Source of the DNA: Lewinellaceae bacterium
GTDB taxonomy: Bacteria > Bacteroidota > Bacteroidia > Chitinophagales > Saprospiraceae
Assembly (NCBI GenBank): GCA_040380145.1
Contig: JBEIJQ010000001.1
Span: 1 to 59,662 of the forward strand
Direction: 5' to 3'
DNA: 59,662 nt
Part shown: piece by piece, positions 1-59,662 of the stretch
Position numbering within the stretch: the first letter of the stretch is position 1
Layout of the letters: the number at the start of each line of letters is the position of its first letter
The notes under the pieces: model-generated
The model's input: the letters and a program-made list of their open reading frames with translations, nothing else
Database searches by the model: none
Told to the model about the DNA's origin: nothing
Position numbers and translations under genes: made by a program

Positions 1-1
1 A

Positions 2-688
2 TCAGAACACCGGCAGACTGACTATGAGGGCCACCTTATCGTTGCGGAGTTCTACCAGCCTCAGCAAATTCATAGTTTCGCTCTGGCAGTGCAGGAGCAT
101 GAACCTGCGGTATCCGATGGTCCAAGTGTCTTTGACTTCCACAGAGTAAGTGACCGGAATGGGGCCGCTGTTGGAAGATCCGAGCATGGTCGAAAAATCA
201 ATGGCTTCCGTGGTGGAATTTTCGTAGGGCAAGCTGGTCGTGGGAACCACTTTGGCTGGATCGTTGGACAGGATGGTCTCGAAATAATCGTGGTAGCGGA
301 AAGTGGCGTAGCTGTGTCCGAACCGGCTGCAGAAGGCACGCCAAGTCGGGATCAGGATATCGGGTTTCTTGATCGTTTTGAGCAGCTTCACGTCGATTTT
401 GAACAACGGGCCTTCCACGCAGTGGTTTTCCCTTCTGCCCGTGATCCTCTTGACGGATTTGACCGTCCAAAGATGGAACTGTTCGTCTTCCAGAATACTC
501 ATCAGGGTATCACCCGGCGCGACCGAGTACAACTGCTCGGTGCCGCCGTTTTCGGGGGTCAGGGCGTGTATGGTGCCGGTCCTTCCGAAGAAGTATCCGT
601 TGCCCACATACAATTTTTCCACTTGAGCGCAGAGGCTCGGACTCGATGCCCAAACGCCCAACAAAAGAAGAAGAAGATTTCTGATCAT
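2..688 (-). CDS. hypothetical secreted protein
   Basis: ORF 2..715 with stop TGA at 2-4 (complement). The internal ATG at 688 gives MIRNLLLLLLGVWASSPSLCAQ, a typical signal peptide. No recognisable domain. Confidence 0.55.
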   Translation of the reverse strand: MIRNLLLLLLGVWASSPSLCAQVEKLYVGNGYFFGRTGTIHALTPENGGTEQLYSVAPGDTLMSILEDEQFHLWTVKSVKRITGRRENHCVEGPLFKIDVKLLKTIKKPDILIPTWRAFCSRFGHSYATFRYHDYFETILSNDPAKVVPTTSLPYENSTTEAIDFSTMLGSSNSGPIPVTYSVEVKDTWTIGYRRFMLLHCQSETMNLLRLVELRNDKVALIVSLPVF

Positions 689-728
689 ATGTGATGGCTG
701 ACAATTAGGTTGCAAATATCTTAAATCT

Positions 729-3281
729 CTATTGATTCCTTCTTAAACTCCTCAAATAATTTTCCAGTTCCACATCGCTGCTGAACATGACTTCTCTGGG
801 TTTGCTTCCATCTGCGGCTCCTACGATTCCGAATGCCTCGAGTTGGTCCATGATCCTTCCGGCCCGGTTATATCCCAGTTTGAGCCGTCGTTGGATCATG
901 GAAGTGGAGCCGGACTGGTGGGTGACCACCAATCGGGCGGAGTCTTCGAAAAATTCGTCCAGATCCTCAACCGTTCGTGGGGTGCCGCCCTCGGTTCCGC
1001 TGCCGCCGCCCTCCATGCCGAATTCCGGCAGGTAGAAAGGAGCAGGATAGCCCCGTTGGTTGCCGATGAACTCGATGACGCGCTCGACCTCCGGTGTATC
1101 CACAAAGGCGCACTGCAAACGGGTGAGTTCGCCGCCGAGGGAAAGGAGCATGTCGCCGCGGCCGGTCAGTTGTTCGGCCCCACCGGAATCCAAGATCGTA
1201 CGGGAGTCTATCTTGGAGGTGACCTTGAAAGCCAAACGGGCGGGGAAGTTGGCCTTGATCACACCGGTGATGATGTTCACCGACGGACGCTGGGTGGCGA
1301 TGATCAGGTGGATGCCCACGGCGCGGGCCAGCTGTGCCAATCGGCCGAGGGGCAGTTCCACTTCCTTGCCCGCGGTCATGATCAGGTCGGCGAACTCGTC
1401 CACGACCAGAATGATGTAGGGGAGGTAGCGATGTCCGTTGTTGGGGTTGAGCCGCCGGGCGACGAACTTGGCGTTGTACTCCGTCAGGTGTCGGACGTTC
1501 GCTTTTTTGAGCAAATTGTAGCGCTCGTCCATCTCCAAGGTGAGGGAGTGGAGAGTCTGCACAACCTTGCTGGTGTCGGTGACGATCGGCTCGTCGTCGC
1601 CGGGCAAAAAGGCCAAGAAATGGTGGTCGATCCGGTTGTACGGCGACAGTTCGACTTTCTTGGGGTCGATGAGCACCAATTTGATCTGGGCCGGATGTTT
1701 TTTGTACAACAGGCTCATCAAGATCGAGTTGATGCCGACCGATTTGCCTTGCCCCGTGGCGCCGGCCACCAACAAGTGCGGCATTTTGGTGAGATCCACC
1801 ACGAATACCTCGTTGTTGATGGTCTTGCCCAGCGCGATGGGCAGTTCCATGCTCGATCGGCGGAATTTTTCCGAGGCCAAAAGTTCCCGCAGGGGCACTA
1901 TCTGCTTGTTGCGGTTGGGCACTTCGATGCCGATGGTACCCTTGCCCGGGATGGGCGCGATGATCCGAATGCCGAGGGCGGCCAAGCTCAGGGCGATGTC
2001 GTCCTCGAGGTTTTTGATCTTGGAGGTCCTCACCCCGGGAGAAGGCACGATCTCGTACAGCGTCACGGTCGGACCGACGGTCGCCTTGATGCGGGTGATC
2101 TCGATCTTGTAGTGGAGCAGGGTGTTGACGATCTGGTTTTTGTTCTGCTCCAGTTCCTCCCGATCCACGATGATCTGCTGGTCGTCATACGGCTCCAACA
2201 GCGAAAGCACCGGATTTTCGTATGCCGACAGATCCAAGGTGGGGTCATAGGGAGTAAGGCTTTCGTACGGTTCTTCGTTTGCCGAGTCGTGGGATGTGGC
2301 GGGCAGCTGAACAAGTTCAGTGCGGTTTAGACGACCCGTGTCCTCGTCCATAGCCGATTGAACGTCGTTGTTGGGCGTTTCAGCGATTTCCAGTTCGCCC
2401 GGCCCGCCCAAAGAGGACAGGGAGGGGCCAAGGGGGCGATTGTTGCCGGGCAGGTCGAGGTCCAGTTGGTTGCCGGATGCTCCCCGGGCGTGAGTTTGGG
2501 GAGCCGGACGCTGCCTGGGGGCAGGACTTTCAGCCTGAGAAGCGGCCCGTGGGTCATATTCTTCGTCGGCCTCCTCCTCCTCCTCTTCATCGGCGCTGCC
2601 GCCCCGTAAACCGCTGAACGCACCGGTCAAGGTCTCGAGACGGAACATGTCCGCGAAGTAGCCTTTGACTCTCTCCGGGCTGAGATTTTCAAAGCTCGGG
2701 TTGTAGCGCCACACCACGATCGCAAACATGACGAAAACCAACAGGGCCAAAATCCCCACGGTGCCCAACAGGTTGTACATCCAGTTGACGATTGCCCATC
2801 CGATGGTGCCACCCCAAGGGAATTCAGATATTTCGGTATGGTTGAAAAAAAACGCCAACAACGCGCTCGACCAGATCATCGTGGCCATGCCCCACCAAAA
2901 ACGGGGCATCAGCCGACGCAGCGGAATGCCCTGCGTGAGATAATAACCGGCACCGAAGAAAAGATAGATGAATATAAAAGACGGAACCCCGAAAAGATCG
3001 TGTATGAAAAAATGCGCGACCATCGCGCCCAAGACTCCCAACCAATTGGCCGCTTCCACACCCGCGCCGAACAGCACGTCGAAATGAAAGTCTTCCACCC
3101 AAGCAGAGTCCTCCCACCAAGTGAACAGGTAAGAAGTAAATGCTACCAAGGAATAAAAGGAAAACAGAACCAACAGCAGGCCCAAAAGTTTTGGCATGCG
3201 CTCGTCTCCTACCAGCATTTTCATGGAAAATTGGCGGCGGACTTCCTTGGCGGCGGATTTACGTTTGTTTTCGGTTGCCAT
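729..3281 (-). CDS. ftsK: DNA translocase FtsK/SpoIIIE
   Basis: ATG at 3281 (MATENKRK). Has an N-terminal multi-TM region and an acidic/Pro-rich linker. Walker A is 'LLVAGATGQGKS' and Walker B is 'ILVVDEFADL'. The C-terminus has a gamma-like winged helix 'SMIQRRLKLGYNRAGRIMDQLE'. Confidence 0.9.
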   Translation of the reverse strand: MATENKRKSAAKEVRRQFSMKMLVGDERMPKLLGLLLVLFSFYSLVAFTSYLFTWWEDSAWVEDFHFDVLFGAGVEAANWLGVLGAMVAHFFIHDLFGVPSFIFIYLFFGAGYYLTQGIPLRRLMPRFWWGMATMIWSSALLAFFFNHTEISEFPWGGTIGWAIVNWMYNLLGTVGILALLVFVMFAIVVWRYNPSFENLSPERVKGYFADMFRLETLTGAFSGLRGGSADEEEEEEADEEYDPRAASQAESPAPRQRPAPQTHARGASGNQLDLDLPGNNRPLGPSLSSLGGPGELEIAETPNNDVQSAMDEDTGRLNRTELVQLPATSHDSANEEPYESLTPYDPTLDLSAYENPVLSLLEPYDDQQIIVDREELEQNKNQIVNTLLHYKIEITRIKATVGPTVTLYEIVPSPGVRTSKIKNLEDDIALSLAALGIRIIAPIPGKGTIGIEVPNRNKQIVPLRELLASEKFRRSSMELPIALGKTINNEVFVVDLTKMPHLLVAGATGQGKSVGINSILMSLLYKKHPAQIKLVLIDPKKVELSPYNRIDHHFLAFLPGDDEPIVTDTSKVVQTLHSLTLEMDERYNLLKKANVRHLTEYNAKFVARRLNPNNGHRYLPYIILVVDEFADLIMTAGKEVELPLGRLAQLARAVGIHLIIATQRPSVNIITGVIKANFPARLAFKVTSKIDSRTILDSGGAEQLTGRGDMLLSLGGELTRLQCAFVDTPEVERVIEFIGNQRGYPAPFYLPEFGMEGGGSGTEGGTPRTVEDLDEFFEDSARLVVTHQSGSTSMIQRRLKLGYNRAGRIMDQLEAFGIVGAADGSKPREVMFSSDVELENYLRSLRRNQ

Positions 3282-3340
3282 ATTTGGGCAAATATAGATA
3301 TTTGTCCTCATTATTTGCAAAACCTTTTGAACGGTCTGTT

Positions 3341-4204
3341 TTGAAAAATTTCGGCGCATCGCGGCAGCACATCCTCAACGCGAGGGGAACGCCCATCGAT
3401 TGCGGTCGCCCCAAGGTGATGGCGATCCTAAACGTCACGCCCGATTCGTTCTACGACGGCGGCAGACTGGCCTCTGTGGACGACGCTCTGAAAAAAGCGG
3501 AAAGCCTGCTGGCAGAGGGCGCCGATATCCTCGACATCGGCGGCGCCTCCTCCCGCCCCGGCGCCGAGGAAGTGCCCGTCGAGACCGAATTGCGGCGCAC
3601 CGTTCCGGTGGTCGAGGCCTTGCAGCGGCGCTTCCCACGGGCCATTCTGAGCATCGACACTTGGCGGTCCGCTGTTGCCCGGGAATGCCTCGACGCCGGA
3701 GCGCACATCGTGAACGACATTTCCGCAGGACGCTTCGAGCCTGAAATAATGGAGGTGGCGGCCCGCGTGGGCGCCCCCATGGTACTGATGCACTTGCAGG
3801 GCACGCCGCGTACCATGCAGGCCGATCCGCATTACGATGATTTGATCACCGAGGTCACGGACTTTTTCTTGGATCGGATCCGTGCGGCCCGGGAAGCTGG
3901 CGTGGTGGACATCGTCCTCGATCCGGGTTTCGGTTTCGGCAAAACCGTCGCCCATAATTTCACGCTGCTCGATCGGCTCTCCGATTTCCATATTTTGGAT
4001 CTGCCCCTGCTGGTCGGGATCTCACGCAAATCGTTCGTTTACAAAACCTTGGGTGTTTCAGCCCGAGACGCGCTTAACGGAACTTCTGTGCTGCACGGAT
4101 CGGCCCTCGAAAGAGGTGCTGCTTTCCTGCGGGTGCACGATGTCCGCGAAGCCCGCCAAGCCATCGCTCTACTCGAGGCGATGAACAACGATATTTTTTT
4201 ATAA
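3341..4204 (+). CDS. folP: dihydropteroate synthase
   Basis: Motifs seen: 'ILNVTPDSFYDGG', 'DIGGASSRPGA', 'SIDT', 'VNDISAG', 'DPGFGFGKT', 'GISRKSF'. The first ATG (3419) would clip the conserved N-terminus, so the in-frame TTG at 3341 is proposed. The start is uncertain (3341 or 3419). Confidence 0.85.
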   Translation: MKNFGASRQHILNARGTPIDCGRPKVMAILNVTPDSFYDGGRLASVDDALKKAESLLAEGADILDIGGASSRPGAEEVPVETELRRTVPVVEALQRRFPRAILSIDTWRSAVARECLDAGAHIVNDISAGRFEPEIMEVAARVGAPMVLMHLQGTPRTMQADPHYDDLITEVTDFFLDRIRAAREAGVVDIVLDPGFGFGKTVAHNFTLLDRLSDFHILDLPLLVGISRKSFVYKTLGVSARDALNGTSVLHGSALERGAAFLRVHDVREARQAIALLEAMNNDIFL

Positions 4205-4325
4205 AAAATTGAAAATAAATTTTTTGTAAAAAATGCCCTTTTCCTATGAAGAGGGACTCGGGTAAACGGGATCTGACCGTTGATTCTCCTGCCATTTTAT
4301 CTTGCTATCTTTGGCCCCGCAATCA

Positions 4326-6422
4326 ATGACCATGATCACACTGACCATCGGAGGCCAAGCGGTCGAACTGCACAGATGCCGCGAAATGTTGGGCATACGC
4401 TTTCGGAGCGACGATTTTGCCCCTCGAGCATTTGCCCTCGGCGCATGGAAAGCTGTTGCGCATGGCCTCGGCGGTTTTGATCTGTTGACTGCGGATGGCC
4501 ATGCCGATGCCGGAGAAGCCCTCGATGCGCTTCGCAACAACCCCGAGGTGCTATGTGCCACCCATGTGTACCGCTTTGCGGCTGATCCGGCGCCTCTGGT
4601 GCCCACGGGCGATCTTTTCGTAGTGTTCCGAGAAGACGCCTCCCACAATGCCTGTTTGTCTTTTTTGGATTCTTTTTTTCTGAAAATAAAAGAAATAAGG
4701 GGCAAGAATTCCGTTGTCGCACAGGTCACCGCTCTGTCGCCGAATCCGGTCCAAGTGGCTCTGCGGGCACAGGCCGATACCGATCTTGTGGAAATCTGCG
4801 AGCCCGATCTGGCATTTCCCCTTCGGTGGTCAACGGGCGGTGTGCCAACGGACCGATCCGAGACCATGCCGATCGAAGTGGAATCTCGTCGCGGCGCTCT
4901 TTCTCGGGTACAGGCCGCTCGCGAAGCCCTCGGACCGCTCGGCGCATATTGTGCGACGATCGCCGTTTTGGACGATGGATTCGAACTGACCCATCCCGAT
5001 TTTTGCGACCGGATCCACTCTCCCCTCGATTTCGATAGGCATCCGATACCGACAGACGCGATAGCACACGGTACAGACATTGCCCGCCTGGCCTTAGCCC
5101 ACGGCCCAGGGTCAGTTGCCCGGTTCATGCCGGTCCGGGCCGGTTGGCTGTGCGATTCTTTGTTCGAAAAAATCTGCGATGCCCTGATCGAAAACGGGGC
5201 CGACGCTCTGAATTGCTCCTGGGGTTTTCCGGGCGGCATCGTTTCTGCCCGCATCCGCGAAGCCGTTGCTCGGCTGGCCGTCGAAGGCCGTCGAGGCAGG
5301 GGTACGGTCGCGGTTTTTTCTGCCGACTGCGGAGCCGAGAGTCTTGGTCGGACGGCCCTGCCCGAAGTCCTGAGCGTGGGATGCTTTTGGGACACGCATA
5401 ACAGCGACCGAGCGCTTCGAAACGGTCGGGAGATATCGATGGTAGCACAGGTTTCCGAGTTGGACGAGGCAGACGGCCCCCGTGTCTCTGCGGCGGCTGC
5501 GCCGATCGTGGCGGGCGCCGTGGCCATGGTCTTGTCGGTCAACCCCGATCTGACGTCCCAAGAGGTGAAGCTGCTCCTTCAAAGCACTGCCGATCGGATC
5601 GGCCGCCCCGATGATTACGATTCCGCCGGCCGTTCAGAGCGCTTCGGCCACGGTCTGCTCAATGTCCATCGCGCCGTGGTCAAAGCCCGCGGAATGACGG
5701 GCTTGGGCCGTCTCCCCTTTGTTGACATGCCCCCGATCTTGCCGAAGGCAACCGCGCATGGTTCCGTTTCCTCCGAAAACCCCACCAAGCTGTACCAGAT
5801 TTCGTTCGGCAATCAGCTGATCGTGAAGACCGAGGCCCGGCGCGCCGGGCTGGACTTGGGCCTTTTTCTCCGAAAAAAAGAGGTGCCAAGACCCTCCGTC
5901 CGTGCTTTCGACAAATTGGGACGGTTCCAAAACGGCTCAGTCGTGCTGGTGCAAAACGATATCGAGCAGACCGACCAGTTTCTGATGGTCCGCGCCCAGG
6001 CCAACCAAGGCCCTTACGATCTACAGGTTGCCTTGGCCGGCACGGGCAAGCAACCTTCCGTGGCCGACTCCGAAACGCTCCGGGGCTGCACGCCGCTCAA
6101 ATTCCAAACCATCGTCCAGGCAGAATTGGCCCGTGCGGGAGAGTCACATCTGTATCGCCTTTCGTTGGCCCCCAGGCTGCTGGCCCGTTTGCGGGTGCGG
6201 CCAACGGCCATCGGAACCATCGCCTTGTATTTTCGCCAGGGCGGCCTGCCCGATCCGATCGGGGCGCACTTCGACGCGGCGGTCGACGATCCGGGCTCAA
6301 ACGAAAGCGGGCTCCTCGAAATGGAATTCGAAGCGCCCGCTCTTCAAGACGGCTTTTTTATGGTGCACGCAAGTGATGGTTTCGAAGGGAACTTCGACCT
6401 CGAAGTGCAACTGGGCATCTGA
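4326..6422 (+). CDS. subtilisin-like (peptidase S8) domain protein, no signal peptide, two C-terminal PPC-like beta domains
   Basis: Asp box 'IAVLDDGFELTHPDF', His box 'AHGTDIARLAL' and Asn 'LNCSWGF' are present. The Ser box is degenerate: 'RVSAAAAPIVAGAV' instead of G-T-S-x-A-x-P. The N-terminus MTMITLTIGGQAVELHR has no hydrophobic leader. ATG at 4326 (alternative 4332). Confidence 0.7.
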   Translation: MTMITLTIGGQAVELHRCREMLGIRFRSDDFAPRAFALGAWKAVAHGLGGFDLLTADGHADAGEALDALRNNPEVLCATHVYRFAADPAPLVPTGDLFVVFREDASHNACLSFLDSFFLKIKEIRGKNSVVAQVTALSPNPVQVALRAQADTDLVEICEPDLAFPLRWSTGGVPTDRSETMPIEVESRRGALSRVQAAREALGPLGAYCATIAVLDDGFELTHPDFCDRIHSPLDFDRHPIPTDAIAHGTDIARLALAHGPGSVARFMPVRAGWLCDSLFEKICDALIENGADALNCSWGFPGGIVSARIREAVARLAVEGRRGRGTVAVFSADCGAESLGRTALPEVLSVGCFWDTHNSDRALRNGREISMVAQVSELDEADGPRVSAAAAPIVAGAVAMVLSVNPDLTSQEVKLLLQSTADRIGRPDDYDSAGRSERFGHGLLNVHRAVVKARGMTGLGRLPFVDMPPILPKATAHGSVSSENPTKLYQISFGNQLIVKTEARRAGLDLGLFLRKKEVPRPSVRAFDKLGRFQNGSVVLVQNDIEQTDQFLMVRAQANQGPYDLQVALAGTGKQPSVADSETLRGCTPLKFQTIVQAELARAGESHLYRLSLAPRLLARLRVRPTAIGTIALYFRQGGLPDPIGAHFDAAVDDPGSNESGLLEMEFEAPALQDGFFMVHASDGFEGNFDLEVQLGI

Positions 6423-6426
6423 TCCT

Positions 6427-6828
6427 TTACGGAAGATCGAAGTGTATTTCCATCGACGCCCAGGTCGTGGCGTCGTGGTCGTAATAGGCCTTGGCGGTCA
6501 TGTGCAGCTCCGTGCCGGCGGGTAGCCCCGACAGGTCGATCGTATCCAGAAAACTGTAGTTGGGCAAGTGCAGGTGCGAGCCTTCCCACGAAAAGACCGT
6601 GGAGTCGTTGGCTTCGTTTTTCAGCTCCACTTCCGCGTCGTGCAGTTCATCGGAGGCGGTGAACAGCACCGACAGGACCACCTGAGAGGCATCGGCCAAC
6701 GTGGAAGTGTCCAACGGGGAAATGATCGCGACCGATAGGGTCTGGTTGTCATATGTATGTGTATGGCAGGAGGCGAACCAGGTGGTGCAGACAGACAATG
6801 CGGTCAACAAAAAGATGCTTTTTTTCAT
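6427..6828 (-). CDS. small lipoprotein (His-rich), paralog of 6852..7256
   Basis: MKKSIFLLTALSVCTTWFASC gives a signal peptide plus lipobox Cys. It shares the 'LHDxEV', 'HxHxxNY' and 'DLSxxxAGTE' blocks with the neighbouring gene. Confidence 0.6.
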   Translation of the reverse strand: MKKSIFLLTALSVCTTWFASCHTHTYDNQTLSVAIISPLDTSTLADASQVVLSVLFTASDELHDAEVELKNEANDSTVFSWEGSHLHLPNYSFLDTIDLSGLPAGTELHMTAKAYYDHDATTWASMEIHFDLP

Positions 6829-6851
6829 GTCGAAAAATTTTTTTGAAAAAA

Positions 6852-7256
6852 TTAAGGAATAAAAAATCGATGCTCTCGGGTGACTTTATCGGTACCGAAC
6901 TCGTCCAAGTAGGCATCGGCCACGAGCGAAAATTCAGTGCCGGCTGTGTAAGTGGACAAATCCAGCAGGTGGGTATGTGTGTAGTTCTGCTGATGGGTAT
7001 GCTGCTCGAAAAGATACGCGGTGTCGTTGTCCGCAGCGAGCACCACCCGAACTTCAATATCGTGCAGGCCGTCGGAGGACAAAAATTCCACGTTCAAAGG
7101 AACAGCCGTCGCATTGGCCACCACTTGTCCGGAGGTGGGAGATACCAATCGGATCTCGATCCCGGCATTGTCGCGAGAACATGAGGACGCCAAAAATGAA
7201 GCGGCGGTCAAAAAGAAAGCTGCAAAGATTTTACCAAGGGAGGAGAAGTGTGTCAT
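6852..7256 (-). CDS. small lipoprotein (His-rich), paralog of 6427..6828
   Basis: The leader 'FLTAASFLASSC' has a lipobox. 'GLHDIEVRV' and 'HTHQQNYTHTH' align along the whole length with the downstream paralog. Confidence 0.6.
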   Translation of the reverse strand: MTHFSSLGKIFAAFFLTAASFLASSCSRDNAGIEIRLVSPTSGQVVANATAVPLNVEFLSSDGLHDIEVRVVLAADNDTAYLFEQHTHQQNYTHTHLLDLSTYTAGTEFSLVADAYLDEFGTDKVTREHRFFIP

Positions 7257-7517
7257 TTCGAATCAGTGATTTGGTGAACTGTTGCAGATGCAAATGTACG
7301 GCATCAAATGCAACAATGTTGCATTTTTATTTTAGGGGGCTCAAAAAAAAATTTTTTGTTTACAAAAAGCGGTAAAAAAAACGTGTTGGGTTAAACAAAA
7401 CTGCGTTTTCGAAGTTATCAAGCTGTATTGGGCGATGCAAATCGCTCCTGTACAAGAAAAAGTGTTTTCATGGTGGTAAAGTAGTATTAGTTTAGTTTTA
7501 TAGTTTTAGTTTAAGCT

Positions 7518-7551
7518 AGATCCCCCGATGCAAATTGGGGGATCTTTTTTT
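7518..7551 (+). terminator. intrinsic-terminator-like hairpin with T7 tail, oriented for the plus strand (no annotated plus-strand gene upstream)
   Basis: A 9-bp stem, AGATCCCCC (7518-7526) pairing with GGGGGATCT (7537-7545), with a 10-nt loop and a T-run at 7545-7551. Confidence 0.5.
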
Positions 7552-7605
7552 AGAAAAAAATGTAATTTAGAAAGTCGAGAAAGTCATTTCGTTCTCGTTG
7601 GAAGG

Positions 7606-8016
7606 TCATTCCCCGTTGTATTCCACATAGTTTCGGGGCGTTTCCCAGAGCCTGATGCCGAGTTCGAAGCGAGTGTCGAGTTTTTCGCGCAGGAGCTGCC
7701 AGATGACATAGCAGATGTGTTCGGCGGTGGGGTTCAGTTCCTTGAACTGTGGCACCTCGAGGTTGAGGTTTTTGTGGTCGAAGCGATCTTCCACTTCTTC
7801 CTTTATCAGATCTGCCAGGTATTTCAGATCGATCAGGTAGCCGGTATCGGGATCCACCTCGCCCGTGACCCGTACCTCCAGGTCGTAGTTGTGGCCGTGG
7901 TAAAGGGGATTGTTGCACAGTCCGAACACGGCGCGGTTGCGTTCGTCCGACCAAGCGGAGTTGTGCAGCCGATGGGCGGCGTTGAAATGGGCGCGGCGGA
8001 AAGCGGAAATCCTCAT
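7606..8016 (-). CDS. queD: 6-carboxy-5,6,7,8-tetrahydropterin synthase / 6-pyruvoyl-tetrahydropterin synthase family
   Basis: 136 aa. 'RRAHFNAAHRL' and 'CNNPLYHGHNYDLEV' give the Cys plus His zinc/catalytic motifs. Length is typical of the PTPS fold. Confidence 0.85.
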   Translation of the reverse strand: MRISAFRRAHFNAAHRLHNSAWSDERNRAVFGLCNNPLYHGHNYDLEVRVTGEVDPDTGYLIDLKYLADLIKEEVEDRFDHKNLNLEVPQFKELNPTAEHICYVIWQLLREKLDTRFELGIRLWETPRNYVEYNGE

Positions 8017-8244
8017 GGCACGGGAAGGTTCGGGTGTTTGGTGCGAAGCCGCAGTCGCGGCATTTTGGAAAAAAGGTAATGTACTCTAAACAATTTTTTT
8101 GAAAAAAAAGATCGCGACGGATGTTTTTTGTTCGATCTCCACCGGCGCAAAAGGGGGACTTCGGCAGAGCAAATTTTTGGGCTTTTTGTCGTACTTTTGG
8201 CCGATAAAATCCCCATTTCGAACCATCACAATCGTTTTAGGCCC

Positions 8245-9024
8245 ATGGAATTCAAGAACCTACTGCTCGAGGACATCAACGGCGTGTTGGTGGCCACCAT
8301 CAACCGCCCACAGGCTCTGAACGCGCTCAACCAACAGACCATGTCGGATCTGCGGGCCCTCTTCCACGACCATGCGCCCGGTATCGAAGGGCTGAAGGGC
8401 ATCGTGCTGACGGGTGCGGGCGAAAAGGCTTTCGTGGCCGGGGCCGACATTTCCGAGTTCACGGGCATTTCCGGTTCGGAGGAAGGCCGGCGGATGGCCC
8501 AGGACGGGCAGGATATCTTTTTCCTGATCGAGCGTTTCCCGAAACCGGTCGTGGCAGCCGTCAACGGTTTTGCGCTCGGCGGCGGTTGCGAACTGGCCAT
8601 GGCCTGCCACATGCGCATTGCCGGGGCGCGGGCCAAGTTCGGGCAGCCGGAGGTCAATCTCGGAATCATTCCCGGTTACGGCGGCACCCAGCGCCTCGTG
8701 CAGTACATCGGCAAGGGCAAAGCGCTCGAACTTATGCTGACGGGCGATACGATCGGCGCGGAGGAGGCCCACCGCCTCGGGTTGGCCAATCACGTGACCG
8801 ATGCCGGCCTCGAAGTGGCCAAGGCCATCGAACTGATCGAAAAAATTTCCGCCAAGGGGCCCGTTGCCGTGGCCATGGTGATCGAGTCCGTCAACGCTCA
8901 CTTCTCCGACGACGGGTTCCGACACGAAGTCGCGTCTTTCGGGCGGACCACCGCCACGGAAGATTTCCAAGAAGGTGCCCGGGCTTTCCTCGAAAAGCGA
9001 AAGGCCGAGTTCAAGGGCCGTTGA
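8245..9024 (+). CDS. enoyl-CoA hydratase/isomerase (crotonase) family protein
   Basis: ATG at 8245 (MEFKNLLLEDINGVLVATINRPQALNAL). Also 'FVAGADISEF', 'ALGGGCELAMACHMR' and 'FGQPEVNLGIIPGYGGTQRL'. Confidence 0.85.
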   Translation: MEFKNLLLEDINGVLVATINRPQALNALNQQTMSDLRALFHDHAPGIEGLKGIVLTGAGEKAFVAGADISEFTGISGSEEGRRMAQDGQDIFFLIERFPKPVVAAVNGFALGGGCELAMACHMRIAGARAKFGQPEVNLGIIPGYGGTQRLVQYIGKGKALELMLTGDTIGAEEAHRLGLANHVTDAGLEVAKAIELIEKISAKGPVAVAMVIESVNAHFSDDGFRHEVASFGRTTATEDFQEGARAFLEKRKAEFKGR

Positions 9025-9028
9025 TTGC

Positions 9029-10528
9029 ATGGAACTCACCCTTACGCCCGCGCTGCTATTTGCGGTCATCCTCGGCTATTTTGCCCTGTTGCTCGGTATC
9101 GGCATCTGGACCGGCAAGGACGATTCCAACGCCAATTTTTTTCTGGGAAACAGATCGTCCCCATGGTATGTGGTGGCGTACGGCATGATCGGCGGTTCGC
9201 TGTCGGGGGTCAGTTTCATTTCCCTGCCTGGAAAAGTCGCCTCCGACCACTTCGCCTACATGCAGATCGTGTTCGGTTATCTGCTCGGCTACCTCGTCAT
9301 CGCCTTCGTGTTGATGCCGTTGTATTATCGTCTCAACCTTCCCTCGATCTACGGGTACTTGCGGGAGCGTTTCGGACCGGTTTCTTACCGCACCGGATCG
9401 GCATTTTTCATTCTGTCCAGAACGCTGGGCGCAGCCTTGCGACTGTTCATCGGCGCGATGGTGATCTACGATTTCGTGTTCGTGCACTGGGGCGTTCCCT
9501 TTTGGGTGACGGTGGTCGGTTCGCTGGCCCTCATCTGGCTGTACACTTTCCGGGGGGGGATCAAGACCATCGTCTGGACGGATACTTTCCAGACCACCTG
9601 CCTGCTGGTCGCGCTGCTGGCCACGATCTGGGCCGTAGGCCGTGAACTGGGCCTCGGTATCTGGGATATGCCCGGCGCGGTTGCCCGCAGCGAGATGTCG
9701 CAGATTTTCGTGTGGGACAATCCCCTCGGGGCGACCAACCACTTTTTGAAGCACTTCTTCGGGGGGATGTTCATCGCTGTGGCGATGACGGGACTCGACC
9801 AGGACATGATGCAGAAAAATCTCACCTGCCGCAATCTATGGGAGGGGCAGAAAAATGTTCTTTCGTTCGCATCGGTGCTGGTGTTCGTCAACTTTCTGAT
9901 CCTGGGCGTGGGAGCCTTGCTGTACATGTATGTGCAAGCCAAAGGAATCCCGTTGCCCGATCGCCCCGACAAGGTCTATCCCGTGGTGGCACTGCTCCAT
10001 CTGTCGCCCTTCATCGGGCTGGTGTTCGCCATCGGGTTGATTTCCACGGCCTATGCCAGTGCCGATTCGGCGCTCACCGCCCTGACGACTTCTTTTTGCG
10101 TCGATTTTTTGGGCTTCAAGACCGAGGAGGGACAGAACGGCCGCCGCGAGCACCTGTTGCGCCACACCGTCCATTTCGGATTTTCGCTGGTGATGCTGTT
10201 GGCCATTTTGGTTTTTGCCGGACAAAAAGGGCAACCCGTGATCGATTTGCTCTTCAAAATCGCCAATTTCACCTACGGCCCGTTGCTCGGCCTGTTCGCC
10301 TTCGGTCTGTTCACCCGCCGCACATTGGCCGACCGCTGGTCTCCGCTGGTCTGTCTGGTGGTTCCGGTCGGCTGTTATTTCCTCGACCAAAGCTCCGTGC
10401 AGTGGCTGGGTGGGTATCGTTTCGGCAATGAATTACTGATCTTGAACGGTTTGCTGACATTTTTCGGTCTGTGGGCGATTTCCCGGGGCGAAGAAAAAAA
10501 ATCATTCATGCCGCAAGAAATACTTTGA
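9029..10528 (+). CDS. sodium:solute symporter family transporter
   Basis: ATG at 9029. It is polytopic, with about 13 hydrophobic segments. The N-terminus 'FFLGNRSSPWYVVAYGMIGGSLSGVSFISLPG' is typical of the SSF family. Confidence 0.8.
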   Translation: MELTLTPALLFAVILGYFALLLGIGIWTGKDDSNANFFLGNRSSPWYVVAYGMIGGSLSGVSFISLPGKVASDHFAYMQIVFGYLLGYLVIAFVLMPLYYRLNLPSIYGYLRERFGPVSYRTGSAFFILSRTLGAALRLFIGAMVIYDFVFVHWGVPFWVTVVGSLALIWLYTFRGGIKTIVWTDTFQTTCLLVALLATIWAVGRELGLGIWDMPGAVARSEMSQIFVWDNPLGATNHFLKHFFGGMFIAVAMTGLDQDMMQKNLTCRNLWEGQKNVLSFASVLVFVNFLILGVGALLYMYVQAKGIPLPDRPDKVYPVVALLHLSPFIGLVFAIGLISTAYASADSALTALTTSFCVDFLGFKTEEGQNGRREHLLRHTVHFGFSLVMLLAILVFAGQKGQPVIDLLFKIANFTYGPLLGLFAFGLFTRRTLADRWSPLVCLVVPVGCYFLDQSSVQWLGGYRFGNELLILNGLLTFFGLWAISRGEEKKSFMPQEIL

Positions 10529-10597
10529 AGCACTAACTTTGTGTTTAAGCTATATTTCGGTTCGGCCGCATTTTATTCCAGTAATTTTGATTGAATC

Positions 10598-11548
10598 ATG
10601 GTTTTATCGAGAACTTCCGCCAAATGGTTCCTCTTGGGCCTGCTGCCGTTTTTGGCGACCGCCTTTTCCGGCGACGACTTGAAGCAGCCCCTCGTGGATT
10701 TCGTCCAGCGCGACTGGACGATCTGTCAAAAGTACGCACAGCAACAAGGTAAGCTGTATTATGTGCAGTTCACGGCCAACTGGTGCGCGGTATGCCACGG
10801 CCTCGACGAAACCGTTTATAGAGATCGGGCGCTGGTCGATTTCATGTCCCGCCACGTCGTGGCCCACAAGGTGAACGTGGACGATTTCGTGGACGACGGA
10901 TACCGCTGGTCGGAGCAGTACGAAGTGGAGCAACTGCCCACGATCCTGATCTTCGACGAAAAAGGCAAATTGGTGGAGCGCCTCGAAGGCCAACAACAAA
11001 GCGCATCTTTGTTGGCCAAACTCCAACAATTACGGCCCACCGGCACGGCCGCGGCCAACAAGACGCCCAATCCGCCGGACGTGCAGCCCACGCCCCTTCC
11101 CCAAAACGCCGGTTATGCTCCTTATCAGGCCGAAAAACCGGTCGAAAAAACCGTGCCCAACGACGGAGCCTATAAGCCTTTCAATGCTCCGGTGCCCAAA
11201 ATGAAGCCCGTGGCCAAGCCGATCGCCACCATGGCCGCACCGCCGGCCCCCGGCCAATACAAGGCCTACGAACTTGCCCTGTCGAAGGGGCCCGAAATCG
11301 GGTTCGGCCTGCAAATGGGCCTCTATGCAGAGTACGACAACCTGATCGCAACGGCCGAAAAAATCCGTAGAAACCATTCCGATATCGAACGCTTTTGGGT
11401 CATCGTGGACAACACGGGGGCAAAACCCGCTTATCGCCTTTTCTTCGGAAAATTCGCCACCGAGGCCGAGGCTCAGGCCGCTTCGGCCCGCTACCGGGCC
11501 AAAGGGCTGCCCACTTTGGTCAAACGCTACGAAAATCCGGCCCTTTGA
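10598..11548 (+). CDS. thioredoxin-fold protein fused to a C-terminal SPOR (peptidoglycan-binding) domain
   Basis: Has a signal peptide and a 'FTANWCAVCH' CxxC thioredoxin motif, followed by 'LPTILIFDEKGK'. A Pro/Ala-rich linker leads to the C-terminal 'FGLQMGLYAEYDNL...YRLFFGKFATEAEAQAASARYRAKG' SPOR-like repeat. Confidence 0.7.
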   Translation: MVLSRTSAKWFLLGLLPFLATAFSGDDLKQPLVDFVQRDWTICQKYAQQQGKLYYVQFTANWCAVCHGLDETVYRDRALVDFMSRHVVAHKVNVDDFVDDGYRWSEQYEVEQLPTILIFDEKGKLVERLEGQQQSASLLAKLQQLRPTGTAAANKTPNPPDVQPTPLPQNAGYAPYQAEKPVEKTVPNDGAYKPFNAPVPKMKPVAKPIATMAAPPAPGQYKAYELALSKGPEIGFGLQMGLYAEYDNLIATAEKIRRNHSDIERFWVIVDNTGAKPAYRLFFGKFATEAEAQAASARYRAKGLPTLVKRYENPAL

Positions 11549-11564
11549 GACCGTTGTAATCGAT

Positions 11565-11611
11565 AAAAAAGGAACGGCGTCGGGGAAGCTCCCAGACGCC
11601 GTTCCTTTTTT
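11565..11611. terminator. bidirectional intrinsic terminator between convergent genes
   Basis: A6 (11565-11570), then an 11-bp stem GGAACGGCGTC (11571-11581) pairing with GACGCCGTTCC (11595-11605), then T6 (11606-11611). Confidence 0.65.
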
Positions 11612-11623
11612 GTTGGGCGCCTG

Positions 11624-12044
11624 TCACGACTCGGCAGCAGCCCATTGATCGTACTCCGAAAAGGTCAAATCCATGCCGTGCATGAGGGTAGTAATCTCCG
11701 CCCATTCCCCCCGCAACATATCGGTATCGTACCTTTGCAGCGCTTGGGCCGTTTTGATGACCAGGTGCAGGATCTCGCATTTTCTCTCCCTGGACAAATA
11801 TTTCAACCGGTTCATGATGGAGTTCCAGTCCAATTTTTTTTCAACAAACAACTCCAACATTTGTCGATAATCGGAGATGATGTATTCCAACGATATCTGC
11901 ACATCCATGCCCCCCACATAAAAATGGGGGGTCTTCGTGCAGTAGTTCCCACAGGACATGCGCCTCGTCGGAGGAAATTTCGCGGTCGCCGCCATAGACA
12001 TACAGCCAGGCGGCCAGGGCAAGTTGGTTTTCGGAAAATTCCAT
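11624..12044 (-). pseudogene. small hypothetical protein split into two overlapping frames at a C6/G6 hairpin (frameshifted gene, or two small overlapping ORFs)
   Basis: Frame A reads MEFSENQLALAAWLYVYGGDREISSDEAHVLWELLHEDPP (from ATG 12044). Frame B reads ...FYVGGMDVQISLEYIISDYRQMLELFVEKKLDW... and runs to the stop at 11624 (internal ATG 11908). Removing one C from the C6 run or one G from the G6 run (11910-11931) joins them in frame. Confidence 0.35.
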
Positions 12045-12174
12045 GTCGGGGAGTCTTTTTAGATGATGGAAAAAATTGTTCGCTTTGATCGGGTACAAAA
12101 TTAAGGGTTTGTCGAAACAAAAGTTGTTCGCAAAAGGCAATTTTACAACGATGCCCCGCTAAATTGCCGGTATC

Positions 12175-12888
12175 TTATCGCGACTTGTGCGGAAAAAGCC
12201 GCCCGTTCCACCATTTCCCCGGATCATTGTCGAGCAGTTGGTGCCCCCACCAAAAAAGCAGTGCCAATAGCAGGCCGCCCATGGCGCCCGCACCGACGTC
12301 CCTCGGATAATGGTGCACCAGCCAAACCCGCGAGAGGCCCACAGAAACGGCGCACAAAAGGCACACGGCCTTCCAGCCCGGACGATCGGCCAAAAACGAC
12401 AGGAAACCGTACAGCGCGAAAGCCGTCAGGGTATGCCCCGATGGAAAACTGTCGGTGTGGCTCTGCAAAGGGGCAATGCCTTCCGCAAACCGGAGTTCAT
12501 GCAGTCGTTGGCTTTGGAACAGCACCCAGTAGGGCCTCGGAAGGGAAAAAAAGGATTTCAACAGGTCGCTGATCCCCAATCCCACCAGGCCGATCAACGG
12601 AACGGCAATCGCCCATCGGTAGCGAACGAACAGGAACGAGAAAAATCCAAAGACGAAAATTTCTTCTTCCGACAAATGGGAAAAAAGGGCGAATGTTTTG
12701 TCCAACCAAGGGGTGCGCAGTTCACCGATCGGCCGGAACTGCTCGACCGTGTCGGGACGAAAAAAGGCGTATGCCAACGCCGACACGGCGAAAAGCATTG
12801 TTCCGCACAGGAACACCCGGTTTTTCAGGAAAAAAATTTTCAAGGGCAAAAAACGGTCGTACATGGCCTTCGTCCCAGGGTTCACCAT
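12175..12888 (-). CDS. PAP2-family phosphatase (membrane)
   Basis: The three PAP2 motifs are present: 'KSFFSLPRP', 'PSGHT' and 'SRVWLVHHYPRDV'. There are several TM segments. The start is ATG 12888 (ATGGTGA junction with the upstream stop) or ATG 12864. The long N-terminal extension of ORF 12175..13434 is a shadow of the upstream gene. Confidence 0.75.
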   Translation of the reverse strand: MVNPGTKAMYDRFLPLKIFFLKNRVFLCGTMLFAVSALAYAFFRPDTVEQFRPIGELRTPWLDKTFALFSHLSEEEIFVFGFFSFLFVRYRWAIAVPLIGLVGLGISDLLKSFFSLPRPYWVLFQSQRLHELRFAEGIAPLQSHTDSFPSGHTLTAFALYGFLSFLADRPGWKAVCLLCAVSVGLSRVWLVHHYPRDVGAGAMGGLLLALLFWWGHQLLDNDPGKWWNGRLFPHKSR

Positions 12889-13982
12889 TTCAGAAAATCC
12901 AGATCGGCCACCAGGGAAAGGATGTGGGAATACATCAGACCGGTGGAGGAGCCCACGTTGCCGAGGGCATAGTCCACCCGGAATTTCCAGATCCGAAGGC
13001 CGACCCCGAAATTGGGTTGCACGGTCCAGATCTTTTTCCCGTCCATTTGGGTGATCTGCTGGATGTTGTTCACTCCCATGCGCAGAAATACGAGTTGGTC
13101 GTAGCCCAATTCTGCCCCCAACACGGGATCCATGCTCACGGGATTGGTGCGGATCAACACGTTGCGGGCGCCGTCGGTCGTCAGCGAAACGTTGGCCTCG
13201 GCCAGCAGCGACATTTCCTTGGCCCTGGCTCCCGCCTGAGCCTTTTTTCGGTTCACTGTCCAACGGTGGCCCCAAGAGGCACCGAGAACCAAGCGTGGCA
13301 GGGTGACTTCTAGGGAATTTTGGGGGATTTCGTTGCCGGTCGTTTGGAGCACCTGTTTTTCCTCCTCCGTCAAATCGAAGCGCCACGCGTTGAAAGTGGA
13401 TGTCAAGTCGCGGGCCACCGCGCCGAAACGCCAATCGCCCCGCAAGTACTGGGCGCCGGCGTCCAGTCCGAATCCCCAGGCCGAGGCAAAACGGCCGATC
13501 TTGTGGTGCACGATTTTCACGTTGCCGCCCCAGCTCAGCCCATCCACCTTGGTTTTTTGCGCGTAGGTGATCAGGCCCGCATAATCAGCGGCTGAAAAAG
13601 GGGTGACGTTGTCGTAGTTCACCACGCCGTTTTCGTACAGACTGAGGGTGTTGGGGATGTTGTCGATGCCGAACCGCACAAAAGAAAGCCCCAATACCCG
13701 GTTTTGGTCGCCAATGGGACGCGCCACGGCGGCATAGTCGTAATTGGCGATGCTGCCGAACCATTCGGCGTGCATGAAAGAGGCCTGTAGGTGTTTGAGC
13801 TCCGCAAGCCCCGCGGGATTCCAATAAGCGGCCGTCACATCCGATACACCGGCCACGGCGGCGTTGCCCATCCCGAGGGCCCGTGCGCCCACGCCGATCG
13901 AGAGGAACTCGTTGGAGTACTTTTGTCCGATCATTCCGAATGGAAGCGCCAACAGCAAAAAAGGGAGAAAAAATCTGATCAT
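12882..13982 (-). CDS. outer-membrane beta-barrel protein, PorV/PorQ-like (T9SS-associated family)
   Basis: ATG 13982 gives the signal peptide MIRFFLPFLLLALPFGMIGQ. The 'LSIGVGARALGMGNAAVAGVSDVTAAYWNPAGLA' N-terminal motif is characteristic of the PorV/PorQ/UPF0164-type barrels. Alternating beta-strand pattern, ending with an aromatic C-terminus (...DLDFLKW). Confidence 0.55.
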   Translation of the reverse strand: MIRFFLPFLLLALPFGMIGQKYSNEFLSIGVGARALGMGNAAVAGVSDVTAAYWNPAGLAELKHLQASFMHAEWFGSIANYDYAAVARPIGDQNRVLGLSFVRFGIDNIPNTLSLYENGVVNYDNVTPFSAADYAGLITYAQKTKVDGLSWGGNVKIVHHKIGRFASAWGFGLDAGAQYLRGDWRFGAVARDLTSTFNAWRFDLTEEEKQVLQTTGNEIPQNSLEVTLPRLVLGASWGHRWTVNRKKAQAGARAKEMSLLAEANVSLTTDGARNVLIRTNPVSMDPVLGAELGYDQLVFLRMGVNNIQQITQMDGKKIWTVQPNFGVGLRIWKFRVDYALGNVGSSTGLMYSHILSLVADLDFLKW

Positions 13983-14026
13983 GATCGGGGCTAAACGGTT
14001 CGTCAAATGAAAGCTCAAGTATAAAA

Positions 14027-14494
14027 TCATTCTTCGGGCAAAAGTCCGAACTGCCGGAGGTGGTGGGAGCTGTGGGTCCAAAGAAAATCCTCCCACCGCG
14101 CCCGATCCAAGTGGCCGAGCAGGGGATGGGCGGCCGTTTTTTGCGGATCCTCAGCGTATGCCGCAAAAAAGGCGTCCACGATCTCTCTGAGGGCCGCGAC
14201 TGCTGCCGGGATATCGGCATAAGCGATGGGTGCCGGCGATTCCGAAACGAATGGAACCCGCAGGTCCCGCGGGATGGGGGTGCGATTGACGAACGTGTGC
14301 CAACGGCGCTTTTCCACCTGTTCGGGCGTACCGGCCACGGGCACATCCACAAAGCCGAGCGCCAGGCCGAAAGGCAGCGCCAAGTGCTCCACCATTTGCT
14401 GGGCGTTCATTTTCCCCCAAATGGGCACCGTGTCGGGCTGCAAACGGTCCAGCAGTTCGAACAGCGTTCCGGACAAATGTTCTCGGTGTGTCAT
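14027..14494 (-). CDS. DinB-superfamily protein (DUF1569-like)
   Basis: 155 aa. The pattern 'WGKMNAQQMVEHL' ... 'HPLLGHLDRARWEDFLWTHSSHHLRQFGL' matches the DUF1569/DinB four-helix His pattern. Confidence 0.65.
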   Translation of the reverse strand: MTHREHLSGTLFELLDRLQPDTVPIWGKMNAQQMVEHLALPFGLALGFVDVPVAGTPEQVEKRRWHTFVNRTPIPRDLRVPFVSESPAPIAYADIPAAVAALREIVDAFFAAYAEDPQKTAAHPLLGHLDRARWEDFLWTHSSHHLRQFGLLPEE

Positions 14495-14500
14495 GTTGCG

Positions 14501-15028
14501 TCAAAGTTCCAGTAATCCTTCGGGGAGGTCGAAGGTGACTTGTTTTTGCGTTTTATCCAAGGCGTTTATGAATCCTTGGTGCAGGGGCACGAGCACTTCC
14601 CGCCCGTCGATGTCGATCACGGCCATTTCCTGTTGGGGCCATTGCTGTACTTCCCGTATGGAGCCGAGCGGCCCCGAATGGAGATCAGAGGCATGGTAGC
14701 CGGCGAGGAAAGCATAGCTCGGCCCAGAGTCCGTTTCGGTTTCGGGAAGGTCTTTGGGGAGATCCTTTGCACGGGCAAAAATCTCTTTGTGGCAAAGGAT
14801 TCTGGCAGCCTCCGGAGTGTCCATTCCTTCCAATTTGACGATGACCTCCGGAAAACTGCCCCGGATCTGTTCGACAAAAAAAGGCGTGGGCACATCCCTG
14901 ATCGGCAGGAATACGGCCCGCAAGGATTCGAAGGCGTCCCAGAAACGATCCTCGATCGCGCATTTCACTTCGCCTTTGACCCCGTGGGTCTTGCGTGTTC
15001 GGCCAATCGCCAACAATGTTTCGGACAT
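14501..15028 (-). CDS. rimM: 16S rRNA processing protein RimM
   Basis: 'LLAIGRTRKTHGVKGEVK' N-terminal RimM motif plus a C-terminal PRC-barrel-like half ending '...VTFDLPEGLLEL'. Confidence 0.85.
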   Translation of the reverse strand: MSETLLAIGRTRKTHGVKGEVKCAIEDRFWDAFESLRAVFLPIRDVPTPFFVEQIRGSFPEVIVKLEGMDTPEAARILCHKEIFARAKDLPKDLPETETDSGPSYAFLAGYHASDLHSGPLGSIREVQQWPQQEMAVIDIDGREVLVPLHQGFINALDKTQKQVTFDLPEGLLEL

Positions 15029-15091
15029 ATAGGGTCTTTGATTATCGATTTTTTTATGGACCTTTGCACAAAATTAAGAAAAGATGCGCTT

Positions 15092-15193
15092 ATGAGATGG
15101 CTGATCTTGTTCTTGGTGTTCGGAATGCCGCTGCTCCTGCTCGGCCTTTTCGTGTATCAGGGCTATCGCCAAAAAAAAGATCGGCGCGGATGA
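15092..15193 (+). CDS. 33-aa single-TM micro-protein (MRWLILFLVFGMPLLLLGLFVYQGYRQKKDRRG)
   Basis: ATG at 15092 and TGA at 15191-15193. It has a hydrophobic helix plus a basic tail. Third codon positions are GC-rich as in neighbouring genes. It lies 46 nt upstream of terC. Confidence 0.35.
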   Translation: MRWLILFLVFGMPLLLLGLFVYQGYRQKKDRRG

Positions 15194-15238
15194 TAACCGA
15201 AGTGTTCATTTTGTAAAAAAACACACACAAATTTTTCG

Positions 15239-16132
15239 ATGGGCCAGTACGATTTTGCTTATCTGCTCACCTCCGATGCTTGGGTCAGTTTGCTGATGCT
15301 CACTTTCATGGAAATCGTGTTGGGCATCGACAACATCATTTTCATCACCATTGTGGCCAACAAGCTGGATGCTCGCCAAAAACCGCTTGCCCGCAACATC
15401 GGGCTTGGTTTGGCGATGATCCTCCGGATCATTCTCCTCTTCGGCATTTCTTTTATCCTTCAACTGCAGCATCCCCTGCTTGCCGGCAAGGGGATCGAGC
15501 TCTGGGGCCTGCATTTCAACCCGACCGGTCAGAGCCTGATTCTGATCGCCGGCGGACTTTTCCTGATGATGAAAAGCGTGTCCGAAATCCACGGCAAATT
15601 GGAAGGCGCTTCCCACAGCGAAGAAATGGAAGGGGCTAAGAAAGTGGCAGCAGGGCTCGGTATGGTCGTGGTCCAGATCGCGGTCATCAACATCGTCTTC
15701 TCTATTGACTCCATCCTGACGGCCGTGGGCCTTACCCAAAACGTTTGGGTCATGGTGCTCGGCGTGGTTTTCTCCGTGATCGTGATGATGCTGTTCGCCG
15801 GCCCGGTGGGCCATTTTGTCAATGAACACCCGACCATCCAAATGCTCGGGCTTTCGTTCTTGATCCTGATAGGCTTCATGCTGTTCGCGGAAGGGGCTGC
15901 CCAATCCGGCATGTTCGGGGTGGAAGAAATCGTCGCCCAAGCCGGCCAAGAACTGCCCGAAAATTCCGGTGGGCATCACCACACGGAAGTCGTCCCCAAG
16001 GGTTATCTGTATTTCGCCATTTTCTTCTCCCTGACAGTTGAAATGCTCAACATTCGCATGCGCAAACGCTCCAAGCCCGTTCAAATGCGCGGCGTCGTCG
16101 AAGAGGCCAAGGAGGAGGGCATGTTGGACTGA
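15239..16132 (+). CDS. TerC-family integral membrane protein
   Basis: 'LLMLTFMEIVLGIDNIIFITIVANKL' and the second 'IAVINIVFSIDSILTAVGLT' repeat are hallmarks of the TerC/Alx/YkoY family. Confidence 0.85.
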   Translation: MGQYDFAYLLTSDAWVSLLMLTFMEIVLGIDNIIFITIVANKLDARQKPLARNIGLGLAMILRIILLFGISFILQLQHPLLAGKGIELWGLHFNPTGQSLILIAGGLFLMMKSVSEIHGKLEGASHSEEMEGAKKVAAGLGMVVVQIAVINIVFSIDSILTAVGLTQNVWVMVLGVVFSVIVMMLFAGPVGHFVNEHPTIQMLGLSFLILIGFMLFAEGAAQSGMFGVEEIVAQAGQELPENSGGHHHTEVVPKGYLYFAIFFSLTVEMLNIRMRKRSKPVQMRGVVEEAKEEGMLD

Positions 16133-16185
16133 CCGCCTTTTTTACAAAAAGCCCCCCTTGCGAACATATGAGGAGATTTGCAAAT

Positions 16186-16219
16186 CAAAAAAAGCCCAAC
16201 GACAATGTTGGGTTTTTTT
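16186..16219. terminator. bidirectional intrinsic terminator shared by terC (+) and the alkylation-repair gene (-)
   Basis: A-run at 16186-16193, stem AAGCCCAAC (16192-16200) pairing with GTTGGGTTT (16207-16215), then a T-run to 16219. Confidence 0.6.
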
Positions 16220-16366
16220 GATTTGCTCGTTAAAAGGTCTTTTTCCCAATGACAATTTTGGGGTCTACTAGGCTGCAATTGCAGGACCTGTCCCCACCCA
16301 TTGTTCCGCCCCTGGCATAGCCGCGTGCAAAGCCCGCTGTATGGGCGGGGGAAAGCCCCGCACCTA

Positions 16367-17074
16367 CTAGCAGACGAACGTCTTGCGTTTTTTGCCCAAT
16401 CTTCCGCCGGAGATGGCATGGGGGATATACTCCGGTCCAAACGGCACTTTGCAGGCGGTGCCGCCCATGTCCACCTTCACCTTGCCGATGCGTTGGGAGG
16501 CGGCGAGGGCTTGCTCGTGCAGGGGCACGGTGAAAATGCCGGCGGCCAGCACAAAGCCGTTCATGGTGTAGCGCACCCGATTGGGGGCGCGGTGGATGTC
16601 GTTGGCCACGTGTTCGATCCGTTCGCGCAGGCGGTCGAGCGGCAATCGATCGTCGGCAACAAGGCCGAGCAGGCAGGAGAGAGTAGCCCAGCCGGAAGCG
16701 GCGATCTTTTCCTCGGGCGAGGCGATCCACCGCTCGGCCAACTCCCAGCCGAGACCGCTTTCTGAGGCCATCCACGCCACCGTGTATTCGCTCACCATGT
16801 ACCAAGTGGACTCTTGTGCCCATCGGTCCAGGTCTGCCTGGGCGAATTGGGCCGGCTCGGCGATGAGGCCCGCCAGATACTGGGCATCCGAGTTGCCCGT
16901 GGCGTACAGTTCGAGCGCCAGCGGATGGTTTTTCTTGATCTTTTTGACCAATGTTTTCAGGTCGCCGACCTTCACACCGTGGGTATTTTCGGGCGCGCCG
17001 TGGTTGCGATAGATCTTGCGGCAGGTTTCGGTGCCCATTTCGGACAGGGCGGCCATCGTTTCAGAGAGGTTCAT
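16367..17074 (-). CDS. DNA alkylation repair protein (AlkD-like HEAT-repeat family)
   Basis: 235 aa and all-helical. 'CRKIYRNHGAPENTHGVKVGDLKTLVKKIKKNHPLALELYATGNSDAQYLAGL' resembles the Pfam DNA_alkylation family. Confidence 0.7.
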   Translation of the reverse strand: MNLSETMAALSEMGTETCRKIYRNHGAPENTHGVKVGDLKTLVKKIKKNHPLALELYATGNSDAQYLAGLIAEPAQFAQADLDRWAQESTWYMVSEYTVAWMASESGLGWELAERWIASPEEKIAASGWATLSCLLGLVADDRLPLDRLRERIEHVANDIHRAPNRVRYTMNGFVLAAGIFTVPLHEQALAASQRIGKVKVDMGGTACKVPFGPEYIPHAISGGRLGKKRKTFVC

Positions 17075-17212
17075 GCGCAGGATTTTGGTTTGGGGAGGGA
17101 GCAGATTTCGTCAAAAAAAGGCAACTTTGGGGCTTCGCCCAAAATTCGTTTTTTTCTTTTTTTTTCGAGAAAAAATTTTTTCCAAAAAAAATAAACCCCT
17201 AGCCCCCGAAAC

Positions 17213-18661
17213 ATGATCAGACGCGATTTTATCAAAAAAGCCGGCACCTTGGCCCTGGGCGCGCCCCTGATGTGGCAGGCCGACCGTTTGTTTGCCGCTG
17301 CTCCAGCCGCTTCGCCGTGGGGGTTCGAACGGGCCGATTTCGGCGAGGGTTTCAAATGGGGCGTGGCCACCGCGGCGTACCAGATCGAGGGCGCGTGGGA
17401 CCAGGACGGCAAAGGCCCTTCCATCTGGGACGATTTCGTTCACCGGCGCCCGGGCAAGATCAAGACACGCGAAAACGGCGATGTTTCCTGTGATTTTTAC
17501 CGCCGATACAAAGACGATATTGCCCTGATCAAGGCCATGAACCTCGGCGTTTTCCGTTTTTCCACTGCTTGGAGCCGCATTTTGCCCGAAGGCATCGGCG
17601 CCAAAAACCAACAGGGGCTGGATTTTTACGATCGGGTGGTGGACACCTGCCTCGAGGCCGGGGTCGAGCCGTGGATCACCCTGTACCATTGGGACCTGCC
17701 CTTGGCTTTGGAGAAAAAGGGCGGGTGGGCCAACCGCGAGATCGTGAACTGGTTTGCCGAATACGCGGATCTGGTGACGCGGACCTACGGGGACCGGGTG
17801 AAAAATTGGATGGTGCTCAACGAGCCGGCCGCATACACCGCCCTCGGTTATCTGGCCGGGATGCATGCACCGGGCCTGATGGCCCCCAAAAAATTCCTCG
17901 CCGCGGTGCACCACGCCACCCTGTGCACCTCGGAGGGCGCGCGCGCGGTGCGCGCCAATGCGCCCGGCGCCCAGGTCGGCAGCACCTTTTCCTGTGCAAA
18001 AGTGTATGCCAAAAACATCCTGCCGCGTACCCTCGAAGCCGCCCATCGCCTCGATGTGATGCTCAACCGCCTGTTTCTCGAGCCGGTGCTCGGGAAGGGG
18101 TATCCCACCGAAAAATTCGAATTTTTGCAGGGCATCGAATCCTTTGTGCGCCCGGGCGACGAGGCCAAGATGGCCGTGGATCTGGATTTTGTGGGACTGC
18201 AAAACTATACGAGGGCCGTGGCCGAGCATTCCCTGCTGCCCTATGTGTGGTTCCGCGACATTCCCGCCAAAAAACGCGGGATCGCCCCCGAAAACACCAC
18301 CGACATGGGCTGGGAAGTCTATCCCGAGGGCATCTACGAGATGCTCCGACAGTTTGCCGCCTATCCCAACATCCCGCCCATCATCGTCACCGAAAACGGA
18401 GCGGCCTTCCCCGACGCGGTCGAGAACGGTGCCGTGCACGATGCGCGCCGGGTGGAATACTTCCAACGCTACCTCGCAGAGGTGCTGCGGGCCAAACGCG
18501 ACGGAGTGGATGTGCGCGGCTACTTCGTGTGGACGCTGATGGACAACTTCGAGTGGGCCGAAGGGTATCGCCCCCGTTTCGGACTGGTGCACGTGGATTT
18601 CGCCACCCAGCAGCGCACCGTCAAGGATTCGGGCAAGTGGTTCCGGGATTTCTTGGCCTAA
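17213..18661 (+). CDS. glycoside hydrolase family 1 beta-glucosidase with twin-arginine signal
   Basis: 'FKWGVATAAYQIEGAW', 'LNEP' (acid/base) and 'VTENGAAF' (nucleophile). The N-terminus MIRRDFIKKAGTLALGAP is Tat-like. Confidence 0.9.
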   Translation: MIRRDFIKKAGTLALGAPLMWQADRLFAAAPAASPWGFERADFGEGFKWGVATAAYQIEGAWDQDGKGPSIWDDFVHRRPGKIKTRENGDVSCDFYRRYKDDIALIKAMNLGVFRFSTAWSRILPEGIGAKNQQGLDFYDRVVDTCLEAGVEPWITLYHWDLPLALEKKGGWANREIVNWFAEYADLVTRTYGDRVKNWMVLNEPAAYTALGYLAGMHAPGLMAPKKFLAAVHHATLCTSEGARAVRANAPGAQVGSTFSCAKVYAKNILPRTLEAAHRLDVMLNRLFLEPVLGKGYPTEKFEFLQGIESFVRPGDEAKMAVDLDFVGLQNYTRAVAEHSLLPYVWFRDIPAKKRGIAPENTTDMGWEVYPEGIYEMLRQFAAYPNIPPIIVTENGAAFPDAVENGAVHDARRVEYFQRYLAEVLRAKRDGVDVRGYFVWTLMDNFEWAEGYRPRFGLVHVDFATQQRTVKDSGKWFRDFLA

Positions 18662-19659
18662 TCGCCGATCGTCAGAACCACCTTGCCCATCTGTGCGCCG
18701 TTTTCGAGGTGCCGCATCGCGCTTTCGCACTCTCGGAGCTCAAAAACCCGGTCCACCTTCGGAACGATGCGGTGATTACCGACCATCTCGACGAGCGCGG
18801 CGAATTCCGAGGAATTTCCCATCGTGCTGCCCAGCAGCGACAGTTGTTTCCAAAACACTTTTTGGGGAGAAAGTTGGGGCACGGGGCCGGCGGTGCCGCC
18901 GAAAAACACGATCCGGCCGCCGGGTTTGGCCAGATCCAGCAGTTGGTTGAACTGTTCGCCGCCGGCGGAGTCCATGATCACATCGAAGCCGTCGGTTTTT
19001 TGGAGAAGTTTTTGTGCCCAATCTGGGTCCCGGTAATTGGCACCGCCGCAGATCCCAAGCGTTTGCGAAAGGACGAGCTTGGCGTCGGAACCGGAGGTTG
19101 CCCACACTTCTGCGCCGGCGGCATGGGCCAGTTGGGCGCCGATCGTGGCCACGCCGCCTCCGATGCCCGTGACCAACACCCTTTCGCCCGCTTGCAGACC
19201 GGCCCGGGCGAACAGCGCCCGAAAGGCGGTCAATCCGCCCAAGGGAAGTGCCGCGGCTTCGGTCCAGGTCAGATGGGCCGGTTTGGCCACCAGATTTTCC
19301 ACGGGCACCGACACGAACTCCGCGAAGGTTCCGTTGTCGGGCATCCCCAAGATGCGGTACCCCTTGCCCTGGCATTTCGGCGAGGGGCCCCAGTGCAGGG
19401 AAGGGTTCACCACTACCTCGCGCCCTATCCAGGTGGGATCGGCTTGCGATCCGACGGCCTCTACCGTGCCGGCGCCGTCGGAGCCGAGTACCACGGGCGT
19501 CTTGATGCCGGCGTACTGTCCTTTTTGTATCCACACGTCGCGGTGGTTGAGCGCGGCCGCCCGGAGCCGAACGAGCGCTTCGCCCGGGGCCGGTTCGGGG
19601 CTGGGGATTTCGGTCCATTCGAGGGGGGCGTTTTTTTCGCGGAGCAAAAGGGCTTTCAT
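18658..19659 (-). CDS. zinc-type alcohol dehydrogenase / quinone oxidoreductase (MDR family)
   Basis: 'ALVRLRAAALNHRDVWIQKGQY' GroES-like N-domain and a 'VLVTGIGGGVATIGAQLAHAAGAEV' Rossmann motif. Confidence 0.8.
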   Translation of the reverse strand: MKALLLREKNAPLEWTEIPSPEPAPGEALVRLRAAALNHRDVWIQKGQYAGIKTPVVLGSDGAGTVEAVGSQADPTWIGREVVVNPSLHWGPSPKCQGKGYRILGMPDNGTFAEFVSVPVENLVAKPAHLTWTEAAALPLGGLTAFRALFARAGLQAGERVLVTGIGGGVATIGAQLAHAAGAEVWATSGSDAKLVLSQTLGICGGANYRDPDWAQKLLQKTDGFDVIMDSAGGEQFNQLLDLAKPGGRIVFFGGTAGPVPQLSPQKVFWKQLSLLGSTMGNSSEFAALVEMVGNHRIVPKVDRVFELRECESAMRHLENGAQMGKVVLTIGD

Positions 19660-19772
19660 GTCGGTCGTGGATCGGTTTTTTTCGAAAAAAAGGGAAGCCG
19701 CGAAAATACTATATTTGCCGACAAAAGCCGCCGGCCCTTGGCGGCCCGTGCACTATCGCCCACCGTCCATTT

Positions 19773-20432
19773 TTGCCGACGACTTTGAAAGACACTTTCA
19801 GACACAAAGGCCTTCGCCGCCGTTTGGTGGAAGAACTCCGCGGAAAAGGTATTCGCGACGAGTCCGTTTTGGCGGCCATCAACGCCGTGCCGAGGCATTT
19901 TTTTCTGGAAAAAGCCTTCGAAGAGATCGCCTACGAGGACCGGGCGTTCCCCATCGGGGCCGACCAGACGATTTCACAGCCTTTCACCGTGGCCTATCAG
20001 ACCTCTTTGCTGGAAGTGCACGCCGGCCAGTCGGTGCTGGAAATAGGCACCGGATCGGGCTATCAGGCCTGTGTGCTGGCCGCGATGGGCGCCCATGTGT
20101 GTACCCTCGAGCGACAGGAAACGCTGTACCGCCAGGCCCAGGTGATGTTCATGGCCTTGGGCTTCGAGCATGTCCGGGCGTTTTTCCGCGACGGTTACGG
20201 CGGTCTGCCCGAAATGGCCCCTTTCGACCGCATCTTGGTCACCTGTGGTGCGCCCGAAGTCCCCGAAACGCTGAAAGACCAGCTGCGCATCGGCGGCATC
20301 ATGGTGATCCCGGTGGATGAGGGCGCGGGCGACCAGCGCATGATCCGATTGCGCCGCACGGGCTCCACTTCGTTCGAGGAGACCCGTTTGGACCGTTTCC
20401 GTTTCGTGCCTTTTTTGAGGGGAAAATCCTGA
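19773..20432 (+). CDS. pcm: protein-L-isoaspartate O-methyltransferase
   Basis: 'VPRHFFL', 'DQTISQPFTVA' and the SAM motif 'VLEIGTGSGYQACVLA'. No in-frame ATG, so the start is TTG at 19773 (or 19785). Confidence 0.85.
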   Translation: MPTTLKDTFRHKGLRRRLVEELRGKGIRDESVLAAINAVPRHFFLEKAFEEIAYEDRAFPIGADQTISQPFTVAYQTSLLEVHAGQSVLEIGTGSGYQACVLAAMGAHVCTLERQETLYRQAQVMFMALGFEHVRAFFRDGYGGLPEMAPFDRILVTCGAPEVPETLKDQLRIGGIMVIPVDEGAGDQRMIRLRRTGSTSFEETRLDRFRFVPFLRGKS

Positions 20433-20436
20433 ACAG

Positions 20437-21468
20437 ATGCGTTCCTTGCTCTATGGGCTGTGGGTGTTGGTCAGCGTGGCGGTTTTGGTGACCACGCTCC
20501 TGTACCTCGCTCCGGTGGATCCCGCGCTGATGACTTTCGGACAAATGGCCGACAAAAAAGCCGTCGAGGCCAAGCGCGCCGAACTGGGCTTGGATCGGCC
20601 CTTGTGGCAGCAGATCGGTTCGGCGTTGAACGACCTGTCGCCCCTTTCGTGGCATGTGCCCGAGCGGCCGCCGAGGACGGCGCACCTCGTGCTGTTGCGC
20701 ATCGGATCCGGATCGTTGGCCCTGAAGTGGCCTTGGTTGCGGGAATCGTATCAGAACGGCCGTCCCGTGCACGAACTGATCGCGCAGGCCCTGCCCGGCA
20801 CCGCGCTGTTGGCCCTCGCGGCCATTGCGTTGGCCGTGTGCATCGGCTTGCCCCTCGGCGTTTTTGCGGCCCTCCGCCGGGGCACGGTCCTCGATGTCGG
20901 CGTGCAAGCGGTTTCCACGCTGGGGATTTCGCTGCCCGGCTATGTGGCCGGCATCCTGTTGGCCTATGTTTTCGGGGTGCTGCTTTCCGAACGGACGGGC
21001 CTCGACCCGTTTGGGGCCGTGTTCGATTTCGACGACTATGGAAATCCCACGGTGGTGTGGTCCAATCTCCTGCTGCCCGCCGTGGCGCTGGGTATGCGTC
21101 CGGTGGCGCTGATCGCCCAACTGTCGCGGGGCTCGATGATCGAGACCTTGTCGCAGGACTTCGTGCGCACGGCGCGCGCAAAAGGGCTTTCTCCGGCCTC
21201 GGTTTTTTGGAAGCACGCCCTGCGGAACGCTCTGACGCCCGTGCTCACCGCCACCTCGGGCTGGTTTGCGGCGCTTTTGACCGGGGCGGTCTTCGTGGAG
21301 CGGGTTTTCGCCTATCCGGGCTTGGGCAACACGTTGGTCGAGCACCTGTTGGCCTTCGACATTCCGGTGGTCTTGGGCATTTCGCTCTTCATGGCCGCCG
21401 TTTTCCTGACGGTCAATGCGTTTACAGACCGTTTATATGTTATTTTGGATCCGCGTTCGGGCCGTTGA
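20437..21468 (+). CDS. ABC transporter permease (DppB/OppB-like)
   Basis: Has the N-terminal TM then extended-loop architecture, with the EAA-like loop 'FVRTARAKGLSPASVFWKHALRNALTPVL'. Confidence 0.8.
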   Translation: MRSLLYGLWVLVSVAVLVTTLLYLAPVDPALMTFGQMADKKAVEAKRAELGLDRPLWQQIGSALNDLSPLSWHVPERPPRTAHLVLLRIGSGSLALKWPWLRESYQNGRPVHELIAQALPGTALLALAAIALAVCIGLPLGVFAALRRGTVLDVGVQAVSTLGISLPGYVAGILLAYVFGVLLSERTGLDPFGAVFDFDDYGNPTVVWSNLLLPAVALGMRPVALIAQLSRGSMIETLSQDFVRTARAKGLSPASVFWKHALRNALTPVLTATSGWFAALLTGAVFVERVFAYPGLGNTLVEHLLAFDIPVVLGISLFMAAVFLTVNAFTDRLYVILDPRSGR

Positions 21469-21471
21469 CGG

Positions 21472-22530
21472 TCAAAGAAAATCCACGTCCACGGAATACG
21501 GGTACTGCATCAGATAGCCGACCGCCGTGTCCACATCGAGGTTTTTGAAAAAAATGCGGTACATCGTCTGGGTGATCGGCGCGTGAACTTTGTGGGCATC
21601 GGCGATTTTTTTCATCGTTTCCAGCGTGCTCGGCCCTTCGGCCACCTCGTCGGCGTCCGTTTGGATCTGTTGGAGGGTTTCGCCCCGGGCCACCCGGAAG
21701 CCGAGGGAGTAGTTGCGGCTGTTGGGTGAGGCGGCGGTGGCGATCAGGTCGCCGATGCCGGCCACACCCAAAAATGCGGGGGTGTTGGCGCCGAGCGCCT
21801 TGCCGAGGTGGATCATTTCGGACAGTCCGCGGGTCACCAACAAGGCCCAAAGATTGAGGCCGTATCCTCTGCCTGCTAGGGCGCCCGCACCGAGCGCGAT
21901 GATGTTTTTCAGCGCACCGGCCAGTTCGGCGCCCACGATGTCGTGGTTGCCGTACACTTGGAAACGATGGCTGCGCAGCGCTTCCTGCCCGGCACGGATC
22001 ACCTCCGTGTACCGGCTGGCCAACAAGGTCGCGGCGGGTTGACCCGCGTTGATCTCGGCGGACAAGTTGGGACCCGACAGGCAGCCGATCCGCACCACTA
22101 CACTTTCTTGCGCGATCACTTCGCTCATCGTGGACAGGTGCTTGCGCTGCAGGGGGGCGACCCCTTTGTAGTGGAAAAGATCGAGTCCTTTGGTGCCGTG
22201 GATCAGTATATGGGAGGGTTTCAGCAAGGGGCCCAGATCGAGCATCATATCCCGGAAATAGGCGGACGGGACGATGGGGAAAATCAGGCCGCACTGTTCG
22301 GCCAACTCCGCCAGATCGGTCGTGGGGCGGACCCTTGGGTGCAGTTTTCCTTTGGTGAAACTGCCCTGCCTCAGTTCTTCCACGGTTTCGTCGCGGCGGG
22401 CAAAGAGCAGCACTTCGCCGTTTTCGGCCAGCAGGTTCGCCACGGCCAGTCCGAAACTGCCGGAACCCACGACGCCGTAGATCTTGGACGGGCTTTCGTC
22501 CGGGAGAAGTGGAAGGGATTGGTCGGGCAT
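21472..22530 (-). CDS. gpsA: NAD(P)H-dependent glycerol-3-phosphate dehydrogenase
   Basis: 'IYGVVGSGSFGLAVANLL' dinucleotide fold, 'GALKNIIALGAG', 'TRGLSEMIHLG', 'GDLIATAASPNSRN'. Confidence 0.85.
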   Translation of the reverse strand: MPDQSLPLLPDESPSKIYGVVGSGSFGLAVANLLAENGEVLLFARRDETVEELRQGSFTKGKLHPRVRPTTDLAELAEQCGLIFPIVPSAYFRDMMLDLGPLLKPSHILIHGTKGLDLFHYKGVAPLQRKHLSTMSEVIAQESVVVRIGCLSGPNLSAEINAGQPAATLLASRYTEVIRAGQEALRSHRFQVYGNHDIVGAELAGALKNIIALGAGALAGRGYGLNLWALLVTRGLSEMIHLGKALGANTPAFLGVAGIGDLIATAASPNSRNYSLGFRVARGETLQQIQTDADEVAEGPSTLETMKKIADAHKVHAPITQTMYRIFFKNLDVDTAVGYLMQYPYSVDVDFL

Positions 22531-22562
22531 TTTCGGGATTTTTTTCTCAAAAAAAATGGAAA

Positions 22563-24683
22563 TCAGCGGGCCTGGTATGCTGAGCCCATCCGGTCCAGCA
22601 TGAAGGCCAGCTTGTCGGTCTCCTCTTCGATCACCATGTTGGTGGGCTTGCCGGCGCCGTGGCCGGCGCGGACATCGATGCGGATCAGGCAGGGCTCAGG
22701 GCCTTGTTGGGCCGCTTGCAGGGCGGCGGCGAATTTGTACGAGTGGGCCGGCACCACGCGGTCGTCGTGGTCGGCCGTGGTGATCAGCGTGGCGGGGTAG
22801 TGGCAGGGGCGGCAGTTGTGCACCGGCGAATAACTGTAGAGGTAATCGAACATTTCGCGGCTCTCGTCACTCCGTCCGTAATCGTCCGCCCAAAAGTAGC
22901 CGATCGTGAACCGGTGGTAGCGGAGCATGTCCAGCACCCCGACGCCCGGCAGGCACACCCCGAACAGGTCGGGCCGCATGGTCATGCAGGCGCCGACCAG
23001 CAGTCCGCCGTTGGAGCGGCCCTCGATGGCGAGCTGTTTGGGCTGCGTGTAGCCTTGCTTGACGAGGAACTCGGCCGCGGAGATGAAATCTTCGAACACA
23101 TGTTTCTTTTGCAGCTTGGTGCCCGCCTTGTGCCAGGTTTCCCCGTATTCACCGCCCCCACGGATGTTCGCCACGGCATACACGCCGCCCTGTTCGAGCA
23201 GGGCGATCACTTGGGGCTTGAAGGCCGGTGTCACGCTGATGTTGAAGCCGCCGTATCCGTACAGCAGGGTGGGGCGTTTGCCGTCCAACGGAAGGTTCTT
23301 TTTGCAGGTGACGAACATGGGCACACGGGTGCCGTCGGCCGATGCATAAAAAACCTGCTTGGTCTCGTAGTCGTTCGGGTCAAAGGTCAATCGGGGCGCG
23401 CTCAACGCCGAAACGGCGCCCGTGGACACCTCCAAGCGGAAAACGGAGGTCGGTCGCAAAAAAGAAGAAAATGTGAAGAACGCCTCGTCCGAATCGGGTT
23501 TGCCATTGATGGTCCCCACCGTGCCCAATTCGGGCAGGACGGGCGTTTGCACCACTTGTCCCTGGCGGTCGCAGATGCGCAGTTCGTTGGCCGCATCGCG
23601 CAGATACAGGCACACGAAACGGCCTCCGATGTGCTCGGCCGAGGTGAGCACCTGTTCGAGGGCGGGCACCAGCGTTTTCCAGTTTTGGGGCTCGGGGCGC
23701 ACCGCGTCGATCTCGATGAGCCGATAAGTCGGAGCGTCGCGGTTGGTCAGCACGAATAGTTTGGAGCCTTCGTTGCCGATCACCGAAAAATCGTGTTCGA
23801 ATCCGTCCACGATGGGCCTGAATGTCTTGCCGGGGCTTTGCAGGTCGCGGATGAGCAGGGCGTTGCCGCTGGTCGAGCGGGCGGGGTAGAGGAGCAGGTA
23901 GCGGCCGTCCCGCGTGGTCTGCACGCTGAACCCATGGTCGGGATGGCCCCGGTCTTCATAGACCAGCTCGTCGTCCTTTTGGGAGGTGCCCAGCCGATGG
24001 TACTTGATCTGCTGGTTTTCGTTCTTGTCGGAAAGGGGCCGACCGTTTTCGTCGGCCGGATAACTGCCGTAAAAAAAACCTTCGCCCGACCATGCCACGC
24101 CCGAAAATTTGGTCCATTCGACCGCGTCGGGCAGGTTCTGGCCGCTTTGCAGGTCCTTGACGCGGATCGTGCGCCAGTCCGAGCCGCCGTCCACGACATC
24201 GTATGCGAGGTAGCGGCCGTCCTTGGAAAAATAAACGGCGCCCACCGAAACCGTCCCGTCCTCCGAAAGTTGGTTGGGATCCAACACGAGTTCGGCCTCC
24301 CCTTCGCCGGGCGATCGACGGGCGTACAGAACACTTTGGTTCTGCAAGCCGTCGTTTTTGAAAAAATAGTATCTGTCACCTTCTTTGGAAGGAGCCGAAA
24401 GTTTTTCGTAGTTCCACAGTTGAGTGAGCCGTTCGGCAATGGCCGGACGGAAGGGGATCTTCTCGAGCAGCGAGAAGGTCCGGGCGTTTTGGGCCGTGAC
24501 CCACGCGCGGGTCGCCGGCGTGTCGGGGTTTTCCAACCAACGGTACGGGTCCTGCACCAGGGTACCAAAGTAGTCGTCCTGTACGTTTTCTTGCGGGGTC
24601 ACGGTCTGTTGGAATTTTTTCAGAAAAAACAAGACGGCGGCGACGAACAGAACGGGGACGCCGATGGAGTACAATTTTTTCAT
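22563..24683 (-). CDS. prolyl oligopeptidase (S9A)
   Basis: ATG 24683 (MKKLYSIGVPVLFVAAVLFF). 'DPYRWLEN' N-terminal motif, beta-propeller region, 'GRSNGGLLVGA' nucleophile elbow, 'ADHDDRV' and 'GHGAGKP' catalytic Asp/His. Confidence 0.85.
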   Translation of the reverse strand: MKKLYSIGVPVLFVAAVLFFLKKFQQTVTPQENVQDDYFGTLVQDPYRWLENPDTPATRAWVTAQNARTFSLLEKIPFRPAIAERLTQLWNYEKLSAPSKEGDRYYFFKNDGLQNQSVLYARRSPGEGEAELVLDPNQLSEDGTVSVGAVYFSKDGRYLAYDVVDGGSDWRTIRVKDLQSGQNLPDAVEWTKFSGVAWSGEGFFYGSYPADENGRPLSDKNENQQIKYHRLGTSQKDDELVYEDRGHPDHGFSVQTTRDGRYLLLYPARSTSGNALLIRDLQSPGKTFRPIVDGFEHDFSVIGNEGSKLFVLTNRDAPTYRLIEIDAVRPEPQNWKTLVPALEQVLTSAEHIGGRFVCLYLRDAANELRICDRQGQVVQTPVLPELGTVGTINGKPDSDEAFFTFSSFLRPTSVFRLEVSTGAVSALSAPRLTFDPNDYETKQVFYASADGTRVPMFVTCKKNLPLDGKRPTLLYGYGGFNISVTPAFKPQVIALLEQGGVYAVANIRGGGEYGETWHKAGTKLQKKHVFEDFISAAEFLVKQGYTQPKQLAIEGRSNGGLLVGACMTMRPDLFGVCLPGVGVLDMLRYHRFTIGYFWADDYGRSDESREMFDYLYSYSPVHNCRPCHYPATLITTADHDDRVVPAHSYKFAAALQAAQQGPEPCLIRIDVRAGHGAGKPTNMVIEEETDKLAFMLDRMGSAYQAR

Positions 24684-24816
24684 GGGGAAAGGAAAAGTGG
24701 AAAGGGGGGCGGAAAGTGCCGGAGCCCGAAATCGGCTTATCTTCGCGGCCGGAATCGGGCCGTGAAATGGGGGCCACGAAATTACCGCTATTTTTTTTTC
24801 GGACAAAATCGAACGA

Positions 24817-25857
24817 ATGGGCACAGCCAACACTTGGCGGTTCGGCCGCTGTTGTTTCCCCCACGCTTTCCCGTGGGTCGCCTTGTTATTGGGTGTCGCG
24901 CTGTCGGTTCCCTCGACGGTGTGGTCGCAGATCCAGGCCACCGACCAGCAGGGCCGCAAGATCCTGGTCTATCCGGACGGGACTTGGAAATTGGTGGACA
25001 GCACAGCCGCCACAGCGCCCCCGACCGCTCAACACGAACCGCCCGCCCGCCAGGCCAAACCCAAAGAAAAGCAGCCCGCCCAGCCGCGCGACAAAGACAA
25101 AACGCCGGCCAAGCGCGCCAAGGCCGATCTCGATGTGTTCGGCGAGGCCCTGCAATTGGACACGGCGGGGTTGGCCCAAAAGGAGCGCGACATCGTCGCC
25201 GAGGTCGCGCTCCCGTCTGCTTCCGACACTGCGGCGACGGCGATGACCGCCCCGACCGATCCCGCGCCCATCCTGATGGCTCCGCCGCCCGCGACCGCGG
25301 ACCGTTGGAAAACCCCGGTCGCCGCACAGGTCCTGCCGCACCCCGGCACTTCGCAGCCCTGCAGGCTCGTGCGCGATCAAGTGGACGAGTTCACCGGCAA
25401 GCGCCTGCGGACCGTCGCCGAATCCTATTTTTTCGGCCATCGGCGCAACGACGAAACGGAGGGTGGGGCCAAACCCTCCCCAAAGGACGACTACCTGTCG
25501 GTCTTTTCGGGACTGTCGCAAGAGGGCGAGAACTGTTTTCTGACCGTGACCTTTCTGCTGCACTCGCCCTATGGCCGCGCGGAATACGGATACATACCGG
25601 AGCGGGCCCCGTTCCAGCTGATGACCGTTTCCGGAGAGGTCGTCGCACTGACGGCCATGAGCGCAGACCGGGGCCGGGTGGTGGGGGATGAAACCCATTA
25701 CCGGGCACTTTTTTACTTGGATCCCAAGATCCGAAAGACCTTGCAGAGCGCGGAGGTGGACAAGGTCCGCTTCGGTTGGAGCGGGGGAAGCGAGACCTAC
25801 GAAGTGTACGATGTGGATTTCGTTTCCCGCCAGTTGAAATGTCTTTTTCCCAAGTAA
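24817..25857 (+). CDS. hypothetical secreted protein with Pro/Ala/Lys-rich linker
   Basis: Signal-like 'FPWVALLLGVALSVPSTVWSQ', a low-complexity middle and a structured C-terminal half. No recognised domain. Confidence 0.5.
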   Translation: MGTANTWRFGRCCFPHAFPWVALLLGVALSVPSTVWSQIQATDQQGRKILVYPDGTWKLVDSTAATAPPTAQHEPPARQAKPKEKQPAQPRDKDKTPAKRAKADLDVFGEALQLDTAGLAQKERDIVAEVALPSASDTAATAMTAPTDPAPILMAPPPATADRWKTPVAAQVLPHPGTSQPCRLVRDQVDEFTGKRLRTVAESYFFGHRRNDETEGGAKPSPKDDYLSVFSGLSQEGENCFLTVTFLLHSPYGRAEYGYIPERAPFQLMTVSGEVVALTAMSADRGRVVGDETHYRALFYLDPKIRKTLQSAEVDKVRFGWSGGSETYEVYDVDFVSRQLKCLFPK

Positions 25858-25879
25858 AAACAGTCAGAAAAAAGGGCGG

Positions 25880-27021
25880 CTATCTGAACCGATAGAGGTC
25901 CGACAGTCCGGAACCGCTGGTCAACAGTATGGCCATCAATTCGGGAAACCGATCGGGCGTGCAGGCAAACGACGGGATATCCAGATCGCCCAGTTTTTGT
26001 GCCAAGTGCTGGTCGAAAGAGGGCGCGCCCTCGTCGGAAAGGGCCAGCAGCACGACCATGCGCACACCGGAGCGCTTCAGTTCGGCGCATTTTTTCAACA
26101 TCTGGGCAGCATTTCCTCCCTCGTACAGGTCGCTGATCAGCACCAAAACCGTCTCTGCGGGCCGGGCGATCAGTTTTTCGCAGTACTTGAGCGCGTTGTG
26201 GATGTCGGTGCCGCCGCCCAGTTGGGCGGCAAACAGCAGTTCGACGGGGTCTTCCAGGTCCTTGGTCAGGTCCACGGCCGCGGTGTCGAAAACGACCATT
26301 TTGGTGGTGATCGAACGGATGCTGGCCAGCACCGCTCCGTACACGCCGGCATATACCACCGAAGCGGCCATCGAGCCGCTCTGGTCCACGCACAGGATGA
26401 TGTCCCGCAGGCTTTTTCCCTTGCGGCCGAATCCTTCGAGATCTTGGGGGATGATGGTCTTGAACTCGCTCTGGTAATGCTTCAGGTTGCGCCGGACGGT
26501 GCGTTGCCAGTCGATCTCGTGGATCCTCGGGCGGCGGTTGCGCACTTGGCGGCTCATCGCGCCGGCGATGGCTTCGCGCAGGGGCGCCGACAATTTTTTT
26601 CCAGGTCTTCTACCACTTTGCGGACGACCGTTCGGGCCGTGTCGCGGGTTTTTTCGGGCATGGCCCGTTTGAGCGAGATCAGGGTGCCGACCAAGTGCAC
26701 ATCGGCTTCGATGGTGCTCAGCACCTCGGGTTCGAACAGCAGCCGGTCCAGTTCGTATTTTTCGATGGCGTCCTTGATCATGATCTGCACCACCGATGTA
26801 GGGAAATACTGCCGGATGTCGCCCAGCCAGCGGTTCAGGCGGGGCGCCGAACTGCCCAACCCGCCTTTCCGGTCGTTTTCCGAATTGCGTCCTCCTTTTT
26901 CGGAAGAAAGGTCGCCGTACAGGTCTTCGAGCGCTTTGTCCATTTCCCCTTCGATGCCCGACAGGGGCACGCTCTGTTCGGGATCCGACGGGGCTCCGAG
27001 TATCAATCTCCAGCGTTCCAT
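25880..27021 (-). pseudogene. CoxE/YehP-like von Willebrand factor A domain protein, interrupted by a 1-nt frameshift in an A7 tract
   Basis: The N-terminal fragment (27021..26554) begins 'MERWRLILG'. The C-terminal fragment (26593..25880) has MIDAS 'CVDQSGSM' and 'GGGTD'. The two frames overlap at the T7 run (plus strand) 26594-26600. One extra A gives ...VVEDLEKKLSAPLREAIAG... in frame. Confidence 0.65.
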
Positions 27022-27060
27022 TTGTTGTAGTTGGTTTTTGTGGGGGGCAAAAAAGCGATT

Positions 27061-27755
27061 TTACGCTTTGCGGTGTTTGTTGAGGGCCTCCACCAACAAA
27101 TGTACTCGGGTGTTGGGATTTTGTTTGACAAAGTCACGATCCTCTCCGAAGTTTTCGTCGTAGTGTTCGTTCAGTTTTTTGGCATGTTTTATCGCCTTGT
27201 TCTCGTCGCAATACTCGCGCAGGACCGAGTACATGTCGGGATGGTTTTTCTCATATGTAAATTCGGGTTTTTGGACACTTTTTTTACATGCTTTTCAATC
27301 AGTTCTTTGTATTCATCTCTCGAGTGGCCGCTGGTGAAATAAGCAAAATGAAGCAGGTACCAAATTTCGAAAGCCTCATTTGACCACGCACAATCGATCT
27401 TGTTTTGAGCGCCCATTTGAATGGCCGAATTGAAATCTTTGTCAAAACTGTCCTTGTCGAAAACCGCCCAGACCTGGTCATACTCTCGATTATTTTCTTT
27501 TTCCCGAACAGCTCGCAACCTAATGGTTTCGCCCACCAAAGAACGGGTGTTCATGCCTACGCCTTTGATTTCGACATCCACGAGACCGACCGGCAAGGAT
27601 TTTTTGATGGAGTCAAAATAATTGGGCTCGGTTCTTTCCCCTTCGCAAACGATCAAAAAATACTCCCGCAAAATCCGGTTGCCCGGTTCGCGTTTTTTTT
27701 CCTTGCGTTCGAATTGTATGCGTTTGGAAAGATCTAATTTCGTGATCCGTGCCAT
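27061..27755 (-). pseudogene. RloB/AbiLii-like protein, interrupted by a 1-nt frameshift in an A7 tract
   Basis: 'YFLIVCEGERTEPNYF' and 'VWAVFDKD' form the RloB-type N-terminal core (ORF 27189..27755). The last ~70 codons (…PEFTYEKNHPDMYSVLREYCDENKAIKHAKKLNEHY…NPNTRVHLLVEALNKHRKA, stop at 27061-27063) continue in another frame. They are rejoined by adding one A to the run at 27279-27285. Confidence 0.7.
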
Positions 27756-28963
27756 TATGAAAGCAGTTTTTTGAAATCGCCGAAAAAAGGAATGGCCCCA
27801 TAGCGGCCTTCCAAATAGTGTTGCTCGTTTATTTTCTCTTCGCCCCCGAACTCCAACAGCGAATACAAATCGGACGAGCCGTTGTGGTCTTTTTCCACAA
27901 AATAAATTTGATCTTTTCTCAAACTGCAGTAGCTCAACAAGTTGGTATCATGCGTCGCAAATATCAATTGAGCGCCCGATGGGTTGATTTCACGGGAATG
28001 AAACAACTCGACGATCCTCTTGGTCAACAAGGGGTGCAACTTGGCGTCCAGCTCGTCTATTACCGACACGCCACCGTTTTGAAGGGCTGTGAACAGGCTA
28101 CCGGCGATGTCTATGATTTTGTTGGTACCGGAACTTTCGTTGCGGGTTGCGTCCAAAGGCACTTTTTCGATCGCATGGCCGTTCTCGTCGTACCTTTCAT
28201 GGAATGTGGTCCTTTTGATAAAGCTGCGGTTGGTATCTTTCCAGACTGTCTTTTCCATTTCCAAATTATTGAACCCCAGGTTCAGGTCGGCGAAAAAATT
28301 GTTCAGCGCTTCGTTCAGGCTTTTATTCCCCAAGATTTCTAGGGTGGTATATTCGTGCATTTTGGTATGAATGCCGGAAATGATCTGCAAATGGCTGAAC
28401 CATTTCATGATTTCTTTGGAGACAGGGCCGTTGAAACTGTCCGCCACGCTCAAAAACAAGGTATTGTCCCTGGTTTTCTCTTCCAATCCTCGGCCCTCTC
28501 TAAAGTCATCGTCTATGACATCGATGCCCTCTTTAATACGGACGAAGAGAGGCTTTTCTTTGCTCTTGTCAGTTTTGGAAAAGAGCCATTCCGCTTGAAC
28601 GGCGCTCCGATCGGCTTCAAATCCGTAGCGGTAACGGGTTGTTCCGCCCAAGACAAACACCACTTCGTAAAAAGTGGGTTCGAGGGTGCCTTTTTCGTTG
28701 AACAAAAAGGGTTCGTACTTGAGGGGGCGGGTAGAGTTTTGGGCTATGTTATTCAGCACGATGTATCTCATGATTTCCAGCCCCAGGAGCAGGTTCGATT
28801 TGCCGGAAGAATTGGCCCCATAGATGGCCGCCGTCGCCAAGCATTTGTAGGAGCCCTTCTTGAAGGTGTTGACGGAGTTGCCTTTGGTCGAAGCCGGGAC
28901 CATGCTGAGTGTTTTCCGCGCATAAAACGAACGAAAATTCCCGAGGGTAAATTCTAAGATCAT
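27755..28963 (-). CDS. AAA_21/ABC-type ATPase (AbiLi/RloA-like)
   Basis: Walker A 'YGANSSGKSN', signature-like 'ESSGTNK', Walker B 'VSVIDELDAKLHP' and H-loop 'IFATHD'. The stop TAA overlaps the ATG of the RloB-like gene (TAATG at 27753-27757). Confidence 0.8.
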   Translation of the reverse strand: MILEFTLGNFRSFYARKTLSMVPASTKGNSVNTFKKGSYKCLATAAIYGANSSGKSNLLLGLEIMRYIVLNNIAQNSTRPLKYEPFLFNEKGTLEPTFYEVVFVLGGTTRYRYGFEADRSAVQAEWLFSKTDKSKEKPLFVRIKEGIDVIDDDFREGRGLEEKTRDNTLFLSVADSFNGPVSKEIMKWFSHLQIISGIHTKMHEYTTLEILGNKSLNEALNNFFADLNLGFNNLEMEKTVWKDTNRSFIKRTTFHERYDENGHAIEKVPLDATRNESSGTNKIIDIAGSLFTALQNGGVSVIDELDAKLHPLLTKRIVELFHSREINPSGAQLIFATHDTNLLSYCSLRKDQIYFVEKDHNGSSDLYSLLEFGGEEKINEQHYLEGRYGAIPFFGDFKKLLS

Positions 28964-28983
28964 ATCAGGAAAAAAAATTTTCT

Positions 28984-28991
28984 CAAAAATA
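28984..28991 (-). promoter_or_regulatory. candidate Bacteroidota -7 promoter element (TAnnTTTG) for the ATPase gene
   Basis: The minus strand reads TATTTTTG about 21 nt upstream of ATG 28963. It lies downstream of the adhesin terminator. Confidence 0.3.
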
Positions 28992-29068
28992 TACTTTTTC
29001 GGTCATCGAAAAGGGCTTCGTAATAGAGCTGTGCGCCCAACATGCCGAATGGACAAGGGCTTTTTTCC

Positions 29069-29101
29069 AAAAAAGAAGCCCAACGAAAGGCGTTGGGCTT
29101 C
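29069..29101 (-). terminator. intrinsic terminator of the giant adhesin gene
   Basis: An 11-bp stem, GAAGCCCAACG (29075-29085) pairing with CGTTGGGCTTC (29091-29101). On the minus strand it is followed by a T6 run (A-run 29069-29074 on plus). Confidence 0.6.
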
Positions 29102-29128
29102 TTTGAGAAAGGATCGGGCTGGAGGGGT

Positions 29129-32100
29129 TCACCGGATCAGCGTCACATCGCCCGTCACGGTGCGCGTTTCGGCGTCGTCGGGCAGGCGGATGCGGAGCAC
29201 ATAGATATAAACATCGCGGGGCATGGGTTCGCCGTTGCGGGTTCCGTCCCAGCCGCTGAGGGGGTCGTCGAACACGAGGTTGCCCCAGCGGTCGTACACC
29301 TTGAAGGTTTCGATGGTGGCGTTGCCCGACACCAAGGGACGGAAAACGGGATTGAGGGGGTCGCCGTTGGGGGTGAAGGCGTTCGGCAGCGCAAAGGCCG
29401 AGGGCACCACCACCACGCTCACTTCGTCTGAGTTGGTACAGGCGATGTTGGCCGCGGTGACGGTGAACACATACTGTCCGGGCTGTCCGAAATTGCCGGT
29501 CACGGAGTTGCCCGTGGCGGTGTTCAGGTTGGCGGCGGGAGACCAAGTGTAGGTCACGCCGGCTTCGTTGGCCCCGGCGTTCAGTTCGACGGGCACGCCG
29601 CCGAAGACGGTGTCGGACACCTGTCCGGGAGCGCCGGCCCAAGCGTCGAGCACCGGGATGGGCACTTCGGTCACGGTGGCCGCAGCGGTGGCCGTACAGG
29701 CCGAAGCGTCGGTCACGGTCACGGTATAGCTGCCGGGCGCCAGATCCACGAGGTCTTCGGCCGTCGAGCCGTTCGACCAAAGGAAGGCGACGGCGCCGGC
29801 GTTGCCGGCAAAATCCAGGGCGAGATCGCCGGAATCACTGCCCGCGCATCCGATACCGGACTGCACCGCCGAGGCGGTCAGTGCGCAAGTGGCCGTGCAG
29901 GACAGCGAAACCGCCGCTCCCGTGCACTGAGCGCCCACCGGACGCACCTGCAAGGTGACGGTCTGTGTGGGGGTAAGTCCGTTGGCGGTGTAGGTGAGCA
30001 CATTGCCCAGGTTTGTCCAAGTGGCGCCGCCGTCCAGACTGATCTCGTAGGAAATCGCGCCGGCCACGGCCACCCAATCGAAGGTCACGCTGCTACCGGA
30101 AGCGGTACCGCACGAAAGCGTGGTGGCAGGTATGGTACAGTTTTCGGAGGTGCAGCTCAGCGTCGCCGACGGCCCCGGGCACTCGCCGAACGCACGGACT
30201 TGAATGGTGAAGGTCTGTCCGGGCGCGAGGTTGTTGACGACATATGCCAGCACATTGCCCACATTGATCCAAGTGGCGCCGCCGTTGAGGCTCACCTCGT
30301 AATAAACGGCTCCGGCGATCGGGGCCCATTCAAAGGTGACCGAACTCGTGGTGGGGGTACCGCAGCTGAGCACGGGCGCGGGCAGGCTCAGCACCGCCAC
30401 GGGGAGGGTGTCGCGGAACACGCAGTTGTTCCAGGTGGCCTGCACGACATAATCCAAGGTGGCCTGCGGGCTGCCCACGGGAGCTGGCGAGGCGGCGTTG
30501 TTCAAGGTATTGGCGGGGGTCCAGGTATATACGGCGTTGGCGAAGGGGTTGCCGAGGTCCGGGGCGAAGCGCCACGCCTCGTTGTTGGCCGACCAAGTGG
30601 CGGCGTTGCGGCCCGGAGCGGCATAACCGGCCGTGCCCGTGGCATTCTCGATGCCGATCGTCCCCGGCGAAATGTTGTTGACGCTGGTCACATGCACCTC
30701 GGCGATGTTGGTGGATTCGTATAGGACGATCTGCGAGGTGACGGTCTGACCGGCTCCGCCGAAAATAGGCACACTGTTCCAATTGACCACCAAACGGCGG
30801 TTGGGCGCCGCGCCGGTGGTGAAATAGCCGATCGTGCCGCCTCCGCCGGGATTGAGATCGTCCCAGGCCGCTGCGATCAGGTTGTTGGAAGGGAAGAAGT
30901 CGGGGAGGTTTTGTCCGGCGCAGCAACCGGCTCCGGCCAAGGGGTCAAAACTGATGAAGCCGTTGGACGAGATGTGGAACTGGCTGTAGTTGTTGCAGAA
31001 AAAATTGAAATTGAAACCAATAGGCAACGCACCCGTCAACTGGTCGTCGGTCAAGGTCACATTGGTCTGGCTGCCGGCCACGGGCGCGAAAGCGGTGGAG
31101 GTGACCACGTATTCGTCGCAAACGGGGGCGGGCGGCGCGATGGGGCTGAAAACATCGGCGTTCAGCTGCACGGTCTGGCCCAGACAAAGCGTGTCGGTGG
31201 ATTGGGCCGTGGCCAAGAAAATCGAATCGCAGGTCAGACAGAGCAGGTTGCCCGGAGCCAATACCGTGATGGTGAAGGAAGTGTCGTGCACGCAACCGAA
31301 ATCGTCGGTCACCTGATAAGTGTAGGTGTGCAGGCCCGGCGTGGCCGGACTGACCGTCAGCACATCGCCGTTGTTGGCCACGATGCCGGGCGCGTTCAGC
31401 CACAGCGAATCCACGATGACGGTGCTGAAACTGTCCTGATAGATCGGGTCCAGATAGTTGGGGTTGAAGGTGAGGCCCCAGTTGAAAATGAAACCGTTGT
31501 CGATGCCGAGGTTGTCGGTGATGGTGATGGTCCAAATGCCGTTGACCGGACAGCCGACCAGACCGGCAAAACTTTGCTCGGGCGCATAATCGCCCGCTGG
31601 CAGGTACGCTTGGTTGTTGTAAACATTCCCGGACACATCGGTGAACGTCTGGAAAAAAGTGTTGGCGTTGTCGCCCCAAGTGCCGGCGGGCGCGTTTTCC
31701 TCCCAGCAGTAATTGTAGCCGACGCCCACTACCTGTGGATTGGGGTTGTCGTCGAAGTCGTTGGGCTCGCCCAAAAAGGTGCCGCCGCCGCCGCTGGGAT
31801 AGTTCAAGAGATCAATGGTCTGGCCCGTCGGACAGGTGATGGTGATGTCGAGGTCGCCCATGAAGGAGTGTTCCATCGTCACGCAGATGCTCTGCAGGTC
31901 GGACGGGGTGGCCACAGTGGCGAATCCGGAATATCCTTGGACGGGAATACTGGTGGTGTAGGGGATGCCCACGTTGTCGGGAAGAGGCAACTGCTCCGAA
32001 AAAAAGGAGGGCGGGCTGAAATCCACCATGGGGGTCACGGCGTCGCCGACAAGGGTGGCGGTGTCGCCGAGGCAGATGGTGTCCTGAATGGAAGAGCGGA

Positions 32101-32860
32101 AATACTGCGGGTCGGGTGCCACGCGGATCTTTTGACTGGGGAAGGTAGTGTTCTGGCAGCCGTTCACATCGGTCACCTCCAACAGGATCACATATCCGCC
32201 GGGATCGCTGTAGGTCACTCCGGAAAATTGCCCGGAGTCCTGCACGCCGTTGCCGAAGGTCCAAGCAAAAATCGAGGTGGCGTCGTCCTGCTGATAGAAA
32301 GTGCCGTTCTGCGGGTAAAGGCCCTGCGCGGCCACTTGTACATTCTCGTCCGGGCAAATGTCCACATACGCGGGCAAAGGAGGGGTGAACACATCGGGGC
32401 CCGTCAAAACGCCCACGATTTCGGGGTTCACCACTTGGCAGGGAGTCACGCAGGTGATGATGGCCGCCCAGCCCGGGCCCGAACCGGAAGAGGTGAAGGT
32501 CAGGGTGATGCAGCCGCTGTTGTTGGCTCCGCTCGCGCCGACATTGGTCAGCGTCAGGCCGTTGTCGAAGCAGCCGTACTGGTTGGCGGCCAAGTTGGGG
32601 CCGTCATAGACGCACAGAGATCCGTTGGGCAGATTGAACTGGGTGAATTCCAGGCGGATACCGGCTCCCGGCGTGGAGGGACAGATCGTGATGGTATAGG
32701 TCTCGCCCGCCTGGTAGTTGCCGTTGGGGCCGCCGCTGTCGTACAGCGTGCCCGAACAGGTGGTCAGCGTTCCGTTGTTGAACTGGTCGATGGTATATGT
32801 CTGGGCTTGGGACAGAACGGTCACCAGCAGGAAAAGGCTTGTAAGGGCTATGTGTTTCAT
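29129..32860 (-). CDS. giant multidomain cell-surface protein with T9SS type B (gliding-motility) C-terminal sorting domain
   Basis: 1243 aa with a signal peptide. Domains in order: CUB-like N-domain, PKD-like ('FAWTFGNG...VTDVNGC'), proprotein-convertase P-domain-like ('HSFMGDLDITITCPTG'), two tandem FN3-like repeats and a SprB-type repeat ('FLWSNGSTAEDLVDLAPGSYTVTVTDASAC'). The C-terminus 'NAFTPNGDPLNPVF...KVYDRWGNLVF...GWDGTRNGEPMPRDVYIYVL' is a type B CTD. Confidence 0.85.
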   Translation of the reverse strand: MKHIALTSLFLLVTVLSQAQTYTIDQFNNGTLTTCSGTLYDSGGPNGNYQAGETYTITICPSTPGAGIRLEFTQFNLPNGSLCVYDGPNLAANQYGCFDNGLTLTNVGASGANNSGCITLTFTSSGSGPGWAAIITCVTPCQVVNPEIVGVLTGPDVFTPPLPAYVDICPDENVQVAAQGLYPQNGTFYQQDDATSIFAWTFGNGVQDSGQFSGVTYSDPGGYVILLEVTDVNGCQNTTFPSQKIRVAPDPQYFRSSIQDTICLGDTATLVGDAVTPMVDFSPPSFFSEQLPLPDNVGIPYTTSIPVQGYSGFATVATPSDLQSICVTMEHSFMGDLDITITCPTGQTIDLLNYPSGGGGTFLGEPNDFDDNPNPQVVGVGYNYCWEENAPAGTWGDNANTFFQTFTDVSGNVYNNQAYLPAGDYAPEQSFAGLVGCPVNGIWTITITDNLGIDNGFIFNWGLTFNPNYLDPIYQDSFSTVIVDSLWLNAPGIVANNGDVLTVSPATPGLHTYTYQVTDDFGCVHDTSFTITVLAPGNLLCLTCDSIFLATAQSTDTLCLGQTVQLNADVFSPIAPPAPVCDEYVVTSTAFAPVAGSQTNVTLTDDQLTGALPIGFNFNFFCNNYSQFHISSNGFISFDPLAGAGCCAGQNLPDFFPSNNLIAAAWDDLNPGGGGTIGYFTTGAAPNRRLVVNWNSVPIFGGAGQTVTSQIVLYESTNIAEVHVTSVNNISPGTIGIENATGTAGYAAPGRNAATWSANNEAWRFAPDLGNPFANAVYTWTPANTLNNAASPAPVGSPQATLDYVVQATWNNCVFRDTLPVAVLSLPAPVLSCGTPTTSSVTFEWAPIAGAVYYEVSLNGGATWINVGNVLAYVVNNLAPGQTFTIQVRAFGECPGPSATLSCTSENCTIPATTLSCGTASGSSVTFDWVAVAGAISYEISLDGGATWTNLGNVLTYTANGLTPTQTVTLQVRPVGAQCTGAAVSLSCTATCALTASAVQSGIGCAGSDSGDLALDFAGNAGAVAFLWSNGSTAEDLVDLAPGSYTVTVTDASACTATAAATVTEVPIPVLDAWAGAPGQVSDTVFGGVPVELNAGANEAGVTYTWSPAANLNTATGNSVTGNFGQPGQYVFTVTAANIACTNSDEVSVVVVPSAFALPNAFTPNGDPLNPVFRPLVSGNATIETFKVYDRWGNLVFDDPLSGWDGTRNGEPMPRDVYIYVLRIRLPDDAETRTVTGDVTLIR

Positions 32861-32912
32861 ATTATTTTTCTAAAAAAAAAAGGGAAAAAAGGGGAAAAGT
32901 GCTCAACGGGGA

Positions 32913-33335
32913 TCAGAATCCGCGTTTGCGCCTTTCGGCATCGAACATGCGGGCGAAGGTTTTCTCTGCGCGCAGCACCAAGACCTTGTCGGTGCCCTCC
33001 AAACGGTAGTAGGTGGGGCGGTCAAAGACACGCTTCAGCGCCAGTTCGCGCTGGGCCACGAAGATGTTGAGATGTTCGGGATCTTCGATGTGCACAACGG
33101 GGAATTGCAACGCGCCGGCTTCTTTGCCCGCCGGAATGTCGACGATGAACCAGCCGTTGTCGAGATAATAATTGTACCGGTGGAGCTGCAAAGGGCTTTC
33201 GGTACGGAGCTTTTCCAGATGATCGGCATCAAAAACCGCCAACAGACGGTCGTCGGGAACCGGGGCATTGGTCTGTGCGCGCAGACCGGGAGAAATTGCC
33301 AAGAGGGTAACAAAGAGTACCAGGATTCGTTTCAT
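32913..33335 (-). CDS. hypothetical secreted protein (140 aa)
   Basis: ATG 33335 gives the signal peptide MKRILVLFVTLLAISPGLRAQ. The rest of ORF 32913..35264 is a shadow extension across neighbouring genes. Confidence 0.55.
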   Translation of the reverse strand: MKRILVLFVTLLAISPGLRAQTNAPVPDDRLLAVFDADHLEKLRTESPLQLHRYNYYLDNGWFIVDIPAGKEAGALQFPVVHIEDPEHLNIFVAQRELALKRVFDRPTYYRLEGTDKVLVLRAEKTFARMFDAERRKRGF

Positions 33336-33419
33336 AGGAAAATTTAGTTGGCCTTTTGTAGGGTAAAGTTGCCGTAAATGTAAGAATTTTGGCCAAATCC
33401 CCAAAACAGTTCCCGTAGT

Positions 33420-33914
33420 ATGCGCCTTTTGCCCTTGTTTGTCTTTTGTTCGACCGCTTTCTCCGCCCACGGACAAACCGAACCGCCGCCGCCCCATGTA
33501 CGGACCTTGGACATCCTCCAGCTCGAGGAGGCCTTCCGCAGCGGGGGCGATACCCTGACGGTGTACAATTTCTGGGCGACCTGGTGCCGGCCCTGCGTGG
33601 CCGAGCTGCCCGCCTTCGAACGCCTGCGCGAAGAATACGCCGACAAGCCTTTTCGACTGGTGCTGGTGAGCTTGGATTTTCCGAGCGAAAAAGAAAAGAC
33701 GCTGATTCCTTTTTTGCAAAAAAAAGGAATCGGATCCACTGTTTGGCAGTTGGAAGGAAAGCCCACCGAATTCATCGACCGTATCAGCCGCTCTTGGGGC
33801 GGCAGCATCCCTGCCTCGCTTTTCGTGCGTCCCTCCCGGAAAAAATACGTGTTCAAAGAACAGGCCTTCGAATACGAGGAGCTGCGGACGCTGGTGGATG
33901 AACTGATGAAATAG
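33420..33914 (+). CDS. TlpA-like thiol:disulfide oxidoreductase (thioredoxin fold)
   Basis: Signal peptide, 'VYNFWATWCRPCVAELP' CxxC motif and 'GSIPASLFV' cis-Pro loop region. Confidence 0.8.
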   Translation: MRLLPLFVFCSTAFSAHGQTEPPPPHVRTLDILQLEEAFRSGGDTLTVYNFWATWCRPCVAELPAFERLREEYADKPFRLVLVSLDFPSEKEKTLIPFLQKKGIGSTVWQLEGKPTEFIDRISRSWGGSIPASLFVRPSRKKYVFKEQAFEYEELRTLVDELMK

Positions 33915-33925
33915 GCCTTTCGGGC

Positions 33926-36379
33926 TTATTGTTCCTCGTCCTTCGGCTTGTCTTGGGCATCGCGCCAGGCCGCCACCCCCCGGAACCCAAGTGCGAGCAG
34001 TCCAAGAGAGCCTTCCGTCGGCACCCGATAGGTAGCCTCGCCCAAGTGACGGTGCAGCCACACGTCCGTTTCCCAAACCGTATGGAAGACCGATTCGCGG
34101 GCGCGGTAGCCGTGGCCTTCGTGGGGCAGCATCACCAACCTCACCGGTGCACCGAGCCCTTTCAAAGCGGCGTAGTAACGCTCGCTCTGCAAGGGGTGTG
34201 TGCCCGGATTGCGGTCGTCTTGGCCGTGGATCAGCAACAGAGGCGTTTTCATCCGGTGTGCGTCCGAAAAGGGCGACATCCGATGGTAGGTATCCGAGGC
34301 CTGCCAGTAATGACGGTCCTCGTGCTGGAAACCGAACGGCGTCAAGGTGCGGTTGTACGCCCCGCTGCGGGCGATTCCCGCGGCGAATAGATCGGAGTGG
34401 GTCAACAGGTGGGCGGTCATGAACGCCCCGTAAGAATGCCCGCCGATGGCCACTCGCTTGGGATCGGCAATGCCGAGCGAAACCAGGTGCTCCACCGCCG
34501 CTTCGGCCCCGGCCACGAGCTGTTCGGTGAAAGTGTCGTTGGGCTCCTCGCCCTCTTCGCCCACGATGGGCATGGCCGGATCGTCCAGCACTGCAAAGCC
34601 GCGCATCACCCACAGGACGGGCGAAAGGCTGTACGCCCAGGTGAAGCGATACGGAGAATCGGTAACTTGGCCGGCGTGGGCCGCTTTTTTGTATTCCTTG
34701 GGATAGGCCCAAAGCAGGGTGGGCAACGGTCCGTGGTCTTCGGGCCGGTATCCCGGCGGCAGGTACAGGGTGCCGCTCAGGGGCAGGCCGTCCTTGCGCC
34801 GGTACTGGACCAGTTCCTTTTTCACTTCCTTGAAGAGCGGGAACGGATGCTCGAAAAGGGTGAGCTGCCGCTCGTTTTCCTCGCCGAGGCCGCGCAAAAA
34901 ATAGTTCGGCGGCACATCGGGGCTTTCCCGTCGCAGGAGCAATCGACCCGTCGAGGCCTGAAAACTCGAGACCGCCTCGTAAAATGGGGCGGAGCATCGC
35001 CACAGGGTCACGGTTTGGTCCGTGTGCAGGTCGAGGCGGCGCAAAAAAGGGAATTGGCCTTCCGGGGTGGCACCGCTGCCAGTCAGGTACAGGTATCGAC
35101 CGCCGGCGGTGGTTTGCAGCACCTGGCGCGCCCAAGCGTTCTGTTCGGTCAGCAGCCGTCCCGGGTGGTTGTACAGGTCGTCGGTGAAATACCGCATCAA
35201 TTCCCGGCTGTCGCCGGGAGCAGAAGGTGCAAACAGCGTCAGTACCTCGGAGCGGTCTTTCCACCAGCCTTCCTGCACGATGGCCAGCGCATCGCTGTGC
35301 CAGTAGATGTGCTCAAAGCGGAGCCGGGTGCGCAAAAGTTCCCGGGGGGCTTGTTCGAAAGGCGCGGCCCAGATCTTGACGGCGTCCCGAAATTCCGCCT
35401 CGGCCTTGGGGTCGCCCCCGTCGAGGGCTTCTGCCCAGACCAAGGCAGCGGGCGCGTCGGCGCGCCACGCGAAGTCCCTGGGACCCGTGCGCACGGCGTC
35501 GAACACATCTGGGACTTGTTCCGAAGAAGGCACATCGGCCACTGTCCGCACGAAAGTGCCGTCGGTCCGGAACAGTTCGAGGTCGTGCGGAAAGCGCTGG
35601 TAGGGCACAGAATAGGAATAGGGCTTTTTAAGTCGCTTGACCAAGATCCATTGGCCGTCGGGCGAGATCGAAAACGACGCGATCAGCCCGCCGATTCCCA
35701 ACGGGCGTTCTTCCGAACCGTCGATCTGGGTGCACACGAGCTCTCCGGAAGCGAAAAATTCGAAGGCAGCCTCGTCGTGCGCGCCCTCCAACAGATCTTG
35801 GTAGGTGCGGACGGCCGCTTGGGCGGCATGTACGTTGTCGTGAACGACCGGTCCACCGGGCACTGCTGCGGGTTCGGGCCGAGGCCCGCGATGCGCCGGC
35901 ACGGCCTTCCAGACGATCGCTTGCCCGTCGGGCATCCAAACATAGGGCAGTCCCACCAATGTATCGTTCACCACAGCGGCCGTCAACGGGCGGGCTTGGG
36001 CAGTGTCGAGGTCTAGGCACCAGATCTCCAGCCCGTCCTCGCGGGTGAGCGTAAAGGTCAGTTGGACGCCGCCTGGTGCCCAAGACAGATTTTCGATCTT
36101 GGGCGATTCGGGCAGTCCAAGGACGGGGCGCACCTCGCCGCTTTCCATATCGCAGACGCTCAGCCCGCCCACATACCAATCGTAGGGATAGGCGTTCGTG
36201 ACGGGATTCACCCGGCTGCCCGCCAAAGAACGCTTGGGTTGCGCGATGTCGGCCAAAGACGGAAATCCGGAAGAACTTCCGAAAACCAATCTCCTGCGGT
36301 CGGGACTGGGCCATACGGCCGGCAATTTGGGCGCGTCCAACAGGGCGGTCAGCGCGGGATGGGGCGTTTGCCAATTCAT
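33926..36379 (-). CDS. S9-family serine peptidase (beta-propeller plus alpha/beta hydrolase)
   Basis: 'IGGHSYGAFM' nucleophile elbow, 'LLLIHGQDDRN' Asp region and 'EGHGY' His. The long N-terminal propeller region has no signal peptide. Confidence 0.8.
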   Translation of the reverse strand: MNWQTPHPALTALLDAPKLPAVWPSPDRRRLVFGSSSGFPSLADIAQPKRSLAGSRVNPVTNAYPYDWYVGGLSVCDMESGEVRPVLGLPESPKIENLSWAPGGVQLTFTLTREDGLEIWCLDLDTAQARPLTAAVVNDTLVGLPYVWMPDGQAIVWKAVPAHRGPRPEPAAVPGGPVVHDNVHAAQAAVRTYQDLLEGAHDEAAFEFFASGELVCTQIDGSEERPLGIGGLIASFSISPDGQWILVKRLKKPYSYSVPYQRFPHDLELFRTDGTFVRTVADVPSSEQVPDVFDAVRTGPRDFAWRADAPAALVWAEALDGGDPKAEAEFRDAVKIWAAPFEQAPRELLRTRLRFEHIYWHSDALAIVQEGWWKDRSEVLTLFAPSAPGDSRELMRYFTDDLYNHPGRLLTEQNAWARQVLQTTAGGRYLYLTGSGATPEGQFPFLRRLDLHTDQTVTLWRCSAPFYEAVSSFQASTGRLLLRRESPDVPPNYFLRGLGEENERQLTLFEHPFPLFKEVKKELVQYRRKDGLPLSGTLYLPPGYRPEDHGPLPTLLWAYPKEYKKAAHAGQVTDSPYRFTWAYSLSPVLWVMRGFAVLDDPAMPIVGEEGEEPNDTFTEQLVAGAEAAVEHLVSLGIADPKRVAIGGHSYGAFMTAHLLTHSDLFAAGIARSGAYNRTLTPFGFQHEDRHYWQASDTYHRMSPFSDAHRMKTPLLLIHGQDDRNPGTHPLQSERYYAALKGLGAPVRLVMLPHEGHGYRARESVFHTVWETDVWLHRHLGEATYRVPTEGSLGLLALGFRGVAAWRDAQDKPKDEEQ

Positions 36380-36429
36380 TTTTTGTGTATATTTTTTTTC
36401 AGAAAAATTTTTGCCAAAAACAAAAAAAA

Positions 36430-36861
36430 TCAGGGACCGAAGCGGGCAAACTGCCCCGAACTTTTGGCCAGCAACTTGCCGCTTTGGTCGAAAAGTTCGC
36501 AGGTCACGTGGGACACGTTGCGGCCCATCCGCGTCACGTGCGGGACGGCGACCACCTCTTGGCCGGGCAGGGCTTTGTTGAGGAAATCAACATGCAGTCC
36601 GATCGCCACATAATTGGTCTCGGCGTTGAGCAGGTACAACTGCAGGCCCATGGATTCGTCCATGATGGCCGCCACGGCGCCGCCGTGCATCATCCCGAGG
36701 GCGTTCAACATGTCGTCGCGCACCGCGAACGAAAGCCGCACGGCCCCTTCGTCCGAAACGGCGTCCACACGGGCATTGAGCCACTTGGTCAGTCCGACGG
36801 TGTGCTGGTCGAGATGGACGCCGAGATTGGCGCGTAGCAGGTCCAAAATATCCTTGCGCAT
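36430..36861 (-). CDS. PaaI-family (hotdog fold) thioesterase
   Basis: 143 aa. 'LNALGMMHGGAVAAIMDESMG' is the typical PaaI/4HBT motif. Confidence 0.8.
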   Translation of the reverse strand: MRKDILDLLRANLGVHLDQHTVGLTKWLNARVDAVSDEGAVRLSFAVRDDMLNALGMMHGGAVAAIMDESMGLQLYLLNAETNYVAIGLHVDFLNKALPGQEVVAVPHVTRMGRNVSHVTCELFDQSGKLLAKSSGQFARFGP

Positions 36862-36873
36862 AAAATTCGGGGT

Positions 36874-37677
36874 TTATAGAGTTTCGGAAAACGGTTCGGT
36901 CGGTACGGGCCTCACAGCGAAGCCGCTGTGCTTGATCAGTCGCAGCATGCCTTTTCCGCCCGGAAGATGGGCCGCGCCGACGGCTGCAAAAACCGCCTCT
37001 TCCCGCGCTTTGTTCACCAAATGTACCGACATGGCCCGGTTGCGTTCGAACAGCATCACTTCCCGCAGTCCGCCCAACTGCCGTCGGCCGAGGCGCAACA
37101 GGCCGTTCAGATCGCCCCGAACATAGCTGTCCAGCATCCGGCGGGAGCGGCGGCGGAAACGCCCGAAATCCCGCAGGGCATCTATCAGCGAACGGAGAAA
37201 ATCGTTTTCGGGCATTTTGGAAAGGGTGGAAAAATGCTCCTCCGGGGTTTCCAGGCCCGCACAGGAAAGCCCCAGCCGGCGCGCGTCCTCGTACAGGACG
37301 GCGTCGAGGGGCAGGTGGTACTCGCGGCCGAGACAAAACTCGGCCAGCATCTGCAAGAGTGCAAAAGGGGTCAGGTGCTGCACATCGCCGAGGGCCATTC
37401 CTGCCTCTTCGCGCAGCAGGCGGGCCAAACGGTCGGCCACGGCGCGCGGCAGCAGGTCGCGGACCGTCTCGCCGGGCGGCAGGATCAGGGCATCGTGGAA
37501 AACGTGCGCGGACGGATCGAACAGGTCGTATTCGGGCATGAAGACCGTGCAACGCTTCAAATGCTCGGCGTACAAAGGCCGATAGCGGAACACGCGCGCA
37601 TCCCTGACATGCATGGTGCCCAGCACATACGAGGTCGGGCCGCCGCCGCGAGGTCGGATTTCCCAAAAAACGCTCAT
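36874..37677 (-). CDS. TraB/GumN family protein
   Basis: 'SYVLGTMHVRD' N-terminal motif and the 'AAVGAAHLPGGKGMLRLI' C-terminal motif. The ATGA overlap links it to the coaE stop. Confidence 0.75.
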   Translation of the reverse strand: MSVFWEIRPRGGGPTSYVLGTMHVRDARVFRYRPLYAEHLKRCTVFMPEYDLFDPSAHVFHDALILPPGETVRDLLPRAVADRLARLLREEAGMALGDVQHLTPFALLQMLAEFCLGREYHLPLDAVLYEDARRLGLSCAGLETPEEHFSTLSKMPENDFLRSLIDALRDFGRFRRRSRRMLDSYVRGDLNGLLRLGRRQLGGLREVMLFERNRAMSVHLVNKAREEAVFAAVGAAHLPGGKGMLRLIKHSGFAVRPVPTEPFSETL

Positions 37678-38306
37678 GATGGATCGGCGGCGCGCAGCAG
37701 TTGTCGATGGATGTAAAGCACCTGTCCGGTCAGCATCAAGTGCCCGTCGTTCTGGACAACGAAATCGGCCAGGGCCACTTTTTCGGTCTCGGGCAACTGG
37801 CGGGCCATGCGCTGGCGAACCGCTTCTTCAGTGGAGCCGTCACGGGCAACCACGCGCGCGATGCGCACTTCCTCGGGCGCCGTCACGACGATCAGCTTGT
37901 CCAAAAAACGGTACGAGCCGCTTTCGATCAGCAGGGCGGCTTCTTTGAGGCAGTAGGGGACGCCCTTTTCGGCCTGTTCCATTTCCCATTGGAAACCGTC
38001 TTCGAAAACGGCCGGATGTACGATCGCGTTCAAAACCGCCAATTTTTCAGCATCCGAAAAAACGACGGAGGAAAGGTAGCCCCGATCGAGCCGATCGTTC
38101 GCGTCGAAAACCCGTTCGCCAAAGGCAGCCCGAAGCGCCTCGGAAACATCGGAACGGTTTTCCATCAGCCACTTCGCCCGGTCGTCGGCATAATAGACGG
38201 GCACCCCGAGGGTCTCGAAGATCCGGCAAACGGTTGTCTTGCCACTGCCGATGCCGCCGGTGATACCCACTTTGATCACAGCACCAACCGGTTTTGGAAT
38301 GGCCAT
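37674..38306 (-). CDS. coaE: dephospho-CoA kinase
   Basis: ATG 38306. 'IKVGITGGIGSGKTTV' P-loop and 'NAIVHPAV'. The longer ORF 37674..38999 is a shadow extension. Confidence 0.85.
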   Translation of the reverse strand: MAIPKPVGAVIKVGITGGIGSGKTTVCRIFETLGVPVYYADDRAKWLMENRSDVSEALRAAFGERVFDANDRLDRGYLSSVVFSDAEKLAVLNAIVHPAVFEDGFQWEMEQAEKGVPYCLKEAALLIESGSYRFLDKLIVVTAPEEVRIARVVARDGSTEEAVRQRMARQLPETEKVALADFVVQNDGHLMLTGQVLYIHRQLLRAADPS

Positions 38307-38911
38307 CCGTAGTCGTCGCCCAAGGTCGCCAGTACCATCGAAGCACCTTGCCGGGCCACTTGCTCGTCGATCAGCGATTTGGCCAATGCGGCGTTGGCCG
38401 CGTCCAAGTGGCTGAAAGGCTCGTCCAGCAACAGGTAGCGAAAGGGCTGCGACAAGGCCCGGACGATCGCGATCCGCTGGCGTTGCCCGTAGGAAAGGGT
38501 CTCCGCTTTTTGCGACAAAAAAGGCGCCACCCCCAACCGTTCCGTGTGCTCCCGCAATTCTTTTTCGGAAAAAAATCCCGTCAACTGGTTTTTCAACAAC
38601 AAGTTGTCCCACGCGGACAGTCCCGGGAACAGCCGAAGGTCTTGAAAAACCATCGCTACCTGTTCGCGCCGCAGCTCCGCCCAGTCGTCGGGTCCGAATG
38701 CACGGGTGGATTTTCCCTGCCAGGTGATTTGGCCCGCGTAATCGGACCGCAGCCCGTACAGGAGATGAAGGAAGGTGGATTTGCCCTTGCCGGAAGGTGC
38801 GCACACCAGATGGTGGAGCGACGGGTCGAGCACCTGCGAACGCCCCCACACGCCCGAAGCGGCGATCTGCCCCGAAAGCGGCTCCGGCTCGATGTGGTCC
38901 AATCCAAACAT
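38276..38911 (-). CDS. ABC transporter ATP-binding protein
   Basis: ATG 38911 (MFGLDHIEPE). Walker A 'APSGKGKST', Q-loop 'VFQD', signature variant 'LSYGQRQR' and Walker B 'LLLDEPFSHLD'. It overlaps coaE by 31 nt. Confidence 0.75.
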   Translation of the reverse strand: MFGLDHIEPEPLSGQIAASGVWGRSQVLDPSLHHLVCAPSGKGKSTFLHLLYGLRSDYAGQITWQGKSTRAFGPDDWAELRREQVAMVFQDLRLFPGLSAWDNLLLKNQLTGFFSEKELREHTERLGVAPFLSQKAETLSYGQRQRIAIVRALSQPFRYLLLDEPFSHLDAANAALAKSLIDEQVARQGASMVLATLGDDYGWPFQNRLVL

Positions 38912-38970
38912 CTCGCAAAGATAACGCCCGCAAGGCAAAAAGTACATCGGCGGGTGCTACGCCAAAAGCC

Positions 38971-39168
38971 TCAAAACGCGGCCTGACGCGTAAAGGCAAC
39001 GCCCACCAGCGTCAACAACGCCACGAGTGAGAGCCAAAATTTGGGATCCTTGTAAAAATCCAGCCCCTCCTCGGCGATGCAGTTCGCCATGCTCATCAAA
39101 AACAACAGCAGCAGCAGTCCCAGTACGATCATGTCCGTTCGCTTTTTTGTTCCCGAAATCCAAGGCAT
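38971..39168 (-). CDS. small two-TM membrane protein (hypothetical)
   Basis: 'MIVLGLLLLLFLMSMANC' and 'FWLSLVALLTLVGVAF' are hydrophobic helices. It sits directly upstream of the ABC ATPase. The start is ATG 39168 or 39132. Confidence 0.35.
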   Translation of the reverse strand: MPWISGTKKRTDMIVLGLLLLLFLMSMANCIAEEGLDFYKDPKFWLSLVALLTLVGVAFTRQAAF

Positions 39169-39415
39169 CCGGAGCCGTCAAAATCCTTGCCGAAAATAAA
39201 TCTCCCGTCGGGGAACCCATCGCCCTTGGGATATTGTTTAAAGATAAAGTTTTTTTCAGAAAAGGAGAACATTTTTATAAAAAATTGTGTTATTTAATTC
39301 GAGTCCGATCAGCCTACAAAAAGCCAATGATTTGTCGACGCGTTGTTGACAAAAGACAAAAAACGGCGACTCAGCAAGTAGATGGCCCATTTCATCCGTT
39401 CACTGCCAAAACCAT

Positions 39416-40288
39416 TTGTATATGAGACAATTGAAAATTACCCAAAAGATTACATCACGGGAGAGCATTTCGCTCGACAAATACCTCAACGACATCGGCA
39501 AGATCCACATGTTGGCCGCCGACGAAGAAGCCGATCTTGCCCAGCGGATACGGGAGGGCGACCAAGAGGCGTTGGACCGTCTGACGGGGGCCAATCTCCG
39601 GTTCGTCGTATCGGTCGCCAAGCAGTACCAGAATCAGGGAATTTCTTTGATAGACCTCATCAACGAAGGCAATATGGGCCTGATCAAGGCGGCCCGCCGA
39701 TTCGACGAGACCAAGGGTTTCAAATTCATTTCCTACGCCGTTTGGTGGATCCGGCAGTCCATTTTGCAGGCCATCGTGGACCATTCGAGGATCGTACGGC
39801 TGCCCTTGAACAAGATGGGGGCCTACAACAAAGTGAACGAGGCTTATTTGGCCTTTGTCCAAGAGCACGAAAGGGAGCCCAGCCACGAGGAACTGGCCGA
39901 GGTGTTGGACCTGTCGGAACGGACGGTCGCCGATGTGCTGAAGACCAATTTCCGGCACACCTCCATGGACTCGCCCCTTCGGCCCGACGAAAACGATTCC
40001 GATTCACTGATCGATCTCATAGCCGACGAGGACCAGGTCACTCCCGACAACGAACTGATCCAAGAATCGCTCCGCGCGGAAATGCGCCAGGGCATGCGGG
40101 GATTGTCGGAAAGGGAAATCGATGTGCTGAACGCGTTTTACGGTCTCAACAAAGGCCGGGAATATTCGCTCGACGAGATAGGTGCCATGTTAAATCTCAC
40201 CCGGGAGCGGGTACGCCAGATCAAGGAACGGGCGATCCGCCGCTTGCGCCGTTCGGCCAAGCAGAGCGACCTCAAGACTTACCTTTGA
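39416..40288 (+). CDS. rpoD: RNA polymerase primary sigma factor (short Bacteroidota sigma-70)
   Basis: Region 2 'NLRFVVSVAKQYQNQGISLIDLINEGNMGLIKAARRFD...FKFISYAVWWIRQSI' and region 4 'LSEREIDVL...LDEIGAMLNLTRERVRQIKERAIRRL'. About 290 aa, with no region 1.1 or acidic insert. Confidence 0.9.
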   Translation: MYMRQLKITQKITSRESISLDKYLNDIGKIHMLAADEEADLAQRIREGDQEALDRLTGANLRFVVSVAKQYQNQGISLIDLINEGNMGLIKAARRFDETKGFKFISYAVWWIRQSILQAIVDHSRIVRLPLNKMGAYNKVNEAYLAFVQEHEREPSHEELAEVLDLSERTVADVLKTNFRHTSMDSPLRPDENDSDSLIDLIADEDQVTPDNELIQESLRAEMRQGMRGLSEREIDVLNAFYGLNKGREYSLDEIGAMLNLTRERVRQIKERAIRRLRRSAKQSDLKTYL

Positions 40289-41393
40289 CCGTCCGGGCCA
40301 AATAGGCCCAAGAAAATCTTTCGCGCGCGGCCAGCACGCCGGTCTTCAGCCGGTCGTGCATGTCGCGCGCGAAAAATTCCTCGATGCTATCGGCCAGGGA
40401 ATCCGGCTCGGGCTTGCAGATCATTCCCGAAACGCCCTCTTCGACGGCTTCGGGCAATCCGCCCACATCCGTGACCAACATCGGGGTGCCGAAATGGTGG
40501 GCCAGTTGCGAAATACCGCTCTGCGAAGCCGATCGGTACGGTTGGACCACCAAATGGGAGGCCCCGAAAAAAAACTTCACCCGGTCGTCGGGGATGTAAT
40601 CGGCAAAGAAATGCACCCGGCCGCCAAGGCCCATTTTTTCGACCGAACGGTCCATTTCTCCGCGGTCGGTGTAAAACTCGCCGGCCACGATCAAGTGCAA
40701 GTCCCGGGCCGCGAGGCGCGGATCGGCCATGGCCTCTACCAAAAGGTCAAGGCCCTTGTACTTTCTGATGAATCCAAAGAAAAGCACGTATTGTTTGTCG
40801 GGCGAAAGGTCCAATTCCCGCAGGCTCTCTTCTCGCGTCGCTGCTTCGCCGTAAGAATCGTACACGGGGTGGTCGGCCACCTCAACGGGTTTGTCGGCGG
40901 CAAAGGGCCGCAATTCCTCGGCCACATGCTGCGAGAGGGTGACAAATCGGTGGCACGCACCGGCGAACCAGCGGGTGAACAAGCGGTCGCCGGGTCGTTT
41001 TTCGTGCGGCAAAACATTGTCGCAAAGCCCGACCGTGCGCGTATGTCCGTTGCTGCGGGCCAATCGGAGCACGGTCCCCAAGCAGGGGCCCATGAACGGC
41101 AGCCAGTAGCGGCAGACGATCAGATCGGGCCGTTCGCGGCGCAATTTCCAGCCCGCCCATATCCAGTTGAAAGGGTTGACGGAGTTGAGCCATACCCGTA
41201 TCCGCAGGCCTTTCGGCGGCGGGGCGTCCGTGTATTGGGTCTTGCCGGGAAAGAGCACCGAAGGGTATTGCAGGCTAAAGGTGACCAAGTCCACCTCATC
41301 TCCGGAATCTTGGAATTCCCGGGCCAGCCTTTCGTTGAACTTGGCGATGCCGCCCCGAAGCGGGTGGGCCGGGCCGATGAGCACGATCTTCAT
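40272..41393 (-). CDS. glycosyltransferase (GT4 / group 1)
   Basis: 'MKIVLIGPAHPLRGGIA' and the C-terminal 'PYRSASQSGISQLAHHFGTPMLVTDVGGLPEAVEEGVSG' EX7E-type region. It overlaps the rpoD 3' end convergently by 17 nt. Confidence 0.8.
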   Translation of the reverse strand: MKIVLIGPAHPLRGGIAKFNERLAREFQDSGDEVDLVTFSLQYPSVLFPGKTQYTDAPPPKGLRIRVWLNSVNPFNWIWAGWKLRRERPDLIVCRYWLPFMGPCLGTVLRLARSNGHTRTVGLCDNVLPHEKRPGDRLFTRWFAGACHRFVTLSQHVAEELRPFAADKPVEVADHPVYDSYGEAATREESLRELDLSPDKQYVLFFGFIRKYKGLDLLVEAMADPRLAARDLHLIVAGEFYTDRGEMDRSVEKMGLGGRVHFFADYIPDDRVKFFFGASHLVVQPYRSASQSGISQLAHHFGTPMLVTDVGGLPEAVEEGVSGMICKPEPDSLADSIEEFFARDMHDRLKTGVLAARERFSWAYLARTVKGKS

Positions 41394-41433
41394 GGTGAGG
41401 ACGGTTGGATCCGGGCTAAAGGAAATTTTTTAC

Positions 41434-41464
41434 AAAAAAAGGGCGCAACTGCAACATTGCGCCC
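41434..41464 (-). terminator. intrinsic terminator downstream of the M43-like protease gene
   Basis: An 8-bp stem, GGGCGCAA (41441-41448) pairing with TTGCGCCC (41457-41464). On the minus strand it is followed by T7 (A-run 41434-41440 on plus). Confidence 0.55.
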
Positions 41465-41502
41465 TTTCGGGATGATCGAAATTTTTGGCCGATACGGCCG
41501 GA

Positions 41503-43098
41503 TCAGCGCTGCACCACGAGGCGCAGATTGCGCAGGCCGTGCTCGGAGCGGAGCTGCACTAGGTAAACCCCTGCGGCCAAGCCGTCCGTGTCGAGGGACA
41601 TGTTGTTGGCGCCCGCTTGTACGGACCATTGGATCGGCGCGCCGACCGTTTGGCCCGACAGGCTGAAGAGGGCCACTGTCACCCGCTGGGCGTTGGGAGT
41701 TTCCATCGTCAGCATGACCGGTTCGCCGGGCATCGACGGATTGGGCGCGAGCTCGGCGGTGTGGATGTCGTCTGCGCCGGTGAGGCCCACCTGCCAATCG
41801 CCGGTCTCGAACAGGCGGGTTTGGTAAGTGCCGCAGAAACTGATGGCGTTGTAGGCCTTGATGCGCACTTGATATTGGAGATTCGCGTTGGCGGCGGTGT
41901 TGGCCTGCAGAGTGGTCACAGTGACCGAGTTGGTGTTGGTGATAGCGGAGAAAACCATTCCGTTGGTGATCGGATTGCCGTTGGCCGTGGCGCGCCATAC
42001 CTCCACATGGTAGTTGGTGGCGTTGAGAACCGGCGCCCAATAGATGGGGACGGAATAGTAAGTGTACACGGTTTCGCCGGCGAGGGGCGAAGTGATGTTC
42101 ACCGGATCGGTAACCGAGTTTTGTGTGGGCGGATTGAAATTGTCGTAGTTGCGTACATTGATGTCGGCGAGAACGGCTGCTTGCTGTTGGGCGGTGAACC
42201 GATTGGAGCAGTTGTCGCCGAAATAGCTCATGAACAGTGTTTCGTCGGGATTGACCGGCGCGCCTGCAGGGTCGGTCACATTGCTGGTAAAGGTACAACT
42301 GGCCGTGAACAGACCGAAATTGTAGTCCGGCTCGGTATCGCAGAAGCCGTCGGCGGCGCTGGCGCAGTTGGCACCGGCGCCCGTGCGGGCGGCTTTTTCG
42401 GTCACATTGCCGGAAGGCGAGATGGCGGGTGCCTGTGTACCGTTGGCGGGAGGCGTATCGCCGTCCCAGCCGAAGTGGGGGTGGGCCAGCGAAAAATAGT
42501 GCCCGCATTCGTGCGTCAGCGTATTGGATCCCCCGTTGACCGTGCTGCGTATCGCGAAGATCCAATCGCCCGCAGGACTGTAATAGCCCAAGGTCACGCC
42601 TTGTGCGTTCGGACTGGCTTGGTTGCCCACGAAGATGTTCACCTTATTGAGCGTTCGCCGGTTGGTCATGAAGAGGGCCGCGTTGATCGTGTTGGTGTGG
42701 TTGTACACCACCGTGTTGTTCCAATAATCGAACGCGCCGTCTATGAAGAACCGGACGTTCATCGGGGCGTAGTGATCGTTCATCCTGCAGAGGTTTTCGA
42801 ACACATCTTTTTCGTTGACACGGCCCGTGCCGTCGGAAAGGGCCACCAAGTGGAACACCACGGGGATCCAGATCGTGCCGCCGCGTCTTTCGAAATCTAT
42901 GCCGCGCGTGCGGAGACGGTTTTCGAACAGGCGCTGAACGATCAATTCTTGGTCATCGTGGCCGGTACCGCAGCAGGTGTGCCGCGGCGTTTGGCCGTGG
43001 CCGCCGGCGTTGGCGCCGTCTTGGTCAAAATTTTGGGCGCTCAAGGCACCGATGGCGAAAATGCCGAAGAAAAAACCGAGTAGGATTTTTTTGGTCAT
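41503..43098 (-). CDS. secreted zinc metalloprotease (pappalysin/M43-like) with T9SS type A C-terminal domain
   Basis: ATG 43098 (MTKKILLGFFFGIFAIGALSAQ). Zinc site 'HECGHYFSLAHPH'. The C-terminus 'LAPNPSMPGEPVMLTM...VALFSLSGQTV...LAAGVYLVQLRSEHGLRNLRLVVQR' is a Por_Secre_tail-type CTD. Confidence 0.75.
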   Translation of the reverse strand: MTKKILLGFFFGIFAIGALSAQNFDQDGANAGGHGQTPRHTCCGTGHDDQELIVQRLFENRLRTRGIDFERRGGTIWIPVVFHLVALSDGTGRVNEKDVFENLCRMNDHYAPMNVRFFIDGAFDYWNNTVVYNHTNTINAALFMTNRRTLNKVNIFVGNQASPNAQGVTLGYYSPAGDWIFAIRSTVNGGSNTLTHECGHYFSLAHPHFGWDGDTPPANGTQAPAISPSGNVTEKAARTGAGANCASAADGFCDTEPDYNFGLFTASCTFTSNVTDPAGAPVNPDETLFMSYFGDNCSNRFTAQQQAAVLADINVRNYDNFNPPTQNSVTDPVNITSPLAGETVYTYYSVPIYWAPVLNATNYHVEVWRATANGNPITNGMVFSAITNTNSVTVTTLQANTAANANLQYQVRIKAYNAISFCGTYQTRLFETGDWQVGLTGADDIHTAELAPNPSMPGEPVMLTMETPNAQRVTVALFSLSGQTVGAPIQWSVQAGANNMSLDTDGLAAGVYLVQLRSEHGLRNLRLVVQR

Positions 43099-43260
43099 TG
43101 TAAAAAAGAAAATGATGGAAAGGAACAAGATTGCGTGTCGAAAATTGGGCCCGATCGGGTTGCGGGCAAAGATACGCAAATAAAACGCGCATTCCCGAAG
43201 AGTGTTGACAGTTTGGAATACTCTTGACAAAAATCAGCAGAATATTCCGAACAGATTGAC

Positions 43261-43268
43261 TATTTTTG
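43261..43268 (+). promoter_or_regulatory. candidate Bacteroidota -7 promoter element (TAnnTTTG) upstream of mdh
   Basis: TATTTTTG lies 70 nt upstream of ATG 43338. Confidence 0.3.
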
Positions 43269-43337
43269 GGCGCGGAAAAAAATTGTCCGCATCGAACTTT
43301 TTTTCACAAATTTTATTCACTCCCCTAAAATTAAATC

Positions 43338-44270
43338 ATGAGCAAAGTAACTGTTGTCGGCGCTGGAAACGTGGGCGCGACTTGTGCCAACGTCATCGCC
43401 CACCGCGACCTGGTCAACGAGGTGGTTCTTTTGGACATCATCGGCAACACGGCCAAGGGCAAGGCGCTCGACACTTGGCAGCAGGCCCCCATCGACTATT
43501 ACAGCACGTTCCTGTCGGGCACTGACAACTACGAGGCCACGGCCGGGTCCGATATTGTGGTGATCACGGCCGGGGTACCCCGTAAGCCTGGAATGACCCG
43601 CGACGATCTCATTTCGACCAACGCCAAGATCGTCACCACGGTTACGGAGCAGATCCTGAAATACTCGCCGAACCCGATCATCATCGTGGTGTCCAATCCG
43701 CTCGATGTGATGACCTATGTGTCCTATGCGAAGTCCGGACTTCCGTCCAACCGCGTCATGGGCATGGCAGGCATCCTCGATACGGCCCGCTACCGCGCCT
43801 TCTTGGCCGAGGCCCTGAAAGTCTCCCCGAAAGATATACAAGCGGTGCTGATGGGCGGCCACGGCGACACGATGGTGCCCCTGCCGCGCTACACCACGGT
43901 GGCGGGTATCCCAGTCACGGAACTCATCTCAGCTGATCGTCTCGATGCAATCGTCGAGCGCACCAAGGGCGGCGGCGGCGAACTGGTCAATCTCATGGGC
44001 ACCTCCGCTTGGTATGCTCCGGGTGCGGCCGCGGCCCAAATGGTCGAGGCGATCGTGCGCAACGAAAACCGCGTCTTCCCCTGCTGTGCCTTGCTCAACG
44101 GCGAGTACGGCATCAACGACCTGTATGTGGGCGTGCCGGTGAAACTCGGCAAAAACGGCATCGAACAAATCATCGAACTGCAGCTCAACAGCGACGAACA
44201 AGCGCTGCTCCACGCTTCGGCCGACGCCGTACGCTCCATGGTGGATGTCTACAAGGGAATGAATATCTAA
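43338..44270 (+). CDS. mdh: malate dehydrogenase
   Basis: 'KVTVVGAGNVGATCA', 'ITAGVPRKPGMTRDDL' and 'GGHGDTMVPL' place it in the LDH-like MDH family. Confidence 0.9.
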   Translation: MSKVTVVGAGNVGATCANVIAHRDLVNEVVLLDIIGNTAKGKALDTWQQAPIDYYSTFLSGTDNYEATAGSDIVVITAGVPRKPGMTRDDLISTNAKIVTTVTEQILKYSPNPIIIVVSNPLDVMTYVSYAKSGLPSNRVMGMAGILDTARYRAFLAEALKVSPKDIQAVLMGGHGDTMVPLPRYTTVAGIPVTELISADRLDAIVERTKGGGGELVNLMGTSAWYAPGAAAAQMVEAIVRNENRVFPCCALLNGEYGINDLYVGVPVKLGKNGIEQIIELQLNSDEQALLHASADAVRSMVDVYKGMNI

Positions 44271-44378
44271 AGAAGTTCCCAAGCGGGAAACCCTTCCCCC
44301 TAAACCATTGGGCCACTGCCCGTTCACAGCGTTTCGGGGGAAGTAGTTTGCCATGTTCGATTCAGCTTTGCCTAGGAC

Positions 44379-44741
44379 ATGCGAAAGAAAAAATACCTCG
44401 GCTACTTCAAGTCGCTGTTTGGGAACAATCCGGCCCAAATGGTGGCCATGCTAGAAACTTGCTCGGGAGAATGGGCCATGCTGCTCGAAAAATTGGAAAA
44501 AGCGGTCGCCGAGCGCAATGCACATGAAATCATCAAACTTGGCGGAAGGATTAGGAGTTGTTTTCAATACAGCGGCCAAGAGGACATGGTGGAGTGCGTA
44601 GCGCGGCTGGAGCAATTTTGCGGAGAAAAAAACCGCTGGACCGACATCAAAATGTTGATCGAGGTGATCAAGGTCCATTCCAAAGAACCGCTGTGGGTCT
44701 ATGAAGCTGAAATCCTAGCACTTAAACCCAAAGTGAAATAG
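44379..44741 (+). CDS. hypothetical helical protein (120 aa)
   Basis: An ORF with plausible coding composition. No secure domain (see the rejected Hpt idea). Confidence 0.45.
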   Translation: MRKKKYLGYFKSLFGNNPAQMVAMLETCSGEWAMLLEKLEKAVAERNAHEIIKLGGRIRSCFQYSGQEDMVECVARLEQFCGEKNRWTDIKMLIEVIKVHSKEPLWVYEAEILALKPKVK

Positions 44742-44766
44742 GCTGCACTCCGGCCCCTGTTTCTTT

Positions 44767-46866
44767 TTATTGTCGCCACAGCACTGTGCCCCCTTTTTCC
44801 ACGATCAGTTTTGCTTTTTTTCCCTTCAGTAGAAATGCACCGGGCTCAAAAATCAGGGTGGCTCCTTTTTCCACGACCAGTCTTGCGCGCCGGTGCAAAC
44901 GGATGCCGCAATCCTTGGCCACGATGAATTCTGTCGGCTCCACGAAATCCCCATCCGCTGTCTTGCGGTGACGGTTGGCCACCACGCCCTTGCCCAAGCG
45001 CAGGACCGCTTTCGGACCGATCTCCAGATCGGGTGCCCGGTCTTCCGAAATGTCCTGCAGCAATAGCCGGCCTGACCAGCGCACTCTGCCGTACAGGCCC
45101 GTTTGTTTGCAACTGTACCGCACCCCGATCTCCCCGGACTGATCCTTGAAAAAAAACAGCGACAGCCCGCTCAACCGAGCATGGGGAAAACAAGTATCGC
45201 GCTGGGAATAATATCGAGTTTCAAAAATCAAGGGATTGGTGCTCAGCGTGATCGAATCGCCGGGGCGGAAAGCGTGCGGTTTGGCATATCCCTTGGCCCA
45301 AGGGCTATAGCCCCCAAAGTTGGCGTACAGGGGCAGGAATTTGCCGGGCGAAACCTCTTCGCAGGCGATGCCGAAGTCCCGTCCCTCGTTGAAGGCCATG
45401 TTGGGGTGGGGGTTCACAGCGATCGTGCCGTCGCCGTTGTAATCGTCGCGGAACCCCAACAGCGGATGGGTGCCGCCGGTTGGGTTGGCCGCTCCCCGCC
45501 GAAAAAGATACAACGTGTTGCCCCAGTCGTTGCGCACAAAAGTATCCAAACGCTCGTAATCCCAGTTGCCCGCCGCGCTGATCGGCCGCAGTGCGTTGCA
45601 GCCCGATGTGAAATTCACCGGCTGGCGTCGGCTCATGGCCACCCGCTCCCATGTAATGTACACTCCCTCGGCCAAAGGAGGCACTGTGCAGTGGCCAGGA
45701 CCGACGGCCTGACCCGCCCACGGATGTTCGTCCAAGTCAGATCGCTTGGCGTGGTTTTCCAACCAAAGAAATTGGTCGCCGTCGCTGTTGGGCAGCGGGA
45801 TGCGGGCGGCATCGCCCGTGGTGAGGAAATCCCGCAGGTAAAATTCCCCCACCGCCGCCGAATCGGGCCAGACCGGTTCCGCCACAGGTTCGATATAGCC
45901 GAGATACCACCGCTCCCATGCACTGAAAGTTCGGGCCATGGGTACGGGCGATGTGGCCGAGTTGCCGGCGCTCACCGGGTAAAAAAATTCGCCCACCGTC
46001 CCGTTGCTCGACTGGAAGTGCGGACAGTTGTACAGCGTGTGGGCGATTTCGTGTATCAAAAGCCCGGTGGGAATTCCGGCGCCTCTGCACAGCGTGAAAC
46101 CTTCTTGCAAAAAACATCCGTCCTCAAAGGGATCCAACAGTCCCAAGGCGCCCAAACCCGCAAATCCGCCGTCGGAACCGGGCCAGCGGGCCATTCCCGG
46201 GGCGGGTTGGTTGCCCCAGCCGGGGTCATACCGATACACGAAAATCGCATAGTCCACTGCCCGATCGGGCTTGCTGACCACCGTGTCGCTGTTGTCGAAC
46301 CGAAAATCCGGGCCGTTGGCCCTGCGATCAAACTCCCGGTAATCGAAATCGGGGTTCAATGCCCGCATCTGCTCGACCACTTTTTTGTTGACATGCCCCC
46401 AAGTCGAGCAACCCTCCGGATCCACTTCAACCGCCACCGGCAAACCCTCCGCATCGCGGAAAGTTTCGCCCATGAACTTGAAATCCCCCAGGGGAAGCGA
46501 GTTTTGGTGCCAGATCCGGGAAATACAGGTCTTGGAAGGATCGTCCCGGTACAGGGGAAATTCCTCCGGGCGGTTGTACACGAAGTCCGGGCAGGCACCG
46601 GTCACGGGGTCCACATAATCGGGAAGACCCCGTTGTTCCGGACCGTCCGACCAGCGGTCCAAAGCCTGTCCGACATTCGTGAAGGCGGGATTTTGCGCGG
46701 TACCTTCCCGAAACCGGACAAAAACCACCAGTGCTTTTAGTTCGCCCCGGGGCGTGAACGCACCTCCGTAAGGTCCGTAGTGCTCGGCGTTTTGTTGGCC
46801 AGCCAGCGGAATGGTTGTCCAGGCAGACAGGCAAAGCAAAAGCAGGTGCACAAGTAGGTTTTTCAT
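44767..46866 (-). CDS. secreted protein with single HExxH motif (putative zinc metallopeptidase)
   Basis: Signal peptide MKNLLVHLLLLCLSAWTTIPLAGQ and 'GLLIHEIAHTLYNCPH'. No T9SS CTD is recognisable at the C-terminus. Confidence 0.6.
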   Translation of the reverse strand: MKNLLVHLLLLCLSAWTTIPLAGQQNAEHYGPYGGAFTPRGELKALVVFVRFREGTAQNPAFTNVGQALDRWSDGPEQRGLPDYVDPVTGACPDFVYNRPEEFPLYRDDPSKTCISRIWHQNSLPLGDFKFMGETFRDAEGLPVAVEVDPEGCSTWGHVNKKVVEQMRALNPDFDYREFDRRANGPDFRFDNSDTVVSKPDRAVDYAIFVYRYDPGWGNQPAPGMARWPGSDGGFAGLGALGLLDPFEDGCFLQEGFTLCRGAGIPTGLLIHEIAHTLYNCPHFQSSNGTVGEFFYPVSAGNSATSPVPMARTFSAWERWYLGYIEPVAEPVWPDSAAVGEFYLRDFLTTGDAARIPLPNSDGDQFLWLENHAKRSDLDEHPWAGQAVGPGHCTVPPLAEGVYITWERVAMSRRQPVNFTSGCNALRPISAAGNWDYERLDTFVRNDWGNTLYLFRRGAANPTGGTHPLLGFRDDYNGDGTIAVNPHPNMAFNEGRDFGIACEEVSPGKFLPLYANFGGYSPWAKGYAKPHAFRPGDSITLSTNPLIFETRYYSQRDTCFPHARLSGLSLFFFKDQSGEIGVRYSCKQTGLYGRVRWSGRLLLQDISEDRAPDLEIGPKAVLRLGKGVVANRHRKTADGDFVEPTEFIVAKDCGIRLHRRARLVVEKGATLIFEPGAFLLKGKKAKLIVEKGGTVLWRQ

Positions 46867-47079
46867 GTCGGGAGGTTTTGATCGCGTGCAAAAATAACGG
46901 TTCCACGCTTTGGGTAGGGTGGTATGGGGGTGTTGCTTTGCAAGTCTTTTTTACCCGAAAATCGCTTCCGGGAGCGGTTTTTGGGATAAAAAAAATGACT
47001 TTTTCCATTCAGGAAAAATTTTCCGAAAGTATGGCCCGAGAATTGCAAACGGGCAATTTCTCATCAAAACCACTTCACC

Positions 47080-48198
47080 ATGCGTACCGCTGTTTTTTCG
47101 TTTCTTTTTCTTCTACTCTCCGCGGGACTTCAATCCGCGCCTCCCAAGCCCGAGGGAATCCCCCGTATCCAGATCGCATTGCTGCTCGACACTTCGAGCA
47201 GCATGGACGGCCTGATCAACCAGGCCAAGGCCCAACTTTGGAAAATGGTGAACCGGTTTTTGAAGGCCCGAAAAATGGGCTCGATGCCCCAGATCGAGAT
47301 CGCGCTGTACGAATACGGGAAATCCACTTTGCCGGCCGATCAGGGGTACATCCGTCAGGTATTGCCCTTTACCTCCGATTTTGACCAGGTTTCCAAAGAG
47401 TTGTTCGCCTTGATTACCAACGGAGGCGATGAATTTTGCGGACAAGTGATCCGCAGCGCCGTGAACGATCTGGCTTGGAGCAAAGACAATGGCGATCTGA
47501 AAATCGTGTTCATCGCCGGCAACGAACCTTTCGACCAGGGTTTCGTTGCTTTCCGCGAGAGTTGCAACGGTGCAGTGGAAAAATCTATCGTGGTGAACAC
47601 GATTTATTGCGGTGTTTGCGAAAACGGCATCCGGGAGTTTTGGAAAGAAGGGGCCGACCTTGGCAAGGGGCAGTACAACTGCATCGCAACGGACGCCAAA
47701 GTGGCTTATGTGCCCACGCCATACGACCAACGGATCGTGATCCTGAACGATTCGCTCAACGGTACCTATGTTCCCATGGGCGAACGGGGCCGTCGGGGCA
47801 AGGCTCGCCAGTTGGAAGAAGACAACAATGCTGGAACTTACGGGCAGGCCAACGGTGCGCAAAGAGCCGTGACCAAGGCATCTGCTCAATACGACAACCG
47901 CGAGTGGGATGCGGTGGACGCTTACCGGGCCGATCGAGAAGGATTTGTCGCGCGGGGAGCAAGCCTGGATTTGCCTGAGGAATACAAAGGCTTGAGCGGA
48001 GCTGAATTGGAACAGAAAATAAAGGCCGTGAGCGAGAAACGCCGGGCGATCCAAGAGGAAATCCAACGGCTCAACAAACAGGCGGATGAATTTCGGGCGA
48101 TCGAAAGTGCCAAGATAGCGGGAGAGAACACATTGGATCTGGTCCTCGACAAGATGATCGTGGAGCAGGCGACGGCGAGGGGATTCGTGTTCGAGTGA
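47080..48198 (+). CDS. secreted von Willebrand factor A domain protein
   Basis: Signal peptide, MIDAS 'LLLDTSSSMDG', 'ITNGGDE' and a C-terminal coiled-coil-like region 'ELEQKIKAVSEKRRAIQEEIQRLNKQADEF'. Confidence 0.7.
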   Translation: MRTAVFSFLFLLLSAGLQSAPPKPEGIPRIQIALLLDTSSSMDGLINQAKAQLWKMVNRFLKARKMGSMPQIEIALYEYGKSTLPADQGYIRQVLPFTSDFDQVSKELFALITNGGDEFCGQVIRSAVNDLAWSKDNGDLKIVFIAGNEPFDQGFVAFRESCNGAVEKSIVVNTIYCGVCENGIREFWKEGADLGKGQYNCIATDAKVAYVPTPYDQRIVILNDSLNGTYVPMGERGRRGKARQLEEDNNAGTYGQANGAQRAVTKASAQYDNREWDAVDAYRADREGFVARGASLDLPEEYKGLSGAELEQKIKAVSEKRRAIQEEIQRLNKQADEFRAIESAKIAGENTLDLVLDKMIVEQATARGFVFE

Positions 48199-48206
48199 AG
48201 CCGATA

Positions 48207-49292
48207 TCAGGCTTCTTCATCATCTTCATCATCTTCATCATCTTCATCTTGATCTTTGGGCTCCCCTTCGTCTGCGGGGGGGGCCTTTTCTTTTTGCATC
48301 ATTTCGCGAACGAACTTGCGGCCGACCACGATCAGGATGCCCACAAAGAGACCTATGATGGCGCCAATGAGGAGGTTGAACCACTGGTCCGCCTTTTTTT
48401 CGGTCAGCGGCATCAGCGGTTCGTCTATCAGTTGGATGACGGGGGTTTTGTTTTCCAGCGAAATACGGGCACCCTCCAAGCTGCTGGCCGCTTCGTAAAA
48501 CGAACGTGCCGTAATGTTCACTTCGCGTTGCATGCCCTGTTGACGGACTTTGGGCGCCAATCGAACGGGACCGAGATGTGAATCGAAGTCTTCGGCCAGG
48601 GCCTTCTCCGCCCCGCTCAGTTTGCCTTTGAGTTCTTCGACCCGCTTGAGCAGGCGGTCGTAGATGACCTGTTGTTTTTCGACGGTCGTCTGTATGTAGT
48701 ATTGGCTGGTAGCCTGATAGAGAATGTTGAGGAAATGGAACGAAACGGCTTCCGACTCCGTGGTCACGTTCACGGTCACCACCCCTGCCGGGGAAATGAA
48801 GTAGGTGAGCATGGTCTTGGTGATCTTGGAGTGGATGTTCTTGAGCGCTTTGTTTTCGTTGATATTGAATATGGGAAAAGAGTCGTGGGCGTAACGGAAC
48901 TGGTTTTCGGAGAGTTTGTCCAAGTAATGGTTGATCAGGAAATCGTCTTTCCCGGCGATGTTCACGCGGGTGAAGAGCGCATCGCGGACGATCCTGCGGG
49001 ATTTCAGCATCTCGGTAATCTTGTCGAGATTGGCGCTTCCGCTGCTCTGGGTTCCCAAAAAGGCATCGTAAATGCCACCGAGCGAGGCCACGGGCGTAGC
49101 ATCGTTGAGCATGAAAGTGAGCTGGGCCGTATAAGTCGGTGGGGTAGAGATGGCTACCAGGAACAGCAGCCCTCCCATACCTCCCGATAGCAGCAGGACG
49201 ATCCAGATTTTCAGGACGATCTCTCGTAAATACGACTTGACGATCTCAAGTGTATCTGGTGCGTCCGGCGATTTAGGCGCTTTTTTGCTCAT
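48207..49292 (-). CDS. Wzz-like polysaccharide chain-length determinant protein
   Basis: An N-terminal TM followed by 'PPTYTAQLTFMLND', a long periplasmic helical region and a C-terminal TM 'LLIGAIIGLFVGILIVVG'. It ends in the acidic tail DQDEDDEDDEDDEEA. Confidence 0.7.
   Translation of the reverse strand: MSKKAPKSPDAPDTLEIVKSYLREIVLKIWIVLLLSGGMGGLLFLVAISTPPTYTAQLTFMLNDATPVASLGGIYDAFLGTQSSGSANLDKITEMLKSRRIVRDALFTRVNIAGKDDFLINHYLDKLSENQFRYAHDSFPIFNINENKALKNIHSKITKTMLTYFISPAGVVTVNVTTESEAVSFHFLNILYQATSQYYIQTTVEKQQVIYDRLLKRVEELKGKLSGAEKALAEDFDSHLGPVRLAPKVRQQGMQREVNITARSFYEAASSLEGARISLENKTPVIQLIDEPLMPLTEKKADQWFNLLIGAIIGLFVGILIVVGRKFVREMMQKEKAPPADEGEPKDQDEDDEDDEDDEEA
48215..48248. repeat. 9-bp tandem repeat (CTTCATCAT x ~3.8) encoding the acidic tail of the Wzz-like protein
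   Basis: Read directly from the sequence at 48215-48248. Confidence 0.8.
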
Positions 49293-49307
49293 TCGTGTAC
49301 GAAAGGA

Positions 49308-51707
49308 TTACTGGGCGACCCGTAAGGCAGTTTGGATCAGCAGGTACAAGGTAAGGGCCGCTGTGGTCTGTGAAATAAAGGAATTGAAAAACCGTGTCAG
49401 ATCCACGGGTTGCCTTTCCCGTTGCATTTTCTCTTTGGGCTGTTTACGCTCGACGCTGACCACCGATCCTTGTTGCACTTTGGGGTATTTCAAGAAAAAC
49501 AGGTAGCGCTTCGTTTTTTTGATGTCGCCGTTGGGATAGGTCACATATATGAGGTTGTAACTGCCGTTTTTTTTGCGGTTGACTCCGGCTGCGTATTGGT
49601 CCACATAATAACGGGCGTTCCGGTTGGGGTGGTAGGGAACGCTTATTTTTTGGAGGTCTCCGGAATCTATGGGCGGGTAGTTCACAAAACCCTTGATCGT
49701 GACGAGGTCCTTGATTTTGGGGATATAGATAGAATCACCTTCTTTGAGGATGTAGTTGAAATTGGAGTTGGGATCCGACATCACCTCGGATGCATCGAGC
49801 AGCACATAGCCGAGTTTCCCTTCTTTGCGGATGAGCGTCGAACCTTTCAGGAAAGCAGCATCGGTGGGGCCTCCGGCACGCTGGATCAAGCTGAGGACGC
49901 GTTCGTTCTTGTCGATGATCGTATAAACCCCCGGGAAGCGCACCTCACCGTATATGAACACGTTGCGCTGCAGTTCGAATTCCGGGGCGGATCGCACGAA
50001 AACTTGGTCGAAAGGTTCCAATTGATAGTCTCCTTCGAGCGATAGATCGTCGTCGATTTCGACGGTCTGCACCACCACGCGGGTATTTTCGTTTCGACCT
50101 TTGACGATCCTGGATATTTCTATGCGGTTATTGGCCGCCTCCTCCATCAGGCCGCCCGACAGGAATATCACGTCCTTTAGCGTCAAATTGGAGCTGTATA
50201 TGTGGTAGCCCGGCTCGCGCACGGCCCCATAGATTGCGATGGAGTAATCGTTCCTGAACTTGGATTTCGGTTCGATCCTGATCAGGTCGTAGGGCCGAAG
50301 CCGAACATTCGCGGCAGCCAGTGGGTTGGCCAATAGAGTGTCGAGGTTCAGGCGGATGTATTCTTTGGAAAGGTCTTCCTTGATACGGATGATGTACATG
50401 CGGTCGGTACGGGCTGCGGCCAAAAGCCCTGCCTTGTTGAGCACATCGTTGAGGCGCGTGCTGTCGGGCACCAGTTCGTATTGCCCGGGAATGCGAACTG
50501 CTCCCACCACATCCACGAAATTGCTGTACGAGATCTTGATGGGTGAAATGGTCACCACATCCCCGAGCAACAGCTCGAAGTCTTTTTTGTTGGCGAGCAA
50601 TTCCTTGAGGTTGACGTCGATCAGCATCTCTTGGTCGTTCACAAAGCGCTTTATCTGGATATTGTTGTGGTAAGCATCCGGCTCCAAGCCTCCGGCGTAC
50701 TCGATCAGCTTGATCAGGTTTTCGCCTCTGGTCAGTTCGTAGAAAAAAGGTCTTTTGACTGATCCTTTGATCTCCACGACGCGTTCGGCGAGGGGAACGA
50801 ATATGTAGTCGTTGTTGGCCAGAAAAAACTCGTCGCGCACGTTGGGATCCTGCAAAAAGGCGTACAAATCGAGCGTGCGGTCTTTTTGCAGCGAGCTGAA
50901 CACCTTGATCGAACGGACGCTGCCGATCTGGTTGGGACCGCCCGCGGCGACGAGCGCGTTGAAAGCGGTGTTGGTCGCTGGTATGGTGAAACTTCCCGGC
51001 GTGAAGACCTCGCCGGTGATGTTGATGGTGATGCTGCGGACATAGTTCAGGTTGATCTCGATCTGCGTGGCCGGACCGTCCAGATCGATGTAACGACCGA
51101 GGTGCGTGATAAGGATGCTCTTTGCTTTTCCGAAGGTGACGCCTTTGAGATATACCCGCGGGATGTTGATCAGCTCGGTCCGCAGGTCCACATACCCCTC
51201 GTTGTTGATCTTGAAAACCCCGCTGTAATCGCTGTCGCCCCAGATATTGACGTTCAGTTCGTCGTTCACGTCCAAGATGTAACTGTCCAAAGCTTCGACT
51301 TTGCGCTTGGCGGTGAACAGCGAAATACTTTTGTCGCGGAAGAACTGTTGACCATAAATCTTGGCCGGGGGCAGGCCTTCGCGGCCTTTAACGACGATCT
51401 CATCGTCTTTTTGCGTCTCTTCCTCGGCTTGGGTGTTGTTATCGGTCGGACTGGTCGGCGGCTGAGTCGGCACCACTTCCCGCTCGGGCGTGCGGGTGGG
51501 GAGGATGATGTCGGGCTTGCCGGGCATGGGAGTAGTACCGGGAAAACCACCCGGGATACCACCGGGCAGACCACCGGGAAGACCACCAGGCAAGCCGCCA
51601 GGTAACCCGGGCAAAATCGGTGGTTCTTGGGCTTGGGCAATTTGCGCCAGCAAGGAGATCAGCGCGGCGATCAGCCAAAAGCGGAGGGAAAGGTTAAGAT
51701 GCGCCAT
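49308..51707 (-). CDS. polysaccharide export outer-membrane protein (Wza-like, multiple SLBB domains)
   Basis: ATG 51707 (MAHLNLSLRFWLIAALISLLAQIAQAQ). Poly_export-like 'YILDVNDELNVNIWG' and repeated SLBB-type blocks such as 'V.G.V..PG.Y'. The start overlaps the rfbB 3' end by 14 nt. Confidence 0.8.
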   Translation of the reverse strand: MAHLNLSLRFWLIAALISLLAQIAQAQEPPILPGLPGGLPGGLPGGLPGGIPGGFPGTTPMPGKPDIILPTRTPEREVVPTQPPTSPTDNNTQAEEETQKDDEIVVKGREGLPPAKIYGQQFFRDKSISLFTAKRKVEALDSYILDVNDELNVNIWGDSDYSGVFKINNEGYVDLRTELINIPRVYLKGVTFGKAKSILITHLGRYIDLDGPATQIEINLNYVRSITINITGEVFTPGSFTIPATNTAFNALVAAGGPNQIGSVRSIKVFSSLQKDRTLDLYAFLQDPNVRDEFFLANNDYIFVPLAERVVEIKGSVKRPFFYELTRGENLIKLIEYAGGLEPDAYHNNIQIKRFVNDQEMLIDVNLKELLANKKDFELLLGDVVTISPIKISYSNFVDVVGAVRIPGQYELVPDSTRLNDVLNKAGLLAAARTDRMYIIRIKEDLSKEYIRLNLDTLLANPLAAANVRLRPYDLIRIEPKSKFRNDYSIAIYGAVREPGYHIYSSNLTLKDVIFLSGGLMEEAANNRIEISRIVKGRNENTRVVVQTVEIDDDLSLEGDYQLEPFDQVFVRSAPEFELQRNVFIYGEVRFPGVYTIIDKNERVLSLIQRAGGPTDAAFLKGSTLIRKEGKLGYVLLDASEVMSDPNSNFNYILKEGDSIYIPKIKDLVTIKGFVNYPPIDSGDLQKISVPYHPNRNARYYVDQYAAGVNRKKNGSYNLIYVTYPNGDIKKTKRYLFFLKYPKVQQGSVVSVERKQPKEKMQRERQPVDLTRFFNSFISQTTAALTLYLLIQTALRVAQ
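51541..51612. repeat. 12-bp tandem repeat encoding (L/I)PGG x ~6 in the Wza-like N-terminus
   Basis: Imperfect repeats of 'ACCACCGGGCAG'. The translated peptide is PGLPGGLPGGLPGGLPGGIPGGFPG. Confidence 0.75.
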
Positions 51708-52758
51708 ATTGTTTTTCGTAGTAAAGCCGGTATTCGCCACTGGTGACGTGGCGAAGCCAGGATTCGTTTGCAAGATACCAGTCTATGGTCAGGGAAAGTC
51801 CTTCTTCGAATTGCAGCGAGGGCGACCAGCCGAGCTCGCGCTCGATTTTGGTGGCATCGATTGCATAGCGGCGGTCGTGCCCAGGACGGTCTTTGACAAA
51901 GTTAATAGTGCCGCGCGCGGTGCCAGCGGGCCGTCCGAGCTTTTGGTCGCACAGATCGCACAACAAGTGCACGAGGTCAATGTTTTTCCATTCGTTGAAG
52001 CCGCCGATGTTGTAGGTCTCGCCCAGTTCGCCGCGGTGGAAAACCGTGTCAATGGCCGCAGCGTGGTCTTTCACCCACAGCCAGTCGCGCGTGTACTTGC
52101 CGTCGCCGTACACCGGCAGGGGCTTCCCGTGGATGATGTTCTGGATGCAAAGGGGGATCAGTTTTTCCGGAAACTGGTTGGGACCGTAGTTGTTCGAGCA
52201 GTTCGATATGACCACCGGCAACCCGTAAGTGTGGTAATAAGCGCGTACCAAGTGGTCGGAACTGGCCTTGGATGCGGAGTACGGGGAACGCGGGTCGTAG
52301 GAGGTTTCCTCGGTGAACAGGCCCGTATCGCCCAGCGTGCCATATACTTCGTCGGTGGACACATGGTAAAAAAGACGGCCCTCTTCTTTGCCCATCCAGT
52401 TTTTTCTTGCCGCGTTGAGAAGTACGGCCGTGCCGATGATGTTGGTCTGGATGAATTCCAACGGGTTGCTGATCGAACGGTCAACATGCGATTCGGCCGC
52501 AAGGTGTACGACTCCTTGAAAATCCCATTTCGCGAACAGCTCGTCCACGAACCCCTGGTCCGTGATGTCGCCTAGCACAAAAGTATAGTTGGAGCGGGAC
52601 GAAATATCCGAGAGGTTCTCGAGGTTGCCCGCATAAGTCAACTTGTCGAGGTTGACGATGTGGTACCCGGGGTATTTTTCGGAGAAAAGCCTGACGACAT
52701 GGGAGCCGATGAAACCGGCGCCTCCGGTGATCAGAATATTTTTTTGAGGGGCGGACAT
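51694..52758 (-). CDS. rfbB: dTDP-glucose 4,6-dehydratase
   Basis: 'ILITGGAGFIGSHVV', 'VNLDKLTYAGNLENL', 'YSASKASSDHLVRAY' and 'RPGHDRRYAID'. Confidence 0.9.
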   Translation of the reverse strand: MSAPQKNILITGGAGFIGSHVVRLFSEKYPGYHIVNLDKLTYAGNLENLSDISSRSNYTFVLGDITDQGFVDELFAKWDFQGVVHLAAESHVDRSISNPLEFIQTNIIGTAVLLNAARKNWMGKEEGRLFYHVSTDEVYGTLGDTGLFTEETSYDPRSPYSASKASSDHLVRAYYHTYGLPVVISNCSNNYGPNQFPEKLIPLCIQNIIHGKPLPVYGDGKYTRDWLWVKDHAAAIDTVFHRGELGETYNIGGFNEWKNIDLVHLLCDLCDQKLGRPAGTARGTINFVKDRPGHDRRYAIDATKIERELGWSPSLQFEEGLSLTIDWYLANESWLRHVTSGEYRLYYEKQYGAS

Positions 52759-52800
52759 GACCGAACAGTATGAAGAGTTAAAGCCAAAAACGGCGCTAAT

Positions 52801-53733
52801 TTACGAACACATTTCTTGAAAATAAGCATAAGTTCTGCGAATGCCTTCGTGGCGGGCGATCTTAGGCGACCAACCGAGCAGTTCGCAGGCCAACGAGATG
52901 TCCGGACGACGCTGTTTGGGGTCGTCCTTTGGCAACGGTTCGTGCACGATATGGCCGCTGCCGACTAGGTCGATGACCTCTCGGGCCATTTCGAGGACGG
53001 TGATCTCGTCGGGGTTGCCGATGTTCACCGGCTGCGGATAATCCGAATGCAGGAGGCGGTAAATGCCCTCCACCAGATCGTCCACATAGCAGAACGATCG
53101 GGTCTGGGAGCCGTCCCCGTAAACGGTCAGTCCCTCGCCGCGGATGGCCTGGCTGAAAAATGTCGGAAGGGCGCGGCCGTCGTCCAGCCGCATCCGGGGG
53201 CCGTAGGTGTTGAAGATCCGAACGATCCGGGTCTCCAATCCGTGGGCGTGGTGGTAGGCCATGGTGATCGCCTCCAAAAAACGTTTGGCCTCGTCGTACA
53301 CCCCCCTGGGGCCGATGGGGTTTACATTGCCCCAATATCCTTCGTGCTGGGGATGGACCAGTGGATCGCCGTACACTTCCGAAGTGGAGGCCACCAGGAT
53401 CCGCGCACCCTTGGCCAAGGCCAGTCCCAACAGGTTGTAGGTGCCCAGCGAACCTACTTTGAGGGTCTGGATGGGCATCTTCAGATAGTCCACCGGACTG
53501 GCCGGTGAGGCAAAGTGCAGGATGTAGTCCAAGCGGCCGGGCACATGCACGAACTTGGTGACATCGTGGTGGTAGTACTCGAAATTTTTGAGCGGGAAAA
53601 GATGCTCGATGTTGCGCAGGTTGCCGGTCAACAGGTTGTCCATCGCGATGACCCGGTAATCCCGTTCGATGAAGTGGTCGCAAAGATGGGATCCGAGGAA
53701 TCCCGCTGCTCCGGTGATGAGTACGCTTCGCAT
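52801..53733 (-). CDS. UDP-glucuronate decarboxylase (UDP-xylose synthase)
   Basis: '[16 protein letters not shown]', '[11 protein letters not shown]', 'STSEVYGDP' and '[10 protein letters not shown]' form an SDR extended family pattern typical of UXS. Confidence 0.85.
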
Positions 53734-53754
53734 GGTGGTCGGGTTCGGATGGGT

Positions 53755-55083
53755 TCAAAGAGCGTTTGGCGGCCGGACATCCCGGCGTCCGATACTGAAG
53801 TATTCGAAGCCTATCTGCTCCATTTTTTTCAGATCGTACAGGTTGCGTCCGTCGAAAACGACGTGGTGCCGAAGCATTTTGGCCATCCGGCCGAAATCGG
53901 GCGTGCGGAAAATGCTCCATTCGGTGACGATCGCCAAGCAATCTGCTCCTTGCAAGGTATCGTAGGGGTCGCCGCACAGTTCGATGGAATCGCCCAAAAA
54001 TCCCCGGACATTTTCCATGGCCGCGGGGTCGTGGGCCCGCACTTTTGCGCCGGCCTCCAACAGGTCGCTGATCAGGTACAGCGCCGGCGCCTCCCGGATG
54101 TCGTCGGTGTTGGGCTTGAACGCCAATCCCCAAACGGCCACGGTGCGACCGGCGAGGGCACCGTCGAAACGGACGGAAATTTTCTCGAAAAGCACGTGCC
54201 GCTGGCGGTCGTTCACGCCGAGCACCGCCCGGAGGATGCGGAAATCGTAGCCGTACTGCCCGGAAGTGTTGATAAGGGCTTTGACATCCTTGGGAAAGCA
54301 ACTGCCCCCGTATCCGGCCCCGGCAAACAAAAACCGCTTGCCGATGCGCGAATCGGAGCCTAGGCCCATGCGCACCATGTCCACATCCGCGCCCAGTCGC
54401 TCGCAGAGGTTGGCGATCTCGTTCATAAAGGAGATGCGCATGGCCAGATAGGCGTTCGCCGCGTACTTGGTGAGTTCGGCCGAGCGGATATCCATGAAAA
54501 CGATGGGGTTGCCCTGGCGGACAAAAGGGGCGTACAATTCTTCCATCAGGGCCTTGGCGCGTTCCGAACCGACGCCCACCACCACGCGGTCGGGCCGCAT
54601 GAAATCTTCAACAGCCACGCCCTCACGCAAAAATTCCGGGTTCGAAACCACATCGAAAAGATCGGCGGGCAAGGTGGCGCCCAAAATCGCCGCCACTGCC
54701 TCCGCCGTTCCGACGGGAACCGTGCTCTTGTCCACCACCACCGTGTAGGTTTTCAACAAGGGGGCCAGGTCGCGGGCCACCCCCAACACATACGAAAGAT
54801 CCGCGGATCCGTCTTCGGCCGAAGGGGTCGGCAGGGCCAGAAAAACGATCTGGGCGTCGGCAACGGCTTCTTCCAAGCGGGTGGTGAAGCGAAGACGGCC
54901 CTGGCGCCGGTTTCGCTCGAACAACAGTTCGAGTCCCGGTTCATAGATCGGGATTTCGCCCCGGTCCAGGGCATCCACCTTGACCGGATCGATGTCCGCA
55001 CAGGTGACATAATTGCCGGTTTCCGCGAAACAGGTGCCGGTGACCAGTCCGACGTAACCGGTGCCGACGATGGCTATGTTCAT
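53755..55083 (-). CDS. ugd: UDP-glucose 6-dehydrogenase
   Basis: ATG 55083 'MNIAIVGTGYVGLVTGTCFAE' and 'GGSCFPKD' catalytic Cys motif. The upstream part of ORF 53755..55254 is non-coding. Confidence 0.9.
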   Translation of the reverse strand: MNIAIVGTGYVGLVTGTCFAETGNYVTCADIDPVKVDALDRGEIPIYEPGLELLFERNRRQGRLRFTTRLEEAVADAQIVFLALPTPSAEDGSADLSYVLGVARDLAPLLKTYTVVVDKSTVPVGTAEAVAAILGATLPADLFDVVSNPEFLREGVAVEDFMRPDRVVVGVGSERAKALMEELYAPFVRQGNPIVFMDIRSAELTKYAANAYLAMRISFMNEIANLCERLGADVDMVRMGLGSDSRIGKRFLFAGAGYGGSCFPKDVKALINTSGQYGYDFRILRAVLGVNDRQRHVLFEKISVRFDGALAGRTVAVWGLAFKPNTDDIREAPALYLISDLLEAGAKVRAHDPAAMENVRGFLGDSIELCGDPYDTLQGADCLAIVTEWSIFRTPDFGRMAKMLRHHVVFDGRNLYDLKKMEQIGFEYFSIGRRDVRPPNAL

Positions 55084-55414
55084 ATCGTCTTGTGCTCGTG
55101 TTCGAAAAGATATGGCCGCTGCGTTCTCCGCCGAACTGCGTTCGGAGGCGGCGTACCTCGAAGGCGCAACGCTCCGTAGCCCGGATTTTCCCGAACGATC
55201 GCATGGATGGGCAGAGGCGTTTGCGGATACATTTTTTTTGGGAAAAAAGAACAAGGTTCCGGTATAAAGGCCGTTTTGGTTACCTTTACACGGCTGACGC
55301 GCAAAAATACGTTGAAGGCCTCAATTCACCTAATAGACTTTTTGTCTGCCCCTGCCCGCTTTCCGGCATCGCTCCGGAAAATACCGCTCGACCGCTGAAC
55401 CTATTCCGTGTCCC

Positions 55415-56281
55415 ATGTGCCGCTGCCTGTCGCTCCTCCTGCTGGTTTTCGTCCCCATGGCCGCCGCGTCCGGTCAATACGTGGATTTCGGGGTGATCGG
55501 TGGACTGGCCAAGTACCAAGGCGATCTAACGCCAAAAGGCGGCGACGTGGAGCTCAATCCCGCCTACGGGATCTTTATCCGGCACCACTTCAACCAGTGG
55601 GCGGCCCTGCGCTGCGGGATCCAGGGCGGAAGGCTCACCGGCAAAGACGCCAACAACCCAGACGATGCGGTCCGTCGCCGCAACCTGAGTTTCCGCGCCC
55701 CGATCACGGAATTTTCCTTCACCGGGGAGTTCAACCTGCTGCCTTATGTGCCGGGCAACGCCAAAAAGGGAATCTCCCCGTTCCTGCAGGCCGGCATCGC
55801 TTTTCTCCATTTCCGCCCACAGGCGCTCATCAACGACCGCTGGATCAATCTCCAGCCGATGGCCACCGAAGGGCAGGGCATGCGCGAATATCCCGGAAAA
55901 CGCCCCTACCAGCTGTTGCAGATCGTTTTCCCCGTGGGCATGGGCCTTCGGTATGCATTGAGCCAAAAGGCCAACATCGGTTTCGATTTCGCTTGGCGTT
56001 TCACCCTCACCGATTATCTCGACGATGTGAGCGGCAACTATGCCGATCCAGCTGTGCTGATGCAGAACCGAGGCGAGCTCAGCGCGGCGCTTTCCAACCG
56101 GACCGCAGAATACACCGGCGTTCCGGCCGTGGATTTCGTGGGTACGCCCCGGGGCGACCCGCGCAACAAGGATTCCTATTTCATCTTCGGACTGTTTTTT
56201 TCCTATAATTTTTATGACCTGGTGCCTTTTTCCCGTTCCGAAAGGATCAAAAAAGTCGAAGAACCCGGCAAGTGGTTCTAA
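55415..56281 (+). CDS. outer-membrane beta-barrel protein (DUF6089-like)
   Basis: Signal peptide, alternating-strand pattern, 'FDFAWRFTLTDYLDDVSGNY' and 'RGDPRNKDSYFIFGLFFSYNF', typical of this Bacteroidota family. Confidence 0.6.
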   Translation: MCRCLSLLLLVFVPMAAASGQYVDFGVIGGLAKYQGDLTPKGGDVELNPAYGIFIRHHFNQWAALRCGIQGGRLTGKDANNPDDAVRRRNLSFRAPITEFSFTGEFNLLPYVPGNAKKGISPFLQAGIAFLHFRPQALINDRWINLQPMATEGQGMREYPGKRPYQLLQIVFPVGMGLRYALSQKANIGFDFAWRFTLTDYLDDVSGNYADPAVLMQNRGELSAALSNRTAEYTGVPAVDFVGTPRGDPRNKDSYFIFGLFFSYNFYDLVPFSRSERIKKVEEPGKWF

Positions 56282-56324
56282 AAACAACTTATTGGAAAAG
56301 AGCATTTTTTATTTTTTAAGAAAA

Positions 56325-57191
56325 ATGAAAATTTACTTCGCGTCCCTTATCCTCCTCGGTTGCCTTTTTTCCCTGGATCTAATGGGGCAACAGGCCCCGG
56401 CGAAAAATCCGATCGTGTTCGGCAGCCGCGATTCCCTTTTCGCTGCGGTGTCGGACAACCAGACTTTTCTCTTGCACCGGGTAAAGTCGGGCCAGTCGCT
56501 CTACGGCCTTTCCAAATTTTACAATCTTCCTGTGGGCGATTTGCAGGCGGCCAATGGAATGGCCGATCCCTCCGTGAAGACGGGCCAGGCGCTGCGCGTC
56601 CCGATCGTGGGCAAAGCCATCCGCAAAAAACGGCCCGACATCAAGAAATCGGCGGATTTCCTGCCCGTTTATTATCGGGTCAGGGAAAAAGAAACGCTTT
56701 ATAAGATCGCCCACGATTATTTCGGCGTCCACACGGACACCCTCATCAAGTTCAACGGACTCAAAAGCGGAACGGTTTCCGTGGGCAAGGTGCTGCTCGT
56801 GGGCTGGTTTCCCCGCAGCGGCGTGCCCGCAGACCTGCCGGGCGGATTCCGCAACGAGGCCCAAAAAAATTACATCGAGCTGAAGACCCGTTACGAAACG
56901 GAAAAAACAACCCGAAAAGTCGTCGAAATGGAAGGCGCCGCGGTTTGGCAAAAAGACGACCGCAGGGCCAGCGAAGCCGCTTTTTTCGCCCGTTTCGACC
57001 AAGCGCCCGCCGGCAGCGTTCTCGAGGTGACCAATCCGAGCATCCCCGTCACGCTTTATGTCAAGGTCATCGCCGACCTGCCCAACGACGCCAAAACCGG
57101 CAATGCGGTCGTGTGGCTTTCGCCCGCCGCGGCCAAATCGCTCGGGGCCATCGACGAAAAATTCTACGTCAAGATCCACTACCTCAAATGA
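56325..57191 (+). CDS. LysM-domain peptidoglycan-binding protein
   Basis: ATG 56325 with a signal peptide. Two LysM motifs: 'HRVKSGQSLYGLSKFYNLPVGDLQAANG' and 'YRVREKETLYKIAHDYFGVHTDTLIKFNGL'. Confidence 0.75.
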   Translation: MKIYFASLILLGCLFSLDLMGQQAPAKNPIVFGSRDSLFAAVSDNQTFLLHRVKSGQSLYGLSKFYNLPVGDLQAANGMADPSVKTGQALRVPIVGKAIRKKRPDIKKSADFLPVYYRVREKETLYKIAHDYFGVHTDTLIKFNGLKSGTVSVGKVLLVGWFPRSGVPADLPGGFRNEAQKNYIELKTRYETEKTTRKVVEMEGAAVWQKDDRRASEAAFFARFDQAPAGSVLEVTNPSIPVTLYVKVIADLPNDAKTGNAVVWLSPAAAKSLGAIDEKFYVKIHYLK

Positions 57192-59662
57192 TCCGCAAAT
57201 TTTCGGCCCTACTGGCAACGGTACTTTTCGCCCAACTTTCGCTCACGGCCCAAAACGGCGAGTTCCTCCATTGGGTGGATCCTTTCATCGGCACCGGCGG
57301 GCACGGGCACACCTACCCGGGCGCCGTGGCTCCCTTCGGAATGGTGCAGCTCTCGCCAGATACGCGCAGCGAAGGCTGGGACGGATGCTCCGGCTACCAC
57401 CGCTCGGATTCGACGATCCTTGGGTTCAGTCATACCCATCTCAGCGGTACCGGAGTGCCCGATTACGCCGATCTGCTGGTGCGCCCGCTGCCCGACCCCG
57501 CCGCCGAGGTGCGGCCCATGCGCTTCGACGACGAAAAAGCGCGGCCGGGCTTGTACGAGGTGCGCCTCGACGGGTCGGTGGCGGCGCAACTGACTGCCAC
57601 GTCCCGCACCGGCTTGCACCGCTATTCGTTCGAACAAGCCGCTCCGGGGCAAAAAGTGGGCATCCGCCTCGATCTGCAGTACCGCGACCTCCTGCTCTCG
57701 CACGCCCTGGAGCAGACCGGCGAACGCGAAGTGACGGGCCATCGGGTTTCGCGCGCTTGGGCCAAAGAACAGCATTTCTACTTCGTCGTCCGGTTTTCCG
57801 AGCCCATCCGAGCAATGACCGCCCCGGACGGCGCAACGGCCATCGCTCACCTGTGGTTCGATTTGCCCAAAAACAAAACCATCGAGTTACGGGTCGGCGT
57901 TTCCGGGACCAGCGTCGAACAGGCGCGCAAAAACCTCGATGCCGAGGCTCCGGACGAACTCAACTTCGAACAGATCCGCTCGGCGACCGAGTCGCTCTGG
58001 GACCGGCAGTTGGGACAGATCGTGGTGGCCGGCGGCCAAGAGGCCGACATCGTGAAATTCTACACGGCTCTTTACCATTGTTTCGTGGTGCCGAATGTAT
58101 GGAGCGATGCGGACGGAACTTATCGTGGGATGGACGGCAGCATCCACCGCGCCGAGGGCTACGACCACTACACCGTTTTTTCGCTTTGGGACACCTATCG
58201 GACCTGGCATCCGCTGATGACGATCCTCGACCCCGAGCGCACGGAACATTTCGTGCGGACTTTTCTCGCGCAGTTCGACCAACAGGGGCGCCTGCCCGTG
58301 TGGGAACTGGCGGGCAACGAGACGGACTGCATGATCGGGTACCATTCCGTGTCCGTCATCGCAGATGCCTATCTCAAGGGGATCCGCGGCTTCGATGCGG
58401 AGAAGGCCCTTTCGGCCATGGTGGCCACCGCCTCTCGGGATGCGCGGGGACTAAAGGATTTCCGGGAACTGGGTTTTCTTCGGGGAGAAAAAGAAAGGGA
58501 GTCGGTGTCGCAGACCCTCGAATACGCTTACGACGACTGGTGCATCGCCCAAATGGCCGCCGCAATGGGAAAAAACGACGTTTGCACCGAATTTCGCCGT
58601 CGTGCCAGGGGATGGATCAACCTGTTGGATCCCCGAACCGGCCTTTTCCGCCCGCGCATGAACGGCGGTTTCGTGGACAATTTCGATCCCCGAGAGGTCA
58701 ATTTCCATTTCACCGAGGCCAACGCCTGGCAATACGGTTTCAGCGCGCCGCAGGAATTTTCGCTCTGGAGCCGGTGGACACGCCCCGAACGCCTGCTCGA
58801 CAGCCTTTTTTCACAAAATTCCCGCACGACCGGACGCGACCAGGCCGATATCACGGGTTTGATAGGCCAATATGCCCACGGCAACGAGCCCAGCCACCAC
58901 ATCGCTTATATGTACAATTTGGTCGGCCAACCTTGGAAGACCCGGGGCCTCGTCCATACGATTCTGGATTCTCTGTACACCGATCGCCCAGACGGTCTTT
59001 CCGGCAACGAGGACTGCGGACAGATGTCCGCATGGTTCGTGATGAGCGCGATGGGCCTGTATCCGCTCGTGCCCGGCAGCCCTTACTATGCGTTGACGGC
59101 ACCCTTTTTCAGCGACATTACCCTGCAAATGCCCAACGGCCGAAATCTGCGGATCACGGCGCCCTGCACCGATCCTTCATGCGGCCATGTGCGCGAAGTG
59201 CGGCTCAACGGCCGCAAGTTGGACCGCATGTTCGTGACGCACGAAGAGATCGTGGCCGGCGGAACCCTCGAATTTTTGTTCGGTCCCGAACCGGTGTCTT
59301 TCGGCAGCGTCGCCTGGCCGTCTGAACCGACCCTTTGCTCCGCATCGTTCTTGAACGATGTGGAGCCCCTGCTGGTGCCGGTCCCCTCCATCGAAGGAAA
59401 CAAGACTTTTCGGGGAGAAACGGAGGTTTCGATCTTGCATCTTTTCCCAACAGCGGAAATCCGATACACCACGGACGGCAGCGTGCCGACGGCCAAGTCC
59501 AAGCGCTATGTCCGTCCTTTTTTCCTAAAAAAAAATGCCTCGGTGAAGGCCGTTGCCCTGTACAAAGGCCCCCGTGGATGGTTGTCCAGCCAGGTTTCGG
59601 AGGCCGAATTCCGCCAGGTGGTGCAATCGAGGGCCATGCGCTACGAAAAAGGCCGCTATGCC
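57188..59662 (+). CDS. glycoside hydrolase family 92 alpha-mannosidase (3' end beyond window)
   Basis: This frame is not listed in the ORF track because it is open to the window end. ATG 57188 overlaps the LysM stop (ATGA). Signal 'MIRKFSALLATVLFAQLSLTAQ', 'VDPFIGTGGHGHTYPGA...FGMVQLSPDT' and 'GQYAHGNEPSHHIAYMYN...PDGLSGNEDCGQMSAWFVMSAMGLYP'. The frame was checked at 57842, 58862 and 59459. Confidence 0.85.
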   Translation, partial: MIRKFSALLATVLFAQLSLTAQNGEFLHWVDPFIGTGGHGHTYPGAVAPFGMVQLSPDTRSEGWDGCSGYHRSDSTILGFSHTHLSGTGVPDYADLLVRPLPDPAAEVRPMRFDDEKARPGLYEVRLDGSVAAQLTATSRTGLHRYSFEQAAPGQKVGIRLDLQYRDLLLSHALEQTGEREVTGHRVSRAWAKEQHFYFVVRFSEPIRAMTAPDGATAIAHLWFDLPKNKTIELRVGVSGTSVEQARKNLDAEAPDELNFEQIRSATESLWDRQLGQIVVAGGQEADIVKFYTALYHCFVVPNVWSDADGTYRGMDGSIHRAEGYDHYTVFSLWDTYRTWHPLMTILDPERTEHFVRTFLAQFDQQGRLPVWELAGNETDCMIGYHSVSVIADAYLKGIRGFDAEKALSAMVATASRDARGLKDFRELGFLRGEKERESVSQTLEYAYDDWCIAQMAAAMGKNDVCTEFRRRARGWINLLDPRTGLFRPRMNGGFVDNFDPREVNFHFTEANAWQYGFSAPQEFSLWSRWTRPERLLDSLFSQNSRTTGRDQADITGLIGQYAHGNEPSHHIAYMYNLVGQPWKTRGLVHTILDSLYTDRPDGLSGNEDCGQMSAWFVMSAMGLYPLVPGSPYYALTAPFFSDITLQMPNGRNLRITAPCTDPSCGHVREVRLNGRKLDRMFVTHEEIVAGGTLEFLFGPEPVSFGSVAWPSEPTLCSASFLNDVEPLLVPVPSIEGNKTFRGETEVSILHLFPTAEIRYTTDGSVPTAKSKRYVRPFFLKKNASVKAVALYKGPRGWLSSQVSEAEFRQVVQSRAMRYEKGRYA

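What the first reader, a model, noticed from the sequence alone, without database searches (positions are those of the whole stretch)
27022..29128. AT-rich 2-kb island with a translationally coupled AAA_21 ATPase and RloB/AbiLii-like gene (candidate anti-phage defence module)
Seen in sequence: hand counts of several 60-nt samples give about 45-50% GC inside 27.1-28.9 kb and about 60% in the flanking adhesin and VWA genes. The island contains exactly two genes. The first is a 402-aa ABC-type ATPase with GANSSGKS, VIDELD and ATHD motifs. The second has the 'LIVCEGERTEPNYF' core. The stop of the first overlaps the start of the second (TAATG). The island begins just after the strong terminator of the adhesin gene and has its own TAnnTTTG box. 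No integrase, transposase or flanking direct repeats were found. Established knowledge: the RloB family (Pfam PF13707) includes AbiLii of the lactococcal AbiL abortive-infection system and rloB of Campylobacter R-M loci, and it is typically paired with an AAA_21/AAA_15 ATPase. Inference: this is a horizontally acquired AbiL-like or OLD-like two-component defence module in a GC-rich Bacteroidota host. The mechanism of this pairing is still essentially uncharacterised.
Basis: partly seen in the sequence, partly recalled or inferred. Interest (0 to 1): 0.8.

Follow-up and report, generated by a model that had tools for sequence, protein, structure and literature searches.

The report
AbiL-type two-gene phage-defence cassette
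This is an ordinary, already catalogued type of two-gene bacterial anti-virus module (an ATPase plus an RloB nuclease-like protein) that looks recently imported into a GC-rich Bacteroidota genome; its one apparent defect, a broken second gene, is most likely a sequencing error.

Summary
A 2.1-kb stretch (27022-29128) has 46% GC against 58% elsewhere. On the minus strand it carries exactly two genes: a 402-aa AAA_21 ABC ATPase (PADLOC AbiLi, E=2e-88) and an RloB/AbiLii gene, overlapping as TAATG. It lies between the adhesin terminator and a VWA gene, with no integrase, tRNA or flanking repeats.

The defence reading is supported, but this is a known kind, the AbiL system. The family is very large: at least 7,979 ATPase and 1,728 RloB homologues. 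It recurs elsewhere as the same solo, AT-richer cassette. This copy is divergent, at most 52-55% identical to any relative.

- **New here:** RloB is frameshifted in the window at an A7 run (27279-27285).
- An independent 99.9%-identical assembly has A8 there and an intact 231-aa gene. A third allele has an in-frame 27-nt deletion at the same spot.
- The neighbouring VWA gene carries the same A8-to-A7 defect, so the break is probably an assembly artefact.

The likely mechanism is PARIS/OLD-like: the ATPase senses infection and restrains the nuclease, which aborts infection once released. This is inferred. AbiL remained biochemically untested in the 2024-2026 papers I read. Horizontal acquisition rests on composition only, because no close relative exists for an empty-site test. 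Interest is low to moderate.

The parts
27755..28963 (-). abiLi-like gene: a 402-aa Rad50/SMC-type ABC ATPase (AAA_21). Key motifs: Walker A G49-S56 (28796-28819), ABC signature E276-K282 (28118-28138), Walker B/D-loop VIDELD 301-306 (28046-28063) and H-loop H338 (27950-27952).
   Evidence: Pfam AAA_21 E=3.7e-33. PADLOC AbiLi E=2.2e-88. All catalytic motifs are invariant in an alignment with 25 homologues. The AF2 model (pLDDT 79.8) matches Rad50, Septu PtuA, Retron-Eco7 PtuA and Thermus OLD. The identical protein occurs in two other assemblies.
27061..27755 (-). abiLii/rloB-like gene. It is read as 188 aa plus a shifted C-terminus in the window, and as 231 aa once one A is restored. Predicted TOPRIM-type acidic residues: E38 (27642-27644), D100 (27456-27458) and D102 (27450-27452).
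   Evidence: The truncated ORF gives Pfam RloB E=5.4e-37. The repaired protein covers the full profile 1-195/195 with E=2.9e-46. PADLOC AbiLii E=4.1e-30. It aligns end to end with 21 homologues, and invariant residues continue through the C-terminus. The AF2 model has four beta-alpha units, with E38 after strand 1 and D100xD102 after strand 3.
27279..27285 (-). A7 homopolymer (T7 on the + strand) that frameshifts rloB in the window. It is A8 in an independent assembly. In a third allele it is removed by an in-frame 27-nt deletion.
   Evidence: L062 is 99.9% identical and has A8 here. Allele P0241 lacks the residues EKHVKKSVQ.
27755..27759 (-). TAATG stop/start overlap between the two genes, which suggests translational coupling.
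   Evidence: Read directly from the sequence. Homologous pairs also overlap, by 16 and 23 nt.
28984..28991 (-). TATTTTTG box that fits the Bacteroidota -7 promoter motif TAnnTTTG, 21 nt upstream of the abiLi ATG. It is a candidate promoter for the cassette itself.
   Evidence: Read from the sequence. This is a consensus match only. The sigma-70 scan is not informative for this phylum.
29072..29104 (-). Intrinsic terminator of the upstream adhesin gene. It marks the upstream edge of the AT-rich segment.
   Evidence: Perfect 14-bp inverted repeat with a 5-nt loop. dG -24.8 kcal/mol, z -3.66, followed by a U-run.
27022..27060 (-). 39-nt spacer between the rloB stop and the VWA_CoxE start. A weak hairpin plus T-run straddles the stop codon (27049-27069). 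This is the downstream edge of the island.
   Evidence: Read from the sequence. The same 39-nt gap is present in the JGI contig.

Best explanation
This is a self-contained AbiL-type (RloA/RloB-like) anti-phage cassette. It is a two-gene operon with its own promoter. The first gene encodes a Rad50/SMC-like ABC ATPase (AbiLi). The second, translationally coupled gene encodes an RloB-family protein (AbiLii) with a TOPRIM-like acidic active site.

**Shown here**
- The identity of both proteins.
- Retention of every ATPase catalytic motif and of the RloB invariant acidic residues.
- The operon layout.
- Composition that is foreign to the host (GC and GC3).
- An intact version of the gene in the natural population.

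**Inferred, by analogy with PARIS (AriA/AriB) and P2 OLD**
- The ATPase oligomer binds the RloB nuclease and keeps it inactive, acting as sensor and antitoxin.
- A phage-derived cue changes the ATPase conformation or its ATP cycle.
- RloB is released or activated and cuts an essential nucleic acid. tRNA is the best-precedented target and DNA is the alternative.
- Growth stops and the infection is aborted.

The cassette was probably acquired horizontally by a Saprospiraceae-like Bacteroidota host. The frameshift in the window's rloB is most likely a homopolymer miscall, not real decay.
For: **Identity.** PADLOC AbiLi E=2.2e-88 and AbiLii E=2.6e-24, rising to 4.1e-30 for the repaired protein. 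Pfam AAA_21 and full-length RloB.

**Active sites.** The ATPase motifs are invariant. RloB residues E38, E43, D100, E127, E130 and H136 are invariant, and D102 is nearly so.

**Fold.**
- AbiLi matches Rad50, PtuA and OLD.
- The RloB model has a four-unit beta-alpha core with the Glu after strand 1 and DxD after strand 3. This is the TOPRIM order (Aravind 1998, as cited in PMC11464382).
- hhalign places CEGERTEPNYF on P2 Old VEG-KTETNVL, though not significantly.

**Conserved pairing.** The same ATPase-then-RloB overlapping pair stands alone among housekeeping genes in L143 and L144. In L144 a Septu-like pair lies two genes away. The pair also occurs on a Hymenobacter plasmid.

**Literature.**
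- AbiL protects Lactococcus (Deng 1999, via PMC13064643).
- AbiL is grouped with ABC ATPase plus TOPRIM systems (PMC11464382 Fig. 6c; PMC12409363).
- RloB is related to OLD_TOPRIM by HHpred (PMC10440598).
- AbiLii superimposes on OLD structure 6NJV (PMC13064643).
- AriB and P2 OLD are tRNases (PMC11464382; bioRxiv 10.64898/2026.07.10.737580).

**Foreign composition.**

**Intact alleles.** A8 in L062 and the 27-nt deletion in P0241. The neighbouring VWA gene shows the same A8-to-A7 defect, and 4 of 10 long A/T runs differ between the assemblies.
Against: - There is no experiment on this locus, and none on the mechanism of any AbiL system.
- The Foldseek search of the RloB model against PDB gave no TOPRIM or OLD hit in the top 50. 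Only generic alpha/beta folds appeared, with TM 0.25-0.38.
- The RloB profile found nothing in PDB by sequence.
- The hhalign match to P2 Old is not significant.
- The published review reports poor superposition of AbiLii on AriB, and AbiLi shares little with AriA outside the ATPase core (PMC13064643). PARIS-like stoichiometry and triggers may therefore not carry over.
- The window copy lacks a roughly 20-aa insert and the nearly invariant 'DRS' segment found in most relatives.
- The window sequence as given encodes a truncated RloB.
- Acquisition is not shown by an empty site.
Confidence: 0.75

Rival explanations
1. The cassette is a decaying remnant. In the genome the window comes from, rloB (the toxic effector) is truly inactivated by a 1-nt deletion, leaving an orphan ATPase.
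For: The window sequence has A7 at 27279-27285, which gives a 188-aa product lacking the conserved C-terminal helices. Losing the toxin half of a toxin/antitoxin-like pair costs the cell nothing. The population is heterogeneous at this gene: it has a 27-nt deletion allele, E23K, and Cys/Gly at codon 183.
Against: A 99.9%-identical assembly has A8 and an open frame. The adjacent housekeeping-type VWA gene has the same A8-to-A7 break in the window only. All four indels between the assemblies lie in A/T runs of at least 7 nt, and 4 of 10 such runs differ. That pattern is typical of sequencing noise. There are no further stops or substitutions downstream of the shift. The C-terminal frame keeps every family-invariant residue, so any inactivation would have to be very recent.
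Confidence: 0.12
2. The pair is a type II toxin-antitoxin or addiction module, with an AAA antitoxin and a TOPRIM toxin. Its main role is its own maintenance or a stress response, not phage defence.
For: NetFlax places AAA-plus-RloB/TOPRIM pairs inside the type II TA network and validated related pairs as toxin/antitoxin (PMC10440598). Relatives sit on small mobilizable plasmids.
Against: The founding member, AbiL, was found through a phage-resistance phenotype (PMC13064643). PARIS shows that TA behaviour and defence are the same mechanism seen from two sides. One homologue sits beside a Septu-like system. A chromosomal single copy between housekeeping genes has nothing obvious to stabilise.
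Confidence: 0.08
3. The pair is native, not horizontally acquired. The low GC reflects the family's Lys/Asn/Glu/Phe-rich amino-acid composition, or selection for AT-richness.
For: GC2 is very low (0.22-0.35), so part of the GC deficit comes from amino-acid content. Homologous pairs are also AT-richer than their hosts in L143 and L144, so low GC could be a property of the family. No mobility gene, repeat or tRNA marks the edges. No empty site was found.
Against: GC3, which is largely free of protein constraint, is 0.53-0.63 against 0.74-0.80 in host genes. The nearest relatives are only 52-55% identical and are scattered over Bacteroidota and other phyla, plasmids and phages. None of 141 VWA-homologue loci has the pair. 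The composition changes exactly at the intergenic edges.
Confidence: 0.08
4. The pair is an RloA/RloB accessory of a type I restriction-modification locus, as in Campylobacter.
For: The family name and the Pfam RloB model come from such loci (PMC10440598).
Against: There are no hsdR, hsdM or hsdS genes nearby. The neighbours are a T9SS adhesin, VWA_CoxE, peptidases and a thioredoxin-like protein. The flanking genes have no PADLOC hits.
Confidence: 0.02

Closest known systems
AbiL (AbiLi/AbiLii) abortive-infection system of Lactococcus lactis plasmid pND861, as modelled in PADLOC
   Same: It has the same two-gene, ATPase-first layout, with an AAA_21 ABC ATPase and an RloB-family partner. PADLOC's AbiLi and AbiLii models are the top hits (E=2.2e-88 and 4.1e-30).
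   Different: This copy is chromosomal, in a GC-rich Bacteroidota host, not on a lactococcal plasmid. It is the short ATPase variant: 402 aa, lacking a roughly 20-aa insert and the 'VRKDRSF' segment. The matches cover only part of the PADLOC profiles (49-293/326 and 19-90/170). The phenotype is untested.
PARIS (AriA ABC ATPase + AriB DUF4435 TOPRIM tRNase)
   Same: Both are split ABC ATPase plus TOPRIM-class effector systems of the AAA_15/21 defence-ATPase clade (PMC11464382 Fig. 6c). PARIS is the best-understood model for how such a pair could work: sequestration, trigger-induced release, tRNA cleavage.
   Different: The effector here is RloB (PF13707), not DUF4435. There is no AriB hit in PADLOC. 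The only AriA hit is PDLC02980, whose profile length and matched spans equal those of Pfam AAA_21, so it looks like a generic AAA_21 match. The review reports poor structural superposition of AbiLii on AriB and different ATPase insertions (PMC13064643). The trigger and the target are unknown.
OLD-family nucleases (P2 Old, Thermus OLD; class 2 GajA of Gabija)
   Same: They combine the same ATPase class with a TOPRIM-type nuclease chemistry. The AbiLi model matches Thermus OLD 6P74. The RloB 'hhhCEGxxTE' motif resembles the OLD TOPRIM motif 'VEGKTE'.
   Different: In OLD and GajA the two domains are fused in one polypeptide, whereas here they are separate genes. There is no GajB helicase. The sequence and fold link between RloB and OLD TOPRIM was not statistically recovered here.
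Campylobacter RloA/RloB genes of type I R-M loci
   Same: Same protein families. A Hymenobacter plasmid homologue of the ATPase is annotated 'RloA'.
   Different: There is no restriction-modification context here.
Septu (PtuA ABC ATPase + PtuB HNH)
   Same: The ATPase is structurally close: PtuA structures 8EE4, 8SUX and 8EEA are among the top Foldseek hits.
   Different: The effector here is RloB, not an HNH nuclease.

Membership tests
AbiL system (PADLOC/DefenseFinder sense) | AbiLi-type AAA_21/AAA_15 ABC ATPase | tested here: met
   PADLOC PDLC02335 AbiLi E=2.2e-88. Pfam AAA_21 E=3.7e-33, 116 bits against a cutoff of 27.
AbiL system (PADLOC/DefenseFinder sense) | AbiLii / RloB-family partner protein | tested here: met
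   PADLOC AbiLii E=2.6e-24 for the truncated ORF and 4.1e-30 for the repaired protein. Pfam RloB covers the full profile with E=2.9e-46 once the A8 allele is used.
AbiL system (PADLOC/DefenseFinder sense) | The two genes are adjacent, co-oriented and in one operon | tested here: met
   TAATG overlap at 27755-27759. The same arrangement is seen in L143, L144 and L062.
AbiL system (PADLOC/DefenseFinder sense) | Both reading frames are intact | tested here: inconclusive
   rloB is broken in the window (A7). It is intact in L062 (A8) and in P0241. An artefact is likely.
AbiL system (PADLOC/DefenseFinder sense) | Abortive-infection / phage-resistance phenotype | not testable with these tools
   This needs expression and a phage challenge.
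ABC ATPase + TOPRIM (OLD-like) defence systems | Rad50/SMC-like ABC ATPase with Walker A, Q-loop/signature, Walker B and H-loop | tested here: met
   The motifs are invariant in alignment A2. Foldseek matches Rad50, SMC, PtuA and OLD with E values down to 4e-12.
ABC ATPase + TOPRIM (OLD-like) defence systems | The effector has a TOPRIM fold, with a conserved Glu after strand 1 and DxD after strand 3 | tested here: inconclusive
PARIS | AriB effector with a DUF4435 TOPRIM domain | tested here: not met
   At E<=10 Pfam gives only RloB, plus a sub-threshold PBECR5 match (E 0.036). There is no DUF4435 hit and no AriB hit in PADLOC.
Gabija | Fused ATPase-TOPRIM GajA plus the GajB UvrD-like helicase | tested here: not met
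   The domains are on separate genes. There is no helicase gene in the island. GajA scores only E=3.6e-6.
Septu | PtuB HNH nuclease partner | tested here: not met
   The partner is RloB and has no HNH hit.
RloAB of type I R-M loci | Embedded among hsdR/hsdM/hsdS genes | tested here: not met
   The neighbours are an adhesin, VWA_CoxE and peptidases. The flanking genes have no PADLOC hits.
Genomic island / horizontally acquired DNA | Atypical composition with sharp boundaries | tested here: met
   46.3% against 57.9% GC, z -3.9. GC3 is 0.53-0.63 against 0.74-0.80.
Genomic island / horizontally acquired DNA | Presence/absence polymorphism among close relatives (an empty site) | tested here: inconclusive
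   The closest VWA-containing loci in GTDB representatives and JGI metagenomes are at most 65% identical. None carries the pair, but synteny is lost anyway.
Genomic island / horizontally acquired DNA | Mobility hallmarks (integrase, tRNA target, flanking repeats) | tested here: not met
   None were found.

The most novel reading that the evidence does not exclude
The A8 tract inside rloB could be a real contingency site rather than an error. Assemblies of what appears to be one natural population (99.9% identical where DNA could be compared) carry three states at exactly this spot:
- A8, intact;
- A7, with the effector switched off;
- a 27-nt in-frame deletion that removes the tract, which would be 'locked on'.

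Slippage at the tract, in DNA or in the transcript, could then tune how much of a potentially self-toxic TOPRIM effector is made. That would be phase variation of an abortive-infection nuclease.
Probability: 0.06. Interest if true: 0.5.

Novelty: new member of a known kind. Interest (0 to 1): 0.25.

Why it matters
The scientific weight is modest. The locus adds a divergent, compact (402 + 231 aa) AbiL pair from a GC-rich, Saprospiraceae-like Bacteroidota host. The AbiL family is abundant, with thousands of members, yet its trigger, nuclease substrate and assembly state have not been determined.

A short-variant pair with natural alleles (A8, the 27-nt deletion, Cys/Gly at codon 183) could be a convenient construct for the experiments the field still lacks. 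These would test whether ATPase + RloB systems work like PARIS and OLD.

For genome annotation, the practical lesson is that the apparent pseudogene is probably a homopolymer miscall. The contig carries at least two such ORF-breaking errors within 700 nt.

Tried and rejected
1. **Empty-site search.** I scanned GTDB representative genomes with the VWA C-terminal part and JGI metagenome contigs with the VWA N-terminal part. The best hits were 59-65% identical. tblastn of nine window proteins against all 142 loci found no AbiL pair beside any VWA homologue, and no conserved synteny either. The question stays open.

2. **TOPRIM fold test.**
   - Foldseek of the RloB AF2 model against PDB gave only generic alpha/beta folds.
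   - The RloB profile against PDB sequences gave nothing.
   - hhalign against P2 Old aligned the right motif without significance.
   - I tried to build an OLD-TOPRIM profile from plasmids and from PDB. Both attempts returned nothing usable, so I abandoned this line.

3. **Brute-force frameshift scan.** A scan at all homopolymers was too noisy in this GC-rich sequence. I replaced it with Pfam completeness checks on suspicious ORF pairs (all intact) and with direct comparison to independent contigs.

4. **Exact-protein look-ups.**
   - The prolyl oligopeptidase look-up found nothing.
   - The 346-aa neighbour look-up succeeded and gave L148.

5. **RNA searches.** Rfam and tRNA searches of the whole window found nothing.

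6. **Sigma-70 promoter scan.** The only strong hit overlaps the start codon, and the consensus does not apply to Bacteroidota.

7. **Other systems considered and rejected.** PARIS, Gabija, Septu and R-M-linked RloAB were ruled out; see the membership tests.
Full report
**1. The observation**

The finding is accurate.
- Sliding-window GC falls from 0.60-0.69 in both flanks to 0.43-0.49 between about 27000 and 29000.
- The interval 27022-29128 is 46.3% GC, against 57.9% for the rest of the window.
- It is the lowest 2.1-kb stretch of the contig, with z = -3.9.
- Third-codon-position GC is 0.63 for the ATPase and 0.53-0.60 for RloB. Nine host genes or gene parts give 0.74-0.80.

The interval runs exactly from the stop of a 1243-aa CHU_C (type IX secretion) adhesin at 29129 to the start of a VWA_CoxE gene at 27021.

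On the minus strand it holds two genes.
- The first is a 402-aa ORF at 27755..28963 with the motifs YGANSSGKS, VIDELD and FATHD.
- The second starts at 27755 and contains LIVCEGERTEPNYF.
- Its ATG shares an A with the ATPase stop, giving TAATG.

- The adhesin is followed by a perfect 14-bp hairpin plus U-run at 29072-29104, with dG -24.8 kcal/mol and z -3.66.
- A TATTTTTG box that fits the Bacteroidota TAnnTTTG -7 motif sits 21 nt before the ATPase ATG.
- There are no meaningful flanking repeats, no tRNA, no Rfam family and no integrase or transposase.

**2. What the genes are**

Curated models agree on both proteins.
- ATPase: Pfam AAA_21 (E=3.7e-33) and PADLOC AbiLi (E=2.2e-88).
- Second gene: Pfam RloB (E=5.4e-37) and PADLOC AbiLii (E=2.6e-24).

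For the ATPase, an alignment with 25 homologues shows that it keeps every invariant catalytic element:
- Walker A, G49-S56;
- ABC signature, E276-SSGTNK-282;
- Walker B/D-loop, D303-ELD-306;
- H-loop, H338-D339.

It is a short variant. It lacks a roughly 20-aa insert and the nearly invariant 'VRKDRSF' segment.

Its AlphaFold model (pLDDT 79.8) is most similar to Rad50 and SMC heads. Among defence ATPases it matches PtuA of Septu, PtuA of Retron-Eco7 and Thermus OLD.

The family is very large.
- At least 7,979 ATPase homologues have E<1e-10, and 1,728 RloB homologues were found.
- The best hits are only 52-55% identical, so this copy is a divergent member.
- Homologous pairs in L143 and L144 have the same ATPase-then-RloB overlapping layout.
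- They stand alone among housekeeping genes and are also AT-richer than their flanks (38% against 48%, and 49% against 56%).
- In L144 a Septu-like ATPase plus HNH pair lies two genes away.
- More distant relatives (at most 37% identity) occur on 190 plasmids, including a Hymenobacter plasmid with 'RloA' plus an RloB gene, and on a few phages.
- The best viral structural match of the RloB model is a myovirus RloB-like protein, with TM 0.72.

**3.

In the window, RloB is split.
- The 188-aa ORF covers Pfam profile positions 1-148.
- Positions 158-195 lie in a different frame, at 27061..27234.
- The switch maps to an A7 run at 27279-27285.
- Adding one A gives a 231-aa protein that covers the whole RloB profile (E=2.9e-46).
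- That protein aligns end to end with 21 homologues. All family-invariant C-terminal residues are present: Y168, K170, N213, P214 and T216.

Independent assemblies settle what the native state is.
- Logan contig L062 (run ERR9973196) is 99.9% identical over 10.7 kb. It has A8 at this site.
- A JGI contig encodes the identical ATPase followed by a 222-aa intact RloB, P0241.
- P0241 lacks EKHVKKSVQ. This is a 27-nt in-frame deletion that removes the A tract.
- P0241 also carries E23K, and Gly instead of Cys at the nearly invariant position 183.

The neighbouring gene points to an artefact.
- The adjacent VWA_CoxE gene is also broken in the window at an A7 run (26594-26600).
- It is intact, at 380 aa with A8, in Logan contig L148.
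- Across the 13.3 kb shared with the two Logan contigs, all four indels fall in A/T runs of at least 7 nt.
- Four of the ten such runs differ, and there are only nine substitutions.
- Other genes I checked in the window are complete.

The simplest reading is homopolymer miscalling in the window's assembly. A real, very recent inactivation in that strain cannot be excluded without its reads.

**4. Host and acquisition**

- The VWA protein's best matches in GTDB representatives are Saprospiraceae MAGs, at 64-65% identity.
- The adhesin carries a T9SS CHU_C domain.
- The host is therefore a Bacteroidota, probably related to Saprospiraceae, with no close sequenced relative.
- None of 141 VWA-homologue loci carries the pair. 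Synteny is not conserved at that distance, so this is weak evidence.
- Horizontal acquisition therefore rests on composition, on the scattered distribution of the family, and on the cassette-like recurrence described above. The insertion mechanism is unknown.

**5. How it most likely works**

Shown here:
- a Rad50-like ABC ATPase with a complete catalytic set;
- a tightly coupled partner with invariant acidic residues (E38, E43, D100, E127, E130; D102 is nearly invariant). In the model, E38 sits right after strand 1 and D100 and D102 sit right after strand 3 of a four-unit beta-alpha core, which is the TOPRIM arrangement.

From the literature:
- AbiL confers phage resistance in Lactococcus (Deng 1999, via PMC13064643).
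- AbiL is grouped with PARIS, OLD, Gabija, retron and MADS systems as an ABC ATPase plus TOPRIM pairing (PMC11464382; PMC12409363; bioRxiv 10.64898/2026.07.10.737580).
- RloB relates to OLD_TOPRIM by HHpred (PMC10440598).
- AbiLii superimposes on OLD structure 6NJV (PMC13064643).
- In PARIS, an AriA hexamer sequesters AriB until a phage protein binds. Released AriB then cleaves tRNA-Lys.
- P2 OLD is now also reported to be a tRNase.

Inferred:
- AbiLi oligomers hold RloB inactive.
- A phage cue releases or activates it.
- RloB cuts tRNA, or possibly DNA as GajA does, and aborts the infection.

My own attempts to recover the TOPRIM link were inconclusive. The 2026 review states that whether AbiL works like PARIS is still untested. 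I therefore put about 0.85 on the identity of the cassette and about 0.5 on the PARIS-like mechanism.

**6. Comparison and membership**

- The locus meets the operational definition of AbiL: both models hit, and the genes are adjacent and co-oriented.
- It is not PARIS, because there is no DUF4435/AriB.
- It is not Gabija, because the domains are not fused and there is no GajB.
- It is not Septu, because there is no HNH partner.
- It is not an R-M-embedded RloAB, because there are no hsd genes.

**7. Verdict**

- The finding is real, correctly located and correctly interpreted.
- It is a new, divergent member of a known and very common kind.
- The added value from this second look is threefold. 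The apparent pseudogene is probably an artefact. Intact natural alleles exist. The acquisition claim cannot yet be tested by comparison.
- Interest is 0.25.

Noticed in passing
window 26594-26600 (VWA_CoxE gene, ORFs 26554..27021 and 25880..26593, minus strand): The neighbouring VWA_CoxE gene is split by a 1-nt deficit in an A7 run. The independent contig L148 has A8 and a single 380-aa ORF. In relatives the two parts are in one frame.
   Followed up: yes
window 32872-32881 and 36392-36399: Two more homopolymer length differences between the window and contig L062: 10 against 9, and 8 against 7. Both are intergenic. Together with the two ORF-breaking ones, 4 of the 10 A/T runs of at least 7 nt in the shared 13.3 kb differ.
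   Followed up: yes
window 27208-27210 (rloB codon 183): The window has TGC (Cys) where the family has a nearly invariant Gly, and the JGI allele has Gly. The two Logan contigs L062 and L148 end at 27211 and 27209, on either side of base 27210. This suggests both alleles coexist in that sample.
   Followed up: partly
JGI contig of sample 3300059473 (protein P0241); corresponds to about window 27262-27290: A natural rloB allele has an in-frame 27-nt deletion that removes EKHVKKSVQ, including the A tract that is frameshifted in the window. It also carries E23K. The deleted segment falls in a variable stretch of the family alignment.
   Followed up: partly
L144 9624-11698 (GCA_964432875.1 contig CAYSPJ010000054.1): Two genes downstream of an AbiL homologue pair lies a Septu-like pair: an AAA_15/AAA_21/DUF2813 ATPase plus a 269-aa protein with weak HNH hits. 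Together they form a small defence cluster.
   Followed up: partly
L146 1108-2848 (E. coli plasmid p602A1-4K, CP100022.1) and many 4.6-5.1 kb enterobacterial plasmids: Small mobilizable plasmids carry an AbiLi-like ATPase (32% identity) followed by a 145-aa protein with no Pfam hit. The same ATPase clade may therefore pair with a different, unannotated partner.
   Followed up: partly
window 27022-27060: Only 39 nt separate the rloB stop from the VWA_CoxE start, with just a weak hairpin and T-run. The VWA gene may be read through from the cassette, or it may use a promoter inside rloB.
   Followed up: no
L009, L015, L016, L056 compared with L001, L011, L046 and the window: In Dyadobacter, Pedobacter, Flectobacillus and a Bacteroidota MAG, the VWA_CoxE gene follows a 740-1000-aa ORF on the same strand. 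In three of the four loci (L009, L016, L056) a roughly 350-aa ORF precedes that one. In the Saprospiraceae MAGs and in the window, the VWA gene stands alone.
   Followed up: partly
window 6427-7256, minus strand: Two tandem ORFs of about 133 aa sit in the second-lowest-GC stretch of the window (about 0.48-0.50). Their N-termini look like lipoprotein signals and their sequences look paralogous. A gene whose sequence looks like 6-pyruvoyl-tetrahydropterin synthase lies next to them at 7606..8016. These calls were made by eye, without a family search.
   Followed up: no
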